Origin: Blastocystis sp. Blastoise
Taxonomy: Eukaryota > Protista > Bigyra: Opalinata
Length of the DNA: 64,000 nucleotides
Assembly (NCBI GenBank): GCA_039096225.1
Contig: JBBPEB010000015.1
Coordinates: forward strand, 558,001-622,000
Direction: 5' to 3'
Within the stretch, counting starts at the first letter, position 1. The number at the start of each line of letters is the position of its first letter. A model generated the notes under the pieces. The model worked only from the letters and a program-made list of their open reading frames with translations. It ran no database searches and had not been told where the DNA came from. Below are positions 1-64,000 of this stretch, piece after piece. The translations under genes were made by a program, and so were the position numbers.

Positions 1-1171
1 ACATCTATAATAATTGTAATAATAACTTAGAATAAACATAATAACTTAATAATAACTTAGAATAAACATAATAACTTAATAATAACTTAGAATAAACATA
101 ATAACTTAATAACAACTTTATATAAACATAATAACTTAATAATAATAACATTAAAAATAATAATAAAGAATGTACTTCCTCCTTTTTGGTTGCATATATC
201 AAATAAAGTAGTTTCTAGTTCTTCTACTTGAATATGTTTATCATTAGTTTTATCTATAAGGAATTCACCTACACATTTATATAAATCTCTAAAGATAACA
301 AAAAGATTATTTACTATTATAAAAAATAGTATTAACAAATATATATACATAACTATTTATATACCTATTCAGAATACGATTCATAATATATTGGGCCTTC
401 TTCATATCTGGAGTTGTAGCATTCTTATTCATAATATCCTATAAACATATATATATATATGAAATAGCCAGAGATTGAGATTTAAATAAGAGTATACGCA
501 TATTCATATCGAAATAATATGAATAACAATAAAAAAAAAAATTATAAATCTATTAAGAACAATATATATATATATATATATATACATGATAAATCCAATC
601 TGTTGCTTGAACATAAACTTCAGGGTATTTATATATATCTGACAATTTATACTCTTGATCATTCTAAATAATAGTGTATAAAAATAGCATTATTATAATA
701 ATATAATAGATGACATATATATATATAATTATATAAATACATATTTGATTGTATATCCACCTTTTTCAGCATAAATAAGAACCTCAGTCAGCATAATCTC
801 AATAGACTTACATACTTTATGCTTTATATATATTTATTTTAATTATTATGAAAATAATATATACATAAATATAAATATAAATATAAATATAAATAAAAAT
901 TAATAAAAATAAAAATATAAATAAAAATTAATAAAAATTAATAAAAATAAAAATAAAAATAAAAATAAAAATAAAAATAAAAATAAAAATAAAAATAATA
1001 TAAAAGAACATACTTGATAAACACGTTTATGTAAAGATGCTCGACTATGGAAGAATTCATATATATCAAAAGCTGCTTTCTCTGCATAACAAATCTATAT
1101 AGATTATTATTATATATTTATTATATAAACAATATGTAATGTTAATAAGGGAAATAAAGGAGTATATAATG

Positions 1172-1215
<44 letters not shown>

Positions 1216-2669
1216 GCTTTATTAGAACGGTCGCGAACTCTGGAAGCTTCTATAATACGTGAAATAACCATGGGAGAAGGTATACCAAGCTATATATATA
1301 TATATATATAAATCATAGGCCTTTGTAATGAATGACAATATTCTTATATATATATACATAATAAGAATCTCGACTATAATAATCAAATTTATCAACATCA
1401 ATACCATTACTATATATATATATAAATTAAATAGAAAGAGAATATATAGTACCTTATACGAATATTCTAATATATACTTTTTATTAGCAACAATTTGATA
1501 CATATATTCTTTCCCTTTCATTCCCGTCCATTCCCAGCCATCAGGTGCTTCTTTAGGACTACCAAGGATCATCTCATAGATACAATGAATATCCTATATA
1601 TGTATATATATATTATGGATATAAAATGCAAAAAAACAAAATATAGACAACACTCTTAATATATATATACATTGAACCATGAATAAAATCAATTGTTATG
1701 AGTATACTTAAATAATTATAATAAACAATATATATATGAATCATGAATAAAATCAATTATTATGAGTATACTTAAATAATTATAATAAACAATATATATA
1801 TGAATCATGAATAAAATCAATTATTATGAGTATACTTAAATAATTAAAACAAATATATATATATACTTCAGCATATAAATCATAATTTTCAAAAAGAGGA
1901 AGTAAATTATATTTATCGATAATTAATTGTAATAACCGTGTAGACATGATTTCATGAGACCATCCTTCACCTTTATTCATTATTCTTAAAAACTGAGTAT
2001 CATATAAATGAGATTTTATACCATGACCTATTATATTTATATATAATGTATAAAAAAATTTTTAAAGATAATTAAAAAGAGTATAAAAAGAAAAGTAATA
2101 AATATCATCAAGAATACCAAGATCATGACACAATCCAGCAATAGAAACCATAAGAATATCTTTTTCTTGAATACATAATTCAGGTTGCTTCTTTTGAAAA
2201 TTCTCCATATACAATCGAGCTAAATAATAAACTCCAATGGAATGCTGAAATCTAAAAAACATTTTTTTTTTAAATATTAAAAATATACTTATATTATTTC
2301 TAATTCAAAATAATATATATAACGAAAATATAAATACCGATTGTGTGTAGCTCCTGGAAAAACATAACTAGCACCACCAAGCTGTTGTATATCACGTAAT
2401 CTCTGGAATTCAGGAGTATCTATAATCTTCCAACACAACGGATGAACAGTGATGAAACCTAATCAGTCATATTACTAAAAATATTATTATCTTTATATTT
2501 CTCACCATGAATAGGATCTAATACGGATTTAAACTCATCAACATGATTCTATAATCATTATTCATTACATTCATAAAATATCAATTACATGTTTAGGTGT
2601 CACAAGCATATCCTCATCTTCACTATCTGATGAAAAATTCTGCGATAAATATGTAAATGCAGTGGACAT
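1..2669 (-). CDS. SAMHD1: SAMHD1-like HD-domain dNTP triphosphohydrolase (multi-exon; 3' end runs off window)
   Basis: Spliced exons give [73 protein letters not shown] and RDLYK; GT-AG introns keep frame; ATG at 2669. Confidence 0.92.
17..143. repeat. Intronic 30-bp minisatellite, about 4 copies
   Basis: Unit aataacttagaataaacataataacttaat at 21, 51, 81 and 111. Confidence 0.9.
1678..1850. repeat. Intronic 64-bp tandem repeat, about 2.7 copies
   Basis: catgaataaaatcaatt... starts at 1678, 1742 and 1806. Confidence 0.9.
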
Positions 2670-4006
2670 TGTCAAAAATACTTTTTGTAAAAAAATTCCG
2701 CGAAAGTTTTTAAAATTTGTTCGAAAAGTGGTATTTTTCTTTGATTGTATGAATTCTTTCTTAAACAATATAGTTTCATTGATTCACAAAAATATCGTTA
2801 TGTTAAATGGATAAAAAATACGGAGTAATTCGATACATGAAGAAAAAAAATAGGAATAAAGAAAATAATTTAAAAGAAATCTATTTTCAAATTCATTCAC
2901 TCTATCTTTTTAATTATATGAATAAAAAACGCTTTTATCATTTCCTATCGTTGCTTATTTCATAAGACTGTTTCGAGGCACATTATCATCAAAATTACCA
3001 TTGAACCTCATAGGAAGGAAAACATATGAATGCTCTATGATACCGAAATTTATACCACTGTTCAGACAACATAGAAATCTTGTTTCTTTCAAAAAAAAAT
3101 TTATGATTTCCAAAATGAATTCAGAAAGATAATTATCAAATAATAAAATTTTGCAACTCACCTATAGTTGTGCTTCTACATGATATAAAAAATATCAAAT
3201 CATTATAGATCAGAATAGTAATAATACGTGATTGTCTAGGAAACTTTTCTAACGCTGTTTAAACTACATGTCAATGTTTACGAGCACCTGAGAAAAGTGA
3301 AACATATTATAAAGAAGAAAGCATAAAAAGGTGCATACGAATGACACAAATCATAAAAATCCATGTAGATGATACGCTCGTATTAACATGGTTATTTTCT
3401 ACAAAGTGGCCTTACTCGCCTGTCCTTTTTTTAAAGAAACTGTTCAGATTATTGGTAGAGGTTCTGCTGACAAAACCGTCGTAATACTCTAGTCTCATCG
3501 AAATACTATTATAAACAAAATGATTGGTGTTTCATTTATCCAATAAAAAGTGGAGTTTAGATAAGTTGTTTTCCATTGATTGGATTGTTTTTTTATTTCA
3601 AATCATTCTGAACACACTTGTTTTACAAAACATGCTTTCGTTTTGAATGAGAAATGTGTATAAAGATGTTAAAAGATTTCATTCTCATAAGGATTTGTGC
3701 CTGATAGTCTAATAGTTATTTAAATAACATAACTATTGTCTGTTTGTTTCATTAATGAACTGATAAAGAAGTATTATATCTTTTAGACAAGAATGAATTC
3801 GGACACACAATAAATTTTCAGCCAATCATTTCTTAACATAAACAACTAGATTCCCATGGGGAATACAGATTAATCTCTAAAAAAAAGTGACTCTATTCTT
3901 TCCATTTTCATTAGCCAACATTCTCTTTGGAAAATGGATGGTGAGAGCATAAGAAACGGCATTCCCAACCACATTAAAACACATTTTATTTTTTGTTTCT
4001 ATTGAG

Positions 4007-7000
4007 ATGAAACTTACTTCTTTATTTGTTTGTCTTCTCTTAATTGTCAAGGGTATGATATGAATTGAGTCAATATCTAATTTATTCATAGTTCTTGCTG
4101 ATTGCGAAGCGAACCAATTTCCTCTTGTTTTTGTAAAGACTTTTAGTACTTCTGCTGCTGAAGAAAGTTTCAAAGTATCACTTGCTAGTGATCTTGAAAC
4201 TTCTCTTTATACGTTTACAGCTACTAATTCTGATAATAGTCAAACTAGAAAATATGATGCTTGTTTAGCTAATGGTAACTATGTCATCACTCTTCTTGAT
4301 AGTTATGGTGATGGTTGGGGTACTTCATCAGTATCTGCTACTGTTTTACTTAAATATAAAGATGTTACTGTTGATACTTTCTTTATGCCATATAAAAGTG
4401 GTCGTACTTATCTTACAGATTCTCATGAATTTACTTTAAGTATTGGTCTTTTATCTGGTTGGAAATATACTTCTAATCCTCAAACTAATTCTGCTTGGAC
4501 TGAAGCTGCTTTTGTTGATAGTCAATGGACTAGTGGTGAAGTTGCTGCTATGCCTGATTTCTCTAGTGTCACCCGTTATTATAGAAATACTATTTTTGTT
4601 GCTGATGATGCTACTCTTATTGATTTAGGTGTTTTCGTTAAGACTGATGCTGGTATTATTATTTATGTCAATGGATTAGAAAAATACCGTTATAAGATGC
4701 CTAGGTATTTATTTATTTTTTATTTTTTTTTTTGTTTATTTTATTTATTTTATTCAATTCATTTATTTTATTTATTTTATTTATTATATATATTTTATTT
4801 ATTGTATTCATTATATTATAGTGGTGCTGTTACTTCTACTACTAGTTCTACTGGTGTAGCTGATGCTACTGCTGCTATTAAAGGGTATTTATAAATTTTT
4901 TATCTATATATATATAATAATTTTCTATTTAGTGTTACTCTCTATAAATCTTCTTTAATTGTTGGCTCTTCAAATCAAATTGCTATTGAAATCCATCAAT
5001 ATTCTACTGAAACTACCCATGCTGATGCTTTTGATACTAGTATTTTCTTCCATAAAGCTGCTTCCAATAGTATGTTTTTATTAGTATTGTTATTGTCATC
5101 AAATATTTTTCATATACATTATTTAATTATATATTAACATTAAGAATATTTAGATTGTTATATAATGTATATATTTATATAGAATGTTTCGCTCATTTAA
5201 CAGTTGATGGTGTTGCTACTTCTCAACATAGTGCTTATAGTACTTCTTATGGTGCCATTAAAGCTTTTGATTGGTCTGAAGGTACTATGTTCTATACTGC
5301 CAATTCTCCTTCTTCAATTTCTTATACTTTCAATTATAACTCTTTTGTGTATGTAAACACTTATTCTATCACTTCTGCTTCTACTTCTTCTTATGGTTAT
5401 CCTAAATCTTGGACTCTTTATGGTAGTCGTGATGGTGGTAATACTTGGTTCTATCTAGATGATCAAACTAACTCTGGATTCTCTACTTATAAAGTCTCAA
5501 AGACTTATTATATTAATACCAATAGTCTTGCTTTCAATAGCTTTAAATTTGATATCAGTATGTATATTAACTTTTTATTAGTGTTCATCATATATATATT
5601 CATTATTATTTTATATATTTATTTTTTATTAGTGTTCGTCATATATATATATTAATCATTATTTTATATTTATAATATAATTATCTCATCTATATAGCTG
5701 CTAATACTATTTCTGGTAAGAGTTCCGTTGGTGATATCAACTTACAAGCTTGTAATATTCCTATTAGTGTTCCTTCTTTTGGATACTCTGTCACTTCTAT
5801 TAATACTCAATTAGGTTCTCAAGATTTAAATCTTAAGCCTGCTGTTGGTTATATGAATTATGCTGTTACTCCTGATTTTGTTTCTGGTGTTACTTTAGAT
5901 CCTAATACAGGTATTATTTCAGGTAGTCCTAATGGCTCCGTTAATCAAATCTATCATATTACTGCTACAAATCCTATTGATGGTCAAACTGTATCTACTG
6001 ATATTACATTAGTAGTTACTCCTTGTAGTCAACCTACTTATCAACCTATTGTTCTTCTTAAAACTAACAAAGGATCTGCTACTCAAGAAAAATTCACTAT
6101 TAAGGATTCTACAAATACTACTGTCTTTGATTCTGACTATGGTATTAATTCTTCAGATGAAACATTCAATCTTTGTGCACCTGCTGATCTCTTAACTATT
6201 GAATTATTTGATACAAATAATAATGGTTGGACTAGTAATTCTTATTTATATGTCAAACTTCGAGTAGGTAATGATTTAGTTACTCAAGGTCGTTTCAATT
6301 TATTTGAAAAGAGTTATGGTATTTATACTGTTGATCTTCGTCTTCCTATTTATTATGGATCTCATTCTTGGAAATATGTTAAAGGATCTGTTCCTAATAA
6401 TTGGTATATGAGTACTTTTGTTCCTTCTAATTGGGCTACCTTAGGTGAAACTGCTCCTTCTAATGATGCTAAGCTTTGGTTATTTAGAAATACGTTCTCT
6501 ATTGCTAATATTACTAGTTACCATAGTTTTACAGTCAATCTTAGAGCTTTATCTGGTTATGTTATATATATTAATGATCAAGAATTATATAGATATAATC
6601 TTCCTGCTGGTCCTATTAGTATAGCTACTGAACCTACTGGAAGTGAATCTTCTATTTCTATGTTTACTATTAGTGCTCCTACTTCTTTATTAAAGGTAGG
6701 TACTCCTAATACTATTGCTATTGGTCTTGTCAATATGGAAACTCTTAGCACTATAGATTTCGATTGTTTTATTCAATTAGATAAAAACTCTGTTTCTTTA
6801 ACACGTTCTTTTGATGTTTCTGCTACCTCTACTGGTGTTTTTGATAATTCTCAATATACTTATTGGAGTACTAATACTCCTAAAGATACTGAATTATCTA
6901 TTAGTGCTTCTTTTAATAACCATCGTGCAGAATTTATTAATAAATATTGTATTATTAATTATAGTTCTGGTCATTTATATGATCCTAGTTCTTTTAGTAT

Positions 7001-9350
7001 AGATGCATCTGATAATGGTGAAACTTGGACTCCTTTAGATCGTGAAGATAATGTTATGTTTGATTCAAGTAAACAAAGAAAATGTTTCTATTTAACTTTA
7101 AATACTAAACCTTGGAATCAATATAAATTACGTTTATATAAATCATATAATGGTTTAGAAAAATATTATTATAGTATTATGGAAGTAGAATTATTAACTG
7201 AAGATATTAGTCAATTAATTGTTCCTGAATTTTATATGACTCCTTCTTATATCGAAGCTTATCAAGGTGTTGAATTCCCTACTATGATTGAATCTCATGA
7301 TGTATATAGAGATTATACTATTACTCCTGCTCTTCCTTCTGGTCTTGAATTAGATACTACAAATGGTAATATTCGTGGTAATACCGTTGAAGTCTTTAAT
7401 AATACTTATACTTTAACTGCTAAGGATCATTTAAGACGTAGTCATACAACTACTATTCGTATTGCTACAGTTAATTGTAATACTCCTAATCTTCTTTTAA
7501 CTTTACAATTCTCAGGTACTGCTACTGGTGATGAAATGGGTTTCTATCTTTATAATCTTAATTATACTCAAACTATTGATTATCGTAATAATCTTATTAA
7601 GAGTGATAATATTCTTTTCCATTATTGTATACCTGTAGGTGTATATAACTTACAACTTAGTGATTCTGGTTATAATGGTTGGGATGGTGGTAGTTATAAA
7701 GCTTTAATTGATCAAACATCTGTTATTTCTAGTGGTACTCTTAAGAATAATGAAGGATATAAAACTATTCTTTTGAATCTTGGTTATTTAGTTAAACCTG
7801 GTACTCATAGTTGGTATTATTCAAATCAAAATGAAAATATACCTGCTAATTGGTATACTGCTACTACAGATACAAATAGATGGTCTAGTGCTTTAACAAA
7901 TAAAATACCTTCCAGTACTACTATTACTCAATATTATAAAACATTTGTTAATGTTGAAAATAGTCTTGCTCAACGTTTTTCTGTCGTTGAATTTAGTGTG
8001 AAATTCCGTTGTGGTTGTCGTTTATTTGTTAATGGCAAAGAAGTCAAGAGATATAATATGGATATACCTGATGAACAAGAAATTTCTAAGAATACTTTAG
8101 CTACTTCTTCTTTCAATATTATACAATGGGTTCAACATTCTGAATCTGGTCAATTTGGTTCTTTCCATGATGGTGTTAATGTTATTGGTGTTGAATTACA
8201 TAAATGTACTGCTACTGGTGTTGCTGATGCTTTTGATTTCTCTGTTCGTTTTGCTGAAGGTGAATCCAATCGTCTTGCTGCTGGTGATTTTACTGTTTTT
8301 GGAGATATTATGAATGATTGGTCTTATTATCCTGCTAAGAATCTTTTTGATGATGATTATTATACTACTGCTGAATCAGGTCCTCGTTGTGTTGGTGCTA
8401 CTTATGGTATTCAATTCAATAATAATAAAGCTGATTATGTTAATGGTTATCGTGTCACTACTGTAAGTCGTTGTAATTACCGTAATCCTACTGGTTGGGT
8501 TGTATATGGTTCAAATGATATGAAGAAATGGGATGTATTACACAGTGTTAATGATCTCTATACTTATTATAATCCTGCTATTTATAATTATGAATTTATT
8601 ACAACAAATAGTTATAATGCTTTTAAGTTTGAAGTTACTTCTTGTTATAATACTCCTGTTGATTCTATGGAATATTCTAATTGTTATTATGCTAATGATT
8701 TCTCTAGTTATGATGGTAGTTGGGGTTTCCATTTAGGTGATTTCGTATTTACAACTAAGAAATTAGGTAATACTTGTGATCGTGTTGATGGATATACTGC
8801 TGCTGTCAATAATGGATATGCTACTAAGGAATGTGATCTTTATTATGCTGGTAAATTACAAAGAAAATGTACTGATGGTGTTTTAGGACCTGTTCAAGAT
8901 TATTGTACTCCTGATGTTCCTGCTTCTATTAGCTATTCCAAGAAAGTTAGTTCTTTTACTGTAGGTAAGACCATTGTTCCTTTAGTTGCTACTGTTGCTG
9001 GCGCTGAATATACTTGTACAATTGAACCTGAATTACCTATTGGTATGATGTTTGATACAGAAACGGGTAGTATTTCTGGTACTCCTAATAATGAATTAGA
9101 AGCTTCTTCCTATTATATTACTTGTAGTAATAGTGCTGGTGAAGTTTCGACTGAAATTATTTTCTCTGTTGTTCAAGGTGAATCTCTTCCTATTGTAGAA
9201 TATATTATTGTTGGAGTATTCATTATTCTTGCTGCTTTAGTATTAATTCTTATTATCGTTAAGAGAACATCTTCTGCTCAAAGTAAGAGAAAGATTCAAA
9301 CCTCTAAGAAGAATTCTAGTACTATGGAATCCAAACCTGTTGTTGTTTAA
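4007..9350 (+). CDS. Large type-I membrane surface protein with putative Ig (He_PIG-like) and F5/8-type-C/galactose-binding-like domains
   Basis: Signal peptide MKLTSLFVCLLLIVKVLA; repeated LPxGLxLDxxTGxIxG Ig-like motifs; PKSWTLYGSxDGxxW discoidin motifs; DSYGDGW/DSGYNGW motifs; C-terminal TM (YIIVGVFIILAALVLILII) and short basic tail. Confidence 0.85.
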
Positions 9351-9763
9351 GCTACTTGATTCTTTCTATATTATATTTGTTTTTATTTATTTAAATAATT
9401 ATCTCCTAGTTTTTATTTATTTTTCTTTAATTATAGAATATCAATATTGTTACAAACATTCAAAAATACTTTTTTTGTTTATTTTTGTTACCTTATTTGT
9501 TTGAAATACTTGATATTCAACAAGGATCATCTTTATATATACTTAGTAATTTGTTTTTAAATAGGTTCTTTTCGACATATGCGTTTTGTTTGTTTTTTTT
9601 TTAAATTATTAAAAAATAAAATTTTACATAAATTTTTAATAAACTAAAAAAGTCATAAAACGAAAAATATATTTTTTTTCAATTTTTTAAAACTATTTGT
9701 TCAGGTATATTCTTAATATATTCTTTTATATGTAACTCAATATTCATACATATGATTTATAGG

Positions 9764-11626
9764 ATGGAGATTGATATAACACAAGAAACTAATGATAAGA
9801 CATTTTTTTATTTCTCAAAAGATTATGGAAATGAAGAATTTAAACTTATTGAGTTGAACAAAGATTATATATCTGATTATGAGAAAGGAGAAAAGTATTT
9901 TTATAGAATTCATAATATCATTATGGATATTCTAGATTATATATAAAAGGAACAACCTCTTCAAAGGCTACATTATGCTCTTCATCAAGAAGGTATGAAT
10001 AACTAACGTTTTAAATAAGTCATTAGGAGAATTATTTATATATAGTTCTGTTCTTCAATCAGTTTCAACATCAAATACTGTATTAATATGTGAGGACAAC
10101 AGTAAAGAATCGTATTTATTCTTTAATATAATTTAATTATTTTAATTTTATTTAAAAAAACAATATATAAATAGCTCAAATGATATAGTCGTACATGGAA
10201 AAGTTGGCTATCAAATTGAAGTATATTCACTATTGAGATTCTTTTTAAAATCGATATTTTTGTTCAAGATATTTTATTTTTAAATCAAAATTTATAGTTA
10301 GTAACGAATCCCATGGACCCATCCGCTTTATATTCTTCTTTAAATTCTTATAAAGAGGGAAATGTAAATACAATTTTTATATACTATAATTTATAAATTA
10401 ATATTTATTTATATATAATTGAATTGTTATATTATAGGGAAAATCAATACAGGAATTATGGTATAATTCTATATATAGTGAGAAAGAAATTGAAGAATTT
10501 TTGAAAAGTAGTTTTCATTGCGTTTGTAATTCGAATAGTATATATAGATTATTATTAATATATTTACTTATATATAGAGGAATGGTATTCGATAAATAAT
10601 AATGATTTATATCAATATATATCAATAATAACTACATATATATTGAATAATGATTTAAATATCAATTCATTTTCAAAAGAAACTATTCTCCAAAATATTC
10701 AAGATCCTTATCCTTTTATGATTGTATATGCTTATATATATATATGTAATTACTCATAGTATTCAATATTTCTTCTTTTTATTTTTATATTCTTTTCGAG
10801 TTTATATATAATTATATATAATTATATATAATTATATATAGGAGCATGTATTATCTATATATACGAAAGAGAATGAGAATGGTACTTGGTCATTCAAACA
10901 AGGATTATTAACCACGGAAATAGCTCGTCATATCTTTTTAACTGAAGGAGAATGGATACCCACGACGGAATATATACAATTATTACAAGCAGAACTCCCT
11001 GCTGGTATATATATATAGAATTATTAGATATAAATAGTAATAAAATATATAATAATATATAATATATAATAATAATAATAATAATATATAATATATAATA
11101 ATAATACTATATATATAGAGTATACACTTGATTTATCGATTTTATCTTCTTTATGTATATTGGAATCTCAAAATGGTGTAGTTGGATATCATTATATAGA
11201 TATGTACGCTCTTCCTGTCGATCCAAAAGAACGATATAAACATTTATTTTCAATTAAATCCGAATGGTCTAATGAAGAATTACAATACTTTATTAAGTAT
11301 ATATTTTTTAGTATAATATTATTTTATATATATCTTCATATATTATAATATATATTGTTTTATTATACTTTTATTTTTCTTATTTATATACTATATATTT
11401 AAAAAGTATTATGCTATAATTTACATCATATTGTGTAGTCTAAATATATACTATATATAACAAAATGAAGAATTATTTATATGATTATTATAATCTATAT
11501 ATATATAGTGATTTAGAAAAGTGGGGATATGGTAAGTTGCATGATTTAAATATACAATTCTGTAGAGAGGTGAATAAGAAGAATAATGATGGAACTTATT
11601 TGAAAGTACTTGTTCTTAAGCGATAA
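9764..11626 (+). CDS. DCC1: Sister chromatid cohesion protein DCC1
   Basis: FKLIEL, KATLCS...QSVSTSNTVLI and C-terminal LPVDPKERYKHLFSIKSEWSNEELQYFI match the Dcc1 family; probable 5'-UTR intron at 9705-9762. Confidence 0.8.
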
Positions 11627-11836
11627 ATTCAACTATTTTTAGTCTTTGTAGTATATATAAAAAAATGTGTGTTTGCTATTTGTTTTGTTTGAATTCTATA
11701 TATTATTATAAGTCAAATAAAAAAAGTTGATAATCTATACAATTAAATATATAAGTACAACAAAACAATAGAAAATAAAATAAAAATATAATAGAAGAAT
11801 ATTATTTATTCTATTATATACATAAAATATATATTA

Positions 11837-12219
11837 TTATTGTTGAAATTTAATATTATAGCCTCCGGTCTTAGGATCTTGTTCCATTTTAAAATTATCT
11901 AAACTCATTCCAAATTTACCTAATATTTTATTTCCAAATCCTTTTAATTTTGATAACATTTCTTCTTTTAGTTTTTCATTTCGTTCATTAATTTTCTTAT
12001 CTAAAGCTTCTTTCTTTAGTCTATATTCACGAAGAGAAGGGTCAAGCTCTAATATCTTTGCATAATCTATATGGTATTTTATATATTATTATTTGATATA
12101 TATATTATTTGATATATAAACTATATTATAATAAAAGCATATTATATATACCTGCTTGTAATTCATCTAATTTGTCTAGTTTTTCATAACATGTTGCTCG
12201 TCGAATATAAGCCTGGAAT

Positions 12220-12251
<32 letters not shown>

Positions 12252-12283
12252 AATAAATAAATAAATAATATAAATAAATAATA

Positions 12284-12330
<47 letters not shown>

Positions 12331-12887
12331 AAATAAATAAATAATATTATAAATACTTTAATATAATTGGGTTGCTTTTCAATAGCTTGATCGCAATCTT
12401 TACATGCTTCTTCATATTGATTCTACAATTAATTAATTATAGAATAATAAAAATGATTAATTTCTATTATATATATAAACTAAATATATACAAGTTCAAT
12501 TTCAGCAGCTGCTCTATTTGCATAGAAAATTGACTAAAATACAAAAACTATGATCAATTCTTTATAAAATATACTATATCCTTTTTATATTCTTCCAGAT
12601 CTGGACAAGCCTCAAGGGCAGATGAATAACATGAAATTGAGTCATTATAACGACCTTCCTTGAAATGACTATGGAAAAGAAATTGTCTTGTAAACATATT
12701 ATTATATAAAATAATAATACGCATTTCCTTCATTCTTATGCTCAAGGGCTTCATTATAATCTCTTTCAGAATGAACAATAATTTCAGGAATATCTTCCTC
12801 TTTTTCTTCTTCATTTTCTTTCTTTTCTTCAGACTCCTCTACAGTCTCAGGAACATCTACAAATTCTTCTTCTTGATTGCTTTCCAT
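11837..12887 (-). CDS. TTC1: Tetratricopeptide repeat protein 1
   Basis: Acidic N-terminus, three TPRs (KNEGN..F..G.Y; FYANRAAA; AYIRRA) and the diagnostic tail EEMLSKLKGFGNKILGKFGMSLDNFKMEQDPKTGGYNIKFQQ. Confidence 0.88.
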
Positions 12888-13410
12888 CACGTATATGAAC
12901 AATTTAATAAGAATTCAAAAAAGAAAATTCCTTCGAACTGAAATGCAGCTGACATTCGTTGAAAAAATTGTTCTTCCTTTTTCATATTTCTATTCCGTAA
13001 TCAACCACCCAAACTCTTTTTTATATTCTAAAAACTCTTCATGGAAAGTATGAAGAATCAAATAGATATTTTAATCTTATTGTCATAAACAATTAAATAT
13101 GGTATACATTATAAAACATATATTATAACAAACATATAAGCTTGTAAAAGTCACTTAAGTAATTTCATAATGTTTTCTGTCAATTATTTATGATAATTTG
13201 TGAGTGACTACCACCATAATTGCTCAAAAACTATCTAAACAATTTCTAAATTCCTTAGTACTATTATTTAATTGAATTGAGCATATTTAATAGAGGTAAA
13301 TGTATTTGAGTATACCCATAAATGGTAATACAATATTTCTCAAATTTTTGTGGGAAAAATGTCATTATCGTTATGTTTTATAAACTCTTTCTACGTTAGC
13401 AACGCACCTC

Positions 13411-15238
13411 ATGGAAATCGATACAAACTCGCCATATGTATGTGAGAGAATCTATACTTTTATGAAAACTATTCGTATAGGATCCCTATCCAACGGATCA
13501 ATTATTACAAACTGCGCTTAATTCTTCTAAAAACTTAATCAGTCCTACGAAACACATTATATACAAGAGAATTGAACAGCCTCCTATGAACAATCTTGAT
13601 GAGTATGCCGATTTATTTTCAATTATTTCCGTTGATGTTGTTTTTGATATGATATTTTCTAATATTTATTATAATACTCTTATCTGATGACAAATATGAG
13701 ACAATTAATGATATATACTCTATTTCTCTAGGTCATTTGAAGTTAATAATGAGAAAGTATTGAATGTATTGTCTAAAGAGGAGCTCGTAGCTTCACATAC
13801 ATGTTTAGAGTCTTTACAATACCTTAATTCTCATTTTAGTCAGCCAGATAATGATTGGCTAGGTCAAATTGATTTTGTGAATAGTTTTCGTTATATATTA
13901 TTCACTGAACCGGATTTTATCGTTTCTTCTCTTCAACGATATATCCCTAATTTACGCCATTATTTAAATTCTCTTCGAAGCGTTGTTGCTAAGACAGCAA
14001 TGATCTCCTTTCTAGAAATGTTTGACATTTTAAAGGTATTCATGTGTTTTGAGTGATTCTCTATGATTTTATATGGTTATTTTTTTTATATATTTATATA
14101 TTATGTTTTATTTTTATATATTTATATATGATGATAAATTAATATACTATACTTTTTCTTATTCTGTAATATATATAAAAAAAACAAATTATTTTTATTA
14201 TAGTTTATATCTCCTTATATATACTAGAATTCTTCTCTCGTTGATTTCATCTCTACTCTTCGATTATTATTTATGAAGGCCTGTGGAGATAAGAACTTTA
14301 TTAATGAAGCAGGACAAGACACACTTACTATGGTAATTATTATTATTATTATTATATTTTATAACTATATTATAATATTTTATAACTATATTAAATATAT
14401 AACATTATTATAATTTTATTATAATTATATTATACTTATATTATAAATATATATATTATAAGTATATTATTGTTTTAACACGAATTTATACACATAATAA
14501 TTCTTCTAGATGGCTACAAAATGTGATACACCTGATTTATATACATATTTATTACCATTTCTTAAAGATAGAAATCCTAAAGTATTTTTATATTTCAGTA
14601 ATATATATCTTTGTGAAATCATTTTTTTTTATTTAATAATAATAATAATATATATATATATATATTATAGATTCAAGCCTTGTCTACAAAGACCTTATAT
14701 ACATATTTATCTACATATCCTTCTCTTCTTTCCGTTGTAGATCTCTCCTCTCTCTATAAATTATTCCCTATTTTACTTACTTCAAAATCACCTGAATGCA
14801 GGACGTATATATATAATTGTTATATATATAATTATATATAATTATATGCTATATATATAATTGTTATATATATAATTATATATAATTATATATATAATTA
14901 TTATATATATAATTATATATAATTATATGCTATATATATAATTATTATTTATATAATTATATATAATTATATGCTATATATATAATTATTATTTATATAA
15001 TTATATATAATTATATGCTATATATATAATTATTATTTATATAAATGCTATTAATATAATATATATGTTTTGTTTATATATATAGAGTAACAAAAGACTT
15101 TATTAGTTGGTTTATTCAAATAAAAACTCAAGAGGTATTTTTAAATGAATTAATTACTGTTGGAGTGAATCAGTATGATCGTAATACTATCGTAGGAAAA
15201 GTCAATGAAACTACTGTAAAAAAGTATATTTAATTATT

Positions 15239-15270
<32 letters not shown>

Positions 15271-15855
15271 TATATAATCATATCTATTTACCTATATAAC
15301 TATATATATAGATCAGAACGTCGTTCTCTTCGTGATTTCATTAAAAATAAAAAGAAGATGTCATCACTCAATGCATCTCCTCAAAAGACTATATCTTCTC
15401 AAGAGAATAATGTACAGATAGAATCATCTTCTATTTCTTCTCCTATAGACACCTTAGATAATAATAATAATTCTATAAATACTACTGTAGATCCAAATGT
15501 GAAACTCAATACTTCAAAGGACTCAAATTCTATTATTATACAAGAACCAAATATATCTAGTCTCATTATGCCTCCTTTAAATAATGATATTATCATGAAT
15601 AATAACAATATTATTGATAGTCAACAAACAAGTAATTCTTCAGAAGACATCAAGAACAATCAATCTTCTCTTATTGAAAGTATACCTGTAACAACTGTTT
15701 CTAATTCTAATTCATCTATGATCTCCAATGATAATCACGATATACAAAACTTGAATAACAATCAACAACTAGCATTCACAAATGATACTTCATCTACAAC
15801 AACTATTGATCATTCGGATCCCAATACAGACCTTGATTTATCTTCAACTCAATAA
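13411..15855 (+). CDS. CLASP-N/TOG (HEAT-repeat) domain protein with low-complexity C-terminus
   Basis: NDW...LNSLRSVVAKTAM..., KACGDKNFINEAG and LKDRNPK fit CLASP/FAM179 TOG domains. Confidence 0.72.
14815..15045. repeat. Intronic AT-rich minisatellite (unit about 35 bp)
   Basis: Repeated ttatatataattatatgctatatatataattattat. Confidence 0.75.
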
Positions 15856-16169
15856 AGTTCTTGTCTACTATTTTCAAATAACGCTATCTGATTCTTCTTG
15901 ATTTTTCGATAACTTTAGTTTTTGATTTGTATGTTTTTATTATTGTTCGTTTATAATTATTTTTCCACATTTTTTCTACTTTTCAAAGATATCGTCTCTA
16001 TTGTTTTTCTTTTTTCTTTTTTATGTCTTACAGTTACTTTATGTATTTATATCTTTGTTTGTTCTATGCTCTAAAGAACAAATTATTTTGTCTCTTCTTG
16101 TTTGGAGTATTTCTATCAATTCTTTCATTATTTTTATACGCACAAAAAATATCTTTATATCATACATAC

Positions 16170-16178
16170 ATAAAAAAC
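16170..16178 (+). repeat. Left target-site duplication ATAAAAAAC
   Basis: Identical 9-mer directly outside both TIRs; 9 bp is typical of Mutator. Confidence 0.93.
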
Positions 16179-16883
16179 GAGAACTTGATTAACCTCGTCC
16201 CGTTTTTGTGTTTTATTTTTGGTCGTCCCGCGGGACGAGTGAGTCATAAAATGAACTTTTTTTTTACCAATAATAATTTACTCTTGTATTTTTCTTCTAA
16301 AAGAACTTCTAAAAATTTATCAAAGTCGTCCCATATATTATTCAACTTTTATATTATCTTAAATGATAGATTTTAATGTAAACACAGTATGTATGCTATT
16401 GTGATACTTGTATAAGACGACAGGAAATAAAATATAAACTTGTTTTTTGTCATTCTTAGTATATCACTCAGAATTCTGGGTATAAACTTTGTTTTGACAC
16501 TCTTATATAATATTAAATTATAAATAAAGGTACACTGAACTATTTTGAGCTTTTAATAAAAAAACGTAAACATTTCTACATTTCTTGTCTTGAAGTTGTA
16601 AATTAAGTGAGTCTATTTGTATTCAGTCAATTTCAGACTAGTAAAGTTATCACAATAAAATACTCAAAGCAAAAACACAATTTTAACAAATGTAGTGAAT
16701 TCTTTAAAATGGAGAGTATTTTCTTACAAAATAAATATAATTTTTACTATATTGACATAAATAAAGATTTATAATTAAAATAAAATAATAAACTATAAAA
16801 ATAAAAATTAACGACAAATAAAATATGAGAAAATAAATTGTTTTATTCTTGTGCTTTATTTTGTGTTTAGTCCATATTTATTT
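16179..16883 (+). repeat. Left TIR of MULE (705 bp)
   Basis: Reverse complement of 26439-27143; no mismatches seen in the stretches compared. Confidence 0.95.
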
Positions 16884-16893
16884 TATTTTCTTT

Positions 16894-19800
16894 ATGAGTT
16901 CAGCAAAAGAAATAAAGCAAGTGGCCTTGGAGGATGTTGGACTGTGCTCCCACTACAACAGCCGTGAAGAGTTGCTGAAGAGCTATTCATTATATAGATC
17001 AATCTATCACTTTTGCGTAAGACAACGTGGTGGGCATACGCTAACATATGTGTGCTCAAACAGTGATTGCCCTTTTATTGTTAAATATACAAAAAATGAA
17101 AAAGGTTTTGAAGCACAATCGTACTGTTGTTCCCACAATCATAAAGGTATTATTATATAACTATTACTATTTGTTAACACTCTATAAAGAAAACTTAAAT
17201 CAGTCCTATTCAACAAAACTAGTATATGATGATGCAAGTATATAATACTATATATTATTATTGTTATTATGCTTGATTTATTATGTTTTAATTTTTAATT
17301 TACGTAAATGAAACTCGTTTATTTATATATACAGAAAATATTTTATTATTTTAAAATTATTATGATTATTATAAAATATTTAATTATTGATAGATGATAC
17401 TTGCTTAATAAAGAATACTTATTCAAAAACTGGCGTAACATATGGAGAATTTGAAAGGTGTTTCTATTCTTTATTTATAAAAGATCCATTTGGGTTATAC
17501 TCAAGATATAAAACAGAGGCCAAAAGTCACTTTCCAAATATAGAACCAGAAGTACTAGATCACTGGTTTCAAAAATTGTTTAATTCAATATATGGAACGA
17601 ATGAAGATGGTTATCTTATGCTTCCTGCTATGCTTTATTCTATCAAACAGTACGAAAATATTGATTATAAAATTTATGTTAACAAAAATGATAATAAATT
17701 ATTTAGATTAATTGTAGTATATCATTCTGTAATAGAAAAACTTTCAGAATTATATAATAATGAGCTATTCATAGATGCTTCACATAGTCACTCCAAAGAT
17801 AAGTATATTATATATGATATTATAGTTTTATCTTCTTATAATAAAAAATATGTTCTCGGATATATGGTAGATCTAGATGGTGAAGGAAAAAATAGTTGGA
17901 TTGATTTTTTTTCATTTTTAATAAGTCGTGGTATATATTTATAATTAATCTATATTATATGTTTAATTATTAATTTTTTCTTATTATTATATATTGTATA
18001 TATATATTTATAACATTATTTTATCTATTTATTGTTAATTAATATCTTAAATTCAATCAATAATCTTTAGAATATTTATTGCTTCTACATGTTATTATAT
18101 ATTTTATAATTAATTTGAAATTATTTTATTTTTATATATAATGCCTGATAAAAGCTATTTTTTTAAATATCATTGGATATAATCGTTCAGATTTCTTTTT
18201 CCTTAAGTATTGTATTACATTTTCATTTCTATTTGTTTACTAATAATATATATATAGAATTTATTTTATTTCATATCATTTTAATATTTGTTAGTTGAGT
18301 ATTGCTCTATTTTAATATTATTTTATTTTTTATATGGTTTTTTTATTTCATTGATTTTATAAAATTTATTTATTTCACGTTATTTACATATAATATGTTT
18401 CAATAATACATTATTTTATACATATACAATTATAAAATTTACTTATTGGAAGTGCTAAAAATTATGATTTAATCATAAAAATATATATAATTTTATCTAG
18501 TATTCATATATATATATGATCATTAATATATAGGTGTGGATGAAAATTCGAAACTTGTTATTCATTCAGATGGTTTGATGGGTTTATCGGATGCTATTGG
18601 TGAGTTATTTCACTTTTCAACAAATGTTATGTGCGTTTTTCATGCAAGGAATATCATGTATTCAAAAAAAACTATTAAAGAGTCTTCTGATATAAATAGA
18701 ATCTTTTTTCAGTATGCTTCAGCTAAAGATCTTATCTCTGCAAAAAAATATTTACAAGATGAAATTGAATACGTTAATCAACGTAATATAAATGATTCAA
18801 ATGCTAATCTCGTTAAGGATATTAACACTTTAAGTGAATATTTAGATTCATGCGATAAAAGGTTTTGCCGTTTTTTTCATAAAGGATTTACTGTTACCAT
18901 GCTTACAAATAATCCTTCTGAACAAATTCATGCTCAATGGTCAGAAATTGTTAGAAAATCTCCATTATGTTTATTTCCATTTTTCTTTCATATAACCAAT
19001 AGAAAAAATATGTTTGATAACGAGGAAGATTGTATTATAAAGAAAACTATACCTTATGTCTTTCAAAAAAAGGATCAATTATGCAAAGAAGGCGATTTCA
19101 TAATGAAAGGAGAAGGAATAAATGAAATTTATATTTCGAAAAATAATAATTCAATAATTTATACTATAAAATATATTCCAGCTGCTACCTTTTATTGTGA
19201 TTGTCAATTCTGCAAAACCGAAGTTATTTGTGAACATATGATATGGTTTATGAAAGTAAATAAAATAGAATTTGATTCTCTTCCTTACGATCTTGTTAGA
19301 AGATACTTCATTTTTTTGAATATAAAAACATGTAAAAACTGTCCATTTTACCTGTTTACCTCATTTATTTATAAACCCCAATTTAGAGACTCTATATTGA
19401 TTGATACAACCCAAAATTATGGATATAGACAATTTAGGATTATTGATTCAAATGATATTGTTTTTAACAAAGAAAGTATGCTTATATATATTCTTAAAGT
19501 TAGTTTATTCATATATAGCGTTCCAGAATGAATTGAAGAATTTATATAAACAAATATTTTGTGTATATTTAATTATTATTATTTTTATATTTAATAGGCT
19601 GAGTGTGTATCAATCAATGAAATGATTTATCCACTAGACTACTCCATGTATTTAGAATTAAAAAATTATTTTGAAAAACATAATCCGTATCGTGAAGGTA
19701 TATATTTGTTAGTCATAATAAACACTGAACTTATTTTAGACATTATTTCAGAGAAAAGTTGTGAAAAGCGTGAAGAATCAATAACATTGAAGTATACAAA

Positions 19801-21208
19801 TTTTAAAGATGGTTACTCATATACTGCACCTTCTTCCTTGGCTTTTTGTTCGTTAGATGATTATATGATAAATAATACTGTATATTATATATCTAATATT
19901 ATATAATATCGTTTAAATAAAACTTTCTATTTTATTTAGGTATCACTTAAAATAATAAATATTAAGACTGGGGATATATTTTTAAAATCAATAAAACGCT
20001 CTAATACAATTAAAGAACTCAAGGAAGAATTAAATGTAAATTATGAATTATGTGTGTTTTTATTAATGTTATATATAGATAATATTTAAATTACCAGATG
20101 ATGTAACCCTGTTCATATTTTCTTCAGGTGGTTTTCTGGTTAAAGAATCTGAATCAATCAAAAGCATAATAGGTTATGACTCCATTTCAACTCTCAACTT
20201 ATATATATGTTTAGTATGATTTATTATATATTATATATCTATTTATATATAGGTACAATTAAGATGTCAATATAATAGTGAAACACTATTTTGCCATTGT
20301 ACATGTAAATAAATATTTTATTATATATATATATATATATTTTATATAGTTCCACTATGGAATATATTTGGAAAAGAACAAAAACTTGCATGTGGATCAG
20401 TTCATTTCGACTGTATATTGAATTAATTTTTGTTTTCAAACAATAAATCTATTGAATTATCACTTTTGTATATAGATACATGTGATCTACATCAATTTCT
20501 AATGTCATACAAAAACTATAAAGTTCGTATCGACATTATTTCTTTAGAATGTATGTTATATTTTCATCAATTAGTTATTTATTCTTTCAAAATGATGTTT
20601 ATAGACACAAAACAGACTATATGTATTGAATATGACTCACGACCATGCAATTCTAGAGTATTTTATAATATGAAAAAGCTGCAAATAAGCTGTATATATA
20701 TTTATTATTATTAAATTATATTTATTTTGTATAGTGGGGGAACTGGATCGAACAGCTACAAAATATTTACAACAACTTTTAGAATCCTCCTTTTTTGTTT
20801 GTGATAATATTGTTATAACAGGTATTTATTTTATTATTATATATTATTTATATAGGTGAAAAAATTCCTGAATGGGTACGTACATCTCTTCAATACGTAT
20901 CAGGCATAAAAAATATTAATATAAATTGGGACTTATCATGTATTATTTTATTTTTAATATATAATATCTCCATATTTATAGTACACACAATATTTGACTA
21001 TGAAATATTACCTAATATAAATGAAAATTCTGTGGATGGTATATATATATATATATTTTCATTATGTGCTTTGTAAAATATATTCTAATTACTATAGTAA
21101 ATCTTCAGACTCCAATGTCTATACAGAACAGCTCTCCAATATCATTAATAAGTGTTCAGTCAATAAATTCTATTATGGAGAATAAATGCATTTATGACCC
21201 AATTAAAG
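16894..21208 (+). CDS. MULE transposase (WRKY/GCM1-type Zn DBD, DDE core, SWIM, ubiquitin-like domain); probable 5' part of a fused gene ending at 26440
   Basis: YVCSNSDCPF...SHNH (C2H2 DBD); LFIDASH (D1); VIHSDG..CVFH (D2 plus CxxH); TNNPSEQIH (E); YCDCQFCKTEVICEH (SWIM); all GT-AG introns keep frame up to a phase-1 donor at 21209. Confidence 0.92.
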
Positions 21209-21246
21209 GTATGTGTTATGATTGTATTGATTAAAAAACGATTTAG

Positions 21247-21304
<58 letters not shown>

Positions 21305-21306
<2 letters not shown>

Positions 21307-24300
21307 AGCGTTTCACGACTGGCTACGCCAGCCTACGCTTGAATCTAAATAAACATAAAAAAATAATTTGTAAAAAGACTATCTTTTCATTATATAAAAA
21401 TTATTTATTTCAAATTTTGTTTTGTTTTATTAATATTATCAATAATCGTTTCATATTTTATTAATATTATCAATAATTGTTTCATAAAAAGAAAATTAAA
21501 AAATAAAAATTAACTATATATAAAATAAAGATTACATTCTATTTCATTAGTAAATATATTTAAATACTTAAAAAACTATAGTATTGTTTATAAAATAGAG
21601 TTTACACAACAAATAAGTTATTATAAAAAAACTCTAAAAAACTATAACATTTTGAAATACATATACTCACTTTTATTAAAACGAATTTTGTGCTAATATA
21701 CATATATATTTGATTTATTATTTTTATTTATAAAGAATAACTTGAATTTCATTTATTTAAAGTCACAATTACAAAAAATGAGTTCTTTTGAAAGACAAAA
21801 AACATTCTTTAAACAATAATAGTTTTGTATTTAGTGACAAAAAAACGTATTATACGGTTTTAGAAGCAATTAAAATCATTTTACCCATTTTAACATTCCT
21901 ATCAAGCAGTCAACCATGTTTAATTAAACTAATTTTTAATATTTTATGTTCTATAATAAGTCTATTTATTATTTTAATAAAAGGTAACTTGAATCTCTTG
22001 ACTTAACTATTGTAATTCTAAAAGAATAATTTTTTAAACAACTTAAAATATTTATTTATTGTAGATTTTAATATAAAACAATTTAAAAACACTCTATACA
22101 TACTTATTACAACCATATTTAAAAAATAGACTCATTTTAACATTTTGGTCAAACACACAACCACCTTTATTTCAAACAATTCTTTTATTATTATAAACAT
22201 TAAACACTCTAATACTCATTTTTACAGAAAGTGTATTGAATCTCTTCACTTAAGACAGTCAAACAGACAATTCAAAATTATTTTACCCTTTAAACTCATT
22301 ATAAAGTGATAATATTTATAGAATTGCTTTGATATGTGATTTAGGACACATTGAACTACTTTTTACAAAATTATGAGTCAACATGTGCATATACTCATAT
22401 ACTCGTCAACTCCACTTTTGACTATTTTTTTGAGAAATGCAATACATATGTAGTCTAGTTTTCAAATATGTAAAAATTAATTGTCAAATATGAATTTGAT
22501 TTGTCAACTTTCAGAAAATTTTTAGAAAAAAGATTTTTCAATTTTCAGTTTTTTAACATGTTATACTATTGACTCTACTAAACTCATTTCTTAATTAATT
22601 TTAAATATTAAAATTTATATTATTAATATGTTTTATTCTCTATATTTATTTGTTATAATTATATAAAATAATTAAATATTGACTGAGAAATTAATGTTAT
22701 AAAGTATACCCTTTTTTCAAAAAAAATAATTTTTATGTTTTGCATATATAATTTTTTATCTCAAAAGTTATTTTATATTTTGATAATATTTTTCTAAATA
22801 TATAAACTATATGTTATCTAGTTTATAAATAAGTTTTATTTATTTTTTAAAAATTAATATTGATGGAGAAATTGTCAAAACAAACTATAGTATCAAAAAT
22901 GTTTTCTTTTTTTTAAACGACTTATTTCACTAATTAAAGATTTTTAAAAACTAATTTTCTTATTTAAAGCTTATTTATGACATTTCCAAATCATAAAGAC
23001 TGACAACTGACTTTTTAAAACAAACATTGTCAGTATCAGTTCAACATGTTGTCTTAACTTTTGTAAATAAGTCACATACAGTGTCTATGAGTGATTCTAA
23101 ACACTAATCTAAACGTTTTAAGAGTTTATTGAGTTAACATTGTCTGGTGATCTGTTGTCAAAGTCTTTTAAAAACAAAATAAAATAATAAAATATGTTTA
23201 TTTTGGTATTTAGTGATTCAATATAGAGTCAAATATCAAATATATTTATAAATGATGAAATTATTGACAACAAACAAATGAAAAAATTTTAACAAAAATT
23301 TCGAACGTCATTTTTTTATTGAGTTTAACTATTGTCTCCTGTGACTTCATTTTTTAATATTTTAAAAAAATGGCAAAAACGGATGACATTTAGGTCGTCC
23401 TACATCTAAATAAGCTTTAACCTTTTTATTTTATAAAATATTGACTGAGAACTGATGATAACAAAATATACCATTTTTAGAAAAATTTCATTTTTATGTT
23501 TTTCATATAAATTAACATATCTCGGTCAATATTAAATATTAAACAAAAATATAAAAAACGGATGACATCTAGGTTGTCTTGTTTACAAATATGTTTTTAT
23601 TTTTATTATATGTTGAATATTGACTGAGATCTGATGATAACAAAATTGGGTATCAAAGATGAAAAATTTTTATAAACAAATATTTTCTTATTAAAAGATA
23701 TAATTAAAATATAAAACATATTTATGACGGATATAGAGTTAACTAAATACATTAAAGCTCAAATAAGTTTATTAAGAAGGAATGTGTTGGATATCAGTTT
23801 GTCTTTTGTCGTTATTTAAAAGATTTATTGTTGTTTCAGAGTAGTTAAGGTCATTGTCATGACAACTGAAACCACTTTAGAGTTTATAGTTAGTAATGTG
23901 TGTATTGATATGTTGTCAAGTTGTAAATATAAACAAATCTACCCGTCAAAACTATTTATAAGACCAACCCGTCAATAAAAGTTAATTTTATAAAAATAAA
24001 TATAGAGTATGTTAATAGATATAGGAAAAATAAGAAAACAATAAAAAATGAAAAACGAAAAATAAGTGTTTTTATAAAAATGAAAAATATTGGATAAAAA
24101 AAAAATAATCCAATAATTTTGGTTAAAATTTTGTGCGAAAATGGTTTTTTGCGTTTTTTAGCCAGAAATTTAGAATTTTCGAAAAATTTTTTTAACAGTC
24201 ATTTTCAGAATTGTGTTCCGGATTTTATGATGTAATTTTTATTTTATAAAAGTTAATAACAAAGTCAATAATAGTGAAAGTGTGTGAGACACCGTACGCT

Positions 24301-24319
24301 ACATGAACTAAATTAAGGA
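21305..24319 (-). mobile_element. Candidate non-autonomous Helitron-like element nested in a MULE intron
   Basis: Minus strand A|TCCTTAAT...GGCTGGCGTAGCCAGTC GTGAAACGCTTG|T: 5' TC, GC-rich hairpin 12 nt before the end, A/T target, no TSD; removal leaves a 111-nt intron. Terminus is CTTG rather than CTRR and the 5' boundary is uncertain. Confidence 0.55.
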
Positions 24320-24334
24320 TATTAATATATATAG

Positions 24335-26149
24335 ATATTAATGACAAAGAGAAACTTGACATAACTACAATCCATGAGAATACAAAGTGTATACTAGATG
24401 AAAAACAGAAAACATGTCTTCTTAGTCCTTCTGACCTTTTACCATTTTCAGATGATGATATTTCAACTATATCCAGTAAAGAATGTATATTTACATGTAA
24501 TATCATTAATCAAGAAGAAACTGATGAAGAGACAGAAAAATATGAAGATAAGCTTTATGAAAAAGCTAAAGTACATAATTATATTTATATTATAAATTAT
24601 ATATTATATTTATCTGCTTATCAAATTGGTATTTTTATATTTCCTGTAGTTTCTAGTTATTTCCTATCGTTTTATATATTATATTTGTGTATAAAAACTA
24701 TTTATTACTATATATATTATATTTTTATACTATAGAAAATTCTTAAAGAGGATTCGATTTCAGTACGAAGATCAAGTGATTTATATCTAAATGATTTTAT
24801 TATTGATACATATATTAATTATTTATGGCTGGCATTTAAATTATCAAGTCAATCTAAAGATTCTATTAATACCATTTATATAATTGATTATTTTAAAAGA
24901 ATTATAATCGATAGGCAACTGGCTAATAATCAGTCAAATGTATGTTTATAGTTTATATATTATTATTATTTATAGTACTCTAGCCTTATTAATAAAATCA
25001 TTTTGAGTAATACAAATCTAATAATAATACCATACTGTCAGTATACATTATGTTTACAAATTAATTCATTTTTTTAGTTATAACCATTGGATTCTCTATA
25101 CAGTGAGTACTGTAGCTATTAATAATATTGCTAATGGTATATATTTATTATTAAAAAATGTTTAATTGCTATTTCTTTGTTTATTTCGTTTTTAATATTT
25201 TTATCTTTGCTATATTTAGAGTTGAAAAAAAATAAACTAAGAAATTCAATAGATGTATGTAATTATATATAAAAAATTATTATTTATAAAGCTGGAAATC
25301 AGGTGCTATAACTCAATGGAACGAATTACTATTAATTATAACTGTGCAATAATTAAGTATTATTTATTTCTTATTATATTACTAATCTATTTATAGTTTT
25401 GTAAATGCTTTATTTCGAGAAATTATCAAAATGAGATGCCATTATACAGATGATGAATGTAAAGACCTTTTAAAGATATTAAATACGCAAATAAATGTTT
25501 ATGTATTATTTTTATTTTATATTACTATTTATTTAGGAATCTCCTCAACAACACAACTCATATGACTGTGGTTGCTATTTACTAATGAATACGAAATATA
25601 TTATTGAAAATTACTCAATTTGGATAAATAATCCTTCTATTAGTTATACCTTTAGCAGTAGTGTAATAAGAAGTGTTATACTAGAAAAGATGGCATTAAT
25701 GTCACGTATTCCTGGATATAACAGTGTAAAACGATGTATGTAATATTATTTATATATATTAATAAATATATAGTTTTTACTGATATTGAATCCTCAATAA
25801 ATTATATTAAAGAAAACACTCATTATGATACTATAGTAAGTGACAGGGAATATAATACTAGACAAAAATCGTTTATAGAATTTATACAATTAAATAAGTA
25901 TTTTTTAATATATGTAATTCTTTATACTCTATCTTTATTTAGCAAGATCTTCCATGATAATTTAGGCTTAACATTTAAGAATCTAAAAAACAAGCAGCAG
26001 CTTCCTATTCTTAAAAAAAAAATAAAAAAACAAAAATTGTATTATATTAATAAAGCACTTTTAATTCTGGATCCAAATCGTAAACGAACAAAACATGCGA
26101 AGAGATTTGTTGCTCGTAAAGTATCCAGAAAAAAGAATCTAACCAATTC

Positions 26150-26216
<67 letters not shown>

Positions 26217-26295
26217 TATTAAATTGTTTACTATATGATATATTATGTTTATATATATATAGTTATATTCAATTATTTTTTGCATAATTATATTC

Positions 26296-26346
<51 letters not shown>

Positions 26347-26440
26347 TATATATATATACTTTCATAATATTATTTGAATAATTATACACATTATATATAG
26401 TCGTAAAGCTTATAAGGATAAACTAAATACCACAGAATAA
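24335..26440 (+). CDS. Ulp1/C48-family SUMO/UBL-protease domain inside the MULE; probable 3' part of the fused transposase gene
   Basis: LYLNDFIIDTYINYL, IIIPYCHYNHWILY, IRCYNSM and PQQHNSYDCGCYLL; first exon has a phase-1 acceptor and no usable ATG of its own; basic C-terminus; TAA at 26438-26440. Confidence 0.88.
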
Positions 26441-27143
26441 ATAAATATGGACTAAACACAAAATAAAGCACAAGAATAAAACAATTTATTTTCTCATATT
26501 TTATTTGTCGTTAATTTTTATTTTTATAGTTTATTATTTTATTTTAATTATAAATCTTTATTTATGTCAATATAGTAAAAATTATATTTATTTTGTAAGA
26601 AAATACTCTCCATTTTAAAGAATTCACTACATTTGTTAAAATTGTGTTTTTGCTTTGAGTATTTTATTGTGATAACTTTACTAGTCTGAAATTGACTGAA
26701 TACAAATAGACTCACTTAATTTACAACTTCAAGACAAGAAATGTAGAAATGTTTACGTTTTTTTATTAAAAGCTCAAAATAGTTCAGTGTACCTTTATTT
26801 ATAATTTAATATTATATAAGAGTGTCAAAACAAAGTTTATACCCAGAATTCTGAGTGATATACTAAGAATGACAAAAAACAAGTTTATATTTTATTTCCT
26901 GTCGTCTTATACAAGTATCACAATAGCATACATACTGTGTTTACATTAAAATCTATCATTTAAGATAATATAAAAGTTGAATAATATATGGGACGACTTT
27001 GATAAATTTTTAGAAGTTCTTTTAGAAGAAAAATACAAGAGTAAATTATTATTGGTAAAAAAAAAGTTCATTTTATGACTCACTCGTCCCGCGGGACGAC
27101 CAAAAATAAAACACAAAAACGGGACGAGGTTAATCAAGTTCTC
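26439..27143 (-). repeat. Right TIR of MULE (705 bp)
   Basis: Reverse complement of 16179-16883. Confidence 0.95.
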
Positions 27144-27152
27144 ATAAAAAAC
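27144..27152 (+). repeat. Right target-site duplication ATAAAAAAC
   Basis: Identical to 16170-16178. Confidence 0.93.
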
Positions 27153-27365
27153 ATCATAGAATCCTCTTTTCATATATAAAAACACGACTAAACACTATTT
27201 ATTTTTATTAAAACACACATGATTATTCTCTGGAATGACGACCAATGAGTATGAGAAAAAGAAGAAATTCCTAAATTGATGGTTTTAAATTCATTTATCT
27301 TTTTTCTTTGGTATATTTTTTTAACAGAAAAAATATTTTTTTTTTGCCAAGTTTACTCAATTATA

Positions 27366-30433
<3,068 letters not shown>

Positions 30434-31055
30434 TTATAATTTTTTTTTCTCGTTTATGTTTTATTTTAATTTATTTTATATAAGTATTTTATATATTTTT
30501 CATATATTTATCATTCCTGTGAAGTTATAAAAATAGCTATAATATATTATATTCATTGTGGTTTGAGTTTGCGATGAGTATTATGTATATATATCTCTTT
30601 TATTGTTTATTCTTTTTTTAATATTTTTTTAAAATATTTATTTTGAATTGTAACGTTATTTTTAATTTAAAAATAATGTATTTTTGTATATTTTTGTTGC
30701 CTTTTTCTATATCTAATTCTTAATATCATTAGTAGTTTTATCATATTATTACAGTAGACAAATCAACTTGAACATCAACAACCAATAACATATACAAAAC
30801 GTGAATAGATCACACTAATCTCAATGAAACAAAAGAAACAAATAAAAAAAAAAGAAAAGCAAAAGAATTGAAATAAAATTATTATAAAAAATATGAACAA
30901 ATAGCTTGTATCAAGAAGAATATATTGATAATATTAACTATTAAAAATATAAAATAAAATATAATTAACTAAAAAAATAAAGAAGTGAAAAAGTGAAAAA
31001 TATTGTATTATATAATATAATATAGAATAAATGAAATATATATATATATATATAT

Positions 31056-34000
31056 TTAGAGTAACGATTTATAGAGACTATGTGTATTTTGATATCCGTA
31101 CTGTGTAGGTATTTTCTTTGTTTTGGTGGTGATTGTAAGACGACGTATAGTAACGAAATAATACAGAACAGTATAACCAGAGACTATAGCAACAAAAGCT
31201 ATTACAATACTTACAATACCTATATATTATATCTTTATATATATATATAAAGATATATATGTACATATAAAGATATAATTTCCATAAGATAATTCACATG
31301 ATTTCCCGTAATAACCAAGATAACAACTACATCGACCAGCCATGTTATTACAATATCCATTGGTGGGAACACAAAAATAGGTGCACGTACTTTCATTTCG
31401 AGGAACAGAACAATCAATTCCCGTGAAATCTTGTTGACAGAGACAAATACCTTTTCCCGCCAATCCCTCATCACATTTCCCGTGGTTACTACCTATAATA
31501 ATAGATACAAAGATAATTTTACATAATAATATAACTAATATTATGTTTATATATATAATATACAATGCTTAATAATATATATTTATAAATATATACAAGG
31601 AAAACCATCAGAAAAAGGACATTGATTCGTACAATTAGCTCCAAAATAACCGCGGGAACAATCTGAGCATAAAGAAACAGGATCATAATGACCGCTACAG
31701 ATGCATTTCCCGTTTCCATTCCTACCATCCTATATATATAATAGTTATATATATATATAGAATAGTTATGTATATAGAATAGTTATGTATATAGAATAGT
31801 TATGTATATAGAATAGTTATGTATATAGAATAGTTATGTATATAGTATAGTTATGTATATAGAATAGTTATGTATATAGAATAGTTATGTATATAGAATA
31901 GTTATGTATATATAAATACATCACATCGTCCATGTATACAGTTTGGACACTTCTTGCATTCCTCTCCGAAGTAATTATGTTTACATCGCTCACACAGGGG
32001 TCCGTCATGCATTGCGTCACACACACATTTGCCACTATAGTATAACAATGTATATATATAATATATATAACAATGTATAATATATAATATATATAACAAT
32101 ATATAATATATATATATAATGTATAATATTACCTTCCTTTAATTCCTTCATCACATTTACCCGATAAACACGGGGAACAAGGCTCACAATTAGTGCCATA
32201 ATATCCAGGGGAACACTCCTCACAATTGGCGGCAGGATCCCTCCCTGGTGGGCAACTGTCACATGCTCCTTGAGTACAACTGGGAATCATAGTAATTAAG
32301 CTAATAATATCCGCGGGAAATGGAGTATCCACAGGAAATAATGTAAAATAATCTTGATAATTATCAGTTTTTGGAGTTATATATCCGATTGCTCCATAAT
32401 AAGTACCTATAATAATAATTTAGATAATAATAATAATAATAATAAAAACATATAAATATTAAAATATATATATATCTAATAAAAACAACAAAAAAAAAAT
32501 AATAAATATAAATACATGAGTTACAATAGAATGATGCATCCTTCGTAATCATGATTTGAGATATAACATGTGTCTCAAGTTTACCATCACACGTGACATT
32601 CGGTGAAAACGTATAAATAGCTTCATAGATATTTTCTGTTGGATATTCTTTCGTTGATATAGATATATAACTATATATACAAGTGAATAATATATCGTAT
32701 ACATAATTCTTATATACACATAAATGAATGATACGTTTAATAAATAATTCTTATATATATAAATACATAGGTAATTGTATATCCATAGTAAGTTCTAAGA
32801 GAAGAGGAGATAGATTATCGGATCGATAGCCGAGGGAAAAGAGGGCGGGAAGTGACGCAGAGGGGAGAGAGAGGGTTGTTGGTGTAGAATAAGAGAGAGA
32901 AGGAGGGTCTACATGGATAGAAATAGAATAATCATTTAGACTCATCATGTAATATATATATATATATATATATAACGTATATAGAATAGAGAATACTATA
33001 AATAACATACAATAATGATAATTAGTTTTCATGATAATAAATTGACCTGGTTCAAGTTTAATAGTAATATAAAGAACACATTCGTCACAGGGAAAATCTG
33101 TTTGTGTATATACGTCGATTGTTGGAAGTGGGGGAGACATGTGAGTGAAATATTGATTCTTAGAAGTATATATAACACTACAGAGTATAGAATAGAATTA
33201 TTATTATTATATATATACGATTGTATTGGTGAGAATTGAATACCATCAATATAATCAACAGATATATAACTATATATATAATGAATTAAGAATGTATATT
33301 ATAACATATAACTATATATATAATGAATTAAAAATGTATATTATAGCATATAACATTATATATATAATGAATTAAGAATGTATAATATAGCATATATCAA
33401 TATATATATATATAATAATATATACGGGGATGTTGAATTATAGGATCCGACATGTAAATATAGATATATATATTGGGTGGTATTCGATTGATTATTCTCT
33501 TTTATTATTAATTCTTGAGTATTCAAATTGTAAGAATGATCTATAGAGTTATATATAGTTATTTATATATATATATATATACAATTTGTTTTATAAGCAT
33601 TAAATGGAAAACTAATAATATCACATTTAGCATTAGATGTAGAATTCATAGCATTCCCACGGGAATATACATCTTTAGGAGGAAATGAAGAAAAAGAAAT
33701 ATAATATTTCCCTATTGGATCATAGTTATCCATAACCGCGGGAATCTTTAGTTTTCGTGGAAATCCATTATCGATGGATCCTCTAGTGATTTTTGTTTTA
33801 TTCTATAAATAGATATATTATATATTGAATTATATTATTTATTGTATATATAATATTATATTTTATATATATACAGCATAATAGAGTATATAGAATATTC
33901 GACATCGACCCCAATAGAATAAATCAACTTCATATTCTCCATCAAATGTAGTATGAGAGTCTAATGAATAATATATAATAGGTGATAAGTTCTTATATAT

Positions 34001-35386
34001 AGATATATGTTGAAAAGAGAGAAAACGAGGGATTGTAGGAACATCTTCTGCACGTGTACTGAGGGCCATTCTAATGGGAATATCACATGCTTTTGTAGGG
34101 ACAATAATGAGGTATCATAATTAAAGAATTTTATTGATTTATATATATATAAATATAAATAAATAAATAAATAAATAAATATATATATATATATATAATG
34201 AGAGGATATAAAATGATAAGTATCCCATGAAAATGTGTTATTCTGATAATTATAATGATATTCCGACGTGAGTTCCGACGTGGACACAAAACTACCTGGA
34301 ACTATATATATATATAAACAAATAAAAAAAAAATAAAATAAATAAATAAATATAAATAAATAAATATATATATAAATAAATAAATAAATATACCTGGTCT
34401 CTCAAATCCATTTTTATATAATGATATATAGTTATCAGAGAGTATACTATATATATATATAAATATGTATATATATATATATATATACCTAATAATATAA
34501 TTTTGAGGATATATAGTAAGACTGGTAACATCATCTGAATTAGAATCACTCTATATATATATAACAAGATATACTTTGAAATAACAGAATCATTGAATAA
34601 GAATATTTATGAATAATATATTAATAATAATAACTATATATATATATATACTTCATTACTATATAGGTTTGGCTTGTCAGGAGTATTAAAATAAAAGGCA
34701 CTAAGACGATAAGGATAGCGATCCTGAGTATATTGTATATATTCATTGGACTTAATATGGCTGAAACAATCTGAAAATACAATCAAATAAATATAAATAT
34801 AGTTTATATAATGGTATAGAATAGTTCAAACAAACAAAAATATATATATAAAGATGATACATAAAATAAAATAATATATATAAATATCATACAATCTTCC
34901 TTATAAGATAACGTTACAAATGCGTTAGCGAGTTCAGTAACACGGAATTCTATTCGAATTCGTTTTCCTTTGACGACCATAGAGGGATATTGTAGTTGTG
35001 TAAATGTATATATCAAATTTGTTTGACATGTAATTCCACTAAAAATAAGTAAGAAACATATATATATATATATACGCAGAGATATATTTTTTATCTGGTA
35101 AATAAATAACGTAGATTCCCTCAAGAGTTGGGAAGAATTGACTAAGAATAATAATACTGTCACAAAACTACTTAATAAAATACCATGATGCTTTGATAGA
35201 GATTGATACAACATGATAGTTTGTTTGTAAAGAGAGATCTACTGGAAAAAACCCGGCATAACTAATAGTTTTGACTTTTTCAGGCTCATCGTTGAAATAT
35301 GTGCATTCGGAAGAGACGTGGATGATGAATAGCATAAAAAGCATCCCAAAATACAATCGATTTGAATAATGATTAGATACTATCAT
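31056..35386 (-). CDS. EGF/laminin-EGF repeat type-I membrane protein; contains one AT-AC intron
   Basis: N-terminal hydrophobic signal; many CxCxxGxxGxxC repeats at 31270-32280; TM IVSIVIAFVAIVSGYTVLYYFV; stop at 31056. Confidence 0.8.
31740..31908. repeat. Intronic 17-bp minisatellite
   Basis: Unit agaatagttatgtatat repeated about 9 times. Confidence 0.9.
34112..34209 (-). other. U12-type AT-AC intron
   Basis: Minus strand 5' ATATCCTC, branch-like TTCTTTAAT, 3' ATAC; joins TYHF|LIIVPTKAC in frame. Confidence 0.8.
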
Positions 35387-36291
35387 TCTTTCTATTTCAC
35401 AGATTAGATTACTCTACGATGAAAAGCTTATTTATTTGTATTTCAATTCTGAATAGTTCTTTGTAATGAAATAAAAATGTGTTTTCAATTTATGACAACA
35501 ATATTTTTGAATATTCTGGCTTCCTCCTTAAATTTATGTGTTTTTCCATGGTTTTATAAATTATCTTTTGATAGTTGTTTTTTGTGTTCAGGTTCAAGGA
35601 TGTAGTCATTGTCTATATACGAAGATCTTCTTATATTGTATAGGTAATAATAAAAATATTAAGTATTTTAAAAGTAACAAATTAGTGAATGTAATTCTCA
35701 TCTATAGTTTCAATAGCTCTTTTTTGTAATAGAAGATATTTTGAAACAACATTTAGTATAAACAGTATGAACATGATTTGGGTAATGCTATTTTTTATAT
35801 TTATATGAATTATGGTTATGTGGAGTAGTCAGTTTATAAATAATTTGCATTTTAAAACTGCCACTGTGTACTATATTTATCAATGAAATGAATGATAAAT
35901 AGAGGAGACTCAGAAAATACGTTAATCTGTTCATTACTACGTTTTATTTTTAGAATATTGATTATGAAATATTTTGGTGCATAAAGATGTTAACTGAAAA
36001 CAAACATTTATACATCATGTTGATAATAAGTGCTCAAAGTGGTATAATTATATGTATTTTCGTTTATAATATATGTATCATGAAGCACTGAAAAAAGATA
36101 AATTATAGAACAGCTAAACAAGAGTAATGAAAAAACTAGACTTAGTTAACGATAAAAGCCAAAGAGATAAATACTTAGTTCACATCAAAAAGTAGATGGA
36201 TAAAAAAGGATATATGTACAGTTGCCATAAAAAAAGACGCACAAAAAAAAAGAAGGAATAATTGATAGAATATATAGAGATAAATATCAAT

Positions 36292-38939
<2,648 letters not shown>

Positions 38940-40289
38940 TATTGACTTTTATAATAAATTATTTATGTATATTTATTCAAAATAAAAAATAGAAAAACGA
39001 AACAGAAGCTTTGTTTTTTGCCAACAAATTGTTATATAGAAAGCAGTGTTTTGCACGGAAAATCGAAAGAAATTTCTCGATTTCTCGGACAATGAGCAAT
39101 AACAAAATGACAGTGTCCTATGACGCAAATGTATAGTGATCCAAAAATATATGTTAATAAAGAAAAATACTTCCAGTTTTCAACAATTGTGTTGGACAAT
39201 AAAAGATGACTCATTTTTTTATGGAAAACGAATTTAAAAACAGCTTCTTTTTGTATTTTTTCTTTTTTTGAATCATTTCGTCAAGGATAAGATATATGAG
39301 GTGAAATCAGTTTTTTAATAGCATCATTGTGTCTTGAGTATAGTACTACTATTATAATAGGAAACTCTATAGTTTTTTCAAAATGATAAAAAAACATTCG
39401 TTTACACTTTTTTTCTTCTTGTGAAATGAATTGATCTTTTAATGGCATAAACACTTATCGGTTATACTTTGCAATTTAGTCTATGGATGCTGATCCATTT
39501 AAAATACTATATATTTGTTATTTACAAGAGAATTATTTCATTCTACTCTCTATATATCAAAATATGTTATTTATATCCATAATATTAATTCTCGATTCTC
39601 AAAGAGATAAATAAATCTTTTTTAAATAAATCAATTCTTTTTATAGATGATACTAGAAGATTTATTCGTATTCTAAAAACAAATGAATAGCAGAGATTCT
39701 ATGTTATTCTTTTTAATTGCTGACAATATAAAATGAAACTTTTTTCTAGAAAGTACAGGTTAAGCTTACAATAGAATATACATAGTTTCATAAACAAGAA
39801 AAATGAGTATTTCCATTACTCCACATTATCTATTGAAATCAATTTAATAATCCATTAGCAAGTTGATTTATCTGAGTGGTCTACATTCCATACAATCTCG
39901 AATTCTAATACACCATTTAAGCAATGAAAATGACAAAATGGGGAGAAAAGTGTCTGACAAATATAGATCCATAGCATAAAGTATTAGCAATCGCATAGCT
40001 ACATTTTTTATATCATTCTTATTAACAGATTATAAGAATAAGCACACTTAATTATGTATAACGTATCTTATATACTCGAGATGTATCTTATTAATATTAA
40101 TATAGACTTGTTTTGTTTCATAATAGTTTTCTAATTGTTATATCCTTAATAAATCACTATCATTCGAACATTTAAAAATTTAAAATGATGATAATAATCA
40201 CGGAAATTCATTTTTTCACAGTTTCATTTGAGAATAATTTATTTTTCTGAATTTGATTTTTTAATTATCATATTCGCCTTCTAAAACGA

Positions 40290-42102
40290 ATGAGTAACCC
40301 TCAAATGTATATAGTTAGAGAATTCGTATCATGTTCTCAATTAATATGAATGTATATCTAGAGTTCGTAAGAAATCCCGATGGGATGATAAGCCTGATGA
40401 AACTGTATCAAATCAAGCAAATTACACAAGTCAAGATGAAGTTAAGCAGAGTGTCTCAGATCAGCAATCAAAGAATTCTGGAAATGAAAAAGTATTTATT
40501 TCATAACAAAGTCAAAACAAATTCATTTTTAGAAACCAGTGATCACAGATTCTTTAAAGAAAGCTTTAGCTGTTGCAGCTCAAATATCAAGTCAATTATC
40601 AGCAAGTAACGCTGGAAAACAATCAAAAATTGTGTATTTGGAAACAGGATTAAGTGGATGTATTGACAAGGATACAAGAGAGTTAATTACAGGACCTAAT
40701 GTATGCTATTATAATTTATAACTTTCTTTGTTATTATCTATATATATATAATTTTGATTTCGAAATGTATATTTTTCTTCATTATATATATATACTCTAT
40801 ATTATATGATCAATATTTTATTTCTTTAATTCTTAAAAATAAATGTTTTTGTCTTTATAGAATCAATACTTATCGTATATAGAATCTCAGACTTTTTGTA
40901 CTATTCAATTGAAACCACAAGATTCTCATGATTATTTCATGATTTCTTATATAAATGAAACTCAAAAACAATCATGTATACATCAACTTGAAAAACTTTT
41001 ACAAACAGTGTATTTAAAAAAACAATTCTTATATAAGCCAACAAAAGTATCCATTACGGAACCTGTATATTAATATTCATCAATTTTTCATAACTACAAA
41101 TAAATATATATATACATATAGACATTAGATATATCTATCTTGCCTCCTCCTCCTCTTCCTTCTTCTTCTTCTGTTTTATCTCTTCCTATCACTTCAAATA
41201 CTTCTCTTTCTTCTCAACCTCTATCTTATCTTCTTCTTCCTCCTCCTCCTCTTCTAAATCCTATACAAAATCCATTATATATATCTACTCATTCTCCTTA
41301 TTCTATTCCTCCTCCTCCTCCTCCTCCTCCACTTCCTCTACCTTTATCTACTTCTACCCTATATAAATCTCCTTATATATCATCTGCATTACCTCTATCT
41401 TATCCTCCTTCTCCATATATATGTTCTCCATCTATTCCTATAGATATTAGTCAATACCCAGAGATGAATACACAACCTTTAGTTATAAAAAAGAAGAAAA
41501 ATAATAAAGATACTTTGGAAGATACTGAAAATCATGGGAATCAAGAGAATAATAAGGAAGATTTAGATTCTACAGATGATGGAAGAAGAAAAAGACGATA
41601 TAAAGAGTTTATTGATAATCCTAAGGAAGTTCAAGTGAAACGAGTTGTTATAGAAACATCAATAGATGACGATTTTAAAGAAAATGAAAAAGAAAAGGAT
41701 AAAGATAGAGAAATTAATATTAATAAAGACATAGATATGAAGAATCCACCTATTAAATGTATTACTGTAGATATGAATAATGATCAAGACATTTATCCTA
41801 GTATTTTTTATTTTATTTTATTTTATTTTCTTTATTTATTTATTATTAATTTATTTATTTATTTAATATTATATTATTAATTTATACATTATTAATATAT
41901 TATTTAATTATTATTACTATATAGTTTTGTATGGACATGAAGGTAGTGATGATGACCTAGATTCCCGTGATTATACTACACCTTCATCATATCTAGAGTC
42001 TACTTCTGTTTCAATCAATCCATTAGATACTCAGGATTCTATAAAAGAATCAACTATAACATATAATATCAATAAAAATAATAATAATAACACTAATAAC
42101 AC

Positions 42103-42147
<45 letters not shown>

Positions 42148-42856
42148 TAATGATAATTCATCAATGCTATCCATTCCTATAGAAGATAATATATCAATAA
42201 AAGAAATTAAATTTATATCAAAGAATATATTACTAAATGAACGAAAAGATACTCCTTTAGAACTAGAAGATAATCATGAGAATCACTATATATATAATTA
42301 TGATACATATATGGATAATAATAGCGATAAAAATACAAATCAAGATGATGACACTATAGATTCTATAGAAGAAGAAATGAAGAAATACCGCGGGGATTTG
42401 TCTTATTCACCAGGAAGGAATGATACTATTAATTCAGAGAGTAGTTCTTTACATACAGATAAATACTCAAAGAATAAGAAAAAAGATAAATATAAAGATA
42501 AGTTTAGTAATAAATATAGTGACTCTGAAGAGGATGAAGAAGAGAATGAAGAAGATATCGACGTTATTTCCACGATTATTCAAAAGAAACAGAAATCCGC
42601 AATGAAACATAATAAAAGAATTGATATCAATACTGATAAAGATGGATTTATTATGCCTAAATCGTTACCTAATATGAATGAAAAAAGTATTTCTATATAT
42701 ATATATATTATAGAATTACCTATATTCTTAATTGTTAATATTATATATATATTTTATATTTATTATTAATGTGTATATGAATTAATCTCTATAGAGCCTT
42801 CGTTGATATCTTTAGTTGGTTATACAGATAGTGATGATGATAGTGATGATTTTTAA
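40290..42856 (+). CDS. KH-domain protein, KHDC4/BLOM7/RIK-like
   Basis: SRWDD, ALAVAAQI, LITGPNNQYLSYIESQT...LEKLLQTV, Pro-rich tract, KRRYKE and C-terminal SLVGYTDSDDD. Confidence 0.6.
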
Positions 42857-43217
42857 TATAGAATCAACATTATATAATTTTGTTTTTATGTCAGTCTTCT
42901 AAAGATATTGTTCTTTCTTTGTTAACATAGACTTATTAGTTTATAATATATACAAGGTTTTGTTGTTATATATTATGAATCATTATTACTATTTATTAAC
43001 TTATTGAATATATTTTTTAAATTATATTCGATAAAAATATGATTTTATTCTGAAATATAGTTACTTCACTATAGATGTATATAATTTTTTAAACAAGCAA
43101 ATAGAAATATCACATATTAATGAATAAATGTAAATGATTGAAATTTTTTTTTAAAACTTTTTAACAAATATAAACATAAGACTTATAAATATGAAAGAAT
43201 ACTTTTAAATATCATAA

Positions 43218-43733
43218 TTAACTTTGTTTCGACATATATTCATCATAACTATGTCCAAATTTAATAAATTTAAATTTAAGTGTTTTCGTATCTAATAACG
43301 CTGGTCCTAAGGGTAAAATATCTCTTCCAAGAATAGAACGAAGTATTAATGAGAAATATATATAAAACGAAATCACTGCAATTATACAGGATAAAACAGC
43401 TCCTATATAGAATAATCATATAATAATAACATATATATTTTATAAAATATCTATAGAATAGTTCTTATTATTATATATATATATACCTGCAATAACAGAC
43501 ATATCTGCCCATATTTCAAAATCTGCTAATATACATACAGCAATAATTAATATTAATAATAAAACAAAAGATATATTAATAGGAAGTGCAATCAATGTTA
43601 ATCCAACAGTATATAATGCATATCTATATATATATATTATATATAAAATGGTAAAAAAATTACGTTTTTAAGTTATTTTAATATATATATATATTATATA
43701 GAAAACGGTAAAAAAAATTATGTTTTTACGTTA

Positions 43734-43820
<87 letters not shown>

Positions 43821-44284
43821 CCCTGCAAAAGCGACTCCTAGTTGTTGATCAGGCCTTGTTGTTGTTACTTCAGGAGTAGCATATACTTCTATCATTAATG
43901 TAGCTGATAAACCTAACCAAAATAAACCATATCTATAGTATAGTATATTGTTAATATACAAATTAATTATATATATATTGATATAGTATTTATATATATA
44001 TTATAATATACATAATTATTTAAATATATTTTTCTTTATAATCATCAATAAGTATATAAAATAATAAAAAGAAAAAGAAGAAAAAAAAAAAAAAGAAGAA
44101 GAAGAAAAAATAATAATAACTATATAAATACGCTGTAAATGTTAAAGCTCCAAAAAGATTACCTCTAGATATATCTACCCATCCTGCTATTAATTGTAAT
44201 ATACCTGGAATTAATATAAGCCATGGAAATAATAAGATAGGGCCTAAGGGAAAAATAAAACAAAAATAGATCTTTATTATCATT

Positions 44285-44318
<34 letters not shown>

Positions 44319-44868
44319 AAAATTATTATTCTAGTTATACTCTTCTCCTATTAAATAATCATTAAAAAAAAACTATATTTCTAATACTCTATAATATATA
44401 TATATATACCTTGTGTTGCTCCTAATTTCCATAAACCTACATAAAGAAATCCCATTCCAGTTCCAAAAAGACCTAATGGTGAAGGATCTAATTCATCTAA
44501 TTGAATTAAAACAGGTTTAAATCGATCAGTAGACATAGCACGAAGTCGTTTTATTAATCCTTTACTTCCAGGTCGACTTGGACCTTGTTTTTCTTTCTAT
44601 TATTATTAAAGAATAATACTCATTATAATATCCATATATATACTCCCATTTCAGATTCTTTAACAACAGGAATTGGACCCAAAGAAGATTCTGACCGTGT
44701 TCGATGAATTCTAGTGTCTATATCTATTGTATTACTATCTAAAACATTATTGTCAGCCACTACATATATTATAATACTTTATTTATTATTTTATATACGT
44801 AAAGGTGGGTAATTCGAGTCATCAAAGGAAGAAGAACTGTCATGATTCACATCTTTGTAACTCTTCAT
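43218..44868 (-). CDS. GPR1/FUN34/YaaH (SatP) acetate/succinate transporter
   Basis: DPSPLGLFG (NPAPLGL motif), GILQLIAG..GNLFGALTFTAYGLFW, about 6 TM segments, GRDILPLG. Confidence 0.88.
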
Positions 44869-45547
44869 GTCTTCAATATTCAATAAAAGGCATTTTCATT
44901 ATTCAAAAAATGAGTATAAAAGGATAACAAACAAAAGAAAAGTGATATTCTTTTATTTGCTTTATAAATCCTTTATAATGATGATTCTAAATAAAAAACT
45001 ATGATGTTTCAATTTCAATAGAATCTATTGACGTAACATGAGAAGAATTAATATATTCTAAACCTACATTTTTAATGATGATGCTCTGCTTTATATCTTT
45101 ATGAACTAAAATAGTTTGCAATAATTAGAAAAAAAATATTTTTTATATTTAAGATTATTATAATTCCATTATGAGACACTTAAAATATTGAGATCGCAAT
45201 CTCATTCAATGTCACAAGAGATAATACATTTCAAACATATAGAGTGATCTTGTTTGAGACGACTGTACAAAAATTATTATATTAATTTTAAAAAAACAGA
45301 ATACTGTTGGACATCGCCTGTAATATTTCTTATAATAATGATTTACAAAGAGTTCATGTCAAATACTTCATAAAGACAAGATAACTCATCAAATTCATAA
45401 ATAAAAACAAAGTAGAATTCCATAAGATTAAGAAAAATGAAAAGTGAGTTCATAACGAACTTGAGAGATTTATAAGAAAAAAAAGAAAATATATATATAT
45501 GTATAATAAATAACGGAGATTATAGTATCATTAGTAGCTTAATATAT

Positions 45548-45969
45548 TTAATGTTTGTTTTGAATATAATTAGCGGTTTTGACCAATCTCTCATTCTTAT
45601 AATTTTTCTTCATAATATTCATGATTTCTTCTTTTTGAGATGGTTCCTTAGCACTGTATAATAATTATCATCATTAATAAATTTAAAAAATAGAGAAATA
45701 ACAAGAATTTTGAACATAAAGATCATGTTCATAACAAATATATATATATTTTTATATATAAAAAACTTAGTACATCAAATGACTACATACTTGATAAATT
45801 CATTGAGAATAGCTAAACGTCGAGGAGGTTCAGAAGCTAATTGAAGAGGAGCAACAAAAAACTTTGAATAAATCGTATTCTCTTTAATTAAATAAGCAGA
45901 ACTTGAGGAGATTTTTGTTTTGCTTATTGTTGCAAAAGCTCTGAGAGAGAAATTGGAGACCTTGTTCAT
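45548..45969 (-). CDS. Small (about 94 aa) hypothetical protein with a mitochondrial-presequence-like N-terminus
   Basis: Two exons in frame; MNKVSNFSLRAFATISK is basic, hydroxylated and lacks acidic residues. Confidence 0.55.
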
Positions 45970-46185
45970 GTTAAATAATTCTTATTACAACACAAAACAG
46001 TGATTAAATAGACAAAGAAAACAAGGCAAAAAAATGACTCTTCAAAAGAAAAATGAAAAATGTTGAAATATGCTGATTTTTGAGAATTAAGAAAATATTT
46101 AGTACACGGGAATAATAAAAATAATCCCTATAAAAGATAATTAATAGTGAATATAATTTAAATAATTGAAAATAAGGATTTATCA

Positions 46186-48657
46186 ATGCCTGAAGGTCAT
46201 TCTCGTCATAGACATCATCGAGACAACAGTGTCTCTCGTGAGGATCCAATGAGTCGTTCTCATCATAGTCACGGACATCATAATCGTCATTATCATACCA
46301 AATCTTCACGCGAAACTACTTCACAAAAGGTTCTGAATGAAAATGATATGACAACAATTCGTATGGGTAAATTGATAGTTGATATGCGTAAGGATGATCA
46401 GAATAATGCAGATGAGCTTGAATCCTATATAAACGTATTAAACATTGGGATTGGTGTTGATTTGCGAAAAATTTTTAATGGAGTCGTATTAGGAGCTCTT
46501 TCTGTATAAATATATAAGTATTTAAATATTTATATATATAGATTATGTTCAATATGTTAAGTATTCAAGAACAAAATGGTACATATAAATATGATCCAAG
46601 TCGCTATAACAATGAAAGTATTTCAGATAAATTAGATAAATATTTTGAAGGTATATATTATATATATAAGATTTATATATATATCAGGATACTATATCTT
46701 CTATATTTTGTTGGTGATGATGATATTAGAAATAATGATATTTATATATTAATAATAATAATAATAATATATATATATAGAGGATGTTGAGAGTTTAGAG
46801 AAAGAAATAAATAGCCAATTATCTCAATGTTCTGCATCTTCTGTTACGAGAAGTAGCCAATCAGAATCTGTCTCAGAATCAGTTTCAGGATCGACGAATC
46901 ATCGTCATCATCGTCATCATAGTACTAGTAATCAAAACACTATTAATAACAGTACTAGTAGAAGTTCAAGTGTTCATAAAGAAATGAAAAGTATATTATG
47001 AATCTATATTATATAGTATTAGGATTAGAAATACAGTTTTTCTAATTGATTTCATCTATTTATTTTCATTATAGAAGAAGAAGAAGAAGAAGAGGTGAAG
47101 CCTGTAGTGATTGATGATATGTATACATTAAAACTAGTAAATCAAATGGAAAATGGTTCAATTGAAACTAGTCAAAAAGAAACGGGTATCTATTATTATT
47201 TAAAATATTTATGTATAATATTTTATTATGATATATAATATTAATTGATATATATTAATATTTAGAGAATCAAATAGTTTTAAATAATAATCCAATTTCA
47301 AATACAGCCAATCATATCGATAGCGATGGTATGTTATATGTTTATAATGTTTATTATTATATTTATTATGTTTATTATATTTATTATTGTATTCATTATA
47401 TTTATTATTATATAGAAGATGATGAAGACGGACCTCAGTTACCAGGTATATATATGAATATATATATTATATATATGTATATATATATATATTATATATA
47501 TATATATAGGTTTGAATACACGTTTGCCGACTCAAGAAGCTATTCAACAAGTTATGGATAAATTAGAAGAAGAAAAGAAAGTATTTTTATTACTATTGAA
47601 TTTTTTAAAATAGTTATTCTTTTTTATTATATATTATATATTCTTATCCTATTTGACTTATTCATTCTTATTCTTTATAGCCAGTATATAAAAGACCGGA
47701 ATGGATGCTTTACCCGCTAAAACCCGAAGAGCGGGCTGTAGACCCCACGAAAATAAAAGCTCATGGATTTACTACTGGAAATACATCTTCTGGAATAGTA
47801 TATATATATATATATTATCTTAAATATTTATCACTGAATATATATATATATATATTATTCTTTAATGTTTATCACCCAATATATATATATTATTCTTTAA
47901 TTTTTATCACTGAATATATATATATTATGTTTATTATGCATTCTTTCATATATATATATAGGATATGTCATGGTTTGAAACACCTAAAGCAGGAAATAAC
48001 CATTTAGGTTCTAATGGAACACAAAAAATGATTGGTCCTTCATTTGGTCCACATCCTTCTAAACCGTATATATTTATATACTATTTCCTTTATTATTTTT
48101 ATCTTATTTTTATTTATATCATTATAAGTATAAATATATATATCTATAATTAATAGGAATCCTCTTGATGAAGAAAAGAAAAAGAAAATGGAAGTATATT
48201 CTTATAATATTATAAATTATTGTTTATAATATATTCTTTTAATATTATAATTATTGTTTATAGTATATACTATAATATTCTATATACGTATATCTATTTA
48301 GGCTATATATAATAATTATGAAAATCAAAGAGGAGAGAGTTTACTTGCTATTCATCAACGAGAAGTAATTATAAAATATATTGATTATTATTTAATATAC
48401 AATAGTTCAGATAATTATAATTCTATTTATAATATTAATTATTATTATATATAGATGAAAAATAAAAAAGGACAAAAGAAAGAAAAAATTGGGCTGTATA
48501 TATGTTTATTATCTATTTCAACATATATATATATATATATAGTGCAAATATATATGATCGTGTGGGTGGTAATAAACAATTGAATCAGTTATTAGCAAGT
48601 AGTGCAGACTTCCATGATCGTTTTGGACCTGCTCAATTCTCACAAGGATCTTTATAA
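46186..48657 (+). CDS. DUF3752/GPALPP1-like protein
   Basis: GPQLPG, RPEWML, SWFETP, IGPSFGP, RGESLLAIHQ and terminal DRFG..F. Confidence 0.7.
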
Positions 48658-48976
48658 TAGTATATTTTTCTCTATTAATATATCACTACAGACAGTTTTT
48701 AACCTTTTGACAAATATGATTGGCTATCTATGATTATTAGTCCAATCAATTTGTTCAAAATGGCAAAACTGTCCGTAGTGTATATGTATTATATATCATA
48801 ATATAATAAAATATTTTTTAAACAAACCTATTTTTTATATTGAATTTTGTTTTTTATTAACCAACACATAAGAAAAATATTTACGAAAATAAATCAATAT
48901 AAAAATAATTAAATCAATTACAAAAAATAATTAAATAAAGAATAATATACAATAATTATATAATTAAACATAAAAA

Positions 48977-49572
48977 TTAGATTGGTTTATAATGAATAAC
49001 AGCATTTTCAGGAATTTTATAATCATAAAAACAAATTTGAGGTTCTAATTTAATATCTCTATAATATAAATCAAAAATATTAATTAATTCACTTTCCCAT
49101 TTCCAAGACTATATAATATATACATATTAATTTTAAAAATGAATTTTCAAAAAATTAAAAAAATATATATATATACTTGTACTAATTTTGACTTGAGATG
49201 ATTCACATTTTGGAATTTTCGAATTGTAGCCATTCCAGACATAATTCCATCTGTTTCAATATAAACCTTAGTAACAGTATTATCAAAAATTCTAAGAACA
49301 AATTTATTATCATCAAAAATGCTTGATATAGGGAGGGCTTTTACGTCTTCCAAATCATAGTTCATAGCTCGTGACAAGGCCTGTCTATCGGAGGATGACA
49401 TGTTATCACATCGAGGTAAAGATCCTGGAAGAATATATGCAATCACTCTAATATCGTTTGTTTTACGACAGTCACAAACTGCTTGATAAAGATTTCTTGC
49501 TATTGTTTCGTTAGTATAATTGAAATATGAGATGAAGTTCATATCTTCATCAAAAATAGCTGTTTGTAACAT
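48977..49572 (-). CDS. Small protein with C-terminal ubiquitin-like domain
   Basis: VYIETDG...VNHLKSKL...LYYRDIKLEPQICFYDYKIPENAVIH fits a beta-grasp pattern; two exons. Confidence 0.5.
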
Positions 49573-50600
49573 ACTTACTTGGATTTCTTTATAAAAATAA
49601 AATATACAAACTTTCTAAAGTTATTTCGTGAGTTTTTCTAGTTATTTTGTTATTCGGTTCAAAAAAACTCTAACTAGTAAAATGAAGCTAGTGTTTAATC
49701 AATTTTACTATATATTCTTTGTTCAGTGTTCTTTGTTTGTAGAAGATGCAGCGCTTTATTTTTATTTATGAAAATGAAGAGAATTGGACGACAGAATTAT
49801 CAAGAATGACAAGAATATGTTTTTTTAACTAACTCGAAGCGCTATACTCATAATTCTCATCGTATTCTATTACATAGAAAAGTGAATACTATTAATGATT
49901 ATTTGATGAACATGAAATGTGATTTATTATATTCATATTATTTTCAAACTGGTTATCTTCTACATTGACTAGTTTATTCATCTATATAAAATCAGAAAAG
50001 GCCTTCTATTTTTTAAAATATTATGAATTTCTTGTTCCAAACTATTCAAGGAATCATCATTCTATTGTGCATAGTGTTTATTCATGTAAATAATAAAAAC
50101 TAGTCCTAAATACATCTAAAGAAAAACAAGGAATGAATTAATCTTCTTCAAAAACAGTGTCTATTATAATAATAAAATGTAATATCTAATCTATAAAAAG
50201 AAACCATAAATATTCTCATTCAATAATAATTTTTTCATCAAGATTGGACGATAATTCACAAGAATATTTGTATATTGATTGATTTATTTTTATAATCAAC
50301 TAGTGACTCTGTCTTAGATAATATCTATAGAGGCAGATTCATTTAAAAAATAACAACAAAACATTTAATAGGACATTTAGTCATTTTTTGGTCAATAGTA
50401 GTTTTTAGATCTCATACGAAGTATCGTATATAATAATCTGGCAATACAACGTATAATCTAATTCTAATAATGAAGTTTTACCTAAAAAAGAACTAACACG
50501 TGCGTATCTTTCAAAAAACCCAATAGTAACAAAAGTCTTCTTTTTGTTTTAAATAATAATTACTCTTTATATATCAATTTTTAAATACTATTCAAAGAAT

Positions 50601-51445
50601 ATGTTAAAGGCTATTAATCGAATGACTCAAAAGGAAAAGGAACGATGCATAATCAACTTAGGTGTGTTACCTGAAAATGATTCTTCAATTGATGTATTTT
50701 TTTAGATCTTTTATTATTATTTGAATAATATAAATGTTTTAGGATACTATTACAATAACGGATAAGATGAATATTTATTTTTCAAGAAAAGGAGACGCTG
50801 TAACCACTCAATCATATTATTTGTTTTTCTAATAAAAAATAATTCATTTATATATAGTATAAGAGTTATAAGGCAAGAGATGTATGGAAAGTTATTGTCA
50901 ATGAATTCAAACCAACTAATCTTATTTTTTATTTTAAAAAGTATTTTTTTATGTATAAACAGTTAAAGCTTATAAATACTGTTATTTCTCCTTTTGCTAA
51001 TATATACTTATATATATGATAGTGGTTTACCACCATTTATGTGTAATTGTGCAAATGAAAAATCTGCCTTACTTACTGCTACTATTATTAATGGTATATG
51101 AAGTATATATATGCATTTATATTAATTTTTGTATAGATGCTTTAAGTGGTCATTTCTCATTATTAAATGATGATGAAATCACTATGTATATACAAGAATC
51201 TTTATATATTAATATATAGCTTCCATTTTATTTATTTTTTGTATTGTCATAATGTCAGCATTTACTATTATTATACTTATTATCATTATTATTATATAAT
51301 AAATATGTTAAAGGTTTAAACAAGGTCCTTGTGAGAAAGAAGGGAAACGTGTTTGGTCTCAACGTTATGCTGTTATTATGGGATATAAATTATTAATTTT
51401 TAGAAATGATTTTAATAAAATTAAATATGGTATAACAGTTGTTAC

Positions 51446-51492
<47 letters not shown>

Positions 51493-54400
51493 GATCAATA
51501 TCCGTTGAATGTTATTGATTTAATTGATGCACAAGTTTCTATTCAAAATAATAATATATTAAATATTAAAACTCATAGAACTGTATGTAATAAGACATTA
51601 AAGATCTATGAAATAACATAAATATATAATCTGCTATTTTTTTATACAAATTATCATGAATTTAATAATATATATAGTATCAATTTAAATTTGTTGATAC
51701 AGCAACAGCAACTTCTTGGTTCTCTTTATGTTCTCCTGCAAGTCTTCGTGGAATTAGGGAATATAATCGACTTTTATCTGTACATATATATATATTTAAA
51801 TATTAATCTAAATTATTAAATACAAGAGATAGAACAGTATTCTAATAAATATAATTATATTAATATAGTTTGTCGCAGAAATGAGCAAACTTACTCCTGA
51901 TGCACCCAGTGGAGCCAGTTCACTTCCTAGAATAAGTACTACACCCTCTTTTAAAGAAGTATATTATTGGATACATCTATTATGGATTATAATATATATA
52001 ATATAATATATATATTTTTATTATGTGATCTTCCAAATGTAATTATTACTACTATTATATATAGAAGTTTGTATATATATGGGGAATGAAACCAGGTGCT
52101 TCTGAAGAAGAATCCATTTTATCTCCAACAAAAGTAGAAGTATATATATCTTCTCTTTATTATATCTTCTAAATCTTTATCATAAAAATAACTAATTATA
52201 TTATATATATTTATAGTCACTTTCAACTCCTTTTTTCGATCCAGTATATATCTCTGCAGGACATAGTCATGTTGCTGTGATTGACAATCGTGGTGATGTA
52301 TATACTTTTGGAGATAATAGTGGTAATCAACTTGGATATACAACTACAAGACAACCTATGGATAGACCTCAATGTGTATATATCTATATACTTATTGAAA
52401 TGAAATATATTCTTTATTAACATAAATATATCATGTTTTCTTTTTGTATCTATAATGATAATTGTTCAAATATTTATTATTATTATGAATAATATGAATA
52501 TTATTATTATGAATAATGTGAATACTATTATTATATATCTAGTTGATCTCTCTTCGTTCTTCACCTATAAAATATATTAGTTGTGGAGGAATGAATACCT
52601 ATGCTATTTCTCAACAAGGAAGAGTATATGTATGGGGAACAGGAGAACAAGGTCAAAATGGATTGGGTGACAACTGTTTAGTTCAAAAGGAACCTGCTGA
52701 AATTGATACATTAAGAAATAAAAATATTATCTCCGTATTTAAATAAATATAGGAATATTTATTTATATTTATTCTCATCTATATTATTATTTATATTCTC
52801 TACATATCTATAATAATCGAATTAATATTTTTTTAATTAACATTTTCTTATTCTTATCTTAATACAATAATTATAATATAATTATATAGGTGAGTGCTGG
52901 TACATATCATACTGTATTTTTAGATAGTTATGGACTTTGCTATGTTACAGGAAATGGATATTATGGCCAACTAGGTCTCTCAAATAATGTAGATAAAGTA
53001 TATAAATATATATATATATATATTCATCTTGTTGAAATAGAGATATTGAATAAATTTTTCTCTTTTTGTCATGATAATATAGCACATTATGTATATATAT
53101 AGTATATTCCTGTTCCATTAAGTCTTCCATTTCCTGTATCGAAGATCTCTGCTGGAGGTACTTTCAGTCTCTTTCAGACAGCTTCAGGTTATCTATATGT
53201 TTGTGGCTATATTGGAATTCAAGAGGAAGAATTTGAGAAGAGTAAAAATATATACAATACTCCTATTCTATTCCAATTTCCTGGTGAAAAAGTAGTTTCT
53301 ATTGCTGCAGGTTATGAATACGCTTTAGTATGTTTTCATGTTTATAGAAAACAATTTTAATATTATAATTATGAATATTCTATAGGTTCTAACTGTCCCT
53401 CAGTCTACAGGAGATTATACTGATTCTAGTATATATGTTAAATACATATTGTTTATCATTTGTAAATTATATATAGAGGTTTATAGTTGGGGTACAGGAA
53501 TATGTAGAGGAAGAGGAGAAGAAGAACAATTTACAAAAGTATATTATTTGAAATGTGATATTTATATATGTTTTCTGTTTATAAATATATATTTATATTT
53601 ATATTTATATTTATATGTGTTTTCTGTTTATATATATATAACATAATATATAATAATTTCATTAAACAATTCATAGTATTATTTAGTTATTAATTATCTT
53701 AATATATAGATACCTATTCCAATTCCATCATTATCTGGAAAGTCTATAACCACTATTTCTGCTTCTCTACATCATTGTTTTGCATTCTCTTCTATTACAA
53801 ATACTCTATACGCCTGGGGTGAATGTTCTCATGGAGAATTAGGTGTTCAAGCTGCTATTAACTGTACCATCCCAACTGAAGTTTATTTAAATAAAGAAGA
53901 ATCATTAGCACTTGTATATATATACTCATTGATTTCACTAATTCTTTTTTTTACTTATCTATGAAATATATATATATATATATATATATATACTCATTAA
54001 TTTCACTAATTCTGTTTTTTTACTTATCCATGAAATCTATATATATATAACATTTTCCATTTTAGATTGCATGTGGTTCTACATTTACATTTGGTCTAAC
54101 TTGTCCTAAACAAACAGTGAATCCTCCTTCTATTTCTTCTCCTTCAACTTCTGTTTCTCCTTCAGCCTCTATATCATCACCAACATCAACTGCATCTCAT
54201 CGACCAACATCTTCTTTCCGTCCTCCAACGTTATCTAGTAAACTTAACTGTATATTATTATTATAAAAATTATTTTTTTTTACTATTCAAAAAACATGAG
54301 AAAAAAAGAATGTTTCACATACATTCTTAATTTTTTTAAAGATATCAATAACTATACTATTTATATTAATTATTTATATAGTGATTCCATCTCATATGAA

Positions 54401-55785
54401 GAAAGAATCATCAGAAATAATTCCTATGGCAACTACTTCTTCTCTTCCCTCCTCTATCCCATCTTCTATTACCATTCAATTTACTTCTCCACCTGTTGAA
54501 GAATCAAAAGCAATTGAAACAATTCATGAAGAACCTATAACTCAAGAAGAAGTTATCATTGAGAAAGAACCATTAACTCAAAAAGAATCAAGTCCAATGA
54601 ATATATCGATGTCTTCAGAGCAATCAACAGTAATATCATCTAATACTCCTGTTCTTTTACATCAATCATTCCGACTTCCTCAGCAATGTGTTACTCCTTC
54701 ATCTACTACTTTATCTACAAGATCAATTTCTGAAAATAGTGATCATTCAATTAATACTCTTTCTCAACATAATTCTCCTCCTCTTTCTCCTCTAACAAAT
54801 CCTATTTCCTCTCTTCCTGTTAATCCATTATTTGCTGAAATCAATGCTAGACGTATGCCATCACTTCGACAAACTTCAATTTCTAAAGAATCAACCATAA
54901 ATCAATCTCAAGATAATAGTGATAGCTATACTGATGGTGGAAGTGGAAGTGAAAGTGAAAATGATAATACTGAAAAGCCAACTTCTTCTCTTTCTCATCA
55001 ACTTTCTTTATCTTCAAATATTTTTGCTCAAGAATCAACTCAAGAAATATCATCTATATCTTATAAGAATACCAATTCTCTTGAAGAATTTCCTTATTCT
55101 CGTGGTTCTATACCTAGTTCATTTGCTCGTAATCCTCTTGCTGATGCTATTAAACAAGGAGCACCATTAAAGCAATTTAATCCTCTTTCTAATTCTTCTT
55201 TTATTAATCAAGATAATAATCCTATGAATACACAAACCCAACTTCAATCCTCTGAACCTTATACAAATGATGATAGTTCCTCAGGATATTCTTCTTATTC
55301 TTCTTCTGCTTCTAATTCTCCTATTCAATCACCTTATATGAACCCAATTGATCATCCATCATTTAATCCTTTATCTACTGTATCCTATTCAAACAATCAA
55401 AACAATAGTTTTGGTGATGACACTAATAATATTCCTGTATCAATAAATGATATGAGAAGTACTGTTTCAAGTGTAAAATCTCTTCAAATGTCAAATCCTG
55501 TAGCATATATCCTTTATATTCATTATGTTTTTTAGTATTATGTTTATTATATATTTAATATTAGCAGTAAATAAAATAAATATTTCTTTAATAGATATAC
55601 CTTTAGTCGCATCTGCATTTGCCAATAGAGCTAATAAAAATAATCAAGATAGTATATCTATATATACATCTAATAAATATTACTTATGAATACATATACT
55701 ATTATATTTATGTATAGATGATTCCTACCCTCCTATTCCTCCTCAAAGAAATCTTAATAATACGTTTGATGATAACGATTTCTAA
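50601..55785 (+). CDS. PH-domain plus RCC1-repeat protein with Ser/Pro-rich tail and two WH2-like motifs
   Basis: FKQGPCEKEGKRVWSQRY...W (PH); AGHSH..GDVYTFGDNSGNQLG, GRVYVWGTGEQGQNGLG and AGTYHT (RCC1); one AT-AC intron. Confidence 0.82.
55507..55600 (+). other. U12-type AT-AC intron
   Basis: 5' ATATCCTTT, branch-like TTCTTTAAT, 3' ATAC; joins NPVA|SLVASAF and preserves phase to the last exon. Confidence 0.82.
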
Positions 55786-56084
55786 TTCTATTATTTATAC
55801 TCATGTTGTACTTATTCTATTTACTTTATAAATTATTTATATTTTTTTTTAAATTTTATTGTAATCCTTATATAATTCTTATGTTTTTTTTTACAAAATA
55901 TAAATTTTGCATATCTAATAAATTATGTATAATAATCAATTGTCATTCAATGTTGATGAATTTATATATAATAAAGCTGTAATAAAAAACATCGAAAAAG
56001 AAAAACAAAAGACTCTAGTGATAATAAATAGTAAAGATGATACAATATGTTAAAAAGAAATATATAATTATAATATTATATTTA

Positions 56085-57840
56085 TTATTGTTGTTGATTA
56101 TTTTCGGCTTCATCTTCATCCATCATCCAATTACCACTAGAACCTCTATTGTTGAAATCACGTTTATTCTTTACATCAGGGAATATCTCTATATATATAT
56201 AGAATAAATATAGATTATATATAGAATAAATATAGATTATATATAGAATAAACATATACCATCTAAATCACATGTTTTAATAGGTCCAAAAATACTATAA
56301 GGATCAATACCCTATATATATATATATTTGAGATAATAATAAATTATAATAATAAAAAAAATAATAAAATAAGTATAATAATAATAAAATAAGTATAATA
56401 ATAATAAATTATAATTAAAAATAAATTAATGATAATAAGTATAATAATAACAATATACACTACAAGTACGTCCATCTCCGAATTGTCTCTTTAAAAAAAG
56501 ATCTAAATAAGGTTTTTCAATCCATAGAGGTGTTTTACTATCAGCGGGAGGTGGTGGTACTTGAGGTGAAGGAGGAGCTTGAGAAATAGGAACAGGAGGA
56601 GGCAATTTAAGAGATGGAGGGAATCTAGAATTAGTGAAAGAAGGTACTTTTGGAGGAGTAAATAGAGAAGAAGGTCCTATTTTAGATATATGTTGAGGAC
56701 TTGTAGGTGTAGTATGAGTAGGAGTATTATTAGTAGTACTATTATTAATAGGAGTAGTAGCAGTAGTATGACTAAGAATAGTATTAGCAGTAGTAGTAGT
56801 AACAGGAGGAGGAAGAGGACGAGTAGGAGACATCATAATAGAAGGTTGTATACCTGTAAATACAGGAGATGAAACAGAAGAAGGTATAGGCAGAGTAGTT
56901 CCACTAACAGACTATATATATATATATAATTATATTATTTAGAAATTCTTTAAAAAGTTATATTAGCAAATTAATAATAAATCATAACTAAATTCTAAAA
57001 AAAATATAATATACAAAACAAAAAAATATTAAAAAAATGAAAAAAATATATATAATATAATATATATACAGAAGGTGATATTTTTTTCTGTTGTAAATCT
57101 TGTTCTTGTTTCATTCTTATTAATTTTTGTCGTTCTATCAATTCTTGTTTTTCGGCAACTTTTCTCTTTTCTTCTTCTTCTTTCAATTTTCTTATACGTT
57201 CAATTTCAATTCGTTTCTTTTCTTCTTCTTCCTTTAATTTTTGAATTCGTTCTTCTTCTTCTTTTTTTAATTGTGCAATTCTTCTTTCTTCTTCTTGTCT
57301 TCTTTCTTTCTCTTGTCTTTCTTGTAATAATCTTAATTTCTCTTCTTCTTGTTTAATAATAAACAAACGTTGTTCTTCTTCTTTCTTCTTTCTTTCTATT
57401 TCTATCTCTTCTAAACGACGTCTTTCATCATCTTCTTCCTTCTTCTTCTTCTCTTCCATTAATCGACGTAATTGCTCTTTCTCTTCCTTCTCTTTTTCTA
57501 ATATTCTTCTTTTCTCTTCTTCAAGAGCTTTCTGTTTATCTTCTTCTAAAGATTCCGGTTTTATTACTATATGTGCACCATCACTAGATGGATTCACATA
57601 AGTCTATATATATATAATTATATTTATTATTATATTAATTATATTATAATATATAAAAATTTAAAATATTATAATAATAATATATATCTATATATATATA
57701 TACTCCTGTAACAGCTTGATAAGCACGTTCAATTAATTCAACACGTTTACCACGACTAGGACAGTTATAACGCTTTAAAACGGAAACTAACTCCCATACT
57801 TTCATAGAATTTAACACTTTCTTTACATGATCTTCTTCTC

Positions 57841-57876
<36 letters not shown>

Positions 57877-58371
57877 AACTTATATAATTTATTATAAACC
57901 AAAAAAAAAAATATTCAATTCATAATATTTATATATATATATACTCTGAATTTGTGGGTTTCTTATAAAGAATATCATTTGCATTTGAAGGATCGTTCAT
58001 AGAAGAATCAGCTTCCTTTTCAGGCGTTTCCACAACTTCTATTTCTTCCTTTGTGTCAGAAATAGTCTAAATATATTCATCATATATTAAAAACTGATAA
58101 AAATAAAAATAAAATTTGGAAAGAAGTAAATACGCTTGGTTGTTCCTATAAAGAAAATATTGTGATAATTAAATAAATATAAAACAAAAAATACTTCTCG
58201 GATGATATTAAGCTGGTCATCTAATTTAAACACCTTTTCTTCTTGAATACAAGCTTTAAGCCATGTATCAAATGCATAATACGTATTGTCAACCTGAGTA
58301 CGGATTTCAGCATGTTTCGATTCAATTAAATTGATCATTTCTTCTACAGCAGTGCAGACTATATCCGGCAT
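56085..58371 (-). CDS. INCENP: INCENP-like chromosomal passenger protein with a SAP-like motif
   Basis: N-terminal helix, long E/K/R single-alpha-helix region and C-terminal IN-box TPLW...LKRQ...DPYSIFG..CDLDEIF...FNNRGSSGNW. Confidence 0.78.
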
Positions 58372-59060
58372 TTTTATTTTTGCTAATTATAGATTTATAA
58401 AAACAAATAATATAGTATTCATTCAAAAAAAAATTGAAGACATCGTAAACATTATTCGAAGGGTAAATTTTAATAATAATATTCTTAAAAAAGAAATATT
58501 CATGTTTGTTTTCAATTAAATAAAGTGATTTGGAAATTTCTCACGGGAAATAAAAATGTAGAAATTCAAATAAGAAAATCAAACATGTCAACAAGTTATT
58601 TGTCAATATCTATCTTTTAAATTCTTATTAAGTAATTAGAACTATTTCCTTTTTACATATTTACCATGTAGATAGTATGTTTTTTATTCTTGAAAAATAT
58701 TATGCTAAAGAGAATGATAATCTAGAGATAGATTTATTAAAAACAGATAGATTGTGTCTATAAATAACATTTTTTTTCATTCAAATTCTTTGGTGTTTCA
58801 ATTACTGTGTAAGAATATAATAACATATTCTAATTAATAATTTTTTTTATTTTTTGTTAAACAACAATGAGAAATAAGTAATATTAAAGTGTTCTATAGC
58901 AAACCTTTCATGTTTATTATACATGTTCTTCAATGAAAGTGATATAACAAGTATATTGAAAAATAATATTAAAAAATTATGTTTATAAAAAGAAATAGCA
59001 AAACAAGATTGAAACAGAAGAAATTTAGATAATTAAATGAATCTCTGAAACTAAAAATGA

Positions 59061-62264
<3,204 letters not shown>

Positions 62265-63154
62265 TTTTATATTTAGATTATCTTTAAAAGGATATCAACA
62301 AATATTTTTAAAAAAATATTTTTTTTTATAAATATATTTGTGTAAAAATGTTTCACTAATGAATACATTATAAATATAATATTTTTAGTTTATGATGATT
62401 TTAAAAATAGATTAGAACAAAACAGCACATACTAATACACAATAACAAACAGATAAGATTAAGTTATTTGATAAATAATTATATACAAAAGCCAAAAAAA
62501 AAAGAGGAGTAAAGAAGTGATATAAATATTCATCAAATAGCACATTTTCATAAGGAACAAAAAGTAAAATTAAATAAACAAAACAGAAAATGAAAATGAA
62601 AACACAAGATTTTAAAAAAAAAAGTAAAATTTTAAAAGATTAAAAAATCTATATATATACATATATTATATTATATATATATATAAATGTATTTGAATGA
62701 TAAAACTCATTTTACATACTCTCACAAATTATTTATATATATCAAAATATAATATAACTATGAGAAATAAGTATATTATATAACTGGCAAACTATTAAAA
62801 AAATAATAAATATACATTATATATATGCTATATAAACAAAAATATTTAAACGTAAGAATAATAAGTATATATTATATATATATTATATAAAGGAGATAAC
62901 ATTAATAGATAATGCAGCGAACGAGAATGAGAGAAAAGAAGAAATACAATAGTTCAAATAAATGTAATTTATTATCGAAAGATATGAATAAATAGATATA
63001 AATGAGTATATATATAGTTTATTATATATATATATATATATAATAAACTATATAGAGTATTCTTATAGAAAGATAAAAATAAGGAAATAAGGAATATTAA
63101 ATATATTATATTTGAATACTTTTATTCATAAAGATATATATATATAAATTCTTC

Positions 63155-64000
63155 TTAATTTGACTTCATTTCTTCTTTTGGAGGTTCACAATTGATTATA
63201 TTTTGTTTCTTTATAGTAGCAGATTCTACTTTAGGAGCAACTGAAGAATAATTAATATCTGGTTGACATAAATTATGTAATATAAATAAAGCATCATATA
63301 AACTAGGAACAAATATATTATTATAGAAATCTACAACATTTCCCACTGGAGGCTCAGGATTATTCTATATATATATATATAATTTTAATTTTAATGTTTC
63401 AAATATAAATAATAACTAATAAATAAATTAAATATTAAAAAAATAAATAAATAAATAAATAAATTAAATATTAAATAAATAAAAATAAATTAAATAAATA
63501 AATATACAGGTTCTGGACTAATATCGACTTCAAACCAGACTTTCTTAATATCACTGAAAGGAAATAATTCTTTAAATCTAGAATAAGGTTCAAGTAGATC
63601 TTTATAAACATCTAATATTTGATGAAATGTTATTTGTACCTGTTGAATCTTACAAATACCATAAAAAGCACATATTAAATACTGATCAATACAATGAGTA
63701 TTCAAATATAAACGATATTTTCCTTGAGCTATAGAATATATATAATATATTAACTAGAATTTAAAAAAAAAATTATTTTATTGAATATATATTAAAAATA
63801 ACTATAATAAATATATATATTAAAAATAACTATAATAAATATATATATTAAAAATAACTATAATAAATATATATATTAAAAATAACTATAATAAATATAT
63901 ATATTAAAAATAACTATAATAAATATATATATTAAAAATAACTATAATAAATAAATATATATATTAAAATAACTATAAACCATAATAAATAAATTTATAA
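63155..64000 (-). CDS. Retinoblastoma-family pocket protein, 3' end (B pocket); 5' part outside window
   Basis: HCIDQYLICAFYGICKIQQVQITFHQILDVYKDL and GNVVDFYNNIFVPSL match RB B-pocket motifs (HLDQ..MC..Y.ICKV...F..I...Y; II.FYN.VF). Confidence 0.8.
63785..63978. repeat. Intronic 28-bp minisatellite
   Basis: Unit atatatattaaaaataactataataaat repeated about 7 times. Confidence 0.9.

Follow-up and report, generated by a model that had tools for sequence, protein, structure and literature searches.

Does one gene occupy the whole interior of this transposon, encoding a transposase, a ubiquitin-like (UBL) domain and a Ulp1-type protease as a single protein, or do two neighboring genes lie between its ends? 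The question is raised by a Mutator-like element (MULE) of about 11 kb found at positions 16179-27143 of the window (the whole stretch of 64,000 nucleotides analyzed) in Blastocystis sp. "Blastoise", a protist of the tortoise gut. We consider it highly probable that this is a young autonomous Blastocystis MULE whose interior consists of one 26-exon gene including a UBL and a C48 protease, and whose long intron is secondary. The evidence comes from the gene model, from the other copies and families present in the same genome and from the proteins deposited for them.

The element and its relatives

The element carries the traits of the Mutator superfamily, namely an IS256-type DDE transposase, long terminal inverted repeats (TIRs) and a target-site duplication (TSD) of 9 bp, the expected length being 8-11 bp and typically 9. 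The left TIR (16179-16883, plus strand) and the right TIR (26439-27143, minus strand) are 705 bp long, 100% complementary to each other and bordered by identical 9-nt duplications at 16170-16178 and 27144-27152. TIR matches in the genome correspond to three genomic copies at 99-100% identity, and the window copy and its sisters C33 and C26 are each flanked by their own, different 9-bp TSD. The C33 copy is 98.5% identical in DNA to the window copy and has a stop at codon 999; the C26 copy is split by a 28-kb insertion. The window copy and C33 differ by 17 synonymous and 20 non-synonymous changes, giving a pN/pS of 0.28 to which the transposase part contributes most of the signal.

The window family (family 1) has diverged paralogues. 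Family 2 is collinear with it from the DNA-binding domain (DBD) to the C-terminus at 37% amino acid identity, and the two share 14 intron positions and phases under strict comparison and about 17 of the 18 of family 2 under loose comparison, among them a phase-1 intron at the junction discussed below. The deposited proteins of family 2 start at the same ATG and run through the UBL and the C48 domain. Family 3 is also collinear, though broken by insertions. The long TIRs of family 2 carry a Cse1/exportin-like fragment that is spliced onto the mRNA.

Gene model and the junction intron

The initial annotation had described an unbroken spliced frame from an ATG to the protease and a product of about 1,400 aa filling the element. 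The model bears this out: 26 GT-AG exons, all on the plus strand, join under predicted splicing into 4,248 nt without an internal stop and form one gene of 1,415 codons, whose product would contain in order a DBD, a DDE core, a SWIM finger, the UBL, a conserved middle region and the C48 protease. At a GC content of about 22%, some 9% of random codons are stops, and a frame of 1,415 codons therefore cannot be due to chance. Hand-splicing leaves a certain freedom, which is removed by the conservation of the frame in paralogues. The hand-spliced exon chain needed one correction, since homology revealed an additional micro-exon of 16 codons, 1b (17190-17237), that has phase-1 GT-AG borders and also occurs in the proteins deposited for both families. 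Domain searches were made with single exons or with the deposited proteins P0001-P0006, the joined models being aligned to this genome's copies and the deposited proteins only.

The start codon at 16894 lies 11 bp inward of the left TIR, which presumably contains the promoter. It opens exon 1 (16894-17146), which is 48% identical to family 2 and encodes an N-terminal zinc-finger DBD of the WRKY/FAR1-like pattern C-x4-C-x21-H-x-H; Pfam returned no match for this exon and the fold is assigned from the Cys/His pattern alone. Exon 2 (17394-17930) encodes the first part of the DDE/RNase H-like core (Pfam ZSWIM1-3_RNaseH-like, E 7e-4). Exon 3 (18534-19498, 43% identical to family 2) contributes the remaining DDE core, a SWIM-type CxC...CxH pattern (19196-19237) and a conserved tail. 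The SWIM pattern, like that of exon 1, is visible in the sequence and has no Pfam match. A SWIM zinc finger following the DDE core and an N-terminal WRKY/FAR1-type zinc finger are common in MULEs, without being universal. The transposase assignment is reinforced by the protein deposited for the C33 sister copy (P0001), which scores 35.8 bits against PF00872 (cut-off 21), and the MULE profile PF10551 gives a borderline score on family 2 (27.5 bits for a cut-off of 27.6). Among 1.84 billion proteins, a search with the exon 3 protein retrieved only two protein clusters, both from this genome. The 3' end of exon 3 is uncertain, with candidate donors at 19499, at 19520 and, in the deposited model, at a site further upstream. 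A donor at 19256, directly after the SWIM pattern, was ruled out by the conservation with family 2 of the 113 codons downstream.

Exons 4 and 5 (19598-19697 and 19740-19879) encode a linker and have intron positions and phases in common with family 2. They are followed by the two UBL exons and by exons 8-15 (20253-21208), a middle region without assigned function in which exons 11-13 share 41% identity with family 2. This region ends at the donor 21209. The intron opened by this donor extends over 3,126 nt (21209-24334) and, as initially annotated, it is in phase 1 at its donor as well as at its acceptor AG, which ends at 24334. The first exon beyond it (24335-24570) encodes an acidic linker devoid of Met.

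Such a gap of 3.1 kb looks intergenic in the window copy, and it invites a reading in which a transposase gene ends near 21230-21350 and is followed by an independently transcribed protease gene; retention of the intron would indeed lead to a stop at 21232-21234. The gap, however, is a nested dispersed repeat of 3,014 bp (21305-24318) that interrupts the (TA)n tract of the intron, is present in at least 40 genomic copies, two of which are about 100% identical, and is absent from both sister copies. The intron measures 152 nt in C33, about 71 nt in C26 and 87 nt in family 2, a short ancestral spacing. The ancestral element thus lacked the repeat, and the intron, originally a short (TA)n one, owes its 3.1 kb to a secondary insertion. 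The phase-1 donor and acceptor are moreover conserved between families. Downstream of the junction, the first Met is residue 1172, beyond the catalytic His at residue 1135, and the protease half is consequently left without a usable start, in agreement with the initial observation that its exons have no workable ATG.

Deposited models also splice across the gap: in the annotation of "Blastoise", the protein of the window copy joins exactly 21208 to 24335, and the underlying pipeline retains only introns backed by RNA-seq (PMC12129017). The same genome paper cautions that assemblers may merge neighboring transcripts (PMC12129017), which favors separate genes. Against them stands a family-2 copy, C4, in which eight predicted introns are replaced by exact exon-exon joins, four just upstream of the junction, within the middle region, and four downstream. 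These eight exact losses provide DNA-level proof of the predicted splicing on either side of the junction. We regard the two-gene reading as extremely improbable and already largely refuted, and a single gene filling the element and encoding a transposase, a ubiquitin-like fold and a C48 protease as supported.

The mRNA of this single gene is not uniform in the deposited data. The deposited model of the window copy lacks a number of conserved exons, among them the second one of the UBL and the one carrying the catalytic His, and begins at an internal out-of-frame ATG. The full-length mRNA of the window family is therefore a prediction, and the family is likely transcribed as several isoforms. 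The true 3' end of the gene is likewise uncertain. The C-terminal tail (25774-25897 and 25943-26213) contains a basic motif kept in families 1-3 and runs into a (TA)n that the model frame reads through to a TAA at 26211-26213; to place the stop at the inner border of the right TIR, as in the initial annotation, an additional intron, 26150^26401, would be required.

The ubiquitin-like domain and the protease

The UBL is encoded by two exons (19940-20035 and 20079-20213) and covers 77 aa, residues 682-758; it is conserved in four families. Pfam did not recognize it (best E 0.05) and phmmer found no match among PDB sequences. Profile alignment with hhalign matched it to the host's own ubiquitins in full register (P 0.012), and the Atlas features matching it that bear a name are all ubiquitin-like. 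The fold proposed in the initial annotation was recovered by structure prediction, a template-free AF2 model of the family-2 homologue matching ubiquitin over its full length: TM scores against ubiquitin, NEDD8 and ISG15 are 0.67-0.74 over 77-80 columns, the match to ubiquitin has an E of 5e-5 and there are 104 hits at E <= 0.001. This model deserves moderate confidence, with a pLDDT of 66.8 and an alignment of seven rows including some misplaced fragment ends; the lone family-2 exon modeled without an alignment reached a pLDDT of 33.6. On this modeling, a beta-grasp ubiquitin-like fold for the inserted domain is supported with moderate confidence. None of the four families has Gly-Gly at the UBL terminus or close to it, and the domain would therefore be an integral UBL rather than a conjugatable modifier. 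A complex prediction between the UBL and the C48 domain, run without controls, scored 0.00 and speaks neither for nor against binding.

The C48/Ulp1-type protease core is spread over seven exons (24736-25735). Its catalytic Cys codon lies at 25567-25569, where it had first been placed, with the His at 25085-25087, the oxyanion Gln at 25549-25551 and an Asn at the catalytic-Asp position (25310-25312). PF02902 matches the window exon 25537-25734 with 25.5 bits (cut-off 20.7) and the family-2 protein P0006 with 49.2 bits over profile positions 57-206. The HW, Q-x5-C and DCG motifs occur at the spacing expected of Ulp1/SENP enzymes (clan CE, family C48), from which this family differs by about 18 extra residues between the His and the Asp position. 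Beyond its sister, no protein was matched by a homologue search with P0006, and phmmer found no relative of it among PDB sequences at E <= 0.1. A model using a short version of the exon after the His was dropped on comparison with deposited family-2 proteins.

In all three family-1 copies the Asp position is occupied by Asn, and in families 2 and 3 by Asp, the position being defined by motif spacing and known SENP motifs rather than by structural alignment. Family 1 thus has the His, Gln and Cys and lacks the full His-Asp-Cys triad, and its protease, although C48-related by sequence, may be impaired. This substitution is compatible with another origin of the C-terminal module, as a captured host fragment in the manner of Pack-MULEs, useless to the element and in frame by chance or through recent origin. 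MULEs do take up host genes, as the exportin-like piece in the TIRs of family 2 illustrates. The UBL, middle region and C48 domain nevertheless keep the frame and have introns in common in families with no more than 37% identity, the C48 core is conserved between families 1 and 2 (41% identity) like the DDE core (43%), and the pN/pS given above argues in the same direction, though mainly for the transposase part. Capture without use is, in our view, very unlikely.

Within a single gene, the protease could cut its own product in cis and free the transposase, possibly together with the UBL, from the protease. Such a polyprotein would suit the fusion in cis of protease and transposase seen in three families or more and the poor conservation of the linkers flanking the UBL/middle module (17-28% identity), and a precedent has been proposed for OTU-fused MULE transposases (PMC1702500). 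Self-processing at the UBL, suggested in the initial annotation, lacks its usual requirement, as the UBL is followed in none of the four families by Gly-Gly or a comparable Ulp1 cleavage site; the Asn of family 1 also weighs against it. We hold cleavage in cis to be unlikely.

Known systems and possible function

Fusions of Ulp1 domains with Mutator and Ginger1 transposases have been described from hydra, lancelet and plants (PMC2836005). The combination of domains reported here, at first not recognized from described elements, is thus known as far as transposase and Ulp1 are concerned, the embedded UBL being the component that seems undescribed. The Ulp1-bearing Mutator elements (plant KAONASHI/KI-MULEs, melon CUMULE, hydra and lancelet MuDR-type elements) share with the Blastocystis element a PF02902 domain, long TIRs and a 9-bp TSD, and in the hydra and lancelet elements the Ulp1 domain is also part of the transposase polypeptide (PMC2836005). 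According to their descriptions, they are set apart by the UBL and conserved middle region located here between SWIM and C48, by the stramenopile gut protist host and by the 25 introns of the gene; our literature search found no report of a UBL in an Ulp1-bearing Mutator element. Ginger1 similarly combines in one ORF a DDE transposase and a C-terminal protease of ubiquitin-like modifiers, Ulp1 or OTU, and a role of the ubiquitin/SUMO pathway in its transposition has likewise been proposed (PMC2836005). It differs by its transposase superfamily (Gypsy-integrase-like) and its TSD, and no UBL is reported for it. The transposase-protease fusion is already known and the built-in UBL looks like the new part.

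Integral, non-conjugatable UBLs regulate or localize a ubiquitin-family protease of the same chain in deubiquitinases of the USP4/USP7/USP14 type. These host enzymes belong to clan USP and not CE/C48 and contain no transposase, so that the comparison is an analogy only. By this analogy, the UBL would be a docking or regulatory domain and not a substrate. The N-terminal half would perform cut-and-paste transposition, generating the 9-bp duplications, and the UBL and protease would accompany the transposase as an accessory module that may, at the site of transposition, target ubiquitin-like marks carried by chromatin or repair proteins of the host or by the transposase itself. That such a module might oppose silencing based on SUMO or ubiquitin, as the initial annotation proposed, is speculation. 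In a more specific and quite improbable version, the non-cleavable UBL mimic and the C48 eraser would dock on the host chromatin and repair machinery that reads SUMO or ubiquitin and strip the modifier locally, allowing the element to escape silencing or to steer excision repair; if true, they would form the first transposon-encoded pair of a reader-mimic and an eraser for ubiquitin-like marks.

On repeated occasions, ubiquitin-family proteases entered DNA transposons that are unrelated to each other (Mutator, Ginger1, Helitron), and we know of no demonstration of the role they play there. For annotation, the 'hypothetical proteins' deposited for the window family are incomplete isoforms or mis-starts. 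The exact intron losses of the C4 copy document cDNA-mediated intron removal within a DNA transposon. The element places a UBL between transposase and protease, an arrangement that several diverged families have kept, and such elements have been active recently in a small genome. It constitutes a compact system in which a possible manipulation of SUMO/ubiquitin signaling by transposons can be tested, and the naturally occurring proteases with Asn (family 1) and with Asp (family 2) lend themselves to comparison.

Mobility and gene structure of the element

The Mutator-like element resides in a window of about 22% GC and is bounded by perfectly matching terminal inverted repeats (TIRs) of 705 nt each (16179-16883 and 26439-27143), with a 9-bp direct duplication on both sides. 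The genome searched (33.3 Mb in 34 contigs, the window belonging to contig C4) contains three copies of this family, hereafter family 1: the window copy, a 7,896-bp element on contig C33 (L001, G000:C33:751600-760600) and a copy on contig C26 with 36 kb between its ends. Since each of the three carries its own, separate 9-bp duplication, family 1 is a Mutator-type element that has moved recently.

The gene model of the window copy was built from the coordinates of the initial annotation and refined by homology, the 3' ends of exon 3 and of the gene being provisional. It comprises 26 exons with GT-AG at every border; once joined, these amount to 4,248 nt without internal stop and encode 1,415 aa. 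The introns measure 34-83 nt, with five exceptions: four of 99, 156, 165 and 603 nt, and the junction intron of 3,126 nt (21209-24334), which separates the transposase and protease halves. These lengths agree with the short but variable introns of tortoise isolates (PMC12129017). The initial annotation had placed a phase-1 donor at 21209, a phase-1 acceptor before 24335 and the catalytic Cys codon at 25567-25569, and had found no workable ATG in the protease exons. Both borders are indeed in phase 1, the Cys codon was recovered at the same position and the first Met past the junction is residue 1172, beyond the catalytic His 1135. At the 3' end, the frame may stop at 26211-26213 by reading through a (TA)n tract or, as initially proposed, at 26437-26439 with a further intron. 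The last exon enters this long tract (26140-26400), which holds no stop in any frame and differs in length among copies; unless splicing removes the tract, changes in microsatellite length would alter the C-terminus.

The 3-kb gap at the junction is secondary. A dispersed repeat of 3,014 bp (21305-24318) is inserted with sharp boundaries in a (TA)n tract, and copies lacking it exist: in both sisters the (TA)n after 21304 continues directly at 24319, and the junction intron measures 152 nt in C33 and about 71 nt in C26. The repeat has more than 40 copies genome-wide, two of which are about 100% identical to that of the window. On the minus strand it displays a short, Helitron-like GC hairpin near its 3' end.

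The frame of the window copy is open, although the nested repeat occupies its junction intron. This copy differs from that of C33, which is devoid of the repeat, at 37 exonic positions; 17 of the substitutions are synonymous and 20 are non-synonymous, with a pN/pS of 0.28 arising mainly from the DDE exon. In C33, codon 999, in the first exon past the junction (window 24440), has undergone a nonsense change that the deposited model bypasses. The C26 copy is 99.8% identical to that of the window; its second exon for the ubiquitin-like domain (UBL) is interrupted, at the site matching 20080-20086, by a 28-kb TIR-bounded insertion (G000:C26:980485-1008669, L002-L005). This insertion ends in inverted repeats that match perfectly over 30 bp or more, about 7 bp of target sequence are duplicated around it, and it holds a 94% identical copy of the 3-kb repeat; it may be a large DNA transposon or a Maverick-like element.

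Paralogous families and splicing

A genome search with the DDE exon retrieved three further families at 47%, 42% and 37% identity, two of which have a C48 match downstream on the same strand. Family 2, located near the ends of contigs C2 (L006 and L007, G000:C2:181000-196000) and C4 (L008 and L009, G000:C4:62000-77000), was modelled as a 1,420-aa protein encoded by 19 exons. Over their full length the two families align at 37% identity, with 43-49% in the DNA-binding domain (DBD) and DDE, 41% in both the C48 core and a portion of the middle region, 26% in the UBL and 17-28% in the linkers. Column and phase agree exactly at fourteen intron positions; when a few columns of tolerance are allowed, about 17 of the 18 family-2 introns coincide with those of family 1. 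The shared set includes the phase-1 junction intron, only 87 nt long in family 2, and the first exon past the junction contains no Met in either family. Family 3, on C5, is collinear from the DBD to the C-terminal basic motif and is spread over about 21 kb by nested insertions. The more distant family 4 (minus strand, G000:C4:1729000-1744000, L013 and L014), at 37% identity in the DDE exon, encodes the DBD, DDE, SWIM, UBL and middle region, and the 7.5 kb that follow hold no detectable C48. It represents either a truncated copy or a relative devoid of the protease.

The inverted repeats that flank family 2 measure 3-4 kb or more and extend past the DNA examined (1-3119 and 9517-12635 in the C2 locus; minimum arm length 4,088 bp in the C4 locus). 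They contain a Cse1/exportin-2-like fragment (PF08506, E 1e-18) that looks like captured host sequence and that splicing appends to the transposase-protease mRNA in the deposited family-2 proteins.

The C2 and C4 copies of family 2 share 99.9% identity, yet the genomic DNA of the latter lacks the sequences of eight predicted introns, with exact exon-exon joins in their place. The losses affect introns 8-11, which directly precede the junction, and introns 14-17 of the protease part. Such a pattern is left by cDNA-mediated intron loss, here within a DNA transposon, and the exact joins prove splicing at those borders in both halves of the gene, a 29-nt micro-exon included.

The deposited proteins of these elements are unnamed hypothetical proteins from an annotation pipeline that keeps only RNA-seq-supported introns with at least three junction reads (PMC12129017). 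P0003 (KAK8803343.1), from the window copy, has the exact 21208-to-24335 join. The family-2 proteins P0002 and P0006 (1,497 and 1,499 aa) use the same ATG as our family-2 model and span the DBD, DDE, SWIM, complete UBL, junction and C48 domain. The family-1 models lack two middle exons, the second exon of the UBL and the catalytic-His block, and they end in a retained intron. Their start is an internal, out-of-frame ATG, which results from the retention of a 43-nt intron. In view of these defects, real isoform heterogeneity is possible in family 1, whose full-length mRNA is predicted. The single frame, the collinear families, the intron losses and the deposited junction bear out the initial proposal of a single gene, and a real fused gene is well supported.

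Protein modules and their possible role

The element carries one gene with one frame and three recognisable modules, and its mobility leaves 9-bp duplications. The transposase scores above the PF00872 cut-off in P0001 (C33 copy) and is borderline for PF10551 in family 2; the putative zinc-finger DBD and SWIM are recognised by their Cys/His pattern only. The Cys exon of the window copy exceeds the PF02902 cut-off, and most of this profile is covered on P0006. The protease motifs HW, Q-x5-C and DCG are present, the position of the catalytic-triad Asp being occupied by Asn in all family-1 copies and by Asp in families 2 and 3.

Several lines of evidence point to a ubiquitin fold for the embedded module of 77-80 aa, found with a conserved start motif in all four families. 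Pfam returns a weak match only (E 0.05). Comparison by hhalign with the host's own ubiquitin-family genes aligns in full register (P 0.012), and the only Atlas neighbours bearing names are ubiquitin and Rad60-SLD clusters (0.87-0.88). A template-free AF2 model, computed from a 7-row alignment of these transposon sequences alone (pLDDT 66.8), can be matched along its entire length to ubiquitin, NEDD8 and ISG15 (TM 0.67-0.74, E down to 5e-5) and yields 104 structure matches at E <= 0.001.

The initial annotation had not recognised this combination from described elements. This does not hold for the transposase-Ulp1 association, since Ulp1 domains have been described in Mutator elements or transposases of hydra, lancelet, Arabidopsis, maize, rice and melon, as well as in Ginger1 transposases (PMC2836005). 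OTU proteases fused to MULE transposases have also been described (PMC1702500), and MULEs are known from stramenopiles but were unreported from Blastocystis (PMC6446971). It appears to hold for the UBL: in a full-text literature search, no transposase was encountered that harbours a ubiquitin-like domain. The present proteins resemble the Mutator and Ginger1 Ulp1 transposases in carrying such a protease domain and would differ from them by the embedded UBL. Large protein-database searches with exon 3 and P0006 as queries returned no relatives outside the Blastoise genome.

The N-terminal half would bind the TIRs and carry out cut-and-paste, and the UBL-middle-C48 half would be a conserved accessory. 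The main alternative, in which the protease processes its own polyprotein, appears unlikely: no Gly-Gly follows the UBL in any of the four families, which speaks against it and makes the module an integral UBL rather than a cleavable modifier. In the reading that we prefer, and to which we give about an even chance, this accessory half would be a deconjugating enzyme for a ubiquitin-like modifier, active where transposition takes place, and the UBL would serve it as a docking or regulatory domain.

Follow-up and report, generated by a model that had tools for sequence, protein, structure and literature searches.

A predicted integral ubiquitin-like domain between the transposase and the Ulp1-type protease of a Mutator element from Blastocystis sp. 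Blastoise

What is encoded by three small exons that lie between the transposase and the predicted protease of a DNA transposon in the stramenopile gut protist Blastocystis sp. Blastoise? The locus falls in a stretch of 64,000 nucleotides (positions 558,001 to 622,000 of contig JBBPEB010000015.1, assembly GCA_039096225.1), hereafter called the window. The initial annotation, made from the letters of the DNA and their open reading frames, had read the three exons as a ubiquitin-like domain (UBL) embedded in the transposase and had offered a decoy, a proteasome-docking module, or a cis substrate of the element's own protease as possible roles. The locus therefore poses three linked questions, namely, whether the exons are spliced as modeled, whether the resulting peptide adopts the β-grasp fold of ubiquitin, and what such a domain might do in a transposon protein.

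The segment sits in a 10,965-bp Mutator element (positions 16179 to 27143 of the window). The left terminal inverted repeat (TIR) of this element (16179 to 16883, plus strand) is 705 nt long and 100% complementary to the right TIR (26439 to 27143, minus strand), and a 9-bp target site duplication (TSD), ATAAAAAAC, is present on both flanks. These perfect TIRs and the 9-bp TSD match the combination by which Mutator elements are recognized, i.e., TIRs accompanied by a TSD of 9 to 11 bp. The transposase is represented on the plus strand by two exons, both of which have a counterpart in a paralogous element of the same genome (locus L006), whose product is annotated as the 1497-aa protein P0001. 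The first (17384 to 17941, given as open-frame bounds) covers the first half of the MULE core and is 52% identical to L006/P0001 over 176 aa; the second (18527 to 19528, likewise open-frame bounds, with the exon itself probably ending near 19497) covers the second half of the core together with a SWIM finger of the CxC..CxH type and is 42% identical over 328 aa. Matches of the first exon to the Pfam ZSWIM1-3 RNaseH-like and Transposase_mut families are weak, and on their own the window exons fall below the Pfam thresholds. Their assignment as a MULE transposase comes via P0001, to which they are 42 to 52% identical and which scores 28 bits against PF00872 (cutoff, 21) and 27.5 bits against PF10551 (cutoff, 27.6).

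Further downstream, a plus-strand exon with open-frame bounds of 25537 to 25740 carries the Q..DCG motif that includes the catalytic cysteine of Ulp1-type C48 proteases. It passes the threshold of PF02902 (Peptidase_C48) with 25.4 bits (cutoff, 20.7; E value, 1.4e-5) and was recovered in a genome-wide scan too. Six-frame translation revealed an additional plus-strand open frame (25028 to 25162) with an NHW motif, which corresponds to the HNHWIL of P0001 within the Peptidase_C48 match of that protein. A Pfam search with this frame alone gave no match; from its correspondence to P0001, the NHW motif probably supplies the catalytic histidine of the predicted Ulp1 domain.

The 33.3-Mb genome (34 contigs) contains three near-identical copies of the element, namely, the one in the window and one each on contigs C33 (L005) and C26. 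The C33 copy is 98.5% identical to that of the window over the first 5.1 kb and does not have the ~3-kb repeat that is nested within an AT-microsatellite, (TA)n, stretch of the window copy (21304 to 24319). At least 25 further copies of this repeat, 87 to 100% identical, are scattered over many contigs. The C26 copy (C26:980484-1008671) has acquired ~28 kb at element position ~3906, within the second exon of the segment under study, and this insert itself holds a copy of the nested 3-kb repeat. Within the window copy the TIR arms are 100% identical, and several TIR positions distinguish the C33 copy from it; this points to either a very recent insertion or homogenization between the arms. Given these identical TIRs and the 98.5 to 100% identity among the copies, the element family is young.

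The segment itself is laid out on the plus strand as three exons. Exon 1 (19940 to 20035; 32 codons) would contribute the first two strands and the helix of the domain, exon 2 (20079 to 20213; 45 codons) would contribute strands 3 to 5, and exon 3 (20253 to 20304; 17 codons plus 1 nt, with the end at 20304 being the most likely one) encodes the post-UBL tail that begins with VQLR. They are separated by introns of 43 nt (20036 to 20078; GTAAAT..TATAG, 16% G+C) and 39 nt (20214 to 20252; GTATGA..TATAG, 10% G+C). Directly 5' lies a further plus-strand exon (19741 to 19879) with a phase 0 end on ...NNT, and removal of a 60-nt GT..AG intron (19880 to 19939) brings it in frame with exon 1. All introns of the UBL region (43, 39, and 45 nt) start with GT and end with AG, and their G+C content is 4 to 16%, versus 22 to 29% in the exons of this region. 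The junctions up to exon 3 are all in phase 0, and exon 3 most likely leaves in phase 1. Rereading of the DNA returned the same three-exon peptide as the initial annotation, with the start at 19940 exact and phase-compatible exons flanking GT..AG introns. The whole window is AT-rich (18 to 29% G+C), and 10 to 16% of its positions are stop-free over 32 to 45 codons; since chance open frames of this size are so frequent, the support for the exons has to come from conservation and not from the frames being open.

Such conservation is provided by sister lineages of the element. The 334-aa transposase exon finds three further MULE lineages in the genome with 36 to 42% identity, namely, L006 (contig C2:181500-191499) with its twin L007 (C4:65500-75499), L008 (on contig C5), and L009 (C4:1732000-1741999, minus strand). 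A UBL-like segment recurs at the collinear place in these three lineages, the transposase cores of which are 36 to 55% identical, and the motif N[IV]KTG[DE] is kept in the exon 1 piece of four lineages, that of the window included. In L006, the whole 77-residue UBL lies in one unbroken exon (L006:5357-5587); introns 1 and 2 are absent from L006/P0001, and the reading runs straight on through ...L VQ.... L008 resembles the window in that two introns interrupt its UBL at the corresponding positions and leave an exon 2 of 45 codons. The UBLs of the window and L006 are 25 to 31% identical and collinear (29% over exon 2 alone). The flanking introns agree as well, in that the one 5' of the UBL follows a threonine in phase 0 in both the window family and L006, and the one after exon 3 is found 94 codons plus 1 nt past the UBL start in the window, L007, and L008 and is cleanly missing in L006. 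The L006 junction 5' of the UBL was predicted to join ...DKT to IQAN..., and the NCBI protein P0001 has exactly that junction.

In P0001, which is the NCBI gene model from Blastocystis sp. Blastoise that represents the L006 family, the UBL occupies residues 643 to 719, between the MULE/Transposase_mut region (226 to 338) and the Peptidase_C48 domain (1017 to 1184). At least in this paralogue, transposase, UBL, and protease are thus parts of one annotated coding sequence. According to PMC12129017, the gene models to which P0001 belongs were picked for strictly RNA-seq-supported introns, and the genomes of the tortoise isolates measure 26 to 33.3 Mb, with 21 to 23% G+C and longer introns. Between the window family and L006, conserved coding blocks follow one another in the same order over the N-terminal zinc-finger region, the two transposase exons, the UBL region, several linker blocks, and the protease. 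C48 exons also lie 3' of L006 and L007 and possibly 3' of L008. By comparison with these relatives, the window family is predicted to have the same exon architecture as the paralogue. The shared intron positions and phases, together with the annotated paralogue in which the UBL is free of introns, support the splicing model for the window. The earlier description of the UBL as embedded in the transposase is accordingly accurate as regards the gene, since the domain belongs to the same multiexon gene as the transposase and the Ulp1 module, but it lies between the transposase/SWIM region and the protease, outside the catalytic domain.

Several further observations concern these relatives. L006 and L007 are otherwise 99.98 to 100% identical, yet they differ by about ten exact intron presences or absences in both directions, with L007 possessing two introns that are absent from L006 and L006 possessing several that are absent from L007. 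In L009 (5400 to 5856), UBL exon 1 is recognizable, an AG acceptor is missing from the next 100 nt, and what resembles exon 2 lies in a shifted frame; the UBL of this copy looks decayed. A match to exon 2 on contig C13 (L004/L010; 39% identity, with one stop) has no MULE context and was rejected as a chance similarity. At its C-terminal end, P0001 includes a fragment of an exportin of the Cse1/CAS type (residues 1318 to 1447; PF08506; E value, 9.5e-19), which probably falls within the TIR of the L006 element, a very long region of at least 1.3 kb, and represents either a captured piece of a host gene or read-through of the gene model. Word searches of the annotated proteins recovered no relatives with the 334-aa transposase exon and P0001 itself alone with P0001; over the protein lengths covered (184 to 585 and 823 to 2620 aa), they yielded no member of the window family.

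How ubiquitin-like, then, is the peptide? Sequence profile searches of the Pfam collection, which the window exons entered one at a time, aligned window exon 1 to positions 1 to 28 of PF00240 (E value, 0.098; 12.9 bits, below the cutoff of 25.4) and the L006 UBL to PF25565, the At1g33420-type ubiquitin-like family (E value, 0.054; 13.8 bits; cutoff, 27); neither reached the gathering threshold of a ubiquitin clan family. The window locus was not among the loci listed in a genome-wide scan with PF00240. In hhalign comparisons against 17 bona fide UBL domains from the same genome, residues 11 to 31 of window exon 1 were placed on residues 8 to 28 of ubiquitin (P value, 0.0022), residues 10 to 62 of the L006 UBL were placed on residues 7 to 57 (P value, 0.068), and residues 10 to 32 of a profile of the paralogues (A5) were placed on residues 7 to 29 (P value, 0.0014), with the hhalign probability never above 18% in any of the comparisons with host UBLs. 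Exon 2 alone had no match in Pfam or in hhalign runs against the host UBLs. Among PDB sequences, phmmer searches with the L006 UBL and window exon 2 returned nothing at an E value of ≤10, and the A5 profile retrieved no UBL, with a chance lipocalin match at an E value of 1. In a protein language model atlas, all of the listed clusters with a common Pfam family were ubiquitin, Rad60-SLD, or TUG-UBL clusters (scores of 0.84 to 0.87), which we treat as leads. A HMMER search of the entire protein library with L006:5357-5782 recovered P0001 as its sole true match, with no relative outside that gene; the other match, P0002, is a leucine-rich-repeat false positive. The sequence tests thus all point to ubiquitin families, yet every one of them stays below the threshold.

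The fold was predicted with AF2 from L006:5357-5599 and the seven-row A5 alignment, which consists of paralogous pieces alone, contains no ubiquitin sequences, and has the first 10 residues of its exon-2 rows misplaced; the modeling was template free. The five models are of low confidence (pLDDT of 53 to 59; for the best, pLDDT of 59 and pTM of 0.46). In the best model, strands at residues 2 to 6 and 13 to 17 are followed by a helix (24 to 34), two further strands (41 to 46 and 52 to 53), a helical turn (59 to 61), and a last strand (71 to 77). This is the element order of ubiquitin (strand-strand-helix-strand-strand-short helix-strand) and, at a pLDDT of 59, amounts to a predicted β-grasp, although the last 20 residues have a pLDDT of <50. 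A single-sequence AF2 model of the same segment is poor (pLDDT of 60), with helices after residue 24, and its β-grasp is limited to the first hairpin and helix. Foldseek comparison of the best model to the PDB gave at least 115 matches at an E value of ≤0.001, and the best 50 are all ubiquitin (E values from 5e-5; TM scores of 0.63 to 0.71 by query and up to 0.76 by target; ~20% identity). The best 50 matches obtained with VIA-align, which is independent of Foldseek, among 48,161 chains are all ubiquitin-like β-grasp domains, with 68 to 78 of the 81 residues aligned at an rmsd of 2.0 to 3.2 Å and Z scores of 7.3 to 8.0, a Z of ~8 being in the range that VIA-align itself calls common. They include OASL, FAT10, midnolin, Dsk2, Herp, the USP11 UBL, SUMO, Rad60 SLD2, and FERM F1. 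On the strength of these models, we regard a β-grasp fold as very likely for the L006 paralogue. For the window copy the likelihood is slightly lower, as the fold is assigned to it by homology, through its 25 to 31% identity and collinearity with L006. The ubiquitin-like call of the initial annotation is thereby partly supported by the predicted fold of a paralogue, at a low model confidence and with all profile tests subthreshold.

On the basis of these comparisons, we consider it probable that positions 19940 to 20304 encode an integral, noncleavable β-grasp UBL of ~77 residues, split over three small exons and located in the linker of a long, intron-rich transposon protein. The predicted domain order of this protein would be a zinc-finger/MULE DDE transposase, a SWIM finger, the UBL, ~300 poorly conserved residues, and a C48 (Ulp1-type) cysteine protease. 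The same segment could instead be a conserved linker that forms a β-hairpin and a helix and is no true UBL, its likeness to ubiquitin stemming from hydrophobic periodicity in an AT-rich, Ile/Leu/Lys-rich proteome and from a drift of AF2 toward the commonest small α/β fold. Such a linker would account for profile matches that are all subthreshold and mostly confined in their alignment to the first ~30 residues, as well as for the helical second half of the single-sequence AF2 model and the poorly modeled last 20 residues of the better one; the leucine-rich-repeat false positive illustrates the compositional noise that it invokes. It does not sit well with the two structural aligners, both of which have ubiquitin-like folds alone among their best 50 matches over the full 81 residues of a model built without ubiquitin rows or templates, or with the atlas, in which each listed cluster with a common Pfam family belongs to the ubiquitin clan. 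Moreover, exon 2 can be aligned by eye with residues 37 to 73 of ubiquitin at the right length and with gaps of at most one residue. We therefore deem a mere linker unlikely.

If the segment is a UBL, as we favor, the residues that follow its last strand bear on the kind of UBL that it is. These read VQLR in the window, VQLG in the C33 copy, VQAP in L006, and VQLP in L008. The absence of a terminal Gly-Gly that had been remarked upon for the window, where VQLR comes directly after the last strand, was confirmed, and a Gly-Gly at this position, the hallmark of a conjugatable modifier, was found in no lineage. This suggests an integral UBL that is neither conjugated nor released in the canonical way, and the segment is accordingly best classified from its sequence as a nonconjugatable UBL and not as a modifier precursor. 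C48 proteases need the Gly-Gly of the substrate in their narrow active-site tunnel. The earlier idea of a cis substrate, at least in its canonical form, is disfavored because this Gly-Gly is missing. In a broader version of that idea, the UBL would be a processing module, and cleavage directly behind it, by the Ulp1-type protease of the element or by a deubiquitinase of the host, would free a transposase-UBL fragment from the protease, as in natural ubiquitin fusion proteins. The placement of a UBL upstream of a ubiquitin/SUMO system protease in one polypeptide would fit this arrangement, and the retention of L-V-Q after the last strand in three lineages indicates that the junction is under some constraint. 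But with VQLR, VQAP, and VQLP, the lineages have neither of the two glycines that ubiquitin carries there (G75-G76) and that the tunnel of C48 enzymes requires; hence, we hold processing to be highly unlikely.

Finally, we consider it extremely improbable that the window exons are not spliced as modeled and that the UBL-like frames are relics in a defunct element or belong to a small gene of their own, for while no annotated protein was found for the window family (184 to 585 and 823 to 2620 aa) and inserts of 3 kb (downstream in the window copy) and 28 kb (within exon 2 of the C26 copy) are present, the phase-compatible GT..AG introns occur at positions common to L007 and L008, the annotated paralogue P0001 reads through the same junctions, and the family is young, with TIRs 100% identical and copies 98.5 to 100% identical.

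Within the ubiquitin superfold, the K-T..G turn of the predicted UBL is, by eye, more like that of ubiquitin/NEDD8 than that of SUMO. Recent capture from a host UBL gene was considered and rejected, as blastp against a tiny database of 18 host UBL domains gave no E value better than 0.016. With no close host UBL and with a UBL common to lineages whose transposases are 36 to 55% identical, the domain was acquired before these lineages split. It is old within this MULE clade, as judged from its retention, with shared intron positions, in no fewer than three diverged lineages.

Comparison to known systems sets this arrangement in context. Mutator-like elements with a Ulp1 (C48) domain have been described as KAONASHI or KI-MULEs in Arabidopsis and as CUMULE in melon and are further known among MuDR-type elements of rice, maize, hydra, and lancelet (PMC2836005; Hoen et al. 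2006 and van Leeuwen et al. 2007, as cited therein). Like these, the window element is a TIR-bounded Mutator with a 9-bp TSD whose coding part includes both a MULE DDE transposase and a C48 protease; unlike them, it has a predicted UBL between the two modules, with all three in one intron-rich reading frame, its TIRs are unusually long (705 nt), and its host is a stramenopile gut protist. Ginger1 transposases with a C-terminal OTU or Ulp1 domain and Helitrons with an OTU domain (PMC2836005) are comparable in that they too are DNA transposon proteins fused to ubiquitin/SUMO system proteases, but they belong to different transposase superfamilies, and no UBL has been reported there. The role of the Ulp1 and OTU domains in transposition has so far been guesswork (PMC2836005). 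A search of the full-text literature, of nonexhaustive coverage, for a ubiquitin-like domain with a transposase, Ulp1, or Mutator yielded no paper that describes such a UBL. The fusion of transposase and Ulp1 is thus already known, and it is the built-in UBL for which we found no report.

With respect to ubiquitin and NEDD8 (PF00240), the window/L006 UBL shares the predicted fold, the element order, the K-T..G turn, and the hydrophobic I/L-F pattern in strand 3, at ~20% identity; it differs in having a turn between strands 1 and 2 that is two residues shorter, in being internal and devoid of a Gly-Gly, and in a Pfam score far below the gathering threshold. A parallel in architecture is offered by the deubiquitinases USP4, USP7, USP11 (with its DUSP-UBL), and USP14, in which a noncleavable β-grasp domain is likewise an integral part of a protease that acts in the ubiquitin/Ubl system; the UBL of USP11 is also among the structural matches. 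The protease of the window belongs to clan CE (C48) and not to the USP family; the likeness is one of fold and arrangement, and regulation by the UBL would be carried over by analogy.

The internal UBLs of USP family deubiquitinases tune protease activity. By analogy, we propose that the UBL of the transposon protein most likely serves as a built-in ligand of the ubiquitin/NEDD8 type. Two docking partners can be envisaged. One is the CE-clan protease domain of the element itself, whose activity the UBL would tune in the manner of the USP deubiquitinases; the other is a ubiquitin/SUMO receptor of the host, in which case the transposase-protease would be tied to the modifier pathways of the host where transposition takes place.

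Whichever partner it binds, a UBL that is hard-wired beside a Ulp1 protease and kept across diverging lineages supplies both a concrete hypothesis and a reagent for asking which type of modifier the protease recognizes and whether the UBL binds or regulates it. More generally, domains cut into exons of 30 to 45 codons escape open-reading-frame-based annotation in AT-rich, intron-rich protist genomes, and intronless sister copies can be used as natural cDNAs for the checking of exon models. Ulp1 and OTU proteases in Mutator, Ginger, and Helitron transposons have been on record for some twenty years, and to our knowledge nobody knows what purpose they serve there. A bolder proposal, which we rate as quite unlikely, is that the element carries a matched pair, i.e., a ubiquitin/NEDD8-like pseudomodifier and a CE-clan protease. 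In this scenario, the UBL would fill or direct the protease, or else imitate a host protein that bears a modifier, and the transposase would thereby gain a switch for its own activity or evade the silencing and repair control that the host exerts through SUMO/ubiquitin. If true, such a matched pair would be the first functional handle on the Ulp1 and OTU proteases found in so many eukaryotic DNA transposons.
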